The notes below the pieces were generated by a model. The model did no database searches. It saw only the letters and a list, made by a program, of their open reading frames with translations, and was not told the DNA's origin. Positions 1 through 64,000 of a stretch of DNA of 64,000 nt are shown one piece after another (positions within the stretch are counted from its first letter, which is position 1; each line of letters starts with the position of its first letter). The translations under genes and the position numbers were made by a program. This DNA is from Alphaproteobacteria bacterium (lineage in GTDB: Bacteria; Pseudomonadota; Alphaproteobacteria; UBA828), in assembly GCA_965214705.1 (NCBI GenBank), contig CBDCCI010000001.1, forward strand, positions 32,001 through 96,000. Direction: 5' to 3'.

Positions 1-671
1 CGGCCGGCGGCCTCGAACCACCGCTCCCAGGACGGTCCACCCTTCTCGCAATCCGGGAGAGCAAGAAAGGTCAGGCCGCCCCAGTCCGCGACGGGTCCGT
101 TCAGGATATCGGCATGAGCCGCAGCATAGCCGGGAGAGCAAAAGACGCCGATGGCCTCCGTGGCAACGACGACGCGGTGCCTTGGCGCGCCGCCCTGCGC
201 CTCCCAGGTCAGGATCATGTCGGCGGAGGGGCCGGACGGCGGTGGAGCGAGGGCATCGGCGCCGGGCAGAATGCGAACCCGGACATCCTCGCCGAGCGCC
301 GCCCGAAGCGCATCGAAGCGCTGCATCATGAACAGCTGCGATGCCTCATCCGGGCAGGCAACCGTCACCTCCGGCGGGCCGGTCCCCGAGAGGGCCGCAA
401 CTTCCGCCGCCCCGTCACGGAGCGCCCCGAGCCCGATCAGGACGGCCTCGTGATAGCGCTGCCCCGCATCCGTCAGGCTCACTCCAATGCGGGAGCGGTC
501 GAACAGCCGTTCGGACAGATGCTTCTCGAGACTCGCGATGTAGCGGCTGATCGCGGACTGCGAAGTGTGCAACTCCCGCGCCGCCTGCGAGAAGTTGCCA
601 TGCCGCGCGGCACTCTCGAAGGCGGTCAGGACGCTGGTAGGCGGAACCCGGTAGGGGCCGTGATCGATCAT
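1..671 (-). CDS. LysR-family transcriptional regulator (GcvA-like), 3' end runs off the window
   Basis: Not in the ORF track. Manual translation from ATG 671 gives MIDHGPYRVPPTSVLTAFESAARHGNFSQAARELHTSQSAISRYIASLEKHLSERLFDRSRIGVSLTDAG, a LysR HTH. An in-frame upstream ATG lies at 698. Confidence 0.9.
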   Translation of the reverse strand, partial: MIDHGPYRVPPTSVLTAFESAARHGNFSQAARELHTSQSAISRYIASLEKHLSERLFDRSRIGVSLTDAGQRYHEAVLIGLGALRDGAAEVAALSGTGPPEVTVACPDEASQLFMMQRFDALRAALGEDVRVRILPGADALAPPPSGPSADMILTWEAQGGAPRHRVVVATEAIGVFCSPGYAAAHADILNGPVADWGGLTFLALPDCEKGGPSWERWFEAAG

Positions 672-944
672 GGTCCCGGCGGCGCGGTTACGTCCCATGA
701 GCTCTTCCGGGCGCCGTCTCGGACGGCGCCGCTCTGCGGCTGCGGCAGGCTCGGTTCCGCTCGAACGGAAGTGTAGCAGCCCGCGTACCCGTGTCCCTGC
801 GGGCTGAGGGTGGATTTGAAGGCCGCGACGGGCGCAACGGGGCTCGCCGGGCCTGCCTCCCGGTTGCGCGCTTCATCGGCGTCAGCACGTCGCATCCGTT
901 CTCCCGGCTGCGGTCGCGGCGCAGGCCGTGTCGATGCTCACCGC

Positions 945-2162
945 TCAGGGCCCCGCCCGATGCCGGGCAGCCTCAACCGCCTCGCGGCATCTGTAAAGAT
1001 CCTCCCCGATGCTGGCCGCGACCTTGGCCGCCGACCCCTTGACGGAATCCCGTGCCAGGTGCGCATACCGCGCGGTGGTCTCGACCTGCGTGTGGCCAAG
1101 CAGCCTGCCGATCATCGGCAGGCTCTCGCCCAGCGCGAGCGCCCTGCTGGCCCAGGAATGACGCAGGTCATGAAGCCGCACGTCCTCCAGCCCAGCGCGG
1201 CGGCGGATGACATCCCAGGACTGGTTGAGGTTGCGCAGGTGCGTGCGGCGCTTCTTGCCCACGATCACCCAGGGATTGTCCGCAACGCGCGGCAGATCGG
1301 ACAGAAGCCTTGCCGCAGCCGGCGACAGCGGCACCGCCCGCGGACCCGTCTTCGAGTCGGCGAGGTGCAAGACCTTCGCCTCAAGGTCCACATCGCTCCA
1401 GCGCAGACCCAGTATCTCGCTGCGCCGGCACCCCGTCAGCATCAGCAGGCGCAGCGCGGCCACCGCGTACTTCGACGCGCCCCCCTCGTCGGCTGCGTCT
1501 GCGAGCACGCGGCCAAGGCGCCGGAACTCCTCCTCGGTCAGAAACCGCTCGTGCTTGCGGGTCCTGTACTTCGGAAACGAGCGGCACGGATTGGTCCCCT
1601 CCGGCACCAGCTCCCACGCCTCCGCACGATTGAACATGCGGGAGAGAACCGCAACCACGTGGTTCGCCGTGGCCGGTCGGTCGCGCAGCCGGAAGTGAAG
1701 ATCGGCCACCTGCTTGCGCTCGACGGCCTCTATGGGAACGTCGCCCAGCGCGGGAAGGATGTGGTTCTTCAGCATCAGGCGGCACAGCTCCACAGTCCTC
1801 GGCTTGCACCGGACAGCCACGTGCTCCGTCAGGTAGCGCTCCGCCAGCGCTGCAACCGTCGGACCCTCCGGCCTGGGCGCTTCGGGATTCCTGGGGCTCA
1901 CCTCCTCTCCCGCCTTGATGCGCGTGATCATCTGCGCCGCCCGCTGGCGTGCCTGCTCGGCCGTCAGCACCCCGTGCCGGCCCACCGTGACCCGCCTCGA
2001 CTTCCCCTTCGCGCGGGCCTGAACGATGTACACCTTCTTGCCCGACGCATAGGCCCGCACCCCGAAGCCCGAAAGCTCCCGGTCCCAGAAGATCGTGTCC
2101 TTATCGACCTCCAGTCCCTCCACCATGCGCTTCGAGATCGATCTGTGGTGCAGCTTAGCCAT
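945..2162 (-). CDS. Tyrosine recombinase/integrase with arm-DNA-binding N-terminus
   Basis: WDRELSGFGVR N-terminal motif; LTGCRRSEI, HDLRHSWAS, LGHTQVETTARY catalytic motifs. Confidence 0.92.
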   Translation of the reverse strand: MAKLHHRSISKRMVEGLEVDKDTIFWDRELSGFGVRAYASGKKVYIVQARAKGKSRRVTVGRHGVLTAEQARQRAAQMITRIKAGEEVSPRNPEAPRPEGPTVAALAERYLTEHVAVRCKPRTVELCRLMLKNHILPALGDVPIEAVERKQVADLHFRLRDRPATANHVVAVLSRMFNRAEAWELVPEGTNPCRSFPKYRTRKHERFLTEEEFRRLGRVLADAADEGGASKYAVAALRLLMLTGCRRSEILGLRWSDVDLEAKVLHLADSKTGPRAVPLSPAAARLLSDLPRVADNPWVIVGKKRRTHLRNLNQSWDVIRRRAGLEDVRLHDLRHSWASRALALGESLPMIGRLLGHTQVETTARYAHLARDSVKGSAAKVAASIGEDLYRCREAVEAARHRAGP

Positions 2163-2201
2163 GACGCGCGATCTCCTCGGTTGTACCCGGTCCTCCGCGC
2201 A

Positions 2202-3392
2202 TCATGCCGCCTCCGCGTCCGGAACCATGATGTCGGCCTCGATGCTGTCCGCCACCCTGGCCGCAGACACCTTCTCCGTGTCCTGCGCGAGATGAGCGTA
2301 GCGCGCCGTCGTCTGCACCTGCGTGTGGCCGAGCTGCCTGCCGATCATCGGCAGGCTCTCGCCCAGCGCCAGCGCCCTGCTGGCCCAGCTATGTCGAAGG
2401 TCGTGGAGGCGCACGTCCTTCAGGTCGGCCCGTACCCGCAGCCGATACCAGAGCTCGTTGACGTTCCTCAGGTGATTCCCCGACCTTTTCCCCGCGATCA
2501 CCCACGGACTGCCGGGCATCCGCGGGATCGCGTCCAGCACCGCCGCCGCCGTGGGCGTCAGCGGCACCATCCGCCCTCCCGTTTTCGCGTCCCTGAGGCG
2601 CAACTCGCCGGCGGTCCGGTCGACGTCGTCCCATCGTAGCGACAGGATCTCGTTGCGCCGGCAGCCGGTCAGGATCAACAAGCGGATCGCGGCAATGGCG
2701 GGGGGCCAGGCCGTGCCCTCTGCCTCCATCTCGTCCAGGACCCGGCCCAGGCGCTGGTACTCCTCGGCGCTCAGGAACCGCTGCGGCTTGCGCTCCTTGT
2801 ACTTGCGCACAGACCGGCACGGGTTCCGCCCCTGCGGGTGAAGGCCCCACACCTCGGCCAGGGAATACATCTTCTTCAGAATGTCGACCGACCTGTTCGC
2901 CGAGCTCGGCCGGTCACGCAGCGCGTAGTGCAGGTTCGCCACGTGCGTGCGCTCGACCGAGCCGATCGGCATGGAGCCCAGGACGGGCAGGATGCAGTTC
3001 CTGAGAAGCCCGTCATAGCGCACCGCCGTCGCAGGCTTGCAGTTCACCGCCACATGCGCGCGCATGAAGCGGTCGGCAAGGTCGGCTACGGTCGGCCCCT
3101 TCTCCTTCTCGGGCTCAGCCGGCAGCGGCTCCTGCCCGGTCTTGATCCTGTCGATGATCCCGGCGGCGCGCTTGCGCGCCTGCTCTGCGGTGATCTTCCC
3201 GTGCCGGCCCAGCGTGACCCGCCTGGAGCCTCCCGGCCCCCGGCTCTGCACCACGTAGACCTTGCGGCCGGAGGGGTAGACGCGCACCCCGAAGCCGGAC
3301 AGGTCGCGGTCCCAGAAGATGGCGTCCCGATCCTCGACGAAAAGGGCATCGACGGTCCGTTTGGAGATTGTGCGCTCCCGACACTGTGACAT
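2202..3392 (-). CDS. Tyrosine recombinase/integrase, tandem paralog of 945-2162
   Basis: WDRDLSGFGVR, LTGCRRNEI, HDLRHSWAS, LGHTQVQTTARY. Confidence 0.92.
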   Translation of the reverse strand: MSQCRERTISKRTVDALFVEDRDAIFWDRDLSGFGVRVYPSGRKVYVVQSRGPGGSRRVTLGRHGKITAEQARKRAAGIIDRIKTGQEPLPAEPEKEKGPTVADLADRFMRAHVAVNCKPATAVRYDGLLRNCILPVLGSMPIGSVERTHVANLHYALRDRPSSANRSVDILKKMYSLAEVWGLHPQGRNPCRSVRKYKERKPQRFLSAEEYQRLGRVLDEMEAEGTAWPPAIAAIRLLILTGCRRNEILSLRWDDVDRTAGELRLRDAKTGGRMVPLTPTAAAVLDAIPRMPGSPWVIAGKRSGNHLRNVNELWYRLRVRADLKDVRLHDLRHSWASRALALGESLPMIGRQLGHTQVQTTARYAHLAQDTEKVSAARVADSIEADIMVPDAEAA

Positions 3393-4248
3393 AAAATCCC
3401 CACCCCGTTGACCACCGCGAGAGGGCGTTCGATCATGAAATGGCGATGGTCAGGCAGGCTGTGGCGCCCCATATGAGCTGTGCCGCTCGGGCCTGCGCCC
3501 GGGACCTCGATCCCGCCATCGCCGCGTGGCCGAACGCCTCGATCACGCCTGGAGAGGGTACACGATCCCGTAAGCGCCACGCAAGCAAGCGATGTCAAAC
3601 TCCCGCGTAGGCCTGCGTACAATAGTCGCAAAATCGATACGGAAGCTACGGGGAGGGGCGGACGATCAGTGTATAGAATCAGCTATTTGTCGTAGCCAAG
3701 CGTAGGAATGTCGCATGAACGAAGCGCTTCCCCATGCGGCGCGCTTCCTTTCATGCTTCTATCCTCCTCCTCGCGAGATTGTTCTGTCCCATGCATGGTC
3801 CGCGGCGGTGCGCCTCTCACCGAACGCAACCTGCCGCAAGCTGGATGGTACACGATGCGCGCTCCCACGCGACTGGAATCATGACAGAAATCTGTCAAAC
3901 GATCGTTTTTCCCTCACCCCGTGGCAAAAATATCACATCGAGTCGCTCCCGCAGCCCGTCTATCGGCTGATTCACCCCGGCTACCCGACTAAAGCCTTGA
4001 CCGCTTGCCACGAGTTGCCCCTCGCGCCGTGAGATGCACCCAGCAGGCCGTACTCACGCCTTCGGATGGTGCAAGTCGGATCGTGGCGGGTAGGCAATCG
4101 CCAATCCTGTACGCTCATACGCGCTCCGATTTGACTCCAATTGCTTTCTTAGTGCTTACGGAAATTCTTATTCAGCTTCAAGAGGGAAATAATTATCAAA
4201 TATTATCAGTTACTTAACGAAGAATCTTTCAGATAACAATTCCGAAGC

Positions 4249-5270
4249 ATGAGAAGGTATTGTTAGGAACTACGGCACTCGCGGCTGTTGGCCTGCTGGC
4301 CAGCAATGTCGCGTCTGCCGATGAGATGATGGCCGAGCCGATCAGCGTCGGCGTGGGCGGCTATTACACCATTGCCGCCATCGCCTATGACGAAGACGAT
4401 GCCATGAATGATCGCGGTCATGGCATCAACCAGAACATGGAGATGCAGATCGCCGGCTCGTCCACCCTTGACAACGGCATCACTGTCGGCGTCAGGGTCC
4501 GCTTCTCCGCCAACGACTACGAGCACAGCGACGAGCAGGAAGTCACCTTTAGCGGCGGCTTCGGCTCCCTGCACGTCGGCGCAATCGAGGGCGCCGCGCA
4601 GCAGACGGTCATCTGGGCGCCAGGCAACAGCGTGCCGATCGGCGGCATCAAGTCGCCCTGGTTCGGCGGGATCGGCGGCATGTGGAATACGGGCGCAGGT
4701 CCACTTGGCCTCATGGACGAGGATGCGCTCAAGGTCGTCTACTTCTCGCCGAGCTTCAACGGCATCTCTTTTGCCGCGAGCTACGCGCCTGAGGATAACA
4801 CTAATTCTTACGGAACTGATTTTGACGGTGGACGGAGTACTGACGACGACGCGAATGAGGAGCAGGTAGCGGTTGCCCTCAGCTACACGGTCGACGTCAT
4901 GGGCGGCAGCTTCAGCGCCAACGTCGGTTACGAGTCCTATACTAGTAACTTGGGCGCCACCGATCCCGAGGGCTTGCGCTACGGAGCCTTGATCAGTATC
5001 GACCAGATCGCACTCGGCGGCGCCGTGTACGATAAAGATGTAGGCGGCGTCACGACTTCGTATTCCGATATCGGCGTGTCCTGGACCGACGGTCCCATGA
5101 TGCTGGGTGTTCAGTACGGCGACAACGAGTCCAACAACAGCAACATCGTGGCCTTCAATGCCAACTACAATCTCGGACCGGGAATCGATCTCGGGCTGCA
5201 GATCGGCGCGGGCGAGAGTGGCGCGAACGACTTCACTCAGCTCCTTCTGGGGACGATGCTCAACTTCTAA
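4249..5270 (+). CDS. Gram-negative trimeric porin; apparent 1-nt frameshift just after the start codon
   Basis: LLGTTALAA signal peptide, TLDNGITVG and GGFGSLHVG beta-strands, C-terminal F. ATG 4249 is one base out of frame with the ORF at 4260. Confidence 0.85.
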
Positions 5271-5296
5271 TCTCGAGCATTGTCGTCAAGAGTGTG

Positions 5297-5326
5297 GGGA
5301 GCGGCTTCGGCCGCTCCCTTTTCTTT
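5297..5326 (+). terminator. Rho-independent terminator of the porin gene
   Basis: GGGAGCGGC-TTCG-GCCGCTCCC followed by TTTTCTTT. Confidence 0.9.
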
Positions 5327-5481
5327 GGGCGGATTCCAGCCGACCGCACGCGCGGCTGAGGCGATAGGACGGGAAAGCGGAGACGACTTGGATGCGTTCA
5401 ATTCACACTGTATCTGTGCCGCTCCGGTCGCCTAGTAGGGCCTTGCCGGCGTAATAGGCGTCGGTCACCCTGCGCTGACCC

Positions 5482-6348
5482 ATGAGCGGTATCCTGTGGC
5501 TGGCCTCCTACCCCAAGTCGGGCAATACTTGGCTGCGTGCCTTCTTGCACAACCTGCTGCGGAATTCGCGCACGTCCTTCGACATCAACCGAATGTCCGA
5601 GTTGACGGCGGGCGACAGCCAAGCCCACTGGTACGGGCGTCTCGATCCCCGACCGCCGGCGGCGCTGGATGCGGAGGACCTCGCACGCCTCAGGCCCAGG
5701 GTGCACTCACTCATCGCGGAGAGAGCGCGCGATACCGTCATGGTCAAGACCCACAACGCCCTCGTCGAGGCCGATGGCGTGCCCATGATTACCCAGTCGC
5801 TCACGGCAGGGGCGATCTACGTCGTACGCAACCCGCTCGACGTGGTCGTCTCCTACGCCCACCACCTGGGCCAGCCGACGGACGACGTCATCACGCTCAT
5901 GGAGACAAGGGGATTCCATTCTCCCGCGACCGCGGACCAAGTGCCTGAGCACCACAGCGACTGGTCCACCCATGTCGAGAGTTGGACCGCCAGCTCGCAT
6001 CCGCAGCTCCACGTCGTGCGCTACGAAGACATGAGCCGCCGGCCCGGCCCGACTTTTCGCGCCATTTCGGCCTTCCTCGGCCTCAAGCCGCCGCGCGAGC
6101 GCCTGGAGCGGGCGATGCGGCACTCGTCCTTCCGCTCACTGCGCGCGCAGGAAGACCGCACCGGCTTTATCGAGCGCACCCCGTCGCAGGACCGCTTCTT
6201 CCGGACCGGCAAGATGGGCGGCTGGCGGGAGGTGCTGGACGACGCGCAGGTCCGCCGCGTGGTAGAGCGTCACCGCACCCAAATGGAACGCTTCGGCTAC
6301 TTGCCCTCCGGCTACGAGGGTACGCGCGAGCGCGATGCCGGCGGATGA
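5482..6348 (+). CDS. PAPS-dependent sulfotransferase
   Basis: 5'-PSB motif ASYPKSGNTW, 3'-PB motif RNPLDVVVS, RYEDM, FFRTGKMGGW. Confidence 0.9.
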   Translation: MSGILWLASYPKSGNTWLRAFLHNLLRNSRTSFDINRMSELTAGDSQAHWYGRLDPRPPAALDAEDLARLRPRVHSLIAERARDTVMVKTHNALVEADGVPMITQSLTAGAIYVVRNPLDVVVSYAHHLGQPTDDVITLMETRGFHSPATADQVPEHHSDWSTHVESWTASSHPQLHVVRYEDMSRRPGPTFRAISAFLGLKPPRERLERAMRHSSFRSLRAQEDRTGFIERTPSQDRFFRTGKMGGWREVLDDAQVRRVVERHRTQMERFGYLPSGYEGTRERDAGG

Positions 6349-6506
6349 GAAAAGAGGCGGGCTGAGCGCCGCTCACGGTAGACGCGCATCTCGACGCGTT
6401 CAAAACGCGCGGGTGTCGAGGCTGCCGCAGACGTTTGCGCCACGTTTCGTCTCGCAATAGCCTAGGCTAGACGGGCGAATGAGGCGTCGTCAGGGAGAAC
6501 CAGAAA

Positions 6507-7352
6507 ATGACGGGAAACAGCTTCGGATCGCGCTGGATTGTTGGAGCAGTAACGGCCGCGGGCCTCGCACTCGGCGGGGCGTCAGTTGCGAAGGCGCAGG
6601 AAGGGGAGTGGTATGTCGGGGCGAACATGCCCCTCATGTTCATCGACGACACGGATTCGGTCTCCACCGGTTCCTTCCAGCAGACGCAGATGGGGCCGCA
6701 GGGCCTGGTTCAGCACGAAGTCAGCTACAGCGCGACGGTCAGGACGGAGCATGACACGGGGTTCAAGCTCGGCGCCGTCCTCGGCCATCACCTGGATTCC
6801 AATCTCCGCGTCGAGGGCGAGATCTTCTTCGCCAGAGCCAAGGTCAGCAAGCTGACCCACAGCAGTATTACCGTGCCGGCACGCTCCTTCACCCTGCAGG
6901 ACGAACTGGCTATCCCCGTGTCGGGCTCTGCCGACCAGTTCGGTGCGCTAGTGAACGTCTGGTACGACTTCGACACCGGGGACAACTGGACCCCTTACGT
7001 CGGCGGCGGGCTCGGCTTGATTCGGGTCGACCGGGGCGGTCTGAGCTACGAAACCGGCGCGGTGGCGCAGGCAGTTGCGACCGCGCTGGCCCAGCAGGCA
7101 GGAGCACCACCGGGATTTGAACCACCCATCCCCGAAGTGCCCGAACTCTCTGGCAGCGATACCGCGTTCGCGTATCAGATCGGAGCGGGAGTGGGCTACG
7201 CGCTATCGGATACGGCCACGCTCCAGATCGGCTATCGGCTGCAAATGGTTGACGGCTTGTCGTTCAGCGGCGCAAACGACGTGGCGACGGTGGGCTCCGA
7301 CACCAACCTCCGTATTCACTTCCTCGAGATCGGCATCCGGCAACTGTTCTAG
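6507..7352 (+). CDS. Outer-membrane beta-barrel protein (OmpA-like/surface antigen)
   Basis: Signal peptide, NVWYDF...PYVGGGLG, FAYQIGAGVGY, C-terminal IGIRQLF. Confidence 0.85.
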   Translation: MTGNSFGSRWIVGAVTAAGLALGGASVAKAQEGEWYVGANMPLMFIDDTDSVSTGSFQQTQMGPQGLVQHEVSYSATVRTEHDTGFKLGAVLGHHLDSNLRVEGEIFFARAKVSKLTHSSITVPARSFTLQDELAIPVSGSADQFGALVNVWYDFDTGDNWTPYVGGGLGLIRVDRGGLSYETGAVAQAVATALAQQAGAPPGFEPPIPEVPELSGSDTAFAYQIGAGVGYALSDTATLQIGYRLQMVDGLSFSGANDVATVGSDTNLRIHFLEIGIRQLF

Positions 7353-7382
7353 GGGAACGTAAACGCGCCGCTGAGGGCGCAT

Positions 7383-8312
7383 TCAGGCGCTGGCGGAGCG
7401 GCGAAGGCCCGTCTCAGCGATAACCGCGGCAATCGCCTGCTCGCCGCGCGGCGCCATCAGGTGCGCGCCGGCGACGCCCTTAATTCCCCGCAACTCCTCG
7501 ATCAACTCGACACAGATGCGCATGCCCTCGGCCTGTGAGTCCTTGGCGCCGTCGAGCCGGGCGATGACCGCATCCGGGATGTGCACGCCGAACAGATTCT
7601 CGTTCATCCAGCGGGCCGAACGCGCCGACCGTATGGGCCCGATGCCGACGATGATGGACGTGCGCTCCGGGATTCCGAAATCCCCGAGCCAGGCGAGGTA
7701 GCGCCTTAGCATCGCCATGTCGAAGCAGAACTGGGTCTGGAAGAAGTCCGCTCCCGCGTCGATCTTGGCCTGAAGGCTGGTGGGCGTATCGCCCGCCTTG
7801 GGCTCGCGGGGCGCATCGGCGCCGCCGATCAGCAACCGAGGCACGGAGGCGAGGCTACGCCCGCCCGGCAGCACGGCCTCGTCCCGCATGGTGCGGACCA
7901 GCGCCATGAACTCGTTGGACTTGAGGTCGAAGACCGGCTTCGTCTCGGGCTGATCGCCGGCGTCAACCGAATCGCCGGTGAGGCAGAGCAGGCTGTGCAC
8001 GCCGAGCGCGGCCGCCCCCAGCACGTCGGCCTGCAGCGCGAGGCGATTGCGGTCCCGCATGGTGAACTGGAGCACCGGCTCGATGCCTTCGCGGACCAGA
8101 ATCGCAGCGGTCGCGAGCGGCGAGAGATGCGCGCGTGCGCCAGCTCCGTCGAGCACGTTGACGGCATCGGCGAGCCCCTTGAGGCAGCCGGCGTGGGCCA
8201 GAACGTCGGCCGAATCCACCGAGTCGGGCGGGCCCATCTCAGCCGTGATGGCGAACTCGCCCGCGCGCAACACCTGTTCCAGCCGGCCCGCGCTCTTCGC
8301 CTCGTCTGCCAT
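7383..8312 (-). CDS. metF: Methylenetetrahydrofolate reductase
   Basis: TAEMGPP, RDRNRLALQ, LCLTGD, KIDAGADFFQTQ; start taken at MADEAK. Confidence 0.85.
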   Translation of the reverse strand: MADEAKSAGRLEQVLRAGEFAITAEMGPPDSVDSADVLAHAGCLKGLADAVNVLDGAGARAHLSPLATAAILVREGIEPVLQFTMRDRNRLALQADVLGAAALGVHSLLCLTGDSVDAGDQPETKPVFDLKSNEFMALVRTMRDEAVLPGGRSLASVPRLLIGGADAPREPKAGDTPTSLQAKIDAGADFFQTQFCFDMAMLRRYLAWLGDFGIPERTSIIVGIGPIRSARSARWMNENLFGVHIPDAVIARLDGAKDSQAEGMRICVELIEELRGIKGVAGAHLMAPRGEQAIAAVIAETGLRRSASA

Positions 8313-8408
8313 GGCCCTCTCCACCGCTCTCGTCGGCCGTCTGGCTGACGGCCGGGGCGCGACCATAGAAGGCGCGGGCCGGACAATCCAGCGCGTATTC
8401 GCGCCGAT

Positions 8409-9005
8409 TCAGAGCAGGCGCTGGCGTGCCTTGAGCGCGGTGCCGAGGGTGCCGTCGTCGAGATAGTCGAGCTCGCCACCCACCGGCAGGCCGTGGGCGA
8501 GGCGGGAGATCGCGACGCCGCTCTCGGCGAGCCGATCGGTCAGATAGTGAGCCGTGGTCTGCCCATCCACCGTGGCGCTGGTGGCGAGGATGATCTCGCT
8601 GACCTCGGGCGCGTCGGCCCGGGCGACGAGGCCGGCGATGGCGAGATCTTCCGGCCCGATGCCGTCGAGGGCCGACAAGAGCCCGCCCAAAACGTGATAG
8701 CGGCCGCGGAACATCAGCGTGCGCTCCAGCGCCCACAGGTCCGCAACCTGCTCGACGACGCAGATGGCTGTGCGATCACGCTCCGGATCGGCGCAGATGG
8801 CGCACGGGTCCCGCGCATCGAGATTGCCACAGGTGGCGCAGGGGCGGACGCTCTCCGCCGCCGTGCGCAGCGCGGCGAGCAGCGGCTCCAGGTGGGATTC
8901 GCGCCGCTCCAGCAAATGCAGCGCAGCGCGGCGAGCCGAGCGCGGCCCGAGACCGGGGAGCTTGCCGAGATGCCCGACCAGCCGCTCGATCGCAGGGCTC
9001 GTCAT
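8409..9005 (-). CDS. recR: Recombination mediator RecR
   Basis: [11 protein letters not shown] HhH, C4 zinc finger, [14 protein letters not shown]. Confidence 0.97.
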
Positions 9006-9042
9006 CGCCCGTCGCCCGCGAGGGAAGGGCTGCGGCGCGCCC

Positions 9043-9366
9043 TCACATGCCGAGATCGAGGCCTGGCGGCAGCTTGAGCCCGCCGGTGACCTCGGCCATG
9101 CGTTCCTGAACGAGCTGCTCGACCTTGGCCTTGCCGTCGTTGAAGGCGGCGACGATCAGGTCTTCCAGAACCTCCACCTCGTCGCCGTTCACCAGTGCCG
9201 GGTCGATGGAGAGGCGGCGCATTTCGCCCTTGCCGGTGAGCGTCACCCGCACCAGGCCGCCGCCCGCCGTACCCTCGACCTCCAGCGCGCCAAGGCTTTC
9301 CTGCAGCTCGGCCATCCTGGTCTGCATTTCCTGCGCCTGCTTCAGCATCTTGCCGATATTCTTCAT
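9043..9366 (-). CDS. ybaB: Nucleoid-associated protein YbaB/EbfC
   Basis: MLKQAQEMQ...GGGLVRV...[11 protein letters not shown]; lies between dnaX and recR. Confidence 0.95.
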
Positions 9367-11093
9367 GGGGAGGCATCTCCGTCGTTTCCGCTGTCCGGCG
9401 CCGGCCGGTGCACCTTGCGCACGCGCGCGCCGGGGAAGGCATCGAGGACCTGCCGCACCAAGGGGTGGTCGATTGCCGCCTGGTCGGCCGCTTCCTGCTT
9501 GGCCCGATCCTGCTCGTCGAGGGTGGGCTCGCCGCCCTTTTCGCTCAGCGCGATCATCCAGCGCTCGCCGGTCCATTCCTCGAGCCGCTCCTGAAGCAGG
9601 GCGAGCATCTTGCCGTCAGGCGAACGCCCGCAGTTGATCTCGACCGCGCCTGCCGCGACCCGGATGGGCCGCACCTCGGTCCGGAGCCACGCGCTCAGGA
9701 TCGGCTCCCGCCGCTCCTCTGCGAGCGCAGCGATCTCACGCCAGGATGTCGGCTGCACATGCGGCGCGGATGCGGCTACCGGCGCTGGCTGGGGCGCCGG
9801 CTCAGGCGTCGATTCAGGCACCAACGCAGGCTCGGCTGCCCCGGTGCTTGCCGTACCGCTTGGCGAAGGTGCCGGAGCAGAGGCGGGCGACGCTGCAGGC
9901 GCCTCTTTCAGCTGCGCGCCGGCGCCGGCGCCGCCGGTGCCGATGGCGCGGAGCGCATCGGCCGGGCTCGGCAGGTCCGCGGCATAGGCGATCCGCACCA
10001 GGGTCATCTCGGCCGCAAGCGCGGGCCGCGCCGCCCGGTTTGCCTCCTCCAGTCCCTTCAGCAGCATCTGCCAGGTCTGGGTGAGCGACGGCACCGCCAG
10101 TGCCTCCGCCATGGCGCGCCCGCGCGTGCGCTCGGCCTCTGGCACCGCGAGGTCCTCCGCCGCGGCGGGAACGTGCTTCAGACGCGTGAGCCAATGGCAG
10201 AGCTCCAGCAGGTCCTGCAACAGGGTCTGCGGCTCCGCGCCGGCGTCGTGAAGCTCGGAGAAGCAATCCAGCGCGTCCTTAATCGCGCCCTTCATCAGCA
10301 TGTCGAACAAATCGAAGAGCCGGGTGCGGTCGGCGAGGCCCAGCATGGCGCGCACCGCCTCTTCGGTGATGCGCGTGCCCTCGTGAGCCATCGCCTGGTC
10401 GAGCACCGATAGGCCGTCGCGCACCGAGCCATCGGCGGCCCGGGCGATAAGCGCGAGTGCCGCCGGCTCCACCTCCGCGCCCTCTTTGGCGGCGATGCCC
10501 GAGAAGTGCTCGACCAGCAGCTCCATATCGACCCGGCGCAGGTCGAAGCGCTGGCAGCGCGAGAGCACGGTCACCGGCAGGCGCCGCACCTCGGTCGTCG
10601 CGAACACGAATTTGACGTGGGGCGGCGGCTCCTCGAGCGTCTTAAGTAGGGCGTTGAAGGCCTGCTTCGAGAGCATGTGGACTTCGTCGATGATGTAGAC
10701 CTTGTAGCGCGCCGAGACCGGGCGGTAGCGCACGCTCTCGATCAGCTCGCGCACGTCGTCGATGCCGGTGCGCGAGGCGGCGTCCATCTCGATCACGTCG
10801 ACATGGCGATCCTCGGCTATGGAGATGCAGAGATCGCACTTGCCGCACGGCTCAGGCGTCGGGCCGTCGGTCCCGTCCTCGCCGATGCAGTTGAGGGCGC
10901 GCGCGATGATCCTCGCGGTCGAGGTCTTGCCCACCCCGCGCACGCCCGTCAGCAGGTAGGCGTGGGCCAGGCGGTCCATCGCGATCGCGTTGCTGAGCGT
11001 GCGCACCAAGGCGTCCTGGCCGATCAGCCCGGCGAAGCTCGCCGGCCTGTACTTGCGCGCGAGCACGCGATAGGCGGCGGCGTCCTCGCTCAT
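9363..11093 (-). CDS. dnaX: DNA polymerase III gamma/tau subunit
   Basis: YRVLARKYRP, Walker A GVRGVGKT, IIDEVHML, SRCQRFDL. Confidence 0.97.
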   Translation of the reverse strand: MSEDAAAYRVLARKYRPASFAGLIGQDALVRTLSNAIAMDRLAHAYLLTGVRGVGKTSTARIIARALNCIGEDGTDGPTPEPCGKCDLCISIAEDRHVDVIEMDAASRTGIDDVRELIESVRYRPVSARYKVYIIDEVHMLSKQAFNALLKTLEEPPPHVKFVFATTEVRRLPVTVLSRCQRFDLRRVDMELLVEHFSGIAAKEGAEVEPAALALIARAADGSVRDGLSVLDQAMAHEGTRITEEAVRAMLGLADRTRLFDLFDMLMKGAIKDALDCFSELHDAGAEPQTLLQDLLELCHWLTRLKHVPAAAEDLAVPEAERTRGRAMAEALAVPSLTQTWQMLLKGLEEANRAARPALAAEMTLVRIAYAADLPSPADALRAIGTGGAGAGAQLKEAPAASPASAPAPSPSGTASTGAAEPALVPESTPEPAPQPAPVAASAPHVQPTSWREIAALAEERREPILSAWLRTEVRPIRVAAGAVEINCGRSPDGKMLALLQERLEEWTGERWMIALSEKGGEPTLDEQDRAKQEAADQAAIDHPLVRQVLDAFPGARVRKVHRPAPDSGNDGDASP

Positions 11094-11150
11094 CGGTGCA
11101 TGGCGTCCTTCGATCCGCGTTTCGCGGGGGCGGCGCGTGAAGTTGGCGGC

Positions 11151-11246
11151 AGGAGACCGGCAGACGACCCGGCTTGAAGCTCGTTACGGCTGCTTCCTTC
11201 CGGACCTGACCGGGTTGGCGAGTTAGCCGTCCGCCGCCGATCTCCC
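11151..11246 (-). ncRNA. ffs: Small SRP RNA (4.5S)
   Basis: Minus strand contains GGTCAGGTCCGGAAGGAAGCAGCC; the ends pair (GGGAGA...TCTCCT); located upstream of dnaX. Confidence 0.93.
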
Positions 11247-11278
11247 GCCCGCACTATAGCAGGTGCCACCGGCGACCT

Positions 11279-11983
11279 TTAAGCCGCGCGCTGGGCCTGC
11301 TCGGCGAAATAGTCCAGCACGGCCTCGGTGTCGGTCACGTCGGCCGAGCAGCGGTTCATGTCGAACAGGTTGATCGCGTGGCTGATCGGCAGGCGGTCGA
11401 AGACCGCGTCCGACGGTACGATGGTGCGGTAATTGTAAGAAAACGCGTCGAAGACCGTGGCCCGGACGCAGTTGCAGGTGGCGCCGCCGGTGACGATCAG
11501 CGTATCGATGGCGCGGTCGATCAGATAGGGCAGGAGGGGTGTGCCGTGGAAGGAGCTCGGCTTCTTCTTGGTGAAGACCAAGTCGCCGGGCTCGGGCGCC
11601 ACCGCGTCCACAATCACGCTGCCATGAGTGCCTTCGAAGTAGACGTTCTCGCCCGCCTCCGCGCCGATTTTGGCGTCGAAGAGCCCGGCATCGCCAACGG
11701 TGCGGTCGATGGCGAAGCGGGTGTAGATCACCGGGGCGCCGGCGGCGCGGGCCGCGCCGACGATGCGCTTGGTTTGCCAAACCGCGGCCCAGCCGGTGGC
11801 GCAGCTATAGGGATAGGCCGCGAGATCGTGGTTGCCCTCCTCTCCCACCATGTAGTTCTGCACGTCGATGAGGATGACGGCCGGGCGTGCGCCGAAGCCG
11901 ACGCGCTTGGCCCAGCGGCCGCGCTCGATGGTCTCCCTGTCATCCGCGCTCAGGAAGCGTTGCCAATCCGGCATCTCAGGCAT
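11279..11983 (-). CDS. Isochorismatase-family cysteine hydrolase
   Basis: LIDVQ, KKKPSSFHGT, GGATCNCVRAT catalytic D-K-C triad. Confidence 0.88.
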   Translation of the reverse strand: MPEMPDWQRFLSADDRETIERGRWAKRVGFGARPAVILIDVQNYMVGEEGNHDLAAYPYSCATGWAAVWQTKRIVGAARAAGAPVIYTRFAIDRTVGDAGLFDAKIGAEAGENVYFEGTHGSVIVDAVAPEPGDLVFTKKKPSSFHGTPLLPYLIDRAIDTLIVTGGATCNCVRATVFDAFSYNYRTIVPSDAVFDRLPISHAINLFDMNRCSADVTDTEAVLDYFAEQAQRAA

Positions 11984-12051
11984 CGCGGGCCTCCAACCGT
12001 GCGTTGCGGGGACCCCATCTTAGCCGGAATCCGCCCGCGCCGGGGACGGCC

Positions 12052-12957
12052 GTGAGCGGAAATCGCCCCGAGGCCCAGGGCTGGCGGCTCCAGGTGACGC
12101 TCAGTCGGGCTGATTTCGTGGCCTTGGAGGCGGCGCTCGAAGAGAATGCGGATGCCGTGGTGGCCGAGACGATCAAGGCAACACACCCGATAGAGGAAGC
12201 CCCGGCGGACCTTCTCCGCATGACCCTGTTTGGCACTGCCTCGGCAGCGGACGACCCAAGACCAAATCGGTTGCGCGCGTTGCTGAGCGTGGCGGGCGGC
12301 GAGCCCGCCACGACGGCGGTCGAGCCGGTGGGCCTCACCGATTGGAAAGCGCAGTCCCTCGCCTCCTTTCCGCCTGTCTCGGTCGGGCGTTTGACGATCG
12401 TGGGCGCGCGCCAGGCCCCGTCCCGCCGACGCTTCGTCATCTGCGTCGATGCCGGCCCCGCCTTCGGCTCCGGCCGCCACGAATCGACCCAGGGCTGCCT
12501 GCTCGCGCTCGACTGGCTGGCCAGACGCCGACACGTGACCCGAGCGTTCGATATCGGCACGGGCTCCGGCATCCTCGCGGTGGCGGCGGCGCGCCTCTGG
12601 CCGGCGCGGGTGCTCGCTCTCGATAGCGACCCTGTGGCGGTGGTCACGGCGCGGGAAACGGTGCGGCAAAACGGGCTCTCTCGCCGGGTGACGGTGCTGC
12701 GGGGAGAGGGCTTCCGCTCGGACCCCGTGTGCCGGCTTGGCCGGGCGGGTCTCATCGTCGCCAACATCAGGGCAAGGCCCATCGCCGCGATGGCGCCGGC
12801 CTTCGCCCGGCACCTGCGGCCGGACGGCATTGTGGTGCTCTCCGGCCTTCTCGCCGCCGAGGAGCGACTGGTGCTCGCGGCCTTCCATGCGGCGCGGTTC
12901 CGGCTCCGGCGGCGTATCCGGCTCGGCGCCTGGGTCACGCTGATATTGACGCGGTGA
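12052..12957 (+). CDS. prmA: Ribosomal protein L11 methyltransferase
   Basis: AFGSGRHEST, DIGTGSGILA, VANI; start codon uncertain. Confidence 0.85.
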   Translation: MSGNRPEAQGWRLQVTLSRADFVALEAALEENADAVVAETIKATHPIEEAPADLLRMTLFGTASAADDPRPNRLRALLSVAGGEPATTAVEPVGLTDWKAQSLASFPPVSVGRLTIVGARQAPSRRRFVICVDAGPAFGSGRHESTQGCLLALDWLARRRHVTRAFDIGTGSGILAVAAARLWPARVLALDSDPVAVVTARETVRQNGLSRRVTVLRGEGFRSDPVCRLGRAGLIVANIRARPIAAMAPAFARHLRPDGIVVLSGLLAAEERLVLAAFHAARFRLRRRIRLGAWVTLILTR

Positions 12958-12981
12958 GCAGCGCACTGGCAGAAACGCTCC

Positions 12982-15012
12982 ATGCCAAAAGACAACGCGA
13001 CAACCGACCGGCGAAGCGCGCTGGCGCAGGCGCTCGCCGAGGCCGGTATCGACACGCCAATCCACGGGGTCGAAGCGCTGGTGCGGGGTGTCGCCGCGGC
13101 GGCGGTGCACAACCGAGACTGGCTCCGTCTGATCCACCCCGCTGCCGAGGCAGACGCTGCGCTGGCCGAACGGCTCGACGCGCTGCGGCGCTTCTGCGCC
13201 GAGGCGCCGGACGGGATCGACACGCCGCAGCAAGAGGCCCGGCTTGCGGCGCTCAGGGCCGAGCTTGCCAAGCGCGGCCTTGACGGCTTCGTGGTGCCAC
13301 TCAGCGACGAGCACCAGGGCGAATACATCGCGCGGCGCTCGCAGCGGCTGGCATGGCTCACCGGCTTCACGGGCTCTGCCGGCATGGCGATCGTGCTGGC
13401 CGAGCGCGCCGCGCTCTTCGTCGACGGACGCTATACCCTGCAGGCGGCGGCGCAGGTGGACGGCAGCCTCTACGAGCACCGGCACGTCACCGAGGAGCCG
13501 CCTGACGAATGGCTCAAAGAGCATCTCGTGGAAGGCGCCACGCTCGGCTATGACCCCCGGCTTCACGGCGCAGGCCAGAGAGACCGGTTTGCTGCGCCCT
13601 GCCGCGCCGTCGGTGCCCGCCTGGTCCCGTGCGAGGACAATCCCATCGACGCGCTGTGGGCGGACCAGCCGCCGGCCCCACTCGGCCCCATCGCCCCCCA
13701 TCCGGCGCGCTTCGCGGGCGCCGAGGCGGGCGAGAAGCGGGAGATCGTTGCCGCCCGGCTTGCGGAGAAGGGCGCGGCCGCCGCGGTCCTGAGCGCACCG
13801 GATTCCATCGCCTGGCTGCTCAACGTACGCGGCGCCGACGTCGCCAACAGCCCCCTCCCGCACTCCTTCGCAGTCGTTCACCGGGACGCCGAAGTGGACT
13901 GGTTCGTGGACAGCCGCAAGCTCCTCCCCGAGGTTCCGGCACATCTCGGCAATGCTGTGCACGTGCAGGCGCCGGAGACCATGGCGAACGTGCTCGACGC
14001 GCTCGCCGGCGCGGGCAAGGCGGTGCTGATCGACGAGGCGGCAACGCCGGTCTGGATAGTCGATCGGCTGACGGAGGGCGGTGCCGAGGTGATTCGCGGC
14101 GCCGATCCCTGTGCGCTGCCCAAGGCCTGCAAGAACGCCGTGGAGCTTGACGGCATCCGCGCGGCCCACCGCCGGGATGGCGCGGCGCTGACCCGCTTCC
14201 TGGCCTGGCTCGCCGCCGTCGCTCCCGGCTCGATCACCGAGCTCGACGCGGTCGACCGCTTGGCGGCGATGCGAGCCGGCGGCGAGCACTACCGGGGGCC
14301 GAGCTTCGACACGATCTCGGGCGCGGGCCCCAACGGCGCCATCGTCCACTACCGGGTGACGGCGGAGAGCAACCGCACGCTGGAGCCGGGCACCCTCTAC
14401 CTCGTGGATTCGGGCGGGCAGTACCTGGACGGCACCACGGACGTGACCCGCACGGTCGCGATCGGCCGGCCGGAGCCCGAGCACCGGGACCGCTTCACCC
14501 GCGTGCTGCGCGGCCACATCGCGCTGGCGACAGCACGCTTCCCGCGCGGCACCACTGGCGCCCAGCTCGATACGCTCGCCCGCCAGTTCCTGTGGCAGGC
14601 GGGCCTCGACTACGACCACGGCACCGGGCACGGCGTGGGCCACTACCTCAACGTGCACGAGGGCCCGCAGCGCATCTCCCGCATGGGCTCGGGCGCGGCG
14701 CTCGCACCCGGCATGGTGGTCTCCAACGAGCCCGGCTACTACAAGTCCGGCGCCTTTGGCATCCGCATCGAGAACCTGGTGACGGTGACGGAGGCCGACG
14801 CGGCCGACGGGGGTTTCCTCGGCTTCGAGACGCTGACGCTCGCGCCCATCGACCGCGCCCTCATCGACCCCGCCATGCTGACGGCGGATGAGCGCGCCTG
14901 GCTCGATGCCTACCACGCGCGCGTCGTGGAGAGCCTCGCGCCACTACTGGCGGACGACGCGGCTGCTCTCGACTGGCTCCACGCCGCGACGGCACCCTTG
15001 ACCGCCACCTAA
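12982..15012 (+). CDS. pepP: Xaa-Pro aminopeptidase (M24B)
   Basis: GFTGSAG, DSGGQYLDGTTD, HGTGHGVG, HEGPQ, SNEPGYY, GIRIEN. Confidence 0.92.
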   Translation: MPKDNATTDRRSALAQALAEAGIDTPIHGVEALVRGVAAAAVHNRDWLRLIHPAAEADAALAERLDALRRFCAEAPDGIDTPQQEARLAALRAELAKRGLDGFVVPLSDEHQGEYIARRSQRLAWLTGFTGSAGMAIVLAERAALFVDGRYTLQAAAQVDGSLYEHRHVTEEPPDEWLKEHLVEGATLGYDPRLHGAGQRDRFAAPCRAVGARLVPCEDNPIDALWADQPPAPLGPIAPHPARFAGAEAGEKREIVAARLAEKGAAAAVLSAPDSIAWLLNVRGADVANSPLPHSFAVVHRDAEVDWFVDSRKLLPEVPAHLGNAVHVQAPETMANVLDALAGAGKAVLIDEAATPVWIVDRLTEGGAEVIRGADPCALPKACKNAVELDGIRAAHRRDGAALTRFLAWLAAVAPGSITELDAVDRLAAMRAGGEHYRGPSFDTISGAGPNGAIVHYRVTAESNRTLEPGTLYLVDSGGQYLDGTTDVTRTVAIGRPEPEHRDRFTRVLRGHIALATARFPRGTTGAQLDTLARQFLWQAGLDYDHGTGHGVGHYLNVHEGPQRISRMGSGAALAPGMVVSNEPGYYKSGAFGIRIENLVTVTEADAADGGFLGFETLTLAPIDRALIDPAMLTADERAWLDAYHARVVESLAPLLADDAAALDWLHAATAPLTAT

Positions 15013-15169
15013 GCCTGCCTCCACCGCCCGCACCCTTGCGACGATCCAGGTGGCGGCGCCCTATCTATGATCGTCGAGCGGCACCAAGACTCAAGACCCG
15101 TGTCAGCCCCACCGGCGTCGCCGTTCCGTCGTTTGTGCGCCATTCCTCGCGCCTTAACCCGCATTTCTC

Positions 15170-15490
15170 ACCACGGTCGCGACCCCGGCACGGCCTCCCA
15201 GGTTTGGCTCGCCGTGAGCCCCCAGAAGCTCTCTCTGACGCCGGGCGCCTGCGACAACGGAGGACAACACCGTGAAGGGTGAGGTCGTCGACATTTGATA
15301 CAGCGGCTACTATCTGAGCATCCGTCTCCGGGTTCCGGAGGCCGACGCGTTGCTCCTGGCGAAGGTGGATACGGTCGATCCCAACGTCGCGGGAGTCGAG
15401 CGCGGGCAAGCCCTGTGGTGTTGCTGGCCCCCGTCATCGTCGCGCATCCTGCCGCGCGAGTTACAGTCCGAGGTGTCAAAGAATGAGTGA
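15170..15490 (+). pseudogene. Remnant C-terminal TOBE domain of a PotA-like ABC ATPase
   Basis: VWLAVSPQKLSL / frameshift / DNTVKGEVVDI*YSGYYLSIRL...VERGQALWCCWPPSSSRIL; its stop overlaps the glycosyltransferase start. Confidence 0.6.
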
Positions 15491-16772
15491 ACCCAAGACC
15501 ATCGTCTTCTTTCCCGAGGCCGCCTTCGGGCCTGCGCTCAACTCGGTGGCGATCGCCCAGGCCTGCCGTGCCCGCGGTCACCGGACGGTCTTCGTCTGCG
15601 ATCCCGGCTTCACGGAGGTGTTCGAGAATTACGGGTTCGAGGCGGTGCCGGTGCCCATGTCGGAGCCGATGCCGCCGGAGCAGATGGCCAAGTACTGGTC
15701 CGACTTCATCAACGGCCATATCCCCAACTTCCGCAAGAGCCCCTACGACCAGATCGACAACTACGTGAAGGACTGCTGGGACGCGATCGTGGAGACGGCA
15801 GTATGGGCCGAAAAGACCTTGCCCGGCATCCTCAGGGAAATCGGGCCTGACCTCATCTGCATCGACAACGTGATCCTGTTCCCCGCCACCAAGCAGCATG
15901 GCGTGCCCTGGGTACGGATCATTTCCTGCAGCGAGAACGAGATCCCCGACCCGGACATACCGCCCCACCTCTCCGGGTGCGGGGAGAACGACCGGGCGTG
16001 TTTCACGGCCTTCGAGAGCCGCTTCAACGAGGTGATCGGACCGATCCACGGGCGCTTCAACGAATTCCTGACACGCTGCGGCGAAGACCCCTATCCGCTC
16101 GGTCAGTTCTTCGAGCCCTCGCCCCACCTCAACCTACTGCTCTATCCCAAAGCAGTCCGGTACGCCCGGTGCCAGCCCCTAGATCCGGCGCGTTTCCGGT
16201 ATCTCGAAGGCTGCGTCCGCCAGGAGGAGCCCTACACCGTGCCGCGCTTCGCCGCGCACGACGACGCACCCCTGGTCTACGTCAGCTTCGGCAGCCTCGG
16301 CGCCGGCGATACCGAGCTCCTGAAGCGCATCGTCGCCGCGTTCGCTGGCAAGCCCTATCGGGTGCTGGTCAATGTTGGCGACTACCTCGACTCATACGAC
16401 GCGCCGCCCGACAACGTGCATCTCGCCGGCTGGTATCCGCAACCCTCGGTGATCCCGCAAGTCGACGCAGTCATTCACCATGGCGGGAACAACAGCTTCA
16501 CGGAGTGCCTCTATTTCGGAAAGCCGGCGCTGATCATGCCCTACGTCTGGGACGGCCACGACAACGCCACACGCGTCGCCGAAACAGGGCACGGCTTCGC
16601 GCTGCCTCGCTACGACTGGACTGACGAAGATTTGCTTCGTGCCGTCGACAGCCTGATCGGCGATCCCGCGATGCGCGACCGCCTCGCCCGGACCAGCCGG
16701 CAGATGCAGGAGGCCGACGGTCCATCGTTTGCGGCACAACTCCTCGAAGGGGTGCTTCAGCAGTCGAGCTGA
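15483..16772 (+). CDS. GT1/MGT-family glycosyltransferase
   Basis: VYVSFGSLG and WYPQ...HHGGNNSFTECLYFGKP UDP-sugar motif. Confidence 0.9.
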   Translation: MSEPKTIVFFPEAAFGPALNSVAIAQACRARGHRTVFVCDPGFTEVFENYGFEAVPVPMSEPMPPEQMAKYWSDFINGHIPNFRKSPYDQIDNYVKDCWDAIVETAVWAEKTLPGILREIGPDLICIDNVILFPATKQHGVPWVRIISCSENEIPDPDIPPHLSGCGENDRACFTAFESRFNEVIGPIHGRFNEFLTRCGEDPYPLGQFFEPSPHLNLLLYPKAVRYARCQPLDPARFRYLEGCVRQEEPYTVPRFAAHDDAPLVYVSFGSLGAGDTELLKRIVAAFAGKPYRVLVNVGDYLDSYDAPPDNVHLAGWYPQPSVIPQVDAVIHHGGNNSFTECLYFGKPALIMPYVWDGHDNATRVAETGHGFALPRYDWTDEDLLRAVDSLIGDPAMRDRLARTSRQMQEADGPSFAAQLLEGVLQQSS

Positions 16773-16906
16773 CCGGCGGGTCCAGCCCGCATATCAAACG
16801 ATCGCGAGTCCGGGGCATACACAGGAGCGCTCCAGAACCCTGGGAGAAGATAATCGTTGATTTTCAGGACGTCTCGGAACGCTTGGGAATACCTGGAAGA
16901 AGGGAG

Positions 16907-16920
16907 TGGTGGAGGCGAGG
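16907..16920 (-). other. Possible att site (degenerate copy of the tRNA-Ala 3' end)
   Basis: TGGTGGAGGCGAGG vs TGGTGGAGCCGAGG at 51173-51186 (13/14 identical, same orientation). Confidence 0.5.
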
Positions 16921-16996
16921 TCCACCAGTAACCCGAACAAACCGACCCAACCCACCAAACCAGCCGCAAACGGCAGGTTCTTCAGCAGCCTGCTAG
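16921..16996. mobile_element. Isolated IS5-like terminal fragment
   Basis: Ends TTCTTCAGCAGCCTG|CTAG, resembling CTAG-targeting IS5-family ends; no transposase or partner end seen. Confidence 0.45.
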
Positions 16997-18163
16997 CTTG
17001 CTCGCCGACGACGCGGTATCGCAATTCCGTACTCGCGCAGCGTGCTTTCCACGCTCGGACGTTGAAGTCGGATGCGTTTGTCGCTCAGCAGGTAGGAAAA
17101 CACGTACCCGAGACCCAGGATCAGAACCCCAATCAGGAAGCAGTAGATGATGGCGCGGTCGGGGTACTGGTCCTTGAGATAGCCGATGTAGAGGGGGCCG
17201 CAGACGCCGGCCGCCGCCCAGGCCGTCAACATGACGCCATAGACCGCAGACATCTTTTTCGCGCCGAAGACGTCGAGCACGAAAGAGGGCATCGTCGCGA
17301 AGCCACCGCCAAAACAAAGCATGATGTAGCAGACGAGAGCCGAGAATATCCACGGATCGCGCTCGGTCATCAGGATGCCGAAGACGATCATCTGGCTGGC
17401 CAGCAGGATTCTGAACACGCGGATGCGACCAATGCGATCGGACAGCAATCCCCAGAAGAGCCGGCCGAATCCGTTGCAGAGCGAACTGGCAGCAATCAGC
17501 GTCGCGCCATATTCCGCGAGGGTTTCCGGCTCCACCGACGGGTCGGCAAGTCCCCACACGTCCTGAAGCAACGGTGACTGAAAGCTGATGACGGCGATGC
17601 CGGCGGCGATGTTGAAGAAGAACACGAGCCACATGACGGCGAATTCGCCCGAATACAGGCAGCGCGCGGTCGAGTCCGGCTCGTCCTGTACGCTGCTGGA
17701 AGCGGTGGCATCATCTAGACGACTCGCGAGCTCCGCGGGCGGATCCCGCAGCGCCAGACTGCACGGGATCAACACCGCGGCGAACACCACGCCGAGCCAG
17801 ATGAACAGAAGCGGAAGATCTCCTTCCGTCTCAACCACCAGCAAGGGCGCCAGTCCTTTACTGAGAACCACCGCGCCGATCCCAAAGCCCATGACGACGA
17901 TGCCCGTCGCCAGTCCCTTCTTGTCCGGGAACCACTTCGCCACCGTGGCGACGGGCGTGACGTAGCCGAGCCCGATCCCGGCGCCGCCGATCACGCCGTA
18001 ACCGAGATAGAAGAGCGCGAGACTGTCGAGCTGCAGGGCGAGGCCGGCAATCATGTACCCGCCTGAGGTAACTGCCCAGGTCTGATTCCGCCGAGCACTC
18101 ACGCGTGATGGACTGATGCCTCTGGCCTGGTGCCGCTGACGTGGAGCGGAGCGGCGGGGGATT

Positions 18164-19726
18164 TCAGAAGCGCAGTACCGGGATTAGCTGCATGGGATCG
18201 GGGTGCGCCAGGGTTTCGAGGACATTCCAGCGCTGTTTTCGAGCGGTGGCGATGACGGACCGCAGGTTGGCGAAGTCGCAGGCACCTTGCATCGAGCGGA
18301 AGCCGCCTGAGATTTTCTGACGCAGCTTGCCCATTCGCAGATCGCGCTCCGCCTCATTGTTCGAGAACGGGGTTCGCGGGTCGGTGAGGAAGCGCAGGCA
18401 CCCCTCCTTGTACTTCTGGAGCCGGAGCGCGAGGTTGTGACCGATGCGGCGCTTTTGTCGTCCGCGCTTTCCGGTCTGGAGCGGCGGCATCTCTTCGTGA
18501 GCGGCGATGGCACGTTCGAGGATGCGGTCCCAGGCTCGCGAGATGCGGGCGACCAGTGATGCGGGCACGTCGCGATCATTCTTGCGGGCGAAGCGGGCGG
18601 CTCTGTTGGCACGGGAGAGCAGCTGGTGCGTGCTCGTTGCCCAGTCTTCCTTCTCGATCTCGATCAGGGCCTGGAGCTCACGCAGGTGATGGGCGTTGCA
18701 GGCCCCGTGGCGCACGCCCTCGAGAGCGAAGTAGGTGGCATAGTCGTCATGGATGACGATGCCGTTGAGCTTCTCGTCGAAATGGCCGCGCCCGCTGGCG
18801 ACGCGCAGGATGGTCAGCAACGGGGTGCACAGCACGTGGAGCCAATGGGTCCGGGCGGCGATGCGGATGCCGGTCTCGTCGAGGTGTTTGACCGGGGCTT
18901 CGGTGCGGATGATCTCTGCGACACGATCGAGGAAGCCCTCGAAGCGCCGGGCGGTGCGCCGGCCCATGGCGGCGATGGTGGCCGTTGAGATCTTGACCGC
19001 GAAGAGATCGCTCATGACCTCGGCGACGCGCTTCTCCGGAATGAACTGAGCGTGCAGCAGGTAGGTCACCCACGCGGTGATGCGCGGCCCGTACTGGACC
19101 GGGGCGCTCACGCCGTTCGGGAAGGCGGCTGTTGTCATGGTACCGCAGGCGGCGCAGAGGCAGCGATGGCCGCGATGCTCGGTGGCCTCGAGGGGCTGCG
19201 GCTCGGGCACATCGAAGACCTGCCGGCAGACGGGGGCTCCGTGACGGTCGGCGTCCGACAGCGGCGCGCCGCAGCCCTCACAGGCGGACGGATCATGATC
19301 CACGACGTGGTCCGGGTTCTCGGTCCGCTCCAGGGTGGTTCCCTTGTGGCCCGGCTGACCGCCGCTGGGCCTGTCGGATTTGCCGCGCCGGCTCCGGGTG
19401 CGCTTCTCCTGGTCTCCGCTCTTCTTCTCCTGGTCTCCGCTCTTCTTCTTCAGGCCGTCGCTGGCCGGCGGCTTGGAGCTGGTGGTGCTGTCGAGCGCGG
19501 CGCTGCGCTCAAGTTCGGCGATCCGCTCGCGCAAGCGGGCGTTCTCCCGCTCCAGCGCGTCGTTCTCCTTGACCAGCGCCGCGCTCAGGCGAAGCAGCCC
19601 CTGGCCCCATTCCCGGATGGCTTTGACGGCGGTCATCGCGAAGGATTGTGGGGTGAAAAGGTCCTGCAGGCACGCGAAAGCCTCGTCGTGAGCGGCGAGG
19701 TCCGCGTGCCAGCGCGACACTGTCAC
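18164..19726 (-). CDS. IS66-family transposase (TnpC type)
   Basis: Coiled coil, SSKPPASD, GGQPGHKG, zinc finger, LDETG, HDDY, CNAHHLREL, NNEAERDLR. Confidence 0.93.
   Translation of the reverse strand: MTVSRWHADLAAHDEAFACLQDLFTPQSFAMTAVKAIREWGQGLLRLSAALVKENDALERENARLRERIAELERSAALDSTTSSKPPASDGLKKKSGDQEKKSGDQEKRTRSRRGKSDRPSGGQPGHKGTTLERTENPDHVVDHDPSACEGCGAPLSDADRHGAPVCRQVFDVPEPQPLEATEHRGHRCLCAACGTMTTAAFPNGVSAPVQYGPRITAWVTYLLHAQFIPEKRVAEVMSDLFAVKISTATIAAMGRRTARRFEGFLDRVAEIIRTEAPVKHLDETGIRIAARTHWLHVLCTPLLTILRVASGRGHFDEKLNGIVIHDDYATYFALEGVRHGACNAHHLRELQALIEIEKEDWATSTHQLLSRANRAARFARKNDRDVPASLVARISRAWDRILERAIAAHEEMPPLQTGKRGRQKRRIGHNLALRLQKYKEGCLRFLTDPRTPFSNNEAERDLRMGKLRQKISGGFRSMQGACDFANLRSVIATARKQRWNVLETLAHPDPMQLIPVLRF
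19403..19444. repeat. 21-bp tandem duplication inside the transposase (KKSGDQE x2)
   Basis: CTTCTCCTGGTCTCCGCTCTT twice in tandem. Confidence 0.9.
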
Positions 19727-20391
19727 AAACCCTCGTCAGCCTCGACGGCCATGATCGCGGCCAGCACCGCCAGGCGTTCGCCCGCCGGCATGGCCTCGTA
19801 GCGCCGGCCCCAGTTGGCCGCCTTGCGCTTGATGCGCTGGCGGTCGGTGAAGTTGCGGCCCGCGCAGCTCGCCCAGTGCACCCGGTCGGGCGCGAAGTTG
19901 AACCACACCACCTCGGTCCGCACCTGGGCCTGGGTCGTCACCTGCAGCGCCAGCCGGCGCCAGCCCGCCAGCAACTCGTCATAGAGCGCAGACGGGTGGC
20001 CCGAGACCATCACCTGGCAGGGCAGACCCTTGAGCAGTTCGAGGAGCGCGACGTGGTCGGCCTCCTCGTACTCGAAGCGGTAGCGCTGCGACGAACGCCG
20101 GGTCGCGTGCAGATAGGGCGGATCGCTGTAGACCAGCTCCGGGCCCAGGAACGGGAACGAGGCCAGAAAGGAGTGGGCGCAGCCGTGCACCAACTCCACC
20201 GGGTAGCCACAGTCGAAGGACTCAAGCGCCCGCTCGTCGCGGTCAATCCCGATCGAGCGCACGGCCGCAGGCTTGCGCTTCATCAGCGCCCCGCCCCCCA
20301 AGTGGCTCTCGATATAGACAGAGTGCGGGGGCATCAGCGCAATCAGCGCCTGGCTCAGACCGGTCGTCGCCTTCGATCCGAAATACCCCAC
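19723..20391 (-). CDS. D12/Dam-class N6-adenine DNA methyltransferase
   Basis: YFGSK, IESHLGGGA (SAM-binding motif I variant), YSDPPY (motif IV), VMVSG; overlaps the transposase start by 4 bp. Confidence 0.85.
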   Translation of the reverse strand: MGYFGSKATTGLSQALIALMPPHSVYIESHLGGGALMKRKPAAVRSIGIDRDERALESFDCGYPVELVHGCAHSFLASFPFLGPELVYSDPPYLHATRRSSQRYRFEYEEADHVALLELLKGLPCQVMVSGHPSALYDELLAGWRRLALQVTTQAQVRTEVVWFNFAPDRVHWASCAGRNFTDRQRIKRKAANWGRRYEAMPAGERLAVLAAIMAVEADEGL

Positions 20392-21526
20392 CGGCTGCTC
20401 CTCTCATGCGAGAGAGCAACCCATAGGCGAGCGCGCCTATACAGTCAAGGGGCAGATCATCGATGCGCCGACGGCCAAACGGCACCGGCGGCGACCAACA
20501 TCAGCACGCACTCAGATCTGGCGGCGGGGTACCTGGGTAGTTACCGCCTGAGAACATCACGCTGCCGGCAAGCGCCAGTCGTCGCGGCCCCACCTTGGGC
20601 AGAATCATGCCCGCGCCCGCAGCAGACATGCCGAGAGAAAAGATCGTGATACTGAACGCAAGCGCCGTGTCGGTGAACGACCAGCCGAGCTGCCTCACGA
20701 GAAGCGTTTGAAAAAAACTCCACGCATAGACGGTCCCGAAGCAAACCTGCAGGACGGTGCAATAGAGAATTGCCGCTGTACGAGAATGAGCCACCGGAAG
20801 GCTATTCCTTCCCGCCCGGCTGCGAGAGCCCGTCCGCCTTGTCTCTATCCATCACCTGCGAGAAGTAGAGGAAGAGGCGCGCAAGCTCTCCCGCCTCGTC
20901 ATTGCGCGCGAGCAGCTTCTCGTTTCCGCTGCTGTCGGCCTCCCGCGCCTGTGCGAGCTTCACCGCAAAGGCGAGAACGCCGTCGACCGGTCTGGCTGCC
21001 TGGCCGACGAGCCAGATCGCGGCGAGAATGCCGACTACGAAGATGATGGAGATGAGATAGATCTGCTGGCTGATCGCTCTTTGGACCTTCAACGCGATCA
21101 GCCCGGTGTCGCTGCCGATGTGGACCGCGCCGGCAACGCCCGCCAGGATCGGACTCGCGACCTCGACGAAATCGCCCATGCCCGGCAGGCTTCGTTCCAC
21201 CGTCACTGTGCTGGTCGGGTCACCGGTCCTGATCTCCTCCGGAATGCCTGGAACGAAGGTGTGCGCCAGAAACTCCCCTGTCTCGCTCGTGATGTAGATG
21301 TAGCTGATTCCCTGAATCTCGACGAACTGGTCGATCAGGGACTGCAGGGCCGTCAGATTCCTGTTCAACAGGATGTCGACACTGGCGTCTGCGATTGTCT
21401 TGGCGATATCCCTGCTGTTCGATTCATATTCTTCGGACAGATGCGTATCGACCGTGTAAATGCAGAGAACCGATGTCGATACGCCGATCACGCCGAACAG
21501 GAAAAATACGCCGAACAGGGTCTTTC

Positions 21527-23686
21527 CCCAAGTTGGCACTTTTTCCGGTTGCTCAATGCCGGTCTGCCCATATTTTGCGGACCGAAGTACCACATATTGG
21601 GGTAGCTCCGAGATGATGCCACTATATGTGTAATTGAGGCGCTGGAAGCGCGTTGTAGTGCCAGGAGTTGTTAGGTATTGACGATTTTCCCTTGACCCCA
21701 GACCCCAAGCCGACAAATCTTGGCCCCTCGCAACAATCTCGCGACGGGCGACATGTTCATCAGGGCAACCAAGACCCACACCACCGACGGCAAGCCCGTC
21801 CGAAGCCATCGCCTCGTGCTCTCCCAGCGCATCGGCGACAAGGTCAGGCAGCGCACGCTCCTCAACCTCGGCACCGACTATCCGGTGCCGAAGGAGAAAT
21901 GGCGCGAAGTGGCCGAACTCGCCGAGGCGCTGCTGCACGGCCGCCCGCCGCTGCTCCAAGCCGTCCCGGACGTGCAGGCCGCAGCCGAGGACATCGTCGC
22001 CAAGCTCAGGGCCAGGGGGTTCCGTGCCGAGGCGATGCAGGAAGAGGCGCGCAAGCCCGAGATCGCCACCGTCGACCTCGATACCCTGGAGCATGAGAAC
22101 CCGCGCACCGTCGGCTGCGAGCGCCTGTGCCTCAAGGCCCTCGACGACCTTGGCTTCGCCGAAATCCTCCACGGCCTCGACATCAAGGGCCGCGACGGAC
22201 GCATCGCCAGCGCGCTGATCGTCGCCAGGATGGTCCATCCCGCCAGCGAGCGTGATACCAGCCGCTGGCTCCGCCACGACAGCGCGGCCGCCGAGCTCCT
22301 GGGCCTGGAGGGCGACCGCAAGGCGCTGCGGCGCAAGACGCTCTACCGCATCGGCGACCTGCTCTGGCGCCACCGGGCCGCCATCCAGAGGGAACTGTTC
22401 AACCGTGAGCGCGCGCTGCTCGACCTGCCCGAGACGATCGCCTTCTACGATCTCACCAACGTCCACTACCACGGCCACACCGACGGCGAGCTTCCCAGGT
22501 TCGGGCGCTCCAAGCAGAAGCGCGACGACTGTCCCCTCATCACGCTGGCGCTGGCGCTCGACGGTGCGGGCTTCCCGCGCAGTTGCGAGATCCTGCCCGG
22601 CAACGTGAGCGAGCCGGGCACGCTGCACGAGGCGCTGGCCCGGCTCGAGGCGGTATGCGGCGGCACGGCGGCGAAGCCCACGGTGGTCATGGACGCGGGC
22701 ATCGCCACCGAGGAGAACATCGTCTGGCTGGGCGAGCAGGGCTACGACTGGATCGCGGTCAGCCGCGGTGCCAGGCCTGCGCCGCCCGAGGGCGGACCCG
22801 AGGCCCTGCTGATCACCAGCGCGCGCCACGAGGTGCGGGCCTGGCGGCTTGCCAGCGAGGACGGCGAGGCGCGGCTCTACGTCGTCAGCGAGGGCAAGAA
22901 GAAGGCCGAGAACGCGATCATCGGCCTGAGGCGGAACCGCTTCGAGGCGGCGCTGCAAAGGCTCCACGGCGGCCTTGCGGTCAAGGGCCGCCTCAAGCGC
23001 TACGACAAGGTGCTGGAGAGCATAGGCCGCCTCAAGCAGCGCTTCTCCGCCGTCGCCAGGCACTACGAGATCACGGTCGAGAAGGCGGACACCGGCCCCA
23101 ATGCCACCGCCGTGCGCTTCAAGCGCAGGCCGCGATACGACGAGGCCGATGAGGGCGCGGGCGCCTATGTGCTGCGCACCAGCCACGTCGACTGGGATAT
23201 CGAGACGGTCCTGCGGACGTACTGGCGGATCACGGATATCGAGGCGACATTCCGAAGCCTGAAATCCGAACTCGGCCTTCGCCCGATCTGGCACCAGCTC
23301 GACCGGCGCATCGCGGCCCACCTGCTGATCGCCGTGCTGGCCTACCACGCCGTGCATCTGATCCGTACCCGGCTGGCCGCGCGGGACATCCACAAGTGCT
23401 GGGCATCGATCCGCGAGAGCATGCGGACCTGGGTGCGGATCACCACGCGCCTGCGCCAGACCGACGGCACCTTGATCGTCAATCGACAGGACACGCGCCC
23501 GGCCGCTGAGGTTGCCGCAATCTCCTCGGCGGCGGGCGTGGACCCCGCCATCCACCGCACGAGGACCCGCCTGCCGAACTGACAGAATCCAACAAAATGT
23601 AGTGCCATGTTGGAACCGGCCGAGAGAAATATCGCGTTACATCAACACGATAAAGGACATGGGTAGGACAAAAGTGCCAACTTGGG
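21527..23686 (+). mobile_element. IS1634-family element A (2160 bp)
   Basis: IRs CCCAAGTTGGCACTTTT / AAAAGTGCCAACTTGGG; TTTC duplicated on both flanks. Confidence 0.9.
21753..23582 (+). CDS. IS1634-family DDE transposase
   Basis: FYDLTN, FGRSKQKRDD, VMDAG, IEATFRSLKSELGLRPIWH. Confidence 0.9.
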   Translation: MFIRATKTHTTDGKPVRSHRLVLSQRIGDKVRQRTLLNLGTDYPVPKEKWREVAELAEALLHGRPPLLQAVPDVQAAAEDIVAKLRARGFRAEAMQEEARKPEIATVDLDTLEHENPRTVGCERLCLKALDDLGFAEILHGLDIKGRDGRIASALIVARMVHPASERDTSRWLRHDSAAAELLGLEGDRKALRRKTLYRIGDLLWRHRAAIQRELFNRERALLDLPETIAFYDLTNVHYHGHTDGELPRFGRSKQKRDDCPLITLALALDGAGFPRSCEILPGNVSEPGTLHEALARLEAVCGGTAAKPTVVMDAGIATEENIVWLGEQGYDWIAVSRGARPAPPEGGPEALLITSARHEVRAWRLASEDGEARLYVVSEGKKKAENAIIGLRRNRFEAALQRLHGGLAVKGRLKRYDKVLESIGRLKQRFSAVARHYEITVEKADTGPNATAVRFKRRPRYDEADEGAGAYVLRTSHVDWDIETVLRTYWRITDIEATFRSLKSELGLRPIWHQLDRRIAAHLLIAVLAYHAVHLIRTRLAARDIHKCWASIRESMRTWVRITTRLRQTDGTLIVNRQDTRPAAEVAAISSAAGVDPAIHRTRTRLPN

Positions 23687-24014
23687 TTTCGGAAGAGTTT
23701 CTGGATTTTCATGTCAGCCAAACCTGTTTTCCCAACTGTCCAGGGGAACGAAGCGGCCCTCGTCCACAACGGTGTAATAGACCTTGAACGAAGCCGCTAC
23801 GCGGAGTTAGCGGCGTAGAGTTCATTCATTTCCGAGGCGTCGCGGGTGCCGTTTGTTCTGTGCGTTCGCTTCCCGGTTGCGTCAGTGGCGCTCCGCCCGT
23901 CGGGTGGCGGATCCCCAGCAGCCTCCCGATCACCAGTGGTTAGCATCGACCCCTGCGACGGACCGTCGCCGGATCGGTCCGGCGGCGCGCCGTCGCGATC
24001 CAGGGAGATCGATA

Positions 24015-24893
24015 ATGACCGGGACCGCGTGCGACACGAACACCGTCACCCCTCTTCGCCAGCGCATGGAGGAGCAGCTCCGCATCGCCAATCTGGCCGC
24101 GAGCACGTCCAAGGCCTACATCTGCGAGATCAAGAACCTGGCCAGGTACTACGACGCCTCGCCGGACGAGCTCGACGCCGAGCAGGTGCGCCAGTGGTAC
24201 CTGGGGCGGATCGACAAGGGGCTCAGTCCGGGCACGACCAACGTCTCCTTCGCCGCGCTGAACTTCCTCTACATCGACACACTCGGCTGGCCTGACCATG
24301 TCGCCGGCCTGCGCTCCCGCAAGAAGCCCGGCAAGCTGCCGCGCTACATGTCGGAGCAGGAGGTCGAGCACCTCATCCTTGCGACACCCGACCTCCGCCA
24401 CCGTGCTGCCATTGTCACCGGCTATGGCGGCGGGCTCCGCATCTCCGAGACCTTGGCCATCAAGGTCGGCGACATCCTGTCGGAGAAGAAGCTGCTGCAC
24501 ATCCCCTCCGGCAAAGGCGGCACCGAGAGAATGGCACCGTTGCCGGACATCGTCATCCACTACTTGCGCGTCTACTACAGGAACATCTGGCCGCGTCCGA
24601 CGAGCTGGCTCTTCTACGGCGTCTCGCTCGACAGGCCCATCGCAACGGAGACCTTGCAGGCCGCCTTCAGGAGGGCGCGCGACATTGCCGAGCTCGACCG
24701 CAGCTACACCTTCCATTGCCTGCGCCATTCGGCGGCGACCCATCTCCTCGAGCGCGGCGGCGATATCGAGGTGATCCGGGACATGCTCGGCCATCGAAGC
24801 GCGAACACGACCCGTCACTACGCCCGCGTCACCGGCAAGATGTTCGAGGGCCTCGACCACCCGATCTCAGGCTTCGCAGCGTTGCGCAACTGA
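24015..24893 (+). CDS. XerD-like tyrosine recombinase
   Basis: N-terminal SAM-like domain, GLRISE, GKGGTER, HCLRHSAATHLL, LGH...TTRHY; RBS GGGAG upstream. Confidence 0.92.
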   Translation: MTGTACDTNTVTPLRQRMEEQLRIANLAASTSKAYICEIKNLARYYDASPDELDAEQVRQWYLGRIDKGLSPGTTNVSFAALNFLYIDTLGWPDHVAGLRSRKKPGKLPRYMSEQEVEHLILATPDLRHRAAIVTGYGGGLRISETLAIKVGDILSEKKLLHIPSGKGGTERMAPLPDIVIHYLRVYYRNIWPRPTSWLFYGVSLDRPIATETLQAAFRRARDIAELDRSYTFHCLRHSAATHLLERGGDIEVIRDMLGHRSANTTRHYARVTGKMFEGLDHPISGFAALRN

Positions 24894-25196
24894 CGGCGCG
24901 TGGAGGCCGAACGCGCGGGCGTGGCGGAGATCTTCCGCCGCGCCGGCGCCGCTTTCCGTGAGCGCCACAAAGGGCGCATCGACGCCGCCCGGCTCAAGGT
25001 CATGGGCGCCATCGAGGCGTGCCGCACCGCCGTGCTCGGCGGCCACATGTACGCCTGCGAGGGCTGCGGGCGGGAGCATCCGCTCTTCAGATACCATGAG
25101 CACGGTGGCACCGAATCGATTCTGGCGGTTAGACAAGCTCGGAGAGAAGGCCAGCACCTTCTCTCCGAGCGGAATCGTCAACAACGGAGTGGACGG

Positions 25197-26393
25197 ATGT
25201 CGGATGGTCCAGACACGACCGCGCTGACAGGCGCAAGTAGTAGCACGATTTATGTCGCGGTGGAGATCAGCCTCAAATCGTGGATCGTTGGCGTGCATTG
25301 CCCGGATGCCTCGGGTGGCAGCATCAGCATCCACACACTGGCTGCTGCCGACACGGCGGGACTGTTGGATCTCGTCGGGTCGGTGCGGGAACGGGTGGCG
25401 AGGGAGCTCGGCGCCCGTCCTCGGGTGATGCTGACCTACGAGGCGGGCTACGAGGGGTTCTGGCTTGCCCGCGATATCGAGCGCCGTGACGCGGAGATCG
25501 ATATCTTCATGAACGATCCGGCGAGCCTGCGGGTGAACCGGCGCGCCAAGAAGAAAAAGACCGACCGTATCGACGCGAGGAGGATGGTTCGGGCTCTGAA
25601 GGCATGGGACCAAGGCGATTCGGAGGCCATGTCCTGGGTGCGCGTGCCCGATGTGGACCAGGAGGATGCCAAGCGCCTGCTGCGCGAGAGGGACACGCTG
25701 ATCAGCGAGCGTACCCGCGTCAACAACCGGATCAAAGGGCTCTTGCAGTTGCACGGCATCTTCGATCTGGCGCCGCGCAAGCCGGACTTCCTCGAACGCC
25801 TCGCGACCGCGCGGACGGGCTATGGGGCGCCGTTGCCGCCGCGTGCGCGGGCAGAGATTGAGAGGGCGGTGGGGATGCTTCGCCTGGTTGAGGAGCATAT
25901 CGAGATGATCGAGGCCGAGAAGAGGGCCCTGCTGAAGGCTGGCCGGAAAGCCCAGGACGCGACCAATCGTGACGGGACGGCGATGATCGCGGCGCTTACG
26001 CGCATCCATGGCATCGGCCTCAATGACGCCACACTGCTGGCTGGCGAGGTGTTCTATCGGGACTTCCGCAATCGCCGGGAGTTGGGCAGCTGGGCCGGGT
26101 TGACGTCGGTGCCGTGGGCGAGCGGAGATGTCGACCACGATCTTGGCATCAGCAAGGCCGGCCCCTCGCATGTCAGGAAGCACATGATCCAGATGGCTTG
26201 GCGCTGGCTGAAGCTGCAACCGGAAAGCGCGATCACGAAGTGGTTCCACGCCTACGTCGCCAGGGATGCCGGTGGCGGGAGGGACCGGCGAGCGAGGAAG
26301 CGGGCGATCGTGGGGGTCGCGCGCAAGCTGCTGATCGCGCTGTGGCGCTATGCCACCCAAGGACTGGTGCCTGAGGGCGCCATCGTCTCCTGA
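25197..26393 (+). CDS. IS110-family recombinase
   Basis: RuvC-like acidic motifs AVEIS, YEAG, KTDRIDA; C-terminal GIG, PWASG, ISKAG, AIVGVARKL. Confidence 0.92.
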   Translation: MSDGPDTTALTGASSSTIYVAVEISLKSWIVGVHCPDASGGSISIHTLAAADTAGLLDLVGSVRERVARELGARPRVMLTYEAGYEGFWLARDIERRDAEIDIFMNDPASLRVNRRAKKKKTDRIDARRMVRALKAWDQGDSEAMSWVRVPDVDQEDAKRLLRERDTLISERTRVNNRIKGLLQLHGIFDLAPRKPDFLERLATARTGYGAPLPPRARAEIERAVGMLRLVEEHIEMIEAEKRALLKAGRKAQDATNRDGTAMIAALTRIHGIGLNDATLLAGEVFYRDFRNRRELGSWAGLTSVPWASGDVDHDLGISKAGPSHVRKHMIQMAWRWLKLQPESAITKWFHAYVARDAGGGRDRRARKRAIVGVARKLLIALWRYATQGLVPEGAIVS

Positions 26394-26730
26394 GGGCACC
26401 GGCCGAACGAACGGGAAAATACAGGAGGTTCCGACGTGGTCGGACGCGGCCGCGGAGGATGCCGGGCAAGGCGTGTGACCGGGCAAGAGTTGGGTCGCCG
26501 CTTGGCACCGTTCTACAGATGGGTCCCGCCTCCCGGAACGTCACCACCGCTTGGATGCGGTATTGGGGTCACGGAGCCGGCAAGCGCCGGAGTTCCGAAC
26601 CGGATAAGAGCTGAGCAGCGTGGCGGATCGCTGCGTGGAAACGACGTTCTGCCTGGACATCGGCCGCGGATTCGAGTGGAGAGATTGCGAATGCCATTGA
26701 CGTAGATGAAGCCGGGCCTTGCGGAGAGAG
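26394..26730 (+). ncRNA. Candidate bridge/seek RNA region of the IS1111-type element
   Basis: ~340-nt non-coding 3' end, the position where IS1111 elements encode their guide RNA; boundaries unknown. Confidence 0.55.
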
Positions 26731-28053
26731 CTCATAAGAACTCCTGCCGCAACCGCCACTGCCCCACCTGCCAGGGTCTCGCCGCCAACCTCTGGAGCGA
26801 GGAGCGCGCCGGGGACATCCTGCCGGTGCCCTACTTCCATGTGGTCTTCACCCTGCCCAAGGAGGTTGCCGCCATTGCCTTCTGCAACCGCAGGGTGGTG
26901 TTCGACATCCTCTTCCGGGCCGTCGCCGAGACCCTGCGCACCATCGCCGCCGATCCCCGCCACGGCGGCATGCGCATCGGCGGCACCGCGGTCCTCCATA
27001 CCTGGGATCAGAAGCTCCGCTTCCACCCGCACCTGCACGTGGTCGTGCCCAACGCGGGCTTCGACGTAGACAGTGGCGAGTGGAAGACGGGGAGCACCAC
27101 CTTCCTCGCCCCCGTCAAGGTCCTCGGCAGCCTGTTCCGCCGCCTCTTCCTCGAGGAGCTCGCCCGCGCCCACGGCCGGGGGGACCTGGAGTTCCACGGC
27201 ACCGTCGCCCACCTCGCCAATCCCGGCGAGTTCCACGCCACGCTTGCCGCCGCCCGGGCCAGGGACTGGGTGGTCTACGCCAAGCGGCCCTTCCGCGGGC
27301 CTGAGCAGGTCTTCCGGTACCTCTCGCACTACACGCACAGGATCGCCATCTCCGACAGCCGCATCGTCTCCTTCGACGGCGAGACGGTCTCCTTCCGCCA
27401 CCGAAAGCCCAAGGCGCCGGGGCAGAGAAAGCCGCGCTACGGCATCGCCACCGTGAGCGCCGACGAGTTCATCCGCCGCTTCCTGAGGCACGTCCTGCCG
27501 GACGGCATGCACCGCATTCGCTACTTCGGCATCCTCGCCAACGGCTGCCGCGCCAGCACGCTGGAGAGAGCACGCCAGGCTCTCGGCGCCCTCGGCTGCG
27601 CCGCCCCCGAGGGAAGCGTGGACGGCGCTCGGGCCGAGCCCGACGAAGAGCCCGAGATCGGCACCGCGCCCGTGGCCTGCCCCCACTGCGGCGGCGTCAT
27701 GCGCCTCGTCCGCGAAATCCGCCGCCGCCATGAGCCCCGCTCGACGCGCGGCCCGCCGGCGCTGCCGCCGACCCACAGGGGGAAACCGTGAGACGCCCGC
27801 TCGCTTCGGCCCCGCGCAACGGCGCCAAAGCGCCGACGCACGACCGAACCTGTCTCCGCTTGAGCCGGGCTGACAGCCCTCGGCTCACACCCCGCTCAGT
27901 CCTCGCAGCGTGCGCCCGCATGCCTGCCGAAAGACCGGCGCGAGCGTCGATTTTATGCGCAACTCTGCTGCCGGTGGATGCCGCCTGACGCTGACATCAG
28001 CGCACTTTCCACATAGCTCAACTTCGCCTCTCGTGGCCCGCGGCTTCGTTCAA

Positions 28054-28095
28054 AAGGGTTGGGCAGGCTCTCGAGAGAGAGCCTGCCCAACCCTT
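28054..28095. repeat. Perfect 19-bp terminal hairpin of the Int/IS91 element, copy 1
   Basis: AAGGGTTGGGCAGGCTCTC-GAGA-GAGAGCCTGCCCAACCCTT. Confidence 0.95.
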
Positions 28096-28098
28096 AAC

Positions 28099-30190
28099 CC
28101 GAACTTCCGTTAGCATCTGATTGCCGATCTGGCCGGATTTTGCCTGTTTCCGCCCTTTCTGCGCAGTTTAGCGCCCGGTTTGGCGCGAAATTCCCGAAAT
28201 GATCGCCGAAACCGCCGCGATTCGGCGCTCCAGCGCTGGATCACGCCGTCCCGGCGCATCCACCAAAACCTGAATACTAGTCAGTAGATAGTTTTCTCGT
28301 TACGATAATTGCTCCGCATTCCCAAGCCTTTCCGATATGATTGCCGCGATTCGCTAGGCAGATCGATATGCACATCGAAACCACCCGGTCCGGAAACTCC
28401 CGCTGCCACCTCCTCAGACAGTCCTACTGGCAGGACGGAAAACCCAAGAAGCGCACCCTGTGCAACCTCTCCGCCCTCCCGGAACACGCCATCGAAGCCC
28501 TCAAACGCGCCCTCAAGCGCGGACCCGCCCTCAATCCCGACAGCGCCGACGTCGAACTGCGCGCCAGCCGGGCGCACGGCGCCGTCAGCGCCGTTCTCGG
28601 CACCCTTCGCGACATCGGCCTCGACCGCGTCATCTTCCACCGGCCCGATCGCCGCAGGGCCCTCGTCATCGCCATGATCGTCGCCCGCCTGATCCGGCCC
28701 GGCGCCAAGCTGCGCGTCGAGCGCGAACTGGGAGCGGCCGGCACAACCACCCTCGCCGCCCTGCTCGGCGTCGAAGGCGTCAGCGTCGACGAACTCTACG
28801 CCGCCATGGACTGGCTGGGCGCGCGACAGGGCGCGATCGAGCGCAAGCTCGCCCGGCGCCATCTCGGAGAGGACGATCTCGTCCTCTACGACGTGTCCTC
28901 GAGCTACATGGAGGGCAACGCCTGCCCCATGGCGAAGCGCGGCTATTCGAGGGATCGCCGGGGCGACCGCCCGCAGATCGTCTACGGCCTCCTCTGCACC
29001 CGCGATGGCTGTCCGGTCTCGATCGAGGCCTTCGCCGGCAACACCGGCGACCCGATGACTCTGGCCAGCCAGGTGCGCAAGGTCCGCGACAGCTTCGGCA
29101 TCCGGCGGGTGGTGTTGGTGGGGGACCGCGGCATGATCGCGCAGACCCGCATCGACCGCGACCTCGCGCCCAACGGCATCGACTGGATCACGGCGCTGCG
29201 CGCATCCTCGATCCGCAAGCTCGTCGACCGGGGGCATGTCACGCCCGGCCTGTTCGACACCTGGGGCCTCGCGCGGGTGACCACGCCGGACTATCCCGGC
29301 GAGAGGCTGATCGTCTGCTACAACCCGGTTCTGGCGGCCGAGCGCAAGCGCAACCGCGACGGGCTGCTCAATGCGACCGAGACGGACGCGCGCGATTTCG
29401 CCGCGCGCCACGCCGCCGGCGACATCGACCGCGACGAGTTGAACCGTCGGCTGGGAACCTTGCGCCGCCGCAAGATGGCCAAGCACTTCCGCTTCGAATT
29501 CGACGAGGGCAGCGGCACCTTCAGTTGCGAACGCGACCGGGCGTCGATCGACGCCGAGGCCGCCCTCGACGGTCTCTACGTCATACGCACCAACGTGGAC
29601 GAGGACGAGATCGAGGACGTCGAGGCGGTCCGCGTCTACAAGAGCCTGTCACGCGTCGAGCGCGCCTTCCGCTCGCTCAAGACGGTGTCGTTGCGGATCC
29701 GCCCGATCTTCCACTGGCGCGACGACCGAGTACGGGCGCATCTTCTGATCTGCATGCTGGCTTGGTATGTCGAGTGGCACATGCGCCGCAGGCTGGCGCC
29801 GCTGCTGTTCGCCGAGGAGGACGGAGCGCCGCTGTCCGCGAACCCGGTGGCGCCGCCGGAACGCTCGGAAAAGGCCCGGCGCAAGGACAAGCGCCGAAAG
29901 ACGGATGATGGACTTGCGGTGTGCGACTTCCGCGATCTCCTCGGCCATCTCGGCACGCTTGCTGCCACTGAGATCGCCACCGGAACCGACTTCGCCGTGC
30001 CCGCCCTGACCAAGCCGACCGAACTGCAGGAAAGGGCGTTCGCATTGCTCGGGCTGCGGCCCCATCCTGCGCCCGCGCTCACCGAAAAGGGGATGACCAC
30101 CGCCAAACCTGTCCAGTAATCGTCGCTTCGAAACTCGCCGAAACCCCTGCCGCACAACGGTTCTTTGACTATCCCACACTGGAAGTTCGG
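28099..30190 (+). mobile_element. IS1634-family element B (2092 bp)
   Basis: IRs CCGAACTTCC / GGAAGTTCGG; 6-bp TSD CTTAAC at 28093-28098 and 30191-30196. Confidence 0.9.
28368..30119 (+). CDS. IS1634-family DDE transposase
   Basis: LYDVSSSY, GYSRD, VGDRGM, VERAFRSLK...IRPIFH. Confidence 0.9.
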   Translation: MHIETTRSGNSRCHLLRQSYWQDGKPKKRTLCNLSALPEHAIEALKRALKRGPALNPDSADVELRASRAHGAVSAVLGTLRDIGLDRVIFHRPDRRRALVIAMIVARLIRPGAKLRVERELGAAGTTTLAALLGVEGVSVDELYAAMDWLGARQGAIERKLARRHLGEDDLVLYDVSSSYMEGNACPMAKRGYSRDRRGDRPQIVYGLLCTRDGCPVSIEAFAGNTGDPMTLASQVRKVRDSFGIRRVVLVGDRGMIAQTRIDRDLAPNGIDWITALRASSIRKLVDRGHVTPGLFDTWGLARVTTPDYPGERLIVCYNPVLAAERKRNRDGLLNATETDARDFAARHAAGDIDRDELNRRLGTLRRRKMAKHFRFEFDEGSGTFSCERDRASIDAEAALDGLYVIRTNVDEDEIEDVEAVRVYKSLSRVERAFRSLKTVSLRIRPIFHWRDDRVRAHLLICMLAWYVEWHMRRRLAPLLFAEEDGAPLSANPVAPPERSEKARRKDKRRKTDDGLAVCDFRDLLGHLGTLAATEIATGTDFAVPALTKPTELQERAFALLGLRPHPAPALTEKGMTTAKPVQ

Positions 30191-31764
30191 CTTAACCTTC
30201 TGCAAGCCCTGGCGGCGCTCCGGCCCGAACGAGACCAGCTCGCCGATTCCCAAATCGAAATCCCTTATGCTGAAGACGGCCTCCTCCAGCGCACTTCTAT
30301 CCGGCTTGTCGCCAAGACGATCCAATATCTCGACCATCAGCTTGGCGTTGAGGAAGCCCTCCAGACTGACGAAGCTGTGCGAGAAGGGCGTGTAATCCTC
30401 TCTCAGCAATTCCTGCGGTGGCTGAGGATCGTATCGCGCCATCAACTCCTGGTACTGCTGGACAGCAGGAATCCCCACGTCGTGATAGCTAGGAACAACC
30501 TGCGAGTTCACCAGCAGCTCGGTGTAGCGCTCGCCATCGTCACGCCCTTGCGTGATGAGATTGAGAAGGTTCTCGCTGCCGACGAAGGACACGTTGGCGA
30601 TCGGCACGCGCAACCCGAGGTCCACCGCGTCGCGGAGAAACGCGGCGCAGGCGGCGTAGGCCCCGATGCAGATGACCGCATCGGGGCGCGATGCCTTCAG
30701 TATCTCCACCTGATCGCGCATGATGCCCGTGAATTTGGAGCCCCGCCTGTAGGTCGCCTCGCCGACGATCCGCTCGCCGAACGGTCTCAAGGCACGGCGC
30801 ACGCCCGCCCAACCACTGCGGCCGTAAGCGTCAGCCTGATAGAAGACTGCGATGCGCTTGCGGCCGATCCCGACGAAGTTCTGAACCAAGCCGGCCGTCT
30901 CTTGCCGGTAGGAGGCGCGCAAATTGAAGGCGAAGGGGCCGTATGGCGGCTCCCGCTGCGGCTGGGCGCCGGTGAACGGGAAGAAGAGATAGACCTGTCT
31001 CTCCTGAAACTTCTTGAGCATGGGAAGGACGCGCGTGACCGTCGGCGTCCCGACATAGCCGAACAGGGCGAAGACCTCGTCTTCCAGCATCAGGGTCATC
31101 GTGTTCTGAACCGACGGATCGGGCTGATAGCCGTCGTCATAGGTCCTGAGAACGATTCTTCGGCCCCTGACGCCACCGTTGCGGTTGACGTGCTCGAAAT
31201 AGGCACTGGCCCCGCGGAAGAGCTCTATGCCGAGACCGCGGGAAGGACCGGAGAACGCGGCGGACGTGCCCAGCACGATCTCGCTGTCGGTCATGCCGCC
31301 GCGCCGGATGGACGCCAACCAAGACCCAACAGGCAACCGGCAAGGCCGTACCGAAGGACGCTTCTCCTCGTCGGCGACCTCATTCGAGGTATGTCCATCC
31401 CTCCTCGCCTATGCGGCATGCCCGAAGAGTGGCTTCCGGCCTCGCTTCACGATGGCAAGGGCGACTCCTTGGGGTGCTCGTCCTCTAACTCCGCCTCGTC
31501 CTCGGTCGCGTCGTCCTCGGTCTGCTGAGGCGGTTGCGCGGCCAGCGTGACGATCATTTCGGTGAACACGCCGACTTCGGACTCCACCCTGATTTCGCCG
31601 CCGTGCTGGCGGACGATATCGCTTGAGAGCGCGAGGCCCAGGCCGGTGCCCTGGTCCGGCGGCTTGGTCGTGAAGAAAGGGTTGAAGATGTCGTCGATGA
31701 TTTCGGGTGGGATCCCGCTCCCGTTGTCTCTGATCCGGATTTCGACCCCTTCTTCGGATCGCCG

Positions 31765-33443
31765 GGGTGTAGGTCTGGCATGGCGATCGTAAGTCATTGA
31801 TTTAGCGCGATTGGCGGGTGGCCGTAGGCAGCCAGAATCGGGTTTTCGTGACAATCGGCCGGTGCAGGGCCGGATTTTGTCACAACGGCGGCATCCAGCA
31901 GTGGTGGGTGGGAACGCTCCGCACCGCGAGATGCGGTAGGATGCCGCGCCGACAACCCAACATCAGACCCAACATCAGGAGCGTTCCCATGCCAGTGTCG
32001 CAGTCTCTCATCGCCTCGTCCATCGACCTTTTGGGCCTGCCTGCCGAAGTCGCCGAAGCGGTCGCCCAGGTGGTGGAGTTCTGTCGCGAACAGGCTGGGT
32101 CTGACCCGTCTGCCGAGACGTTCGAAACGGTTGAGACGGGGCTGCGGGACGCCATGAACGGCTTGGGTTGCAAGCTCCTTGGGGCCTTCGCCGAGAGCCG
32201 CGACGACGGTGCGAGCCGGATCGAGCGCGACGGACAGAGCTGGGTCCGGGTGGCGGCGACGCCGAAGACGATCATGACGACGCTCGGTCCCGTGACCTAT
32301 CGGCGTGCGCGCTATCGCAGCGGCGCGAGCAGCACGTCGCTGGTGCCGGTGGACGAGAGCCTGGGCCTCATCGACGACTACCTGACGCGGCCGGCGGCGC
32401 AGCTCGGGCTGATGATGATGGGCCACTGTACGCCGCGTGAAGCGGAGGAGTTCTTCGCGAAAATGGGCGGAATGACGCCGTCGGTGAGCACGCTGCAGCG
32501 CCTGGCCCTGAGCATGCATGAGCACTGGGAGAGCGTCGCCCCGGAGACGCTGGCCAGCATCCGTGAAACCCAGGGCATACCGCCCGATGCGGTCACCGCG
32601 TCCGTCTCCCTTGACGGCGTCATGGTGGCGCTGCGGGCCGGCGAGGACGGCCGTGCCGAGGCGTGCTGGCGCGAGGCCTCTTGCGGCACGGTCTCCTTCC
32701 ACGACGCCGAGGGCCAACGGCTGAAGACCCTCTATCTCGGCCGTATGCCCGAGAGCGGCAAGGCCGCGCTGAAAGCGCAACTTGCAAGCGAGGTCGCCCA
32801 TATCCGCCGTGTGAGCCCGAAGATCAGGATCGGCGCCGTCGCCGACGGGGCCGCCGACAACTGGACCTTCCTCGAAAGCCTCTCGCCCGAGACCGAGGTC
32901 ATCGACTTCTGGCACGCTTGCGAGCATCTCCGCGTGGCCTCTGACCATGCGGTGGCGCGCCACTGGTTCGAGAAGCACCGCGAAATCCTGCGCCACGACC
33001 CCCGCGGCGTCGACAAGGTGATCCGGGCACTGCGCTACCTCCTGGACAGGGCAAAGGGGGACCCGGCCGAGATCGAGCGCGAGCTGGCCTTCTTCCGAAA
33101 GCACCGCCATCGGATGCGCTACCACGCCCTGAAGGAAGAGGGCATCGCCATCGGCTCGGGTGTGGTCGAGGCGGCCTGCAAGACCCTCGTCGCGCAGCGC
33201 TTGAAACGCTCGGGCATGCGCTGGCGGATCGACGGCGGGCAGGCGGTTCTGACCTTCCGCGCCCTGATCAAATCCGGCCTCTTCGACCGGGCATGGGATG
33301 CGCTCATGGACGCCCGATCCGGACCAGCTAACGACAACATCAGCCCAACCGAAGTCCTGGCACTCGCTGCTTGACCAAAATGAACCAGCCCATATCCTTT
33401 AGCGCCATCACGACTGGCATATCGCCATACGAGAATCACACCC
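31765..33443 (+). mobile_element. ISKra4-family element (1679 bp)
   Basis: Imperfect IRs GGGTGT...ATGGCGAT / ATCGCCAT...CACACCC; 8-bp TSD GATCGCCG. Confidence 0.85.
31989..33374 (+). CDS. ISKra4/UPF0236 transposase
   Basis: SLDG, ADGA, IDFWHACEHL, IGSGVVEAACK, RLKRSGMRW. Confidence 0.88.
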   Translation: MPVSQSLIASSIDLLGLPAEVAEAVAQVVEFCREQAGSDPSAETFETVETGLRDAMNGLGCKLLGAFAESRDDGASRIERDGQSWVRVAATPKTIMTTLGPVTYRRARYRSGASSTSLVPVDESLGLIDDYLTRPAAQLGLMMMGHCTPREAEEFFAKMGGMTPSVSTLQRLALSMHEHWESVAPETLASIRETQGIPPDAVTASVSLDGVMVALRAGEDGRAEACWREASCGTVSFHDAEGQRLKTLYLGRMPESGKAALKAQLASEVAHIRRVSPKIRIGAVADGAADNWTFLESLSPETEVIDFWHACEHLRVASDHAVARHWFEKHREILRHDPRGVDKVIRALRYLLDRAKGDPAEIERELAFFRKHRHRMRYHALKEEGIAIGSGVVEAACKTLVAQRLKRSGMRWRIDGGQAVLTFRALIKSGLFDRAWDALMDARSGPANDNISPTEVLALAA

Positions 33444-35385
33444 GATCGCCGGCTGACCAGGGTGAGAGTCGGCTCGTAAGCGCCCCCCTCTGAACCATCG
33501 GGACCGGGATCCGCTGCGTCCGCGGCTTCCTCGGCGCGCCGTCTCTCGGCAGTCGCCTGGCAAGCGTTGCTGACCAGATTGAGGAAGACGCGGCCCACGT
33601 CCTGAGTGACGACGTCGAGCGATCCGACCGCCGGATCGAAGTCCTGGACGATGTCGAGCTGAAAGCCCTCATCGCTTGCCCGGGCGCTGTGGTAGGCAAG
33701 CCGCACATGCTCGTCGAGCAAGGCATTGATGTCCGTCGGTTGCCGGCCGCCCGAATCGCGCCCCATGCTGAGCATGTGCTGTACGATCTGGTTGGCGCGC
33801 TCGCCGTGCTCCCGAATTAATCTGAGGTTTTCCGTGATGTCGGCGCTGATCTCTCGGATCAGCGCACTGCTCTCGTCCTCCTTCCCGTCGACCGGCTCAG
33901 GGAGGACCGTTTGCAGCTCTTCCAGGAGTTCTTCCAGCAACTGCTCCGTTACGTCTGAAAAGTTCTTGACGAAGTTCAGCGGGTTCCGGATTTCGTGCGC
34001 CACGCCGGCAGTGAGCTCGCCAAGCGCCGCAAGCTTCTCCTGCATGACGATCTGATCTTGTGCTCGCTGAAGGTTCGCGAGTGCGTCCTCGAGCTGCTCG
34101 TTCTTGCCCTTGAGCTCCTCTGCCAGCTTCTCGACCAAGTTAAGCCGTTGGACTTCGAGCGCGTGACGGCGAAAGACCTCCAACGCCGCGGCCATGTCCG
34201 CGACCTCGCCTCGTCCGTCGACCACCACTTCCGCTTCGATATCGCCCTCGGCCATCCGGCGCATCCGATCCGAGAGCCGCCCGAGACGCCGCATCAGCAC
34301 GCGGCCGACGAACAGCCATGAGATCAGCACCGCCCCGACGATGCTGGTCACGCTAATCGCAAGCAGCAGATTGCCGCCGGTACTGATCGCCGTCGAGGAC
34401 GCCTGAGCCGCGTCTTGGACGCTCTCACGCGCCGCGCTGACCAGCCCCTCTGCCTCGGCGGCGAGTTCGACAGCAAGATTGTTGTTGGACGCGAGCAACG
34501 CCGTCTGACGCTCATCGAGAGAAAGTTCGTGAGCCCGCAAATCGAAGCCTTGATCCTGGCCCAGACCCAGATCGACGAGACGGGACAAGGCGGGTGCAAT
34601 CCTGGCATGGAGGGGCGTGGCGCCCAGGGCCGACAGGCCGCGCTCGATCTTGCCGGCGGAGGCCTCGAAGCGCTCCCGGAGCGGTTCCAGCAGGGCGACG
34701 TCTGAGAGGTCGAACGCGCTCGCCAGAAGCTGGATCGCAATCGTGGCATTTGCCTGCAATCCCGCCATGTGGCGGTAGCGGTTGATCTCCTCCTCCGACA
34801 TGTGCACCGCGCGGGGCGCCGGCGTCTCGCCGAGTGCCCGATAGCCCGTCATCGTGTAGAAGAGCTGGTCGTCGATGGCCGGAATTAATGCTGCGGCAAG
34901 CTCCCTTTGCAGGGCTGCGATTTCGGCACGCAACGCCTCGCTGCGCTCGGCGAGCAGGAAGCCTTCAGCCACCGACTCCTCGATGGCGCCGACATTCGCG
35001 AGCAAGGCATTGCCTTGGGCGCGAATGCGCTCGAAGCGCGGCTCCTCCGCTCCTTGATCCGGCAGCGCCGCCACCTGGGCTTCGAAGGCTTGGCGGTCAT
35101 GTGAGATATCCGCGACGGTGTGGGCGAGTTCTTCCGGCGTCGCTGCGGCGGTCAGCCGCGGCCCGGCGGCGACGAGAGCACCGCTTTGCTGCGCCACGCC
35201 GAAGGCCGTCACCATCTCTGGCACGCTGCCCTCGTTGACGCGGCGCTGGACGTCGCCCACATGATCGAAGGAGACCAGACCGACCAGACTGGCGACAACG
35301 GTGAGCGCGACGGCGCCCCCGATACCCAGATAAAGCTGGGTCGAGAGTCGAAAACGACTGTCAAGCAGCCGTCTTGCCAACGTGG

Positions 35386-36573
35386 TCATGGCTGCACGGC
35401 GAGCCGAAGTGTGTCGATGGGATGGTAGCGGCCGTCCCCACCGATCACGGTAACGAAGACGGCGTCCGACCCCTGATTGTCACCCTCGCCATAGCGAAGC
35501 CCGAAGCCATCGAGGTCGATGACTTCAGCGCGGCGTAAACTGTCCAATAGGCAGGACCGGTCGATCTCACGTCCACAGCGCTCGAGACCCTCGATCGCGA
35601 GGCGGCCCGCCAGGTAGCCCTCGAAGGAGACGAAACCCGGTGAGGCTTCTGGTGAATTGGCCGCCAGCGCCCGGCGATACGCAACAGTGACCGCAAGCTC
35701 GTCGCCGTCAGGAAAGGGCACCACCTGGGTCACGAAGACGCCGGTCCCTGCGGTGCCAAGCTCTCTTGCCAGAGCGTTGCTGCCCACGAAAGAAATGGTC
35801 AGAAAGACCGGATCGAAGCCGATGTGCCGCGCCCAGGCGATCAGCGCGGCGACCGGCTCATAGGCCCCGATCAGGATGACGGCTTCGGGATCCAGACGCT
35901 GCACGTCGAGCAGTGCCGTTTTCACCGCGGTCGTGTTGCGCGGATAGACCCCGATCACCACCGGCTCCAGCTCGCGCCGCTCGAGCGCCCGGCGCACCCC
36001 GCGATAGCCGGCCTGCCCGAAGGAATCGTCCTGATAGATCACCCCGACCCCGTCGATTCCCAAGTCTCCGATCAGGCGGGAGACCATTGCCTCGGTCTCC
36101 TGGTAGTAGGACGCGCGCAGATTGATCACGTTCCGCCACTTGGCATCGCGCAGAAACTCGGCACCGGTAAATGGCGCGAGATAGGGAACGCCCATATCGG
36201 CAGCGATAGGGGCGGCGGAGCGAGAGGTCGGCGTGCCGACCGCGCCGATCAGGGCGAAGACACCATCCTCCACGACCAACCGGCGCGTATTGACGATCGC
36301 GGCCTCCGGCTCGTACGCGTCGTCGAGAGACCGAAGCGCCAGCGTGCGCCCGTGCACGCCGCCGCGCTGGTTTGCTTCCTCGAACGCCGCCTGGATACCG
36401 AGCCGCAGGTTCTTACCCAGGTCCTGCGCGGGACCACTGAAAGCCGCCGATTGTCCAAAGAGGATCTGCTGGTCGGTCACTCCGGGCTCTTCCGCCTGCA
36501 CCGCCGCGGCACCCGGAAGTGTGAACCAGACGGCCATGAGGAGGGCCGAGGGCAAACCACTTGCCCACCTCAT
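35386..36573 (-). CDS. Type-1 periplasmic ligand-binding protein (branched-chain ABC-like)
   Basis: Signal peptide, GQSAAFSGP, DDAYEP, GAVGTPT, NLRASY; stop overlaps the kinase start; start approximate. Confidence 0.88.
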   Translation of the reverse strand: MRWASGLPSALLMAVWFTLPGAAAVQAEEPGVTDQQILFGQSAAFSGPAQDLGKNLRLGIQAAFEEANQRGGVHGRTLALRSLDDAYEPEAAIVNTRRLVVEDGVFALIGAVGTPTSRSAAPIAADMGVPYLAPFTGAEFLRDAKWRNVINLRASYYQETEAMVSRLIGDLGIDGVGVIYQDDSFGQAGYRGVRRALERRELEPVVIGVYPRNTTAVKTALLDVQRLDPEAVILIGAYEPVAALIAWARHIGFDPVFLTISFVGSNALARELGTAGTGVFVTQVVPFPDGDELAVTVAYRRALAANSPEASPGFVSFEGYLAGRLAIEGLERCGREIDRSCLLDSLRRAEVIDLDGFGLRYGEGDNQGSDAVFVTVIGGDGRYHPIDTLRLAVQP

Positions 36574-36722
36574 CCGCTTCCCTGTTGTATCGTTGCGGGT
36601 TGGACGCTCTAGCGCTCGCTCTGCGGGCGCGGCGGGGCCACCTCGCTTGCACGAGACGGGAACGCGTCGAAGCTCCGCCGCTTGTCGCTCAGCCGCGTCG
36701 AAGCGGGAACAGAGCCTAACAC

Positions 36723-37925
36723 CTATCCGCATGGCTCGTCGCGATAGAGCGTTATGCAAGTGATGTCGTCGGATTGCGGCGTGTCGCCTGCAAATGCGCT
36801 CACGGCCTCGAAAACCGCCTTGTTGGCTTCTTTCGCGTCTTTCGGGGGCACTCCGTTGAAGACCAGCCGCAGCCGCTCCATATCGAACAACTCTGCCTTG
36901 GCATTCTCGGCTTCCGTGACGCCATCGGTGTAGAATACGACTGCTTCGCCTGGCGCGACCTGTAGCGTGTCTTCCGCAAAGTCGACGTCGGCCATCACCC
37001 CGAGCGCGATCCCACTCGTTACAGGAATCTCGCTGGAGCTTCCATCGGCTTGAACAATGATTGGCGGATTGTGGCCCCCGTTTGCATACACCATTTCCCC
37101 GCTTTCCGGGTCGAAAATTGCGTAGAAGAGCGTGACGAACATCATCGCTTCGTTATCGTCTTGAAGAACTTGGTTGACCTCCTTCAGCACCGCGCCAGGG
37201 CGAGCGGTGCCGATGGCTGCGCCTTTGAGAAGAGTACGGCAAGACATCATGAAAAGGGCGGCGGGAACGCCCTTGCCGGAGACATCCGCGACCGCAATAC
37301 CGATACGTCCCTCTTCCAATTTCATAATGTCAAAAAAATCCCCGCCTACTTCCCGGGCAGGTGACATACTACCGAACACCTGATACCGAGAATCTGCGGG
37401 AAAAACGGTCGGAAGGATCGACTGTTGCATTTTACTAGCTACATCGAGTTCGCTTTGTATTGCCAGAAGCTTTTCGCGCGATTCTGTTGCCTCTCTCCAC
37501 GAAATCAGGTTGCGCAATGTTCGTTCGATCGTGACCTTCAAGTCTGCAAAGTCGATGGGCTTGGTCACGAAATCGAAAGCGCCCCGGTTCATCGCAGTGC
37601 GAATGTTCTTCATGTCACCGTAAGCTGACACGATCACGGAACGCACGTCCGCATTGACTTCAGCAATATTTTCGAGGAGCGCAAGACCGTCCATCTTGGG
37701 CATGTTGATGTCCGAGACCACCAAATCGATGTTCTGATCCTGGCTGAGCCGTTCAAGAGCTTCGATACCATTGTGAGCGAAGACGAACTCATACTGCTGG
37801 CGGCGAATCTCCCGGCGCATCTGCTGTAGAACGAGACGTTCCAAGTCAGGTTCGTCGTCTACGACGAGAATCTTGTAGGGAGTCGAACGCATTTCTAGTG
37901 TCTCAGCGCTTGGCTCTTGCGTCAT
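36723..37925 (-). CDS. Receiver + SpoIIE/PP2C phosphatase (RsbU/RsbY-like)
   Basis: VVDDE, SDINMP, TKP; VGGDFFD, ADVSGKG, YTDGVTE, SDDIT. Confidence 0.92.
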   Translation of the reverse strand: MTQEPSAETLEMRSTPYKILVVDDEPDLERLVLQQMRREIRRQQYEFVFAHNGIEALERLSQDQNIDLVVSDINMPKMDGLALLENIAEVNADVRSVIVSAYGDMKNIRTAMNRGAFDFVTKPIDFADLKVTIERTLRNLISWREATESREKLLAIQSELDVASKMQQSILPTVFPADSRYQVFGSMSPAREVGGDFFDIMKLEEGRIGIAVADVSGKGVPAALFMMSCRTLLKGAAIGTARPGAVLKEVNQVLQDDNEAMMFVTLFYAIFDPESGEMVYANGGHNPPIIVQADGSSSEIPVTSGIALGVMADVDFAEDTLQVAPGEAVVFYTDGVTEAENAKAELFDMERLRLVFNGVPPKDAKEANKAVFEAVSAFAGDTPQSDDITCITLYRDEPCG

Positions 37926-38139
37926 TGCTCAACTCGTTTTTTGCGATTCGTGAAACCGCCTGTGGTGTAGCGCTCTTCATACGCCTTAGAGAGGCGCTCG
38001 TGTAGCGATGTTCTTGACTCATCTGGGCGTGATCGTTTGACAATTAGGTCTGATCCCAAACTTCATTTACGGCCGGACGATTAGCACCATCACACTTGTG
38101 AACGATCCCTTGCTTCCTTCGGCAAGTCTTCGACAGACC

Positions 38140-38796
38140 TCAGTAGGCTCCGTGTGCACGCGTTGTGACGATTGCGCGTTCGATGTCGGCGACGGCGTTG
38201 AACACGTCGCGGCCAACAAGGTCCATGTTGCGGAGCTGTCTTATTCGTGCGCCGGCGTTCTTGAACTCGCCTCCGGGGTAAATGTCGGGCAGAATGCCGC
38301 AGGCATCCAGCAGAGAGAGCAGCGCGGTATCCCGGGGATCGGGTATGTCATCCGAGAGAATGAGTGTCTTTATGCGGTCCTTGATCTCGCGCGCCGCCTC
38401 GCCATTGACGGTGAGATAACGGCGTCTGCGGAAACCCAAGAGAGACCTCTTATCCTGCTTCTCTAGAATGCCTCGCTCCACGAGTCGGTCGAGTGCCTGT
38501 TGTTGAATGGCTGCCGACTCGTCGGCGGACAACGTCTTGATCCAAGTGCCGGTATCGGAAGTTTCCCCCTGTTCGCCAATCTTGGCCAGGATACGGTCGA
38601 GCATGGCCTCGCCGATCGGCGTACGGTCCATGACGGTCAGCGTCTTAGGATCGGTGTCAATCCGATAGGCGAACGCCAGATCCACAAGCACGGCGCCAGC
38701 CAGGGCGCACTCCACAATGTTGGGGTGTATGGGCAGGAACTCGCTGCCTTTCTCATCCAGAAGCAAGAGACAGGTCTCTTCAACGAACGTCAGCAT
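38140..38796 (-). CDS. GPP34/GOLPH3-family protein
   Basis: LTFVEETCLLLLD, ALAGAVLVDLA, LVERGIL, RRYL, PDPRDTALLSL pattern. Confidence 0.75.
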   Translation of the reverse strand: MLTFVEETCLLLLDEKGSEFLPIHPNIVECALAGAVLVDLAFAYRIDTDPKTLTVMDRTPIGEAMLDRILAKIGEQGETSDTGTWIKTLSADESAAIQQQALDRLVERGILEKQDKRSLLGFRRRRYLTVNGEAAREIKDRIKTLILSDDIPDPRDTALLSLLDACGILPDIYPGGEFKNAGARIRQLRNMDLVGRDVFNAVADIERAIVTTRAHGAY

Positions 38797-39054
38797 TGTG
38801 CCGTCCTACTCAGGTGTTGACGATGGGCGGAAGCAGTGGGTCGCCGCCAAATGGTGGGAATTGTGCGGTTGTTACCCTTTCTCGGATTTCGATTCCACCG
38901 CGGTCCGAACGCGACGAAAGACTTTGAGAAGGCCCAACGCAGTCAGTCACCCACTGCGGCGCTACGTCCCGCCCGCCACCGCGGCATCGGCCTAGCAACC
39001 TCGTTGCTCGCTGCCAAATGCAGTGGCGACCGGGGTGGGGGTGACCTTCAAGCC

Positions 39055-39260
39055 TCATCCAGTTGTCGCGCCGTCAGTGTAGAGGAAAATTGCGTCTCCT
39101 AGCGCCAGCGTCAGCAAATCTTCAAGCACATCTTCATTGTAAGGGAGGCCCGGCTTGGCGCCTATGGTCGTGCCACCAGTCATCGGTAGCGGCGTAACCG
39201 AGCCGGGGCGCCTATCCACATACGGCGGTTTGCCTGCACGGCGGCCGGCGGCTGCTCTCC
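39055..39260 (-). pseudogene. Degraded SpoIIE phosphatase fragment
   Basis: GKPPYV...LPMTGGTTIG...LALGDAIFLYTDGAT* parallels the C-terminal half of 36723-37925. Confidence 0.6.
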
Positions 39261-39266
39261 GACACT

Positions 39267-40295
39267 TCAGCGGAACGGCGGCGAATAGAGGGCGCCGCCT
39301 TCCGAATAAAGCGCGCTGAGGCCGCGCGGCAGGCCGAGCGGGCTGCCAGCGCCGAGGTTTTTCTCGAAGATCTCGGCGTAGTTGCCTTCCGCCGCAATCG
39401 CACGCACGGCCCATTGCGAGTCGAGGCCCAGCATCTCACCCAGAGAGCCTTCCGAGCCCAGCATCCGGTTGATCTCCGGGCGATCCGTTCCCTTCGCCAG
39501 CTCCATGACGTTGGTCTGGGTTACGGCAAGCTCCTCGGCGGTGATCAGCGCGTTGAGCACCCAGCGCCCGATGTCCGCCCACTGGTCGTCACCGTGGCGC
39601 ACCAGCGGTCCCAACGGCTCCTTCGAGATGATCTCCGGGTAGATCATGTGCGCGTCCGGGTCGTCGAAGGTCGATTTCGTCGCCGCCAGGCCGGAAACGT
39701 CCGTCGTGTAGACGTCGCAGCGCTCCGCCTTGTACGCCGCACGGGCTTCGGCGTTGGTCTCGAGCGGCACCGGCTCGTAGGTGATCCCGTTGACGCGGAA
39801 AAAGTCAGCGAGGTTGAGCTCGGTGGTCGTGCCGGTCTGGATGCAGATCGAGGCGCCGTCCAGCTCGGTGGCGCTCTCCACGCCGAGCTCCCGGTGGCCG
39901 AGGAAGCCCTGGCCGTCATAGTAGTTGATGCCGACGAAGGTGAAGCCCAGGTCGACATCGCGCGAGAAGGTCCAGGTCGTGTTGCGCGACAGGATGTCGA
40001 CTTCGCCGGAGGCCAATGCCGGGAAGCGCGTCTTGCCGGTCAGAGTGACGAAGGAAACCTTGTCTGGATCGCCCAGCACGGCCGCCGCCAGCGCCCGGCA
40101 ATAGGCCGCCTCGAAGCCGGACCATCTGCCCGTATCGTCGGTATGAGAAAAGCCCGGCAGGCCCGGATTGATGCCGCATCTGAGCGTGCCCGCCGCCCTT
40201 ACGTGATCGAGAGTGCTTGCGTAACCGTCCGCCGCAAGGACGGTGATCGATACACAGAGGGTAGTCAGGATGCCGACGATTGCGTTGAGCTTCAT
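39267..40295 (-). CDS. aapJ: General L-amino-acid ABC substrate-binding protein (AapJ/BztA)
   Basis: RFPALASGEVDILSRNTTWT, YYDGQGF, ISKEPLGP, GNYAEIF, YSPPFR; no permease nearby. Confidence 0.88.
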   Translation of the reverse strand: MKLNAIVGILTTLCVSITVLAADGYASTLDHVRAAGTLRCGINPGLPGFSHTDDTGRWSGFEAAYCRALAAAVLGDPDKVSFVTLTGKTRFPALASGEVDILSRNTTWTFSRDVDLGFTFVGINYYDGQGFLGHRELGVESATELDGASICIQTGTTTELNLADFFRVNGITYEPVPLETNAEARAAYKAERCDVYTTDVSGLAATKSTFDDPDAHMIYPEIISKEPLGPLVRHGDDQWADIGRWVLNALITAEELAVTQTNVMELAKGTDRPEINRMLGSEGSLGEMLGLDSQWAVRAIAAEGNYAEIFEKNLGAGSPLGLPRGLSALYSEGGALYSPPFR

Positions 40296-40612
40296 TTGCT
40301 CGTCCCTGTATCGACGATGAACAGAAGCCGATAGGAGCGACCTTGCCAGGGAAGATCGGCAGCGCTGAATTGCCGCAAAAGCGGTCGTAACCGATCTTCG
40401 TGGGATGATCCGAATCGCCGAGTAACGCAAGCCTATGCTGGATGTTTTCTCCTCTCAGAGCGACCACAAATTTCTGCACCGCGCCGCCTTCCGAGCGGGA
40501 CGCGAGGCATTATCGTCGCATGGCCGCAGTTATGGAGTGGGCCCTGGGCCCCTGGGATCGGACAATGACGTCAGCGCGGTGATCGCGGCGTGGGAACGGC
40601 TGCCCCGGCGCG

Positions 40613-41035
40613 TCAAGGATTCCTGCGCTTGATCAGGACCACCCTGTTCCTGCCGTCCTCGCGCCGATAGTGCGCTTCGTCCACCAGCCTCCGCACGAGA
40701 TGGATGCCGAGGCCACCTATGGGGCGGTCCGCGACCGAGGAGTCGAGATCGGGCGGCGGTGCGTCGGAGAACGGATCGAAGGGCTTGCCGTCGTCGACAA
40801 TTTCCATAGTGAGGGATTGGCCTTCGGAGGTGAGTGTAATGCGGATGTCCTTCTCCCCTGCTTCGTCGTATCCGTACTGCACGATGTTGGTGCCGATCTC
40901 CTCCAGCGCGAGCCTGATCTGAAACATGAAATCGGGCTCCCAGCCATCGGCCACCGCCAGGATGTCGACTGCCGTGTGAATGCGCTCGAATTCGTCCAGC
41001 GGCGCTTCCAAATTGAGTGTAAAGGTCGCGCTCAT
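40613..41035 (-). CDS. Anti-sigma Ser/Thr kinase (RsbW-like HATPase)
   Basis: LALEEIGTNIVQYG, DDGKPFDP, GGLGIHLV. Confidence 0.9.
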   Translation of the reverse strand: MSATFTLNLEAPLDEFERIHTAVDILAVADGWEPDFMFQIRLALEEIGTNIVQYGYDEAGEKDIRITLTSEGQSLTMEIVDDGKPFDPFSDAPPPDLDSSVADRPIGGLGIHLVRRLVDEAHYRREDGRNRVVLIKRRNP

Positions 41036-41109
41036 TTTCCTGTTCTCGCTCGATTGGTCGTCTGCCGGTTCCCTCCGGACAGCCTCGCCGGCCTCGCTGG
41101 ACCGGGCGC

Positions 41110-42000
41110 CTACTGCCGCGTCGCGCCGAAGGCGCCGACGATGTCGGATTGTTCGAATATGCCCGCCGCCTCGGCGTGTCCGGTGCCGTAGAAGCCGCCC
41201 TGGATGCGCGTTCCGGACTCGCCGGTCGCGAAGGTCCCGTCCGGACCGACCGCGAGGTTGGAGAAGATCACCGTCTCAACGTCGTGCGCCGTCCCGCGGT
41301 CGATGTTCTTGATACCGCTGAATGCCGCATCGAGGCCGCCGACGGCCATGTCGTAGTTCAGCGCCGCCGTCCCCACGAGCCGCTCGCCGTGCGCGTCCCC
41401 GTCGACGGGCGTTCCCACCATGATGCCGAGCCAGGTTGCGCTCCCGGCCGGAGGGGTTCCCGTGAGCTCGCCCAAGGTGATCCCGTACCAGACATCCACC
41501 GTGCCCTCTTCGCTCGTCTGGCGCTCGTTCAGGATCGCGAACGAACCGTGCTCCAGCCATGCGCCGAGACTGGCAAGGTCCGCTCCCGTATGCGTCGAGG
41601 ACTCCGACAACAGGGTGATGCCGTGCTTCGAGCCGATGGCGGTGGCGGCGCCCTGCCTGAGAGGCGTATTAGCAAGCTCGATGGTATCGACGGCGCCGCT
41701 CAGGGGCTCGGTCACGGTGCACTGCGTTCCGCTGCACCGCGTCAGGAGACGGAAGGTCGGAATCTCCGCGTTGCCGGTCTCCCCGTGCATCGTGGACAGG
41801 ATCAGGGAATCGGCGCGGGCGAAGACGTCCAGGCTGCGTTCCTGCTGCGCCTCCGCCGTCTCGATCGGCGCCGACAGGCCGGTCAGCTCCCGGATCTCGG
41901 CGGTGGTGAGCGCCCGTTCGGGCGCGGAATCGCCGCCGCCGCAAGCCGCGAGCGAGAGGACGGCGGCCATCGCCAGACCGCAGGCAGAAAATGATCTCAT
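41110..42000 (-). CDS. Lipoprotein with C-terminal TbpB-like barrel
   Basis: Lipobox LAAC; GSATWLG...GGFYG...EAAGIF...GAFGA. Confidence 0.75.
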   Translation of the reverse strand: MRSFSACGLAMAAVLSLAACGGGDSAPERALTTAEIRELTGLSAPIETAEAQQERSLDVFARADSLILSTMHGETGNAEIPTFRLLTRCSGTQCTVTEPLSGAVDTIELANTPLRQGAATAIGSKHGITLLSESSTHTGADLASLGAWLEHGSFAILNERQTSEEGTVDVWYGITLGELTGTPPAGSATWLGIMVGTPVDGDAHGERLVGTAALNYDMAVGGLDAAFSGIKNIDRGTAHDVETVIFSNLAVGPDGTFATGESGTRIQGGFYGTGHAEAAGIFEQSDIVGAFGATRQ

Positions 42001-42039
42001 GTCGATCTCCTCCTGTTGCCGCCGACGGGCGGGCAGTAG

Positions 42040-42891
42040 TCAGTCGGCAGCGCGCCTGCCGCCGAACGCCCCGGCGATGCCGTCGCGTTCGAAAATGCCG
42101 CCAACCTCCTCCTCGTTGGGGCCATAGAACCGACCCGAGATGGTATCGTCGAGGGCGTTGCGCTGGGCGAAGCCGCCCTCCTCGACCGCCATGCCGCGCC
42201 AGGTCATGTCGTCCCGCCGTTCGCCGGTCTCGGTATTGGCGATATCGGTGAATTCGACATCGGCCGTCACGGCGCCCGTTCCGAACTCCACCGTCACGTC
42301 GGCATCGCCCCGGATCACCTGGCCGCGGCTGGGCGAGGCGCTCATGTCGCGGCCGAGCATCAGGCCTTCCCAGCGGGCCGAGCCCTCGGCAGCGCGGGGA
42401 TTCTCCCCCGTCGAAAAGCCGAACGAATAGCTCAATGCCACCGTCGCGCCCTGGTCTGGGAAGCGGTCGCTCTTGAGAAAGGCGGATTCCGTGGCGAACA
42501 GGCTGTGGTCGAGCCAGCCGCCGTACACATGGGCGTCCACGTTATCGGTCGATGCTTCCTCCACGACCAGGCTTGCGCCGCGGCGCTCACCGAGCAAGTT
42601 CAGCTCTGCGATACCAACGGTTGCTTCGCTCGACCGGAAGAACCGCGTGAACGCGGCCGCACAGGTATCGTCCAGGCACCTGACGCCCACCCGCTCCACC
42701 GTGTCGTCGGTTCCGAGATAGCCGAGATGATCGCCCATCAGGAACGTATTGGCGCCGCTCGCGATCCTTGCATAGGAGGCCCGCGCCAATTCATCTGCCG
42801 TCGGCGGCGGTGACTCGGAGGAGCCGGTACAGGCCGCCAGTGCCAGCGTGACCGCAGACGCCGCCAACGCGATCGAGAACCCTCTTCTCAT
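42040..42891 (-). CDS. Lipoprotein with C-terminal TbpB-like barrel
   Basis: LAAC; GSARWEG...GRFYGPNEEEVGGIF...GAFGG. Confidence 0.75.
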   Translation of the reverse strand: MRRGFSIALAASAVTLALAACTGSSESPPPTADELARASYARIASGANTFLMGDHLGYLGTDDTVERVGVRCLDDTCAAAFTRFFRSSEATVGIAELNLLGERRGASLVVEEASTDNVDAHVYGGWLDHSLFATESAFLKSDRFPDQGATVALSYSFGFSTGENPRAAEGSARWEGLMLGRDMSASPSRGQVIRGDADVTVEFGTGAVTADVEFTDIANTETGERRDDMTWRGMAVEEGGFAQRNALDDTISGRFYGPNEEEVGGIFERDGIAGAFGGRRAAD

Positions 42892-42947
42892 TGGACCCTC
42901 TCCGGGATATTCCGGCGCCGGCGGGGACGGAAACGGGATGCAACGGG

Positions 42948-43787
42948 TCATGGCGCGGACGTCCGCCGCCCGCCGAACGCGCCCGCGATGCCGTCGCGCT
43001 CGAACACGCCCCCGACCTCCTCCTCACCGGGTCCGTAAAACCGACCCGAGACGGTGTCGTCGGGGGCGTTCCGCCGGGCGAAGCCGCCATCTTCCACAAC
43101 CATGCCGCGCCAAGCCATGTCGTTCTGCGCAGCGCCGGTCTCGATGTTGACGATGTCGGTGAACGCGACATCCGCCGTGATCGCGGCCGCTCCGAATTCG
43201 ACCGTCACGTCGGCGTCTCCCCGGATCACCTGGCCGCGGCTGGCGGATGCGCGCAGGTCGCGGCCGAGCATCAGGCCTTCCCAGCGGGCCGAGCCCTCGG
43301 CGCTGGGGTTCTCCCCGGTCGAAATGCCGAGCGAGTAGCTGGAGATGACCGACGCCCCCTGGCTGGGGCCGGCTTCGTCGGTGAACCGGGCTAGCCGGGT
43401 GCCGAAGAGGCTGTGCTCGAGCCACCCGCCATAGGCCTCGTAGCCGCGGTCGGTCCCCGATCTTTCCTGGCGAACCAGGGACACGCCGCGGCGCGGGCGA
43501 AGCAGCGTCAACTCCGAGTCCTCGACGCCGAAGTTGCTCGCCCCGCTCAGAGATATGAATCCGGCCGCGCAGGTGTCGCCCCGACAGGTTGTCTTGGTCC
43601 GTTCCACCGCGTCGTCCGTTGCGAAATAGCCGAGCCGATCGCCCATGAGCAGCGTGTTCGCGTCGCTCACGATCGCGCCGTGCGTCTCCCGCGCCTGCTC
43701 TTCTGCCGTCGGAGGATCGAGCGTGCGGGTACAGGCCGCGAGTGCTACCGCGCCCGCCAGCACCGCGATCGTGAGTCCTGTCCTCAT
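42948..43787 (-). CDS. Lipoprotein with C-terminal TbpB-like barrel (close paralog of 42040-42891)
   Basis: LAAC; near-identical C-terminal half. Confidence 0.75.
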   Translation of the reverse strand: MRTGLTIAVLAGAVALAACTRTLDPPTAEEQARETHGAIVSDANTLLMGDRLGYFATDDAVERTKTTCRGDTCAAGFISLSGASNFGVEDSELTLLRPRRGVSLVRQERSGTDRGYEAYGGWLEHSLFGTRLARFTDEAGPSQGASVISSYSLGISTGENPSAEGSARWEGLMLGRDLRASASRGQVIRGDADVTVEFGAAAITADVAFTDIVNIETGAAQNDMAWRGMVVEDGGFARRNAPDDTVSGRFYGPGEEEVGGVFERDGIAGAFGGRRTSAP

Positions 43788-44669
43788 CGCGTCTTCTCCC
43801 CTTCACCGGAGCCAGGACGGGCGGCCTCCTGGCCACCGTGCCGTGCACGCGTTCCATGTATGACGAGAAGGCTTCGGACCGCGTGCGACCCGGTCCTGGG
43901 CACGAGCAGTTTGACCGGGGTTTCGTCCCCGAACGGGGGGTGCCCTTCCGGCGCGCAGTGCGCGACGGCACCCAGCCCGGATCTCCAGCAATGCCGTCAC
44001 ATTGCCGACCCAACGGGCCAGGGTCGAGGGATCGAAATCGTCCCCCTCTCGCGCGAAAGTCGGGGAATGGCGATGGACCGGGTGCCGAGCCTCGGGAGCA
44101 CTTCGCGCATGTCATTTGCGCCTGCTGGTCGCCGGAGGTCTTCGCCCCGTTGTTGGCCGCGTCCTACAACCGACCGCTGTCCGGCTTGGTGTGGCGCACC
44201 GTGACCATGTCGGTGCCCGTCACCGCCAAGGCCAAGGTCGTCTGGAAACACAAGACTCATTATGAGATTCTTACGGCAATAGAAATAAATTGTGTGTATT
44301 TACATTGACTGTAATAGTGCCTTTTCCATAAATATTGTGGCAAACTCGTTACATCGCCGTTGGGCCGACAGCACCGCCGCCGGGGACGATCAAAGCCTGA
44401 CGCGGCCACCCGAACGCCGTCGCCCTTGGACGTCCATCCGCCGCGCAGATTGGACTCCAGATCGCAATTCCTGAGCCCACGCCGCGGACTCCGCAGCGAG
44501 GCGACGAAGCCAATGCGCTGTTTACAAAAAGAGCACCATTATCGTGAGTATTGGCACGTAAAATCATTCTCCATTGAGTAGAGTTCTACCATCTTAACGA
44601 CTCGCCCGAGTGGACAGCGAGGAGGTCGCGCTGGCAGCACAACGTGAACCTGGCAGGAGAGATGGAGCC

Positions 44670-45437
44670 GTGAAGCTACCTTTTTCAGTCGGACCGCTGC
44701 GTTGGGTTGCGGCCGTCATTGGCCTCGCTTTGATGGCAGCGAGCGCGGATGCCGCAGCGAACAACCTTCGCATCGCAACCACAGGCGACTATCCGCCGTT
44801 CAGCTACGTCGACGATGCGGGCAAGCTCGGCGGCTTCGACGTCGATATCGCACTGGCACTCTGCGAGCGAATGGGCGTCGAGTGCGAGCTCCGGCACCAC
44901 GAGTGGGAGACGTTGATTCCGGAGCTGCGCGCCGGGACCTTCGACGTGATCGCCGCCAGCATGTCGATCACCGAGCCGCGCCGGGAGTTGGTCGCCTTCA
45001 CCGACCGCTACTACAGCAACGTCGCCCGTTTCGTCGCGAACAAGGATTCCGACTTCCACCCCGACCGGCCGGCCGGAACGACGATCGGTGTCGCGCAAGC
45101 CACAGTTTCGTCAGACTGGCTCGAGGACAATCTGGCTGACGTGGCGACCATCAAGCTGTACCGCAGCCAGTCGGAACTGCTGGGCGACCTCGCCGGCGCC
45201 CGCCTGGACGCGGTTCTCGGTGATGGCCTCGGCCTGTACTCCTGGCTCCAGAGCGCAGACGGCGCCGCCTTCCGCTACGTCGGGCACGGCCTCAGGCTCG
45301 ACGAGGGCATCGGCCTCGCCGTGCGCCACGAAGACGACGCCTTGCGCCGGGACCTGAACCGCGCACTCGCGGAAATCCTCGCCGACGGCACCTACTTGGC
45401 AATCAACGGCCGCTACTTCCCGTTCAGCATTTACTGA
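44670..45437 (+). CDS. Polar amino-acid substrate-binding protein (SBP_bac_3)
   Basis: DYPPF, GFDVD, SMSITEPR; no permease nearby. Confidence 0.88.
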   Translation: MKLPFSVGPLRWVAAVIGLALMAASADAAANNLRIATTGDYPPFSYVDDAGKLGGFDVDIALALCERMGVECELRHHEWETLIPELRAGTFDVIAASMSITEPRRELVAFTDRYYSNVARFVANKDSDFHPDRPAGTTIGVAQATVSSDWLEDNLADVATIKLYRSQSELLGDLAGARLDAVLGDGLGLYSWLQSADGAAFRYVGHGLRLDEGIGLAVRHEDDALRRDLNRALAEILADGTYLAINGRYFPFSIY

Positions 45438-45612
45438 GGCCGAAAGGAACAACATAACGCCTGCTATTGACAACGAAGTGGCCTGGAAACGTCTTTAGGA
45501 CCATGCAGGCTAGGAGTTTCGCACCGTCACCGGCCTAGCGTTCACCTCCGAGACCAACCGTGCGGTGCTCTACCCGAGCCGGACGCGCGGCACCCACGCT
45601 TGCCATCTATTC

Positions 45613-46434
45613 TCAATCTGTCGAGCCTCCGATGCGTTCGGTCAGATCGGCAGCAGCCTTGCAGACCGCGGTGCTGAAGAGGGAGATAACCTGCTCGGTG
45701 AAGCGGGCCGTCGGGCCTGAGACCGAAATCCCTGCCACCGTGCCGCCGTAGGCATTGAACACGGGCGCCGCGATGCAGCGCATGCCCGCATATCGTTCCT
45801 CGTCATCATAGGCCCAGCCGCGGGTTCGAGTGGTTTCGAGCTCGGCGAAGAGGAGATGCGGATTGGTAAGGGTCTTGGGCGTGAACTCGGGCAATCCCTT
45901 CCTCCGAAGCAGTCTCTCGATGTCCTCCTGCGCAAGCTGTGCGAGCAGCGCCTTTCCGGCGCCGCAGGCATGCATCGGGCTGCGGGCGCCATGGCGGAAG
46001 AAGGCCCGGATCGGATTGTGGGTCTCGACCTGGCTGACGAAGACCATGTCTCCGTCTTCGGCGATGGCAAGGTTGGCGGTCTCACCGGTCTCGCTCATCA
46101 GGCGCTGCAAGATGTCCCGGCTCGCTTCCACCAGATCGATCCGATTCAGGAATTCAGAGCCGACGCGGAACGCCTCGACCCCGATCATCCATTCCTGCGC
46201 GTCCTCGTCGAACGCGGCGAACCGATGTCTCTGAAGCGTCGTCAACAATCGATGGGCGGTCGATGGCGGCATCCCGGCCTGCATGGCGATGTTAGAGAGC
46301 GTGATCCTGTGTTCCCGCGCGAGAAGGCGGAGAAGTTGCAGTCCACGGTCGAGGGCACGCACCGTGCCTGCGTCGGCGTCGGCTACGGGCTTGCGCGGGC
46401 GGCCACGCGAGCGTTTCGGAGAGGCCCTGTCCAT
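45613..46434 (-). CDS. IclR-family regulator (BhcR-like)
   Basis: RGRPRK N-terminus, VRALDRGL HTH, GETANL, GAGKALLA, DDEE...GMRCIAAP. Confidence 0.88.
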   Translation of the reverse strand: MDRASPKRSRGRPRKPVADADAGTVRALDRGLQLLRLLAREHRITLSNIAMQAGMPPSTAHRLLTTLQRHRFAAFDEDAQEWMIGVEAFRVGSEFLNRIDLVEASRDILQRLMSETGETANLAIAEDGDMVFVSQVETHNPIRAFFRHGARSPMHACGAGKALLAQLAQEDIERLLRRKGLPEFTPKTLTNPHLLFAELETTRTRGWAYDDEERYAGMRCIAAPVFNAYGGTVAGISVSGPTARFTEQVISLFSTAVCKAAADLTERIGGSTD

Positions 46435-46479
46435 GGAAGGCGCATCCTCTTTCCGAATCAAGCGGAGGTGCACAAGTGT

Positions 46480-46610
46480 AGCAAAATAAAATTTTCCAGT
46501 AAATTTTCATTTGTAAGATATGAAAAATTATAACTATCGGAAGTAACGCGATATTCTTAATTTCGAAAAATAATGGAAAATAGTTCCGACAAAATGGACA
46601 AACGTTAGAG
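46480..46610. promoter_or_regulatory. AT-rich divergent promoter/operator region
   Basis: Sharp AT enrichment with TTTTCA...TGAAAA and TTCC...TGGA inverted motifs upstream of the IclR gene. Confidence 0.5.
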
Positions 46611-46937
46611 GACGGTCTAATCTCCCACCCGCGACGATGTGGGGGACGTGCAATGACCGGTCAGAACGTACAACGACGTCATGTCGTCGCGGCGGAAACC
46701 GCGGGCATCGATGCTGACCGAAGTGAGCGTTCCTGTCCGCAGAGTGTGCGGTGAGTGGCGCGGACGCCGGACGTCGCTGCGTCCGCTGCGGTACGGGGCT
46801 TCTTTGACCACACACCACCAGCTACCTCGGCCGGATACGTAGGAAGTCTGGCCGACTGCCCCGATCCCCTTCCATGGCCGCCGCCATTCCCTCCAATGCG
46901 CAGGCTGGCGGCGGCACACCCAACAACGGAGATTGTC

Positions 46938-47945
46938 ATGCTCGAGAAGCCACAAACATCCACACGGGATATCCCCCATCTTCCGTCACTCCGGCATTTG
47001 CTCACGGTCGCGGCCGTGCTGCTGGTGATCGGCCTTGCGGCCTGTTCATCGACCTCCGAATCCGGTCGAGAGGGCAGCGGCGGCGAGGGCCTGGGCCACG
47101 GTGAAGGCGGAGAAGGAGGTGAGGGTGGCGAAGGCGGAGAGATGGGCGAGGGCGGCGGAGAGGAATCCGCCACGCAGTACGGCCCAGGAGACACCTTCTA
47201 CATGACCCGGGCGGGTGCCCGCCTCATCCTGAGCTATGATGCCGCCAGCCAGGCCTTCACCGGCACCGTAACCAACGTTACCGGCGCCACACTGAGCAGC
47301 GTGCGGGTCGAGGTGCATCTGTCCAACGGCGTGGAGCTTGGGCCGACGACGCCGATGGATCTCGCGCCCGGTCAGACGATCCCCGTCAGCCTCCCGGCGC
47401 CTGGTCAGAGCTTCGCCACCTGGGGTGCACACCCGGAGGTGGGAAGCGGCGGCGAGAGTACGAGCATGGCGGCGTTCACCCCCTCGCTTGGAGCTTGGGC
47501 TGTCGTCGATGGCGTCCCTCTCGGCATCGAGCACCCGGAACATCAAATGAGCGCGTGGTACACGTCGTCGGGCGGCACCTGGACGCCGCACCTTTCCCTC
47601 GATCCCGCCCCGGAACACCAGCCGACCGGAGCTGCGACATGGACGGGCGAATGGGCCGGCTACTACGGGTCCAGCTCGGCCATCAGTACGGGCGCTGCGA
47701 ACGTCACCGTGACACTTGGCACGGGCGCCCCGGAGGCGGACCTATCCCTCCAGAGCGTCCCGACCCTCGGCACGCTGCAGTGGGACAACATGCAGGTCAC
47801 CGGCGGGCGGTTCATGGGCAGTACCACGGCCAATTCCCAGACGTACGACGCCGTGGGGCAGTTCGGGGGCGCCAATCAGGCCGGGGTCGTTGGTCACGCC
47901 GCGGGCTCTGATTTCCGCTCCGTGTTTTACGGAGAGAAGCCCTGA
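46938..47945 (+). CDS. Lipoprotein: Gly/Glu repeat + FxLYD-like Ig domain + TbpB-like barrel
   Basis: LAAC; (GEG)n; FTGTVTN...VRVEVHL...LAPGQ; TGAATWTG...GQFGG...VFYG. Confidence 0.65.
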   Translation: MLEKPQTSTRDIPHLPSLRHLLTVAAVLLVIGLAACSSTSESGREGSGGEGLGHGEGGEGGEGGEGGEMGEGGGEESATQYGPGDTFYMTRAGARLILSYDAASQAFTGTVTNVTGATLSSVRVEVHLSNGVELGPTTPMDLAPGQTIPVSLPAPGQSFATWGAHPEVGSGGESTSMAAFTPSLGAWAVVDGVPLGIEHPEHQMSAWYTSSGGTWTPHLSLDPAPEHQPTGAATWTGEWAGYYGSSSAISTGAANVTVTLGTGAPEADLSLQSVPTLGTLQWDNMQVTGGRFMGSTTANSQTYDAVGQFGGANQAGVVGHAAGSDFRSVFYGEKP

Positions 47946-48079
47946 GACCTGGCGGAGCATGCCCGCGGCGGTTTCCTCTCGGATCGCCGCGGGCGGACGG
48001 TGCGGAGAGCGCCACGACCGATGCGTCCTTCCCGACGGGAAAGGCGAACCGGTTGCCAGGATGCCGCGAATCGGTCTAG

Positions 48080-49198
<1,119 letters not shown>

Positions 49199-49379
49199 AG
49201 TTTGGACGCTACCTGCGCTGCCCCTCCCACGGCAGCCGCTGCAGCGTCACTCGGTTGTCCCCCGGCAGCCATTGTGGCGGTGTCGGGCTTCCGATCTGAA
49301 AGGCTGGCTGCCGATCCCCCGCAGGCTTTTCGTCGCATGGTTCCTTGCGGCGGCCGACTCCCGTGCCCGCGCGCCGCCA

Positions 49380-49505
49380 AGGGGCAGAAGCCGACCGCGA
49401 GGTGCGGCGGGCGATCGCCCTTGCGATGCGCCCGTCGCCGTCTTGGAAGGGGCGGATCGAGACGAGCCAAAAATGAGCCATGCCCGCGGCGAGAACGGGG
49501 TCCAT
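49380..49505 (-). pseudogene. Fic-domain remnant
   Basis: DPVLAAGMAHFWLVSIRPFQDGDGRIARAIA is a degenerate HPFxDGNGR motif. Confidence 0.7.
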
Positions 49506-49633
49506 CGAGTGCGATCCTTCGAGCCATCCGAAGAACGCGGACAGGATCGCGCAACGATGGTGTGCTCGGCCTGCGTCGAGTCGGCCCTGGGTTAGTATGG
49601 GCGCGGGGTCGTCATCTGGTGGGGGAATGGACG

Positions 49634-50890
49634 ATGGTGGATGCGTTGGGGGCTGTCGCCAGTCTCGTCAAGCCGGTCGCCATGCAGGTGCTGCTCGCCT
49701 ACGAGCGGCTTGAATCTGGGGTCGCCTACAATCCCCTCTCCGACGAGGTCGCGCGAGATCCCTACGCGGTCTATCGCCGGATCAGGGATAAGGATCCGGT
49801 CCACCGCATGAGGCTGGTCGATGCCTGGGTCCTGACCCGCTACGAGCACGCCGACGCCGTGCTACGCGATCACAAGCGCTTCTCCGCCGAGGATCGCCGC
49901 TTTCACGATGTCGGGCTGACTACCATGCTGGACATCGATCCCCCGGACCACACGCGGCTGCGCTCGCTGGTCTCTCGGGCGTTCACGCCGCGCTCGGTGT
50001 CGCGCTGGCACAGACGGGTGCAGGAGATCGCCGACCGTCTTCTGGACGCGGTCGCCGGCCACGACCGCTTCGACCTGATCTCAGCCCTCGGCTACCCGCT
50101 GCCGGTGACCGTGATCGCCGAGATGCTGGGTGTGCCGGCAGAGGACATGGACCGCTTCGAGGGCTGGTCCAACGACATCGCGCTCATCGTCGAGCCGATC
50201 CTCACGCCTGCGCAGGTCGAGGGCGTGCGGCGTGCGACAGAAGAGTTGTTCGCCTATTTCGAGACCATCGTGGAGGCGCGGCAGCGCGAGCCACGGGAGG
50301 ATATCGTCAGCGCCCTGCTGGCGGCTAAGGAGGAGGGCGACACGCTGACTCGCGAAGAGCTTCTGTCCACCATGCTGTTGATCCTGGTGGCCGGCAACGA
50401 GACCACACGCAATCTCATCGGCAACGGCATGCTGGCCCTGCTCCGCCATGCCGATCAAGTGCAGCGGCTGCGTGACGAACCCGGCCTGTTGGAGCCGGCC
50501 GTCGACGAGCTGCTGCGCTACGACAGCCCCGTCCAGCTCGACGGACGCGTCGTCCGCGAGGACCTGGAGTTGGGCGGCAAGCGCCTGCGCGCGGGCGAGA
50601 AGGTGATCGCCCTGCTCGGCGCGGCGAACCGGGACCCGGCCGCGTTCGCGAACCCCGATGCCCTCGATATCAGTCGCACGGAGAAGAGCCATTTGTCCTT
50701 CGGACGCGGCATACACTACTGCCTCGGCGCATCGCTGGCGCTCTTGGAGACGCGCATCGCCTTCCGGGGTCTGCTCGATCGCTTCGCGTCGATCCGCTTG
50801 GCTGCCGAGCCCCGGTACAGGGACGGCATCGTTCTACGCGGCGTCGAGAGTTTGTGGATCGAGGTGGAGCAACGCGACCACCCCGCTTGA
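49634..50890 (+). CDS. Cytochrome P450
   Basis: DPPDHTRLR, AGNETT, ELLR, HLSFGRGIHYCLG heme motif. Confidence 0.95.
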   Translation: MVDALGAVASLVKPVAMQVLLAYERLESGVAYNPLSDEVARDPYAVYRRIRDKDPVHRMRLVDAWVLTRYEHADAVLRDHKRFSAEDRRFHDVGLTTMLDIDPPDHTRLRSLVSRAFTPRSVSRWHRRVQEIADRLLDAVAGHDRFDLISALGYPLPVTVIAEMLGVPAEDMDRFEGWSNDIALIVEPILTPAQVEGVRRATEELFAYFETIVEARQREPREDIVSALLAAKEEGDTLTREELLSTMLLILVAGNETTRNLIGNGMLALLRHADQVQRLRDEPGLLEPAVDELLRYDSPVQLDGRVVREDLELGGKRLRAGEKVIALLGAANRDPAAFANPDALDISRTEKSHLSFGRGIHYCLGASLALLETRIAFRGLLDRFASIRLAAEPRYRDGIVLRGVESLWIEVEQRDHPA

Positions 50891-51172
50891 ACCGGAGACC
50901 AGGAGCCCTCAACAAGCCCGAGAAACGATGGATGATGAAGCATCCATTCTGGCCCACCTCCACGGCAGGGTATCCGTTCGACGCCGTGGGCGACAGAGTG
51001 GAACGTGCCAAAGGCCAGGCGAGCATTCGCGAATGAGGAGACTGGTGCCAGCGTCGGCGACAGAGTTTGGCGTATAAGGGGCGTTTGCTGAAACGATACC
51101 GTCAATCGATAGTCCGCGTGGAGATTTTTCAGGGAGATTTGGGACGGTTTGGGGGTGCATGAAAGAGAGGGG

Positions 51173-51248
<76 letters not shown>

Positions 51249-51579
51249 ATTGCGGCGGCCGGTCGCCCCGGCCGAAGGGGGCCGGATCATGCGGCGGCAC
51301 AGGCTCGCCTGTCAAGCGGATGTCCCCGCCTTGACGCGGCCGGAGCGCTTGGTTATTCAGCGCCGCAGGATCGTTGATCGAAGGCCTTGCAACCCATGCC
51401 CTGGGACCTTGGACTGCCGCTGCTGGTCGCGCTCGCCACCCTCATCCTGTCGATCGGGATATTCTGGTCGGCGAAGACGCTGCTCTTCGATGCGCGCCGG
51501 CGCGAGGGCACGGATGACGGTCCCGGCGAGATCGACGGCGGAGCGCGAGACTCTCACTGATCCCCCGTAGAGGGCGCCG

Positions 51580-52434
51580 TCAGCCGGCGGGGCTCACCGG
51601 CACATTATCGATCAATCGCGTCTCGCCCAGCCAGACGGCGGCGAGCACCCTGGCCAGCCCGTCCACCCGCGTGACCGGCTCGAGCGTCTCTGCATCGCAG
51701 ACTGCGAGATAGTCGATACGGGCGAAGCCTGCGTCTCTGAGCGCGGTCGTGCCCTGGGCGATGCTATCGGCCGACGCCGTGCCCTCGCCCAATGCCGCCG
51801 CCATCCAGCTCAGCACCTCGAAGATTTTTGGCGCGACCCGGCGTTCGTCCGCCGAGAGATAGGCGTTGCGCGAGGAGAGCGCGAGACCGTCCGCTGCGCG
51901 CACGGTCGGCACCGCCTCGATCCGGCAGGGGATATCGAGGTCGGCGACCAGGCGGCGCACCGTGACGAGCTGCTGATAGTCCTTCTCACCGAAGAGCGCG
52001 ACATCGGGCAGGCACTGGAGCAGGAGCTTGGTGACGACCGTCGCAACCCCGTCGAAGAAGTGGGGCCGGGAGGCGCCTTCCAGCCCGGCGGTGACGCCCT
52101 CCACCCGCACCGAGGTGGCGAAGCCGGGCGGGTAGATCACATCGGTGGGCGGCATGAACGCCGCTTCGACCCCCGCCTCGGCCAGCTTCGCGAGGTCATC
52201 CGCCTGCGTACGCGGATAAAGGGCGAAGTCCTCGTCGGGAGCGAATTGGGTCGGGTTGACGAAGAGGCTGACCACCGTGCGCCCGCCATGCGCACGCGCG
52301 GTCCGGACCAGTGCCATGTGGCCCTCGTGCAGCGCCCCCATGGTGGGGACGAGGGCGACTGCCAGGCCATCTGCACGCCAGGCGGCGACGGCCTCGCGCA
52401 GGCCGGCGACGCTGTCGATGACCGAGGGCGCCAT
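51580..52434 (-). CDS. panC: Pantoate-beta-alanine ligase
   Basis: PTMGALHEGH, FVNPTQF, GEKDYQQ, LALSSRN, RLIDN. Confidence 0.97.
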   Translation of the reverse strand: MAPSVIDSVAGLREAVAAWRADGLAVALVPTMGALHEGHMALVRTARAHGGRTVVSLFVNPTQFAPDEDFALYPRTQADDLAKLAEAGVEAAFMPPTDVIYPPGFATSVRVEGVTAGLEGASRPHFFDGVATVVTKLLLQCLPDVALFGEKDYQQLVTVRRLVADLDIPCRIEAVPTVRAADGLALSSRNAYLSADERRVAPKIFEVLSWMAAALGEGTASADSIAQGTTALRDAGFARIDYLAVCDAETLEPVTRVDGLARVLAAVWLGETRLIDNVPVSPAG

Positions 52435-52482
52435 CGGCCGCCCGCGCCCCGGGCCAGCGTCTCCCGAGGCGCGTAGCCCGCG

Positions 52483-52953
52483 CTAGATGATCTGCCAGCT
52501 GCCGTCGGGCTGGCGGCAGGCGGTGCCGTAGGCTTCCTCCGTGCGGTTGCCGATCGTCACGGTCTGGGTGAACTCGCGACAGTAGGTCCCGTCGCTCTGC
52601 TGGTACGTCTGGGTCGGCGTGAACGTGCCCATGTTGCCGCTGTCCGGGTTGTGCCACGTGCTCGTCGTGCCTACAGGGGCCGTCTCCAACGTCTGTTGCG
52701 CTGAATGCTCCATCGCCAGCTGATCGGCGCGGTCGAGCGACTCGCCGATCTCGCTGCCGATCATGGCACCGAGGAGCGCACCGACGCCGGTGGCGACCAG
52801 CTTGCCGTGGCCATCGCCGACCTGCGAACCGGCGACTCCGCCCGCCACCGCGCCGAGCAGCGTGCCGAGGCTCTGCTTCTGGCCGGTGGTTTCGGTGCAG
52901 GCGGCGAGCGCCAGCGCCGCCAGACCGAGCATCGCGAACTTGAACCTGTGCAT
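52483..52953 (-). CDS. 17-kDa surface antigen-like lipoprotein (glycine zipper)
   Basis: LAAC, glycine zipper, [21 protein letters not shown]. Confidence 0.9.
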
Positions 52954-53127
52954 GGATCGTCTCCTCACGTCCCTACCGCCGAAGCTGGGTGCGCAACGGC
53001 CGGAGCGCCGACTCCAGCCAAACGCTCGAGCCCATGCAGCATGATCTGTGCATGAGCGCCGGTCTTGTCAAATCTTTGTGTCCGGAATGTGGCGAAGCCG
53101 GCCCTCGCACCGAGCCTCTCGACGCCC

Positions 53128-53967
53128 TCAGGCCTCGGATTTCGCCTTGGGCACCGTCAGGTTGGCCGTGTGCTCAGGCCCGGGGAAGCGCCGGCCGCGC
53201 ACGTCGGCGGCATAGTCCCGCACGGCACCGGCAAGCCCGTCACCGAGTTCTGCGTAGCGCTTGACGAAGCGGGGTGTAAACGCGCCGGCGAGGCCCACGA
53301 TGTCCTCTGTAACGAGTATCTGGCCGTCGCAGGCCGGCGATGCGCCGATTCCGATGGTGGGCACCGCGAGCTCCTGCGTCAGCGTGCGCGAGAGCAGCTC
53401 GACCGTGTTCTCGATCACGACGCCGAAGGCGCCTGCGGCTTCGACCGCCCGCGCATCGGCCAGGATGCGCCGTGCGCTCTCCTCGGTCCTGCCCTGAACC
53501 TGGAAGCCGGCTGCATTCACCGATTGCGGCATCAGCCCGATATGCCCCAGCACCGGCACGCCACGTGCCGTGAGGAAATCGATCGTCTCTGCCATCTCCT
53601 CCCCGCCTTCGAGCTTGACCGCCGCGCAGCCGGTCTCCGCCATTATGCGCGAGGCCGTACCGAAGGCCTGGGCAGGCGATTGCTCGTAGGAGCCGAAGGG
53701 CAGGTCCACGACGATACAGGCCCGTCGGGTGGCGCGGACTACCGCACGGCCGTGGGCGATCATCATCTGGACCGTGACGCCGACCGTGGAATCCATCCCG
53801 TAGAGCACCATGCCGAGCGAATCGCCCACGAGGATGAAATCGCAGGCTTCGTCGACTATGCGAGCGACGGGCGCCGTGTAGGCGGTGAGGCTCACGATCG
53901 GCTCGCCCCCCTTGGCGCGGGCGATATCGCGGACGGTGAGCCGCCGGACTGGGCGTTGGTTGGCCAT
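53128..53967 (-). CDS. panB: 3-methyl-2-oxobutanoate hydroxymethyltransferase
   Basis: [32 protein letters not shown]. Confidence 0.97.
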
Positions 53968-54020
53968 GTCGCTGCCTCCTTGGTGAGGCCCTGCGGGCGA
54001 CCTACGGCCGCCCTGGCGCG

Positions 54021-54096
54021 TTATGCTGCGCCGCAACAACAACCGATTGTAACAAACTCAACGCTAAAGTGAACATCTTGCTGCAACGCAGCATAA
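54021..54096. promoter_or_regulatory. Pair of inverted PhaR-like boxes upstream of panB
   Basis: TGCAACGCAGCA (54082-54093) and reverse-strand TGCGGCGCAGCA (54024-54035). Confidence 0.45.
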
Positions 54097-54109
54097 TCCT
54101 GCCTGGGTC

Positions 54110-54427
54110 TCAATTGATGGCGCGAACGGTACGGTAGCGGCCGTTCTCGAAACCGCCGAAGAGCTGGGCCAGCAGCCGGTGCTGGATGGGGCCGCCCTCC
54201 CGGTCAGGCTCCAGATGGCGCTCGGCGACATAGGTGGTGTGCGCCGCATCGTGAACCAGCACGTGATACCAAGGCTTTTCCTTGGGCGGGCGCGAGCGCG
54301 CGACCTGCTCGTACCATTCCTCGGTACCCTGGAAGCACGGATCGACGTCGAAGACCACGCCGCGATAGCCGAATTTCAGGTGGTGGACGACCTGGCCGAC
54401 CTCGAACTTCGCGGCGCTGACCGTCAT
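54110..54427 (-). CDS. hspQ: Heat shock protein HspQ
   Basis: AKFEVGQVVHH..FGYRGVVFDVDP, PWYHVL, TYVAERHL. Confidence 0.92.
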   Translation of the reverse strand: MTVSAAKFEVGQVVHHLKFGYRGVVFDVDPCFQGTEEWYEQVARSRPPKEKPWYHVLVHDAAHTTYVAERHLEPDREGGPIQHRLLAQLFGGFENGRYRTVRAIN

Positions 54428-55405
54428 GGCTGGTCTCCTCCGCCTGCAGCTCCCGCCCGTAGCGCGCTGCCCGACTCCGCCGGGGCGCAACTATAGTGCG
54501 TGCCGGCCGCTGCGGACAATCGACCCCGCGCCCGACGAGAGCGTTTCCATTTCATACGGAAACGCTCTCGCGATTTGTCGCTCACGGCAGCCGGCCTACG
54601 GCCGGAGCCTCCGCGAGGGCGCCGCTGACGCGGCGGGCCGCGGTCGCGGCCTGTCGCGTATCCGTCAAAGACGGACACGCTCTAATGCGCACTCGCTCGC
54701 ACCGTCGCGCCGGGAAGGCGGTCCCGATCGTGAGGGCGCGTGAAGTCGAGCACAGGCCCCTTGGGAACGATGCGGGAGGGATTCACACTGACGTGGCTCC
54801 CGTAATAGTGGCCCTTGATGTGCGCCATGTTCACCGTGTCCGCGACCCCTGGATACTGGTAAAGCTCCCGCAGGTAGTTGCTCAGATTGGGATAGTCCTC
54901 GATCCGGCGCTTGTTGCACTTGAAGTGCCCGACATAGACGGCGTCGAAGCGCACCAGGGTGGGGAAGAGCCGCCAGTCGGCCTCGGTGATGCTCGCGCCA
55001 GCCAGATAGCGATGCGCGCCCAGTCTCTCTTCCAGGTCGTCCAGGGTCGCGAAGAGTGCGTCGAAAGCGTCCTCGTAAGCCGCCTGCGACCGGGAAAGGT
55101 TAAGGGTTGGGCAGGCTCTCTCTCGAGAGCCTGCCCAACCCTTTTGAACGAAGCCGCGGGCCACGAGAGGCGAAGTTGAGCTATGTGGAAAGTGCGCTGA
55201 TGTCAGCGTCAGGCGGCATCCACCGGCAGCAGAGTTGCGCATAAAATCGACGCTCGCGCCGGTCTTTCGGCAGGCATGCGGGCGCACGCTGCGAGGACTG
55301 AGCGGGGTGTGAGCCGAGGGCTGTCAGCCCGGCTCAAGCGGAGACAGGTTCGGTCGTGCGTCGGCGCTTTGGCGCCGTTGCGCGGGGCCGAAGCGAGCGG
55401 GCGTC

Positions 55406-56647
55406 TCACGGTTTCCCCCTGTGGGTCGGCGGCAGCGCCGGCGGGCCGCGCGTCGAGCGGGGCTCATGGCGGCGGCGGATTTCGCGGACGAGGCGCATGA
55501 CGCCGCCGCAGTGGGGGCAGGCCACGGGCGCGGTGCCGATCTCGGGCTCTTCGTCGGGCTCGGCCCGAGCGCCGTCCACGCTTCCCTCGGGGGCGGCGCA
55601 GCCGAGGGCGCCGAGAGCCTGGCGTGCTCTCTCCAGCGTGCTGGCGCGGCAGCCGTTGGCGAGGATGCCGAAGTAGCGAATGCGGTGCATGCCGTCCGGC
55701 AGGACGTGCCTCAGGAAGCGGCGGATGAACTCGTCGGCGCTCACGGTGGCGATGCCGTAGCGCGGCTTTCTCTGCCCCGGCGCCTTGGGCTTTCGGTGGC
55801 GGAAGGAGACCGTCTCGCCGTCGAAGGAGACGATGCGGCTGTCGGAGATGGCGATCCTGTGCGTGTAGTGCGAGAGGTACCGGAAGACCTGCTCAGGCCC
55901 GCGGAAGGGCCGCTTGGCGTAGACCACCCAGTCCCTGGCCCGGGCGGCGGCAAGCGTGGCGTGGAACTCGCCGGGATTGGCGAGGTGGGCGAGGGTGCCG
56001 TGGAACTCCAGGTCCCCCCGGCCGTGGGCGCGGGCGAGCTCCTCGAGGAAGAGGCGGCGGAACAGGCTGCCGAGGACCTTGACGGGGGCGAGGAAGGTGG
56101 TGCTCCCCGTCTTCCACTCGCCACTGTCTACGTCGAAGCCCGCGTTGGGCACGACCACGTGCAGGTGCGGGTGGAAGCGGAGCTTCTGATCCCAGGTATG
56201 GAGGACCGCGGTGCCGCCGATGCGCATGCCGCCGTGGCGGGGATCGGCGGCGATGGTGCGCAGGGTCTCGGCGACGGCCCGGAAGAGGATGTCGAACACC
56301 ACCCTGCGGTTGCAGAAGGCAATGGCGGCAACCTCCTTGGGCAGGGTGAAGACCACATGGAAGTAGGGCACCGGCAGGATGTCCCCGGCGCGCTCCTCGC
56401 TCCAGAGGTTGGCGGCGAGACCCTGGCAGGTGGGGCAGTGGCGGTTGCGGCAGGAGTTGAAGAGCGGATGCTCGCGCCCGCAGCCCTCGCAGGCGTACAT
56501 GTGGCCGCCGAGCACGGCGGTGCGGCACGCCTCGATGGCGCCCATGACCTTGAGCCGGGCGGCGTCGATGCGCCCTTTGTGGCGCTCACGGAAAGCGGCG
56601 CCGGCGCGGCGGAAGATCTCCGCCACGCCCGCGCGTTCGGCCTCCAC
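55406..56647 (-). CDS. IS91-family (Y2 HUH) transposase with Zn-binding domain
   Basis: NSCRNRHCPTCQ, HVVFTLP, HTW...HPHLH (HUH), YLSHY (YxxxY), RIRYFG. Confidence 0.93.
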   Translation of the reverse strand: MEAERAGVAEIFRRAGAAFRERHKGRIDAARLKVMGAIEACRTAVLGGHMYACEGCGREHPLFNSCRNRHCPTCQGLAANLWSEERAGDILPVPYFHVVFTLPKEVAAIAFCNRRVVFDILFRAVAETLRTIAADPRHGGMRIGGTAVLHTWDQKLRFHPHLHVVVPNAGFDVDSGEWKTGSTTFLAPVKVLGSLFRRLFLEELARAHGRGDLEFHGTLAHLANPGEFHATLAAARARDWVVYAKRPFRGPEQVFRYLSHYTHRIAISDSRIVSFDGETVSFRHRKPKAPGQRKPRYGIATVSADEFIRRFLRHVLPDGMHRIRYFGILANGCRASTLERARQALGALGCAAPEGSVDGARAEPDEEPEIGTAPVACPHCGGVMRLVREIRRRHEPRSTRGPPALPPTHRGKP

Positions 56648-56653
56648 GCGCCG

Positions 56654-57532
56654 TCAGTTGCGCAACGCTGCGAAGCCTGAGATCGGGTGGTCGAGGCCCT
56701 CGAACATCTTGCCGGTGACGCGGGCGTAGTGACGGGTCGTGTTCGCGCTTCGATGGCCGAGCATGTCCCGGATCACCTCGATATCGCCGCCGCGCTCGAG
56801 GAGATGGGTCGCCGCCGAATGGCGCAGGCAATGGAAGGTGTAGCTGCGGTCGAGCTCGGCAATGTCGCGCGCCCTCCTGAAGGCGGCCTGCAAGGTCTCC
56901 GTTGCGATGGGCCTGTCGAGCGAGACGCCGTAGAAGAGCCAGCTCGTCGGACGCGGCCAGATGTTCCTGTAGTAGACGCGCAAGTAGTGGATGACGATGT
57001 CCGGCAACGGTGCCATTCTCTCGGTGCCGCCTTTGCCGGAGGGGATGTGCAGCAGCTTCTTCTCCGACAGGATGTCGCCGACCTTGATGGCCAAGGTCTC
57101 GGAGATGCGGAGCCCGCCGCCATAGCCGGTGACAATGGCAGCACGGTGGCGGAGGTCGGGTGTCGCAAGGATGAGGTGCTCGACCTCCTGCTCCGACATG
57201 TAGCGCGGCAGCTTGCCGGGCTTCTTGCGGGAGCGCAGGCCGGCGACATGGTCAGGCCAGCCGAGTGTGTCGATGTAGAGGAAGTTCAGCGCGGCGAAGG
57301 AGACGTTGGTCGTGCCCGGACTGAGCCCCTTGTCGATCCGCCCCAGGTACCACTGGCGCACCTGCTCGGCGTCGAGCTCGTCCGGCGAGGCGTCGTAGTA
57401 CCTGGCCAGGTTCTTGATCTCGCAGATGTAGGCCTTGGACGTGCTCGCGGCCAGATTGGCGATGCGGAGCTGCTCCTCCATGCGCTGGCGAAGAGGGGTG
57501 ACGGTGTTCGTGTCGCACGCGGTCCCGGTCAT
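56654..57532 (-). CDS. XerD-like tyrosine recombinase
   Basis: Protein identical to 24015-24893. Confidence 0.92.
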   Translation of the reverse strand: MTGTACDTNTVTPLRQRMEEQLRIANLAASTSKAYICEIKNLARYYDASPDELDAEQVRQWYLGRIDKGLSPGTTNVSFAALNFLYIDTLGWPDHVAGLRSRKKPGKLPRYMSEQEVEHLILATPDLRHRAAIVTGYGGGLRISETLAIKVGDILSEKKLLHIPSGKGGTERMAPLPDIVIHYLRVYYRNIWPRPTSWLFYGVSLDRPIATETLQAAFRRARDIAELDRSYTFHCLRHSAATHLLERGGDIEVIRDMLGHRSANTTRHYARVTGKMFEGLDHPISGFAALRN

Positions 57533-58410
57533 TATCGATCTCCCTGGATCGCGACGGCGCGCCGCCGGACCGATCCGGCGACGGTCCGTCGCAGGGGTCG
57601 ATGCTAACCACTGGTGATCGGGAGGCTGCTGGGGATCCGCCACCCGACGGGCGGAGCGCCACTGACGCAACCGGGAAGCGAACGCACAGAACAAACGGCA
57701 CCCGCGACGCCTCGGAAATGAATGAACTCTACGCCGCTAACTCCGCGTAGCGGCTTCGTTCAAAGCCGGTCTTGTAGACGCCATTGTTGACGTGCTCGTA
57801 GATCGGCTCGTTGACCGCATCGATCTCGTCCCTGAGCGCCGCTGGGTACAAGTCCGGCTCGCCGTCGCCCCAGCCATTGAACGCCGTGTTGAGCATCCGA
57901 ATGATTTCGGCGGATTCGTTGTTGACTATGGTTCGCTCCCGCTTGTCCCAGAGCACGGGCACCGAGACCCGCCCCGTGTAGTCGTCCCGCGCCAGCTTGT
58001 AGACCTCCCGCAGAAACCGGGTGCCGTTGACGCTGTCGGGGATGCAGCCGGGGCCCTCGCTGAAGTGCCAACCGTCCTCACCCATGTAGGGGTCCACCAC
58101 CGAGACCGAGATCGCATCTTCGAGCCTGCACAGCGCGCGCACGATCATCGTCCGGTGCGCCCAAGGGCAGGCGTGCGAGACGTAGAGGTGGTAGCGCCCC
58201 GGCTCGGCCTTGAAGCCTGAGGAGCCGTCGGCGGTGACGGCGTTGCGGAAGGAGGTCGTGGCTCGCACGAAGCGCCCATCGGCTTCAGTCCTGTTGTCCT
58301 CCTTGTGCCACTCGCCGTCGATCATCGTGCCCATAGGTCGGTCTCCGGATACATGTGATTGCTTGAGATGGTGGGGTGGATGGCGCCCGGCCCGCGCGGT
58401 TGCTGCGCGC

Positions 58411-59463
58411 TCAGAGAGCTTCCCGCGAGCGGCTGGCGGGAGAGGCGGCGGGGGCCGGTGGCTCCGGCGCGCACGCTGCCGCCGCGCGCCGCGCGCTACG
58501 GCTCAGCAGGTTCTTGCCCTCGGCCACTTGCCAGGCAAGGAGGCCGGGGACGCCGATCACCAGCTCGCGCACCCGCTTGACCAGCGAAAGTGCCAGCGCC
58601 ACCTCGGGCCCGAGGCCGATCATGCCGCCAAGCAGCACCAGCACACCCTCTTGCACGCCGAGCGCGCCCGGCACGAAGAACGCGGCGGTGCGCGTCGCCA
58701 GGATGAGGCTCTCGATCAGCAACGCATCGGCGATGCTGACCTCGTAGCCCATGAAGTAAAGCGCGGCGTAGACCTCAGCGGCGCCGAGCATCCAGGCTGC
58801 GAGCTGGCCGGCAGCGTTCCCCGCCAGCAGCCAGCGGTGTCGGTAGAGATCCAGGATCGCCTCGTCGAGCGCCTCGGCGCCGCCGACGGCGTTGTCCCAC
58901 GCCTTGCCCCTGGCGAACCGCGCCGCCAAGCGGATGATCCAGCCGAAGAAGCCGCGTTGCTGGACGACGCAGAGCAGGACGACGACCACGAACCCGCCCG
59001 CAACGCAGTAGCCAATGGCGCGCGCGATATCGCTTTCGCCGTGGTGGGCCATCAGCAGGCCAATGCCGACCAGGGTAAAGAACAGCAGGGTGATCGTGCT
59101 GAGGGTGAGGTCAACGACGACGCTGGCACCCGCAATCCGGCCAGGCACGCCGCGCATGACCAAGAGCCGCGAGCGCACCACGGCGCCCCCCACCTGGAAA
59201 GCCGGCACCAGCGTATTGACAGCCTCGCCGATCCAGCGTGCCCAGAGCGCCGTCAGCACCGGCGGCCGATGGCCTTCCAGGAAAAGGAGCCGCCAGACAT
59301 AGCCGTCCAGCATGATCGGCACGAGACGCACCAGGACCACCACGACGATACCCCAGCTCACCGCGGCGACAGTGGCCGCCACGTCCCCGGCGCCCTGGAA
59401 GCACACCAGGCCGATGACCAGCGCAATGCCGACGATGAGTGCGATGTAGCCCCAGCGCCTCAC
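58411..59463 (-). CDS. Lysylphosphatidylglycerol synthase TM / HpnL-like flippase
   Basis: Multi-TM protein; WIGEAVNTLVP, FFVPGALGVQEG. Confidence 0.8.
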   Translation of the reverse strand: MRRWGYIALIVGIALVIGLVCFQGAGDVAATVAAVSWGIVVVVLVRLVPIMLDGYVWRLLFLEGHRPPVLTALWARWIGEAVNTLVPAFQVGGAVVRSRLLVMRGVPGRIAGASVVVDLTLSTITLLFFTLVGIGLLMAHHGESDIARAIGYCVAGGFVVVVLLCVVQQRGFFGWIIRLAARFARGKAWDNAVGGAEALDEAILDLYRHRWLLAGNAAGQLAAWMLGAAEVYAALYFMGYEVSIADALLIESLILATRTAAFFVPGALGVQEGVLVLLGGMIGLGPEVALALSLVKRVRELVIGVPGLLAWQVAEGKNLLSRSARRAAAACAPEPPAPAASPASRSREAL

Positions 59464-59618
59464 CGGCGATTCCTTCTTCCACCATGAGCGCGAGAGACCC
59501 CCGGCCGCACCGGGGGACGTTCCATTATACCGGCGCGCCCGCAAATCGGCCCGCCCATAGATCGAAGCGCTCGTGTTGCCCGAATCTTCGCTGCTGCCGC
59601 GTCGGGCCAGCGGCGGCG

Positions 59619-60845
59619 CTACGACGGCCCGAGGAGTTCCGCCGGCGGGCGCCGGAAGGTCATGCGTCCGCGCTTGAAGCCGTAAAGCGGCGGCGCAATC
59701 GCTGCCACCGCGTCTGCCGGATCGGTCGCGTCCAGCACCACGAGGTCGGCTGGGTTGTCGACCGCGATCCCGTAATCGTCAAGGCCGAGGATGCGGGCCG
59801 AGCGCCGCGTGATCATGTCGAAGCAGTCCAACATCTCCGACCGCGCGCCCACGTGGCAGATATTGGCGTAGAGGTTCGCCATGCGCACCAGCGAGCAATC
59901 GCCGAAGGGCGTGAACGGGTTGAGCACGTTGTTGGACGAGAGCGAGCAGTTGACGCCGCGGCCGAGCAGCCGGTGGGCGGGTGTGACCCCGCGCCGCACG
60001 TTGGCCTCGTCGCCCCGCCCCATGAGGAAGAGGTCGGTCGCGGGCAGCACGGTGCAGGCGACGCCCGCGTCGGCCATGCGATCCGCCACTTGCGCCAGGT
60101 GCTCGGGGCTTGCGGCCGAGAGCTTGGTGACGTGGCCGACCGTGACCCGCCCGCCGTAGCCGAAGCGCTCGGTCAGTCGGCAGACCTGGTCGAGGTCGAG
60201 CGCGTCCGCGCTTTCGCCGAAATCGAGGTGCATGTCGATATCGACGTCGAACAGGCGCGCAAGCTCGAATACGCGGTCGATCTGGCCGGCGGGGTCACTG
60301 TCGGTATAAGGCGCAGCACCGACCACGCGGGCGCCCCGTTCCAGCGCCTCGACCATCAGCTCGTCGGTGCCCGGATTGTTAAGCAGCCCTTCCTGCGGGA
60401 AGACGCAAATTTCCAGGTCGATCGCCCAGCGGTAGGCCTCGATCAACGGCAATACGCCGTCGAAGCCGCGCATGCCGATGCCGGGATCGACCTCCAGGTG
60501 GGTGCGCATGTGGGTGGTGCCTTGGGCAATACAGGCATCGAGCACGCGCCTCGCGCGGGCGTTCACGTCGTCGGCCGTGAACTCCCGCTTGACCCGCGCC
60601 ACCTCGTCGATGGCCTCGGCGAGGTCGCCCCGCTCCGCGCGGCAGCGGTCGAGAATGCAGGCCTTGTCGAGATGGATGTGGGTCTCGATAAAGCCAGGCG
60701 CCACTAGGCGGCCACCCACGTCGAGCACCGGCGCGTCGGCCTCGATCGTGGGCGCAATCTCGGCGATGCGCCCGTCTGCGATGCCGATGTCGAACCGGGT
60801 GCCGTCGCCGCCGGCGATCAAGGCACCGCGCAGGATTTGCTCCAT
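59619..60845 (-). CDS. Metal-dependent amidohydrolase (cytosine deaminase-like)
   Basis: ETHIHLDK, GTTHMRTH, FPQEG, DMHLD, GHVT, SNNV.NPFTPFG. Confidence 0.85.
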   Translation of the reverse strand: MEQILRGALIAGGDGTRFDIGIADGRIAEIAPTIEADAPVLDVGGRLVAPGFIETHIHLDKACILDRCRAERGDLAEAIDEVARVKREFTADDVNARARRVLDACIAQGTTHMRTHLEVDPGIGMRGFDGVLPLIEAYRWAIDLEICVFPQEGLLNNPGTDELMVEALERGARVVGAAPYTDSDPAGQIDRVFELARLFDVDIDMHLDFGESADALDLDQVCRLTERFGYGGRVTVGHVTKLSAASPEHLAQVADRMADAGVACTVLPATDLFLMGRGDEANVRRGVTPAHRLLGRGVNCSLSSNNVLNPFTPFGDCSLVRMANLYANICHVGARSEMLDCFDMITRRSARILGLDDYGIAVDNPADLVVLDATDPADAVAAIAPPLYGFKRGRMTFRRPPAELLGPS

Positions 60846-60887
60846 ATCCCGGCTCCTGCGCGTGCCCCGGCTCCCTCGCGGCGCGCC

Positions 60888-62600
60888 CTAGCGCAGCATG
60901 TAGCGCTGGGCGAGCGGCAGCTCGTCGGCCGGCTCGCAGGTCGCGAGCTCGCCGTCGACGCGCACCTCGAAGGTCTCGGGGTCGACAGTCACCTCCGGGC
61001 AGGCGCCGTTGTGCAGCATGTGGCCCTTGGCGAGCTTACGCGTGCCCTGCACGGGCACGGTGCGGCTCTCCAGCCCGAGGCTGCCGGCAACGTCGGCCTC
61101 CATCGCCGCCTGCGAGACGAAACTCAGGCTCAGCGCCTCCTTGGCCCGGCCGAAAGCGCCCCATTGCGGGCGCATCAGCAGCGGCTCGCAGGTCATCAGC
61201 GATGCGGCGCTGTCGCCCATCGCGGACCACACGATAAAGCCGCCTTTGATCACCAGCTCCGGCTTGATGCCGAAGAAGGCCGGGCGCCAGAGCACCACGT
61301 CGGCGAGCTTGCCCGCCTCCAGCGAGCCGATGTGGCGGTCGATACCGAAGGTGCGGGCCGCATTGATGGTGTACTTCGCGATGTAGCGCTTGATCCGCTC
61401 GTTGTCGCCCTTGGCGGTCTGTTCCGACGCGAGTCGGCCGCGCTGGCGCCGCATCTTGGACGCAAGCTGCCAGGTGCGGCAGATGACCTCGTTGATCCGC
61501 CCCATCCCCTGGCTGTCCGAGCCCAGCATCGAGATCGCGCCGATGTCGTGCAACACGTCCTCGGCGGCGATGGTCTGGGCCCGAATCCTGCTCTCGGCGA
61601 AGGCCACGTCCTCGGGCACCGCCGGGTTCAGGTGGTGGCAGACCATGATCATGTCGAGGTGTTCGTCGAAGGTGTTCCGCGTGTAGGGGTTGGTGGGGTT
61701 GGTCGACGACGGCAGGCAATTGGGCTCGCCGGTGATGCGGATGATGTCGGGCGCGTGCCCGCCGCCGGCGCCCTCGGCGTGGTACATGTGGATGGTGCGG
61801 CCCCTGATCGCGGCCAGCGTCTCCTCGAGAAAGCCGCTCTCGTTGAGCGTGTCGGTGTGGAGCTGGACTTGAAAGTCCATCTCGTCGGCGACGTCGAGGC
61901 AGGTATCGATGGCCGCCGGCATGGCGCCCCAGTCCTCGTGAATCTTGAGCCCCATGCAGCCGCCGGCGATCTGATCGACCAGCGAGAGAGGCTTGGCCGA
62001 ATTGCCGCGCCCGAGGAAGCCGAAATTGATCGGCCAGGACTCGGCCGCCTGCAGCATCTTGCCGACGTTCCAGGCGCCGCCGCAGTCGATACCGACGGTG
62101 ATCGGCCCGAGCGAGCCGCCCAGCATCGTCGTGACGCCGCTCGAGATCGCGTGCTCGCAAAGCTGCGCGCTGTCGAAATGGACGTGGACATCGATGCCGC
62201 CGGGCGTCGCGATCAGCCCTTCCGCATCGCGCACCGTGGTCGCGGCACCGCAGAGCAGCGCGGGGTCCACCCCGTCCATGACCGCCGGGTTGCCGGCCTT
62301 GCCGACACCGGCAATCAGGCCCTCCTTGATGCCGATATCGCCCTTGACGATACCCAGGACTGGATCGATGACGACCGCGTTGGAGACCAGCATGTCGAGC
62401 GAGCCGGCTGCGCTGTCGAGCCCGGCGACGAGGCCGATGCCATCCCGCAGAGTCTTGCCGCCGCCGTGCAGGCACTCCTCGCCTGGCACGCCGTGGTCGT
62501 GCTCGATCTCGGCCAAGAGCTCGCTGTCGCCGAGACGCACGCAGTCGCCGGTCGTGGGCCCGTAGAGCGCCGCGTACTCCGCCCTGCTCATCTGTGCCAT
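60888..62600 (-). CDS. ureC: Urease alpha subunit (divergent)
   Basis: [53 protein letters not shown]. Confidence 0.9.
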
Positions 62601-62603
62601 TGC

Positions 62604-63299
62604 TCAAGCCCCCTTGAAGCCGCGGGCGCGGGCACGGGCCAGCGCCTCCTGCTTGACGCTCTCGGAGCGCCGCGAGCCCTGAGTGAGGTCGTTGAGCCCC
62701 ACCATCTCGCCGCTGCCGCCGAATTCGACCAGCGTCACCTCCTTCGTCTCGCCCGGCGCGAAGCGCACCGCCGTGCCGGCCGGGATGTCGAGGCGCATTC
62801 CGAAGGACGCGGCGCGGTCGAAGTCGAGATGCCGGTTCACCTCGAAGAAATGGTAGTGGCTGCCGATCTGCACCGGCCGGTCGCCGGTGTTGGTGACGGC
62901 GACCGTGGCGGTCGGCCGGCCGGCGTTGATCTCGATCTCCCCCTCCGCTGGGATGACCTCGCCCGGCCTAACGCTCTCGTCCCGCGCCTTCTTGCCGGGG
63001 CGGATCGGCTCGTGAACCGTGACCAGCTTGGTGCCGTCCGGGAAGGTGCCCTCCACTTGCAGCACCGGCATCATCTCGGCGACGCCGGGCATGACATCGT
63101 CGGTGGTAAGGATTGTGGCGCCATGCTCGATCAGCTCGGCTACCGAGCGTCCGTCGCGTGCGCCCTCCAGGATCTCGTCGCTGATCAGCGCCACCGCCTC
63201 GGGGTGGTTGAGGGCGAGCCCGCGCGCACGGCGCTTTCGCGCGAGCTCGGCGGCGGTATAGATCGTCAGCCGCTCCATCTCGGTCGGTGTCAACAGCAT
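62604..63299 (-). CDS. ureAB: Fused urease gamma/beta subunit
   Basis: MLLTPTE...LNHPEA...[14 protein letters not shown] joined to [17 protein letters not shown]...[12 protein letters not shown]. Confidence 0.92.
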
Positions 63300-63314
63300 C
63301 GTGGGCCACCCTGG

Positions 63315-64000
63315 TCAGTTGCTGAAGAGTCGGACCGCCGCTTCCTCGTGGCGGGCGGCGGCGACATCGGCGAGCGGCGCATAGGAGCGCGCTTCGTCGA
63401 GGCCGGGCGCCGGCTGCGCCAAGAGCGCTGCCATGCGGGGCCGGAGCCCGCGCAGCATGATCTGCCCGTCGAGGTGGCCGATCAAGCCGAGCCTGAGCGC
63501 GGCACCCAGGATCATCGCGCAGTGCCCGTGCAGACTCACCGCCTCGGCACGGGCGAGGGCGAGGCCGGCGCCCTTGAGCACCACGCCCTGGACCACGGCG
63601 AGATGGCCGTGCGCCTCACCGGCGCGAAGCCGCGCGCGATAGGCCTGGGCACCCGGCGTCTCCATGCGCGCGTGGACACCGAGCAGCGCGGCACCACCCT
63701 TGCGCGAGCCCTCGCGCAGCTCGCGCGGCAGGGTCATTGCCTCCTGCAGGGCGTCGATCTCGGCGACCGCCGGCCAGTCCGGGCAGGCTTGATGGGCGGC
63801 GGCAAGGAAGGCACGTTCGGCCGTGGCCCAGCGGTCCAACACCTGGTCGGTGAGGAACTCTTCGAGCGAAGCCGCGTCCGTCACGATCCCGTCGGCATGG
63901 AGGGTCTCCAGCCCGAGCGAGAACGACACCGCACCGCTCGGGAAGAAGCTGTCGCCGAACTGCAGCGCCGCGAGATCGGCCCCCGCGCCGGTCTCCGCCT
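63315..64000 (-). CDS. ureF: Urease accessory protein UreF (start outside the window)
   Basis: LQFGDSFFPSGAVSFSLGLE at the N-terminus; C-terminal HEEAAVRLFSN. Confidence 0.9.
   Translation of the reverse strand, partial: AETGAGADLAALQFGDSFFPSGAVSFSLGLETLHADGIVTDAASLEEFLTDQVLDRWATAERAFLAAAHQACPDWPAVAEIDALQEAMTLPRELREGSRKGGAALLGVHARMETPGAQAYRARLRAGEAHGHLAVVQGVVLKGAGLALARAEAVSLHGHCAMILGAALRLGLIGHLDGQIMLRGLRPRMAALLAQPAPGLDEARSYAPLADVAAARHEEAAVRLFSN

Follow-up and report, generated by a model that had tools for sequence, protein, structure and literature searches.

The window analyzed here, a 64,000-nucleotide stretch of contig CBDCCI010000001.1 (Alphaproteobacteria bacterium), contains on its minus strand a complete 2666-bp insertion sequence with a tyrosine recombinase gene (Int) directly followed by an IS91-family transposase gene. 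Its host is a bacterial genome of 67% GC. A second, interrupted copy lies on the plus strand. The features are as follows, with those of the complete element listed in its own reading direction.

57750-57763, minus: left terminal inverted repeat (IR), TTGAACGAAGCCGC; reads TT plus a classical terIS-like GAAC module
57733-57754, minus: left-end hairpin with a 7-bp stem (GCCGCTA/TAGCGGC), overlapping the inner part of the IR
56654-57532, minus: Int gene, 292 aa from the ATG at 57532 (frame open from 57694); Phage_integrase and Phage_int_SAM_4; Xer/IntI-like
55406-56647, minus: IS91-family Y2 HUH transposase gene, 413 aa, starting 6 nt after the Int stop codon; HPHLH and Y-x3-Y conserved
55144-55157, minus: right subterminal IR, GCGGCTTCGTTCAA, 46 nt inside the right end
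55102-55143, minus: perfect 19-bp hairpin with a 4-nt loop, GAGA, directly after the subterminal IR
55098-55101, minus: 4-nt tail AACC, the last bases of the element; a bulge in the fold of the joined ends
55098-57763, minus: complete element (copy 1), 2666 bp, the same as the consensus of 61 uninterrupted genomic copies
55091-55097, minus: target-derived right flank, TTTCCCG on the element strand; fits the TT..CG consensus
23784-28099, plus: copy 2, split at element position 1306 by a 1650-bp insert
25090-26738, plus: IS110-family element (DEDD_Tnp_IS110 and Transposase_20) in the transposase gene of copy 2; boundaries +/-1 nt
28100-30197, plus: IS4-like element (DDE_Tnp_1) at the very end of copy 2; the range takes in a second CTTAACC (30191-30197)

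Pfam and NCBIfam models bear out the pairing of Int with an IS91-type Y2 transposase, which an earlier note had read from the bare sequence. The transposase scores 184 bits against Y2_Tnp, 104 bits against the N-terminal zinc-binding domain Zn_Tnp_IS91 and 382 bits against the NCBIfam IS91 equivalog NF033538 (cut-off 125). It is 24% identical to IS91 TnpA, with HPHLH aligned to HPHIH and Y-LSH-Y to Y-FGS-Y, and matched no solved structure. A Pfam domain search found no helicase domain in either protein. Int scores 130 bits against the integron-integrase model TIGR02249, in two stretches and below its cut-off of 265, versus 134-144 bits against Xer models, likewise below cut-off. Its match to IntI4 (2a3v) is also split in two, and it is without the IntI-specific insertion, or additional domain.

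Genome-wide, 94 left and 91 right ends of the element were found (>94% identity), spread over all three contigs and located inside genes and other insertion sequences; one copy is nested and one is a head-to-tail tandem. The recent activity claimed earlier is supported by the 61 uninterrupted copies, 57 of which are no more than 6 nt from the consensus and all of which (61/61) have both ORFs open. The element is, with near certainty, an autonomous insertion sequence that belongs to the integrase-bearing IS91 clade and has lately multiplied to about 90 copies. The earlier note had described two copies of exactly 2666 bp separated by two substitutions. The length and the substitutions (element positions 1290 and 1771) are correct, but copy 2 is not contiguous, being composed of 23784-25089 plus 26739-28099. 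Its range had been extended to 30197 because the IS4-like element, with its 7-bp duplication CTTAACC, adjoins the right end.

A scan for non-autonomous derivatives with a 12-mer, allowing up to 1 mismatch, gave 345 matches, 159 of them outside known copies. Among the matches listed outside known copies, most were apparent chance matches; the genuine ones marked the ends of interrupted copies or ~80% relatives.

Ends, relatives and target sites

The asymmetric arrangement of the ends stands as originally described. The left-terminal 14-mer has its perfect complement 46 nt inside the right end, followed by the perfect 19-bp stem and then AACC. The loop of this hairpin is flipped from GAGA to TCTC in 7 of the 61 copies. 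After its TT the left end has GAAC, 3 nt and a GC-rich palindrome (GAAC-GAA-GCCGC..GCGG), as in IS1294-like and IS801-like copies. Palindromes are found at both ends, the right one being the 19-bp hairpin. When joined, the ends fold at a computed -48 kcal/mol, and the sole tandem junction in the genome carries a GGTT insertion that perfects the palindrome.

Int is directly upstream of, and co-oriented with, the transposase gene in 75 of 80 relatives, across 46-78% transposase identity; the other five lie at contig ends or are interrupted. An exact-match IR scan of these 80 loci yielded ~21 with a terminal/subterminal IR by eye, and the rest had no flank, imperfect IRs (found later by copy comparison) or chance matches. 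Conservation of the IR and hairpin was upheld among the related type-1 families examined, all of which (14/14) have the terminal/subterminal IR, the 3' hairpin and the flanking TT, with substitutions in the 14-nt IR mirrored in both arms. The 7-bp left hairpin is present in the element as claimed, but relatives keep the shorter form xCCGC-n3-4-GCGGx instead. Scanning of three classical Int-less members, IS91 and the IS1294-like and IS801-like copies, revealed no such long IR, and the combination of IR, 3' hairpin and TT is absent from these three. In distant type-2 relatives (transposase <=50% identity), the approximate ends are GAACGAACCCGC on the left and a CCCTC(A/T)ACA tail, with a left flank of CAA-N or GCA-NN and no TT.

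Alignment of the flanks of the genomic copies, as the earlier note had suggested, upheld its view that insertion occurs just 5' of a TT without duplication. TT opens the right flank at 66 of 80 unique non-IS sites, well above any chance level, as only ~2.7% would be expected at 67% GC. The joined 20+20-nt flanks of 12 of the 75 unique rebuilt sites were found uninterrupted elsewhere in the genome, indicating no target duplication. At both empty sites rebuilt previously, GGCT^TTTCC and GACC^TTCTG, the host gene again reads through without a break, over 325 and at least 403 aa. The wider target, taken across the 75 sites, reads YY^TTGnnCG(G), and its footprint extends from about -13 to +8 (T+1, T+2, C+6, G+7, G+8 and an A-rich patch at -9 to -7). 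Position -1 is C or T in 62/75 and G in only 2/75.

At non-TT targets, the left end mostly still begins with TT and the right flank is the target's AT or CT. Reading the element as GAAC...AACCTT, inserted behind a TT, was rejected as the main rule, with 14 of the 80 right flanks being AT, CT or GA while the left keeps TT. Paralogous empty sites show the AT/CT flank to be target-derived in 3/3 such cases; the same holds for the nested copy, at CTAC^ATCTG. Some junctions are irregular: two copies begin with CT and show TT at the right, an extra TT and an extra T occur in one copy each, and GAA flanks occur in three.

A search for hairpin-forming targets found no per-site complementarity between left and right flanks with spacers of 4-8 nt. 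A weak CGnnCAA-N6-TTGnnCG symmetry is present at the composition level only (C at -13 and G at -12, each p = 0.006, uncorrected). The last 2 nt of the target were also compared with the tail of the element. Of 13 single examples taken from GA/TA-tailed families, 9 have GA at this place. The 5-copy CBDCYR family has GG, TG, CA, CA and CA, and there the match fails. Agreement between target and tail across families is a trend only.

Comparison with IS91 and Helitron2 elements

ISfinder entries of the IS91 family with an upstream tyrosine recombinase include ISAzo26, ISMno23, ISSod25 and ISWz1. Integrase-bearing IS91 elements have also been published, their recombinases forming an 'Integron-like' subgroup (Smyshlyaev et al.) reported as the closest homologues of IntI, without the IntI insertion. 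The published members have the same gene pair, in the same order, and an Int that likewise is without the IntI-specific insertion. ISfinder aside, no description of the ends, crossover point or target of these members was found in searchable papers. The earlier note had proposed a distinct class of bacterial rolling-circle transposon. This proposal does not hold up against the NF033538 score, the terIS-like left module after TT and the published elements, and the element is a member of the integrase-bearing IS91 clade, not a new class.

As in IS91, IS801 and IS1294, the transposase is a Y2 HUH enzyme with two tyrosines, and insertion is always in the same orientation and leaves no duplication. 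In all of them the end downstream of tnp borders directly on the target motif, a copy of which opens the opposite end. Also shared are the left-hand GAAC, 3-4 nt and GC-rich palindrome and the operon layout with a small upstream ORF. The upstream gene, however, is a tyrosine recombinase here and orf121 in IS91. The junction here is 2 nt outside GAAC (^TTGAAC), 2 nt from the classical GTTC^. The target is YY^TTGnnCG, or CGnnCAA^ on the equivalent strand, whereas IS91 inserts at 5'-CTTG/GTTC next to oriIS, where the T at position 2 is reported constant. The 14-nt terminal/subterminal IR and the long perfect 3' hairpin are not seen in the three classical copies examined.

In classical IS91, TnpA alone suffices for transposition and the element starts with a copy of its own target motif; therefore, the TT rule could be accounted for by a shift in HUH specificity, with no part played by Int. 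Under such an explanation, the Y2 transposase would perform both the donor cleavages and the target strand transfer, with its motif shifted to ...CAA^ on the transferred strand, and Int would be an accessory. Int could act at the joined-end site to resolve tandems or cointegrates, or aid end recognition like Orf121, which is encoded upstream of IS91 tnpA and affects terIS recognition. The logic is that of IS91 (motif copy, no duplication, fixed orientation, palindromes at both ends), with a left end exactly as in classical terIS, and the head-to-tail tandem is a typical rolling-circle by-product and a possible substrate for a resolvase. Helitron2 elements provide a further precedent, combining a Y2 Rep alone with asymmetric terminal inverted repeats (ATIRs), hairpins and a TT target. 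Against this explanation, the junction is displaced from GTTC^ and the targets do not have the T at position 2 reported constant for IS91. Target information reaches +8 and -9, beyond the tetranucleotide known for the family. Among the members examined the long IR occurs only in the Int-bearing clade, and Int is retained in 75/80 relatives over a wide range (46-78%) of transposase identity. We consider transposition by the HUH enzyme alone a serious contender that falls somewhat short of being probable.

The likeness of the ends to eukaryotic Helitron2/Helentrons, also raised in the earlier note, agrees with the description in Bao & Jurka 2013. Both have a Y2 Rep and ATIRs, start with T and insert at TT; in both, the 5' ATIR is overlapped by a 5' hairpin and the 3' ATIR is followed by a 3' hairpin. 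The likeness is real but structural. Helitron2 is eukaryotic and its RepHel protein joins a Y2 Rep to a Pif1-like helicase, whereas the present element has a bacterial host, no helicase and a tyrosine recombinase, and its 3' ATIR lies 46 nt from the end as opposed to 20-30 nt. The point-by-point agreement of these features would fit direct kinship, with the end architecture inherited and not convergent. The element has no helicase domain, however, and Helitron and IS91 transposases are reported as separate clusters, each independently linked to plasmid Reps. The architecture is absent from the three classical IS91 members and therefore arose within one bacterial clade that also gained Int. Direct kinship is very improbable.

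Comparison with integrons and a proposed mechanism

Integron core sites have their crossover at G^TTRRRY and an inverse core, RYYYAAC. The left end TTGAAC fits TTRRRY, and the right GTTCAA fits RYYYAA and is followed by the hairpin, the short tail and the target's TT. In the joined ends, GTTCAA-hairpin-AACC^TTGAAC, 6 of 7 positions fit in each attC box, the first core base being C and not G. As at attC, the crossover is immediately 5' of TT and leaves no duplication. IntI1 attG sites are described as G^WT followed by CRGM at positions +6 to +9, the minimal site being 9+9 nt (Loot et al. preprint). The targets here show a similar degeneracy, W/T-T occupying +1/+2 and C-R-G occupying +6 to +8. 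No strand bias was detectable in this genome, whose GC skew is weak and scrambled: of 87 copies, 37 have the sense strand of the element on the G-rich strand (p = 0.2). On these motifs, the element ends seem to resemble a split integron cassette site and the targets IntI1 attG sites. There are also differences. Position -1 is C/T here but G in attG/attI; Int is below the integron-integrase cut-offs and without the extra IntI domain; the element brings its own recombinase and HUH transposase and, with copies scattered through genes and other insertion sequences, does not sit as a promoterless cassette in an attI/Pc platform; and its stems (14 + 19 bp, with a single 4-nt bulge) are longer than those of attC.

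In our preferred hypothesis, which we put at roughly even chances, copying out of a single-strand circle would fall to the HUH enzyme and pasting in of this circle to the recombinase. The Y2 transposase would nick one strand at an element end and peel off a single-strand copy by rolling-circle replication, so that the donor copy would stay in place. In the joined ends, the 14-nt terminal repeat would pair with its subterminal copy and stack on the 19-bp hairpin, producing an attC-like fold with a 4-nt bulge. The IntI-like recombinase would swap one strand between this folded site and a double-stranded genomic YY^TTGnnCG, with the cut right at the border of the TTGAAC box, in the manner of integron integrases at G^TT. 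Replication would complete the insertion with no duplication; the TT on the left would be the element's, that on the right the target's.

The earlier note had assigned cleavage at the TT core to the HUH enzyme, which may be so, but the crossover position, target footprint and long IR point at least as strongly to the IntI-like recombinase for the insertion step. The crossover lies 5' of TT in TTGAAC, 2 nt beyond the classical GTTC^ and in the same place as in integron G^TTRRRY, and the footprint, of about 18 nt, is attG-like. Insertion by Int is further favored by the reported homology of IS91-associated recombinases to IntI, by the position of Int directly upstream of the transposase in the 75 relatives, by the 14-nt IR being found in all 14 type-1 families and none of the three classical members, and by the stable fold of the joined ends together with the palindrome-perfecting GGTT of the tandem junction. 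The pyrimidine at -1 would favor base pairing with the GG of the element in the exchanged strand. On the other hand, Helitron2 has the same ends and TT target with only a Y2 Rep, Int is without the IntI insertion and scores no better on integron than on Xer models, and position -1 differs from the G found in attG/attI. The model further requires the HUH nick to fall at the Int crossover, unless Int trims the product. Insertion by Int leaves the irregular junctions without explanation, and the match between target end and tail fails in the CBDCYR family.

Int could instead drive the whole process, through conservative excision (left junction x right junction) and later integration, with the HUH protein acting as a plasmid-type Rep that multiplies the circle from the hairpin. 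The right end and its flank re-form a complete IR-hairpin-TTGnnC site after insertion, the hairpin loop occurs in both orientations (the 7 flipped copies), and IS91 transposases are related to rolling-circle plasmid Reps according to Wawrzyniak et al. The ~90 retained copies, however, are better suited to copy-out than to cut-out, the classical IS91 family needs no excision step, and no separate double-strand origin is recognizable in the element. Neither a circle junction nor an empty-site joint was reported in the contigs of four public runs, a weak test restricted to assembled contigs. We regard excision by Int as improbable.

Implications for IS91-type elements and integrons

No explanation for the role of the tyrosine recombinase in IS91-family elements was found in the papers searched. 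The about 90 near-identical copies and 75 unique rebuilt sites are enough for a nucleotide-exact junction and a target logo. Through this logo and its end anatomy the element is connected with integron recombination, and through its transposase with rolling-circle transposition; together these links yield a concrete two-enzyme mechanism that is directly testable. We tentatively propose, as a possibility somewhat short of probable, a division-of-labor transposon in which the HUH enzyme makes single-strand circles and an integron-integrase-like recombinase inserts them, via an attC-like junction, into minimal TT-core sites. If this is true, the element would in effect be a self-replicating integron cassette carrying its own integrase, and its present-day clade would bridge IS91-type elements and the integron system. 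Together with one-ended read-through, a known property of IS91/ISCR, this would open a route to gene-plus-attC cassettes. If the mechanism holds, it would bear on the origin of integron integrases and attC-bounded cassettes, and on how single-strand substrates for such recombinases are produced.

Element anatomy, insertion junction and target

The element measures 2666 bp in both window copies which, as the earlier note had observed, are two substitutions apart (element positions 1290 and 1771). It begins with TTGAACGAAGCCGC and carries two genes, the first encoding a tyrosine recombinase (Int) of 292 aa (Phage_integrase and Phage_int_SAM_4) and the second, 6 nt past the Int gene, an IS91-type transposase of 413 aa (Y2_Tnp and Zn_Tnp_IS91). 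At the right end, the reverse complement of the first 14 nt leads into a perfect stem of 19 bp, capped by a 4-nt loop, and then AACC; the terminal 14-mer and this subterminal partner are termed the inverted repeat (IR). Copy 2 is interrupted at element position 1306 by an IS110-family element of 1650 bp, and an IS4-like element adjoins its right end.

Features of the window:
55098-57763, minus strand: copy 1 of the element, 2666 bp
23784-28099, plus strand: copy 2 of the element, interrupted
25090-26738: IS110-family element in copy 2, inside the element's transposase gene at element nt 1306
28100-30197: IS4-like (DDE_Tnp_1) element after copy 2, whose insertion duplicated the last 7 nt of the copy, CTTAACC

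Two diverged 300-nt direct-repeat pairs in the window (42053-43263 and 1004-2536; 82% and 74% identity) are unrelated to the element.

The empty sites previously rebuilt for the two window copies stand, as each restores an uninterrupted host reading frame (325 aa and at least 403 aa). Genome-wide, the joined flanks (20 nt left plus 20 nt right) of 12 of the 75 unique sites are present uninterrupted elsewhere, and looser matching gave a paralogous empty site for 36 sites. Because such joined flanks exist uninterrupted, insertion adds 2666 bp and nothing else. TT occurs at the element start and again in the right flank, which leaves two conceivable positions for the cut, before or after the TT. 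Right flanks other than TT were found among 80 unique flanks (AT in 6, CT in 5 and GA in 3) next to copies whose left end is still TT, and the AT or CT was shown to be target-derived at all three non-TT sites having a paralogous empty site. A nested copy occupies CTAC^ATCTG, in sequence whose intact form is known. These non-TT sites and the nested copy define the unit as TTGAAC...AACC, inserted 5’ of (T/A/C)T, and thus uphold the claim that insertion occurs directly 5’ of TT with nothing duplicated. Irregular junctions were also seen: two copies start with CT and have TT at the right, both in CTGAA(C/T) targets and with no private substitutions in common; both sides of one old copy read AT; and an extra TT is present in one copy and an extra T in another. 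Three copies lacking the right TT (C1:714993, C1:2111538 and C3:1746624, where C1 to C3 are the contigs of the genome) lie in YY^GAA(G/A)(G/C)CG(G/A) sites, which resemble element nt 7-14 and not nt 1-7.

The target logo was built from the 75 unique rebuilt sites. To the right of the cut, T predominates at +1 (62 sites) and +2 (72), followed by G at +3 (40), C at +6 (57), and G at +7 (45) and +8 (36), such that the right half mimics the element’s own first seven bases. Position -1 is C at 36 sites, T at 26 and G at only 2, and A is over-represented at -9 (26 sites), -8 (36) and -7 (35), with p down to 3e-10. Site by site, no complementarity was found between left and right flanks, and the target is thus not a hairpin. 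Orientation showed no bias relative to GC skew (37/87), the skew of this genome being weak and scrambled. The element goes into ordinary genes, at sites that share only a TT-core motif.

Copy number and recent multiplication

Ends were counted at >94% identity in the window’s own genome (3 contigs, 7.92 Mb), which holds 94 left and 91 right ends, 87 of them paired. Sixty-one copies are uninterrupted at exactly 2666 bp and all have both reading frames open; 57 lie at most 6 nt from the consensus and seven match it exactly, the window copy among them. Element position 336 of one copy hosts a second, nested copy, and one head-to-tail tandem pair is present. The element has multiplied recently. 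A near-identical element occurs in public-run contigs from 12 studies, with different flanks and the same IS110 insertion. Across these runs (X1-X19, about 11 organism labels), depth over the element is roughly 3-100x that of the flanks. Such a distribution suggests that sequencing projects widely contain the host strain, or else the element.

Other elements recur at the same places in several copies. At least 13 copies carry the IS110-family element at the identical position (nt 1306, transposase gene), among them interrupted copies in this genome of 4316 (9 copies), 7076 (3) and other lengths; either site-specific homing or spread of a composite would account for the shared position. An IS4-like element directly follows the last base at 8 of the 91 right ends (five in one orientation and three in the other), as it does at the right end of an ~80% relative at C3:3029313. 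Four copies (C1:790114-796900, C3:1608237-1616530, C1:4037210-4038504 and C3:2982884-2984178) are broken at nt 1293-1295, which makes a second hot spot at a distance of 11 nt from where IS110 sits; two of these show a 3-nt overlap around inserts of 4.1 kb and 5.6 kb.

Conservation of the ends and comparison with IS91 and integrons

A scan of species genomes yielded 80 related loci, for the most part in Alphaproteobacteria, with 46-78% transposase identity. Int lies directly upstream of the transposase at 75 of them, the remaining five being interrupted or at contig ends. Ends were compared in a chosen, non-random sample of 14 families sharing this end type (type 1), comprising the main family, two ~80% relatives from the same genome and 11 loci with both ends anchored. 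The terminal 14-mer matches its subterminal partner at 11 or more positions in all 14 families and perfectly in seven, and four IR substitutions, seen in three of those, are mirrored in both arms. A stem-loop, unrelated in sequence, lies 3’ of the right IR arm in 14/14 (z -1.7 to -9.2) and is followed by a tail of 4-9 nt. The left hairpin, xCCGC-n3-4-GCGGx, covaries (GCCGC/GCGGC, ACCGC/GCGGT, GCTGC/GCAGC). TT begins the right flank in all 13 non-main families and in 5/5 copies of one 2658-bp family. The flank and end alignment called for in the earlier note extends IR and hairpin to every type-1 family compared, and TT to each non-main one among them. More distant (type-2) relatives, taken at provisional boundaries, keep the IR and hairpin with other termini and no TT. 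At nine type-2-like loci (L053, L058, L074, L090, L092, L094, L097, L100 and L105), left flanks end in CAA-N or GCA-NN and tails read CCCTC(A/T)ACA, and some flanks resemble inverted repeats (ATGTC...GACAT), which hints that these distant relatives carrying Int and an IS91-type transposase insert into structured repeats.

Judged from sequence, the anatomy of the element resembles that of an inserted cassette. Against the integron core-site consensus (TTRRRY / RYYYAA), the left end TTGAAC fits TTRRRY and the right side GTTCAA fits RYYYAA, followed by the hairpin, the tail and the target’s TT; the crossover falls exactly 5’ of TT, as in cassette insertion. In the computed fold of the joined ends (-48 kcal/mol, DNA parameters), a 14-bp stem stacks on the 19-bp hairpin and a 4-nt bulge marks the cut site. 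At the tandem junction (C2:646560-646640), a GGTT insertion fills the bulge and the loop is flipped, leaving the joined ends a perfect palindrome. The hairpin loop (element nt 2640-2643, equivalent to window 55121-55124) is inverted from GAGA to TCTC in 7 of the 61 copies, a flip-flop suggesting that the hairpin forms in vivo. Model scores for Int were 144 (XerA), 134 (XerC) and 130 bits (integron integrase), all below cut-off and not separating IntI from Xer, and among solved structures its best matches are XerA, XerD and IntI4. The Smyshlyaev et al. preprint places IS91-associated tyrosine recombinases in an ‘Integron-like’ subgroup, the closest IntI homologues without the IntI extra helices. 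For IntI1, the Loot et al. preprint describes cassette insertion at attG sites, double-stranded places in the genome with G^WT spanning -1 to +2 and, where they are hotspots, CRGM at +6 to +9; the minimal site is 9+9 nt, the bottom strand alone is cleaved and strand bias is absent. In our target logo, +1 (T/W), +2 (T) and +6 to +8 (C-G-G) agree with attG, as does the ~18-nt span, but -1 differs.

The transposase is clearly an IS91-family member; it is 24% identical to IS91 TnpA and shares its HUH and Y-x3-Y motifs. Classical members (PMC13181058) insert adjoining 5’-CTTG/GTTC, and their terIS cleavage site CTCG/GTTC adjoins a palindrome. Three classical plasmid copies (IS91, IS1294-like and IS801-like) start with CGAG or GAAC, have a GC-rich palindrome 3-4 nt on, and are followed by a right flank starting CAAG or GAAC. 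The left end of the element corresponds to this module with TT in front, and its right flank to TT then GnnC. A somewhat less likely reading, and the main rival to an integrase-driven insertion, is that the HUH enzyme acts alone by IS91-type transposition with a shifted cleavage motif, Int serving either to resolve products or, in the manner of Orf121, to aid end recognition. A scan of the three classical copies for a terminal/subterminal IR yielded no more than matches of 9-11 nt lying away from the termini, against a 15-nt IR in the element, and this comparison marks the long IR and the large perfect hairpin, along with the TT, as additions of the Int-bearing clade.

Proposed mechanism and likeness to Helitron2

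The gene content, exact junction, target logo, conservation of IR and hairpin, and recent multiplication are established, and which enzyme cuts where is inferred. We favour, with about even confidence, copy-out by the HUH transposase followed by paste-in by Int, which would act through the folded joined ends. A variant in which the element is excised, amplified and integrated appears improbable. The covalent intermediate is a 3’-phosphotyrosine for a tyrosine recombinase and a 5’ one for an HUH enzyme. In the papers searched, coverage of tyrosine recombinases in IS91 elements went no further than a remark in the Smyshlyaev et al. preprint that some members have one, and no account of ends, crossover or target was found.

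The Helentron-like ends proposed in the earlier note are accurate feature by feature. Helitron2, as defined by Bao & Jurka, begins with T at the 5’ end and inserts following T runs; its 5’ asymmetric terminal inverted repeat lies 0-2 bp from the end as part of a 5’ hairpin, and the 3’ counterpart lies 20-30 bp from the end, directly upstream of a 3’ hairpin; Helitron targets are AT or TT (Craig). Direct kinship with Helitrons would explain this shared architecture, yet we regard it as very improbable. Since the element, unlike Helitron2, has no helicase, since the Helitron and IS91 transposase groups are reported to derive independently from plasmid Reps (Craig), and since the three classical IS91 members examined lack the architecture, we read the likeness to Helitron2 as convergence.
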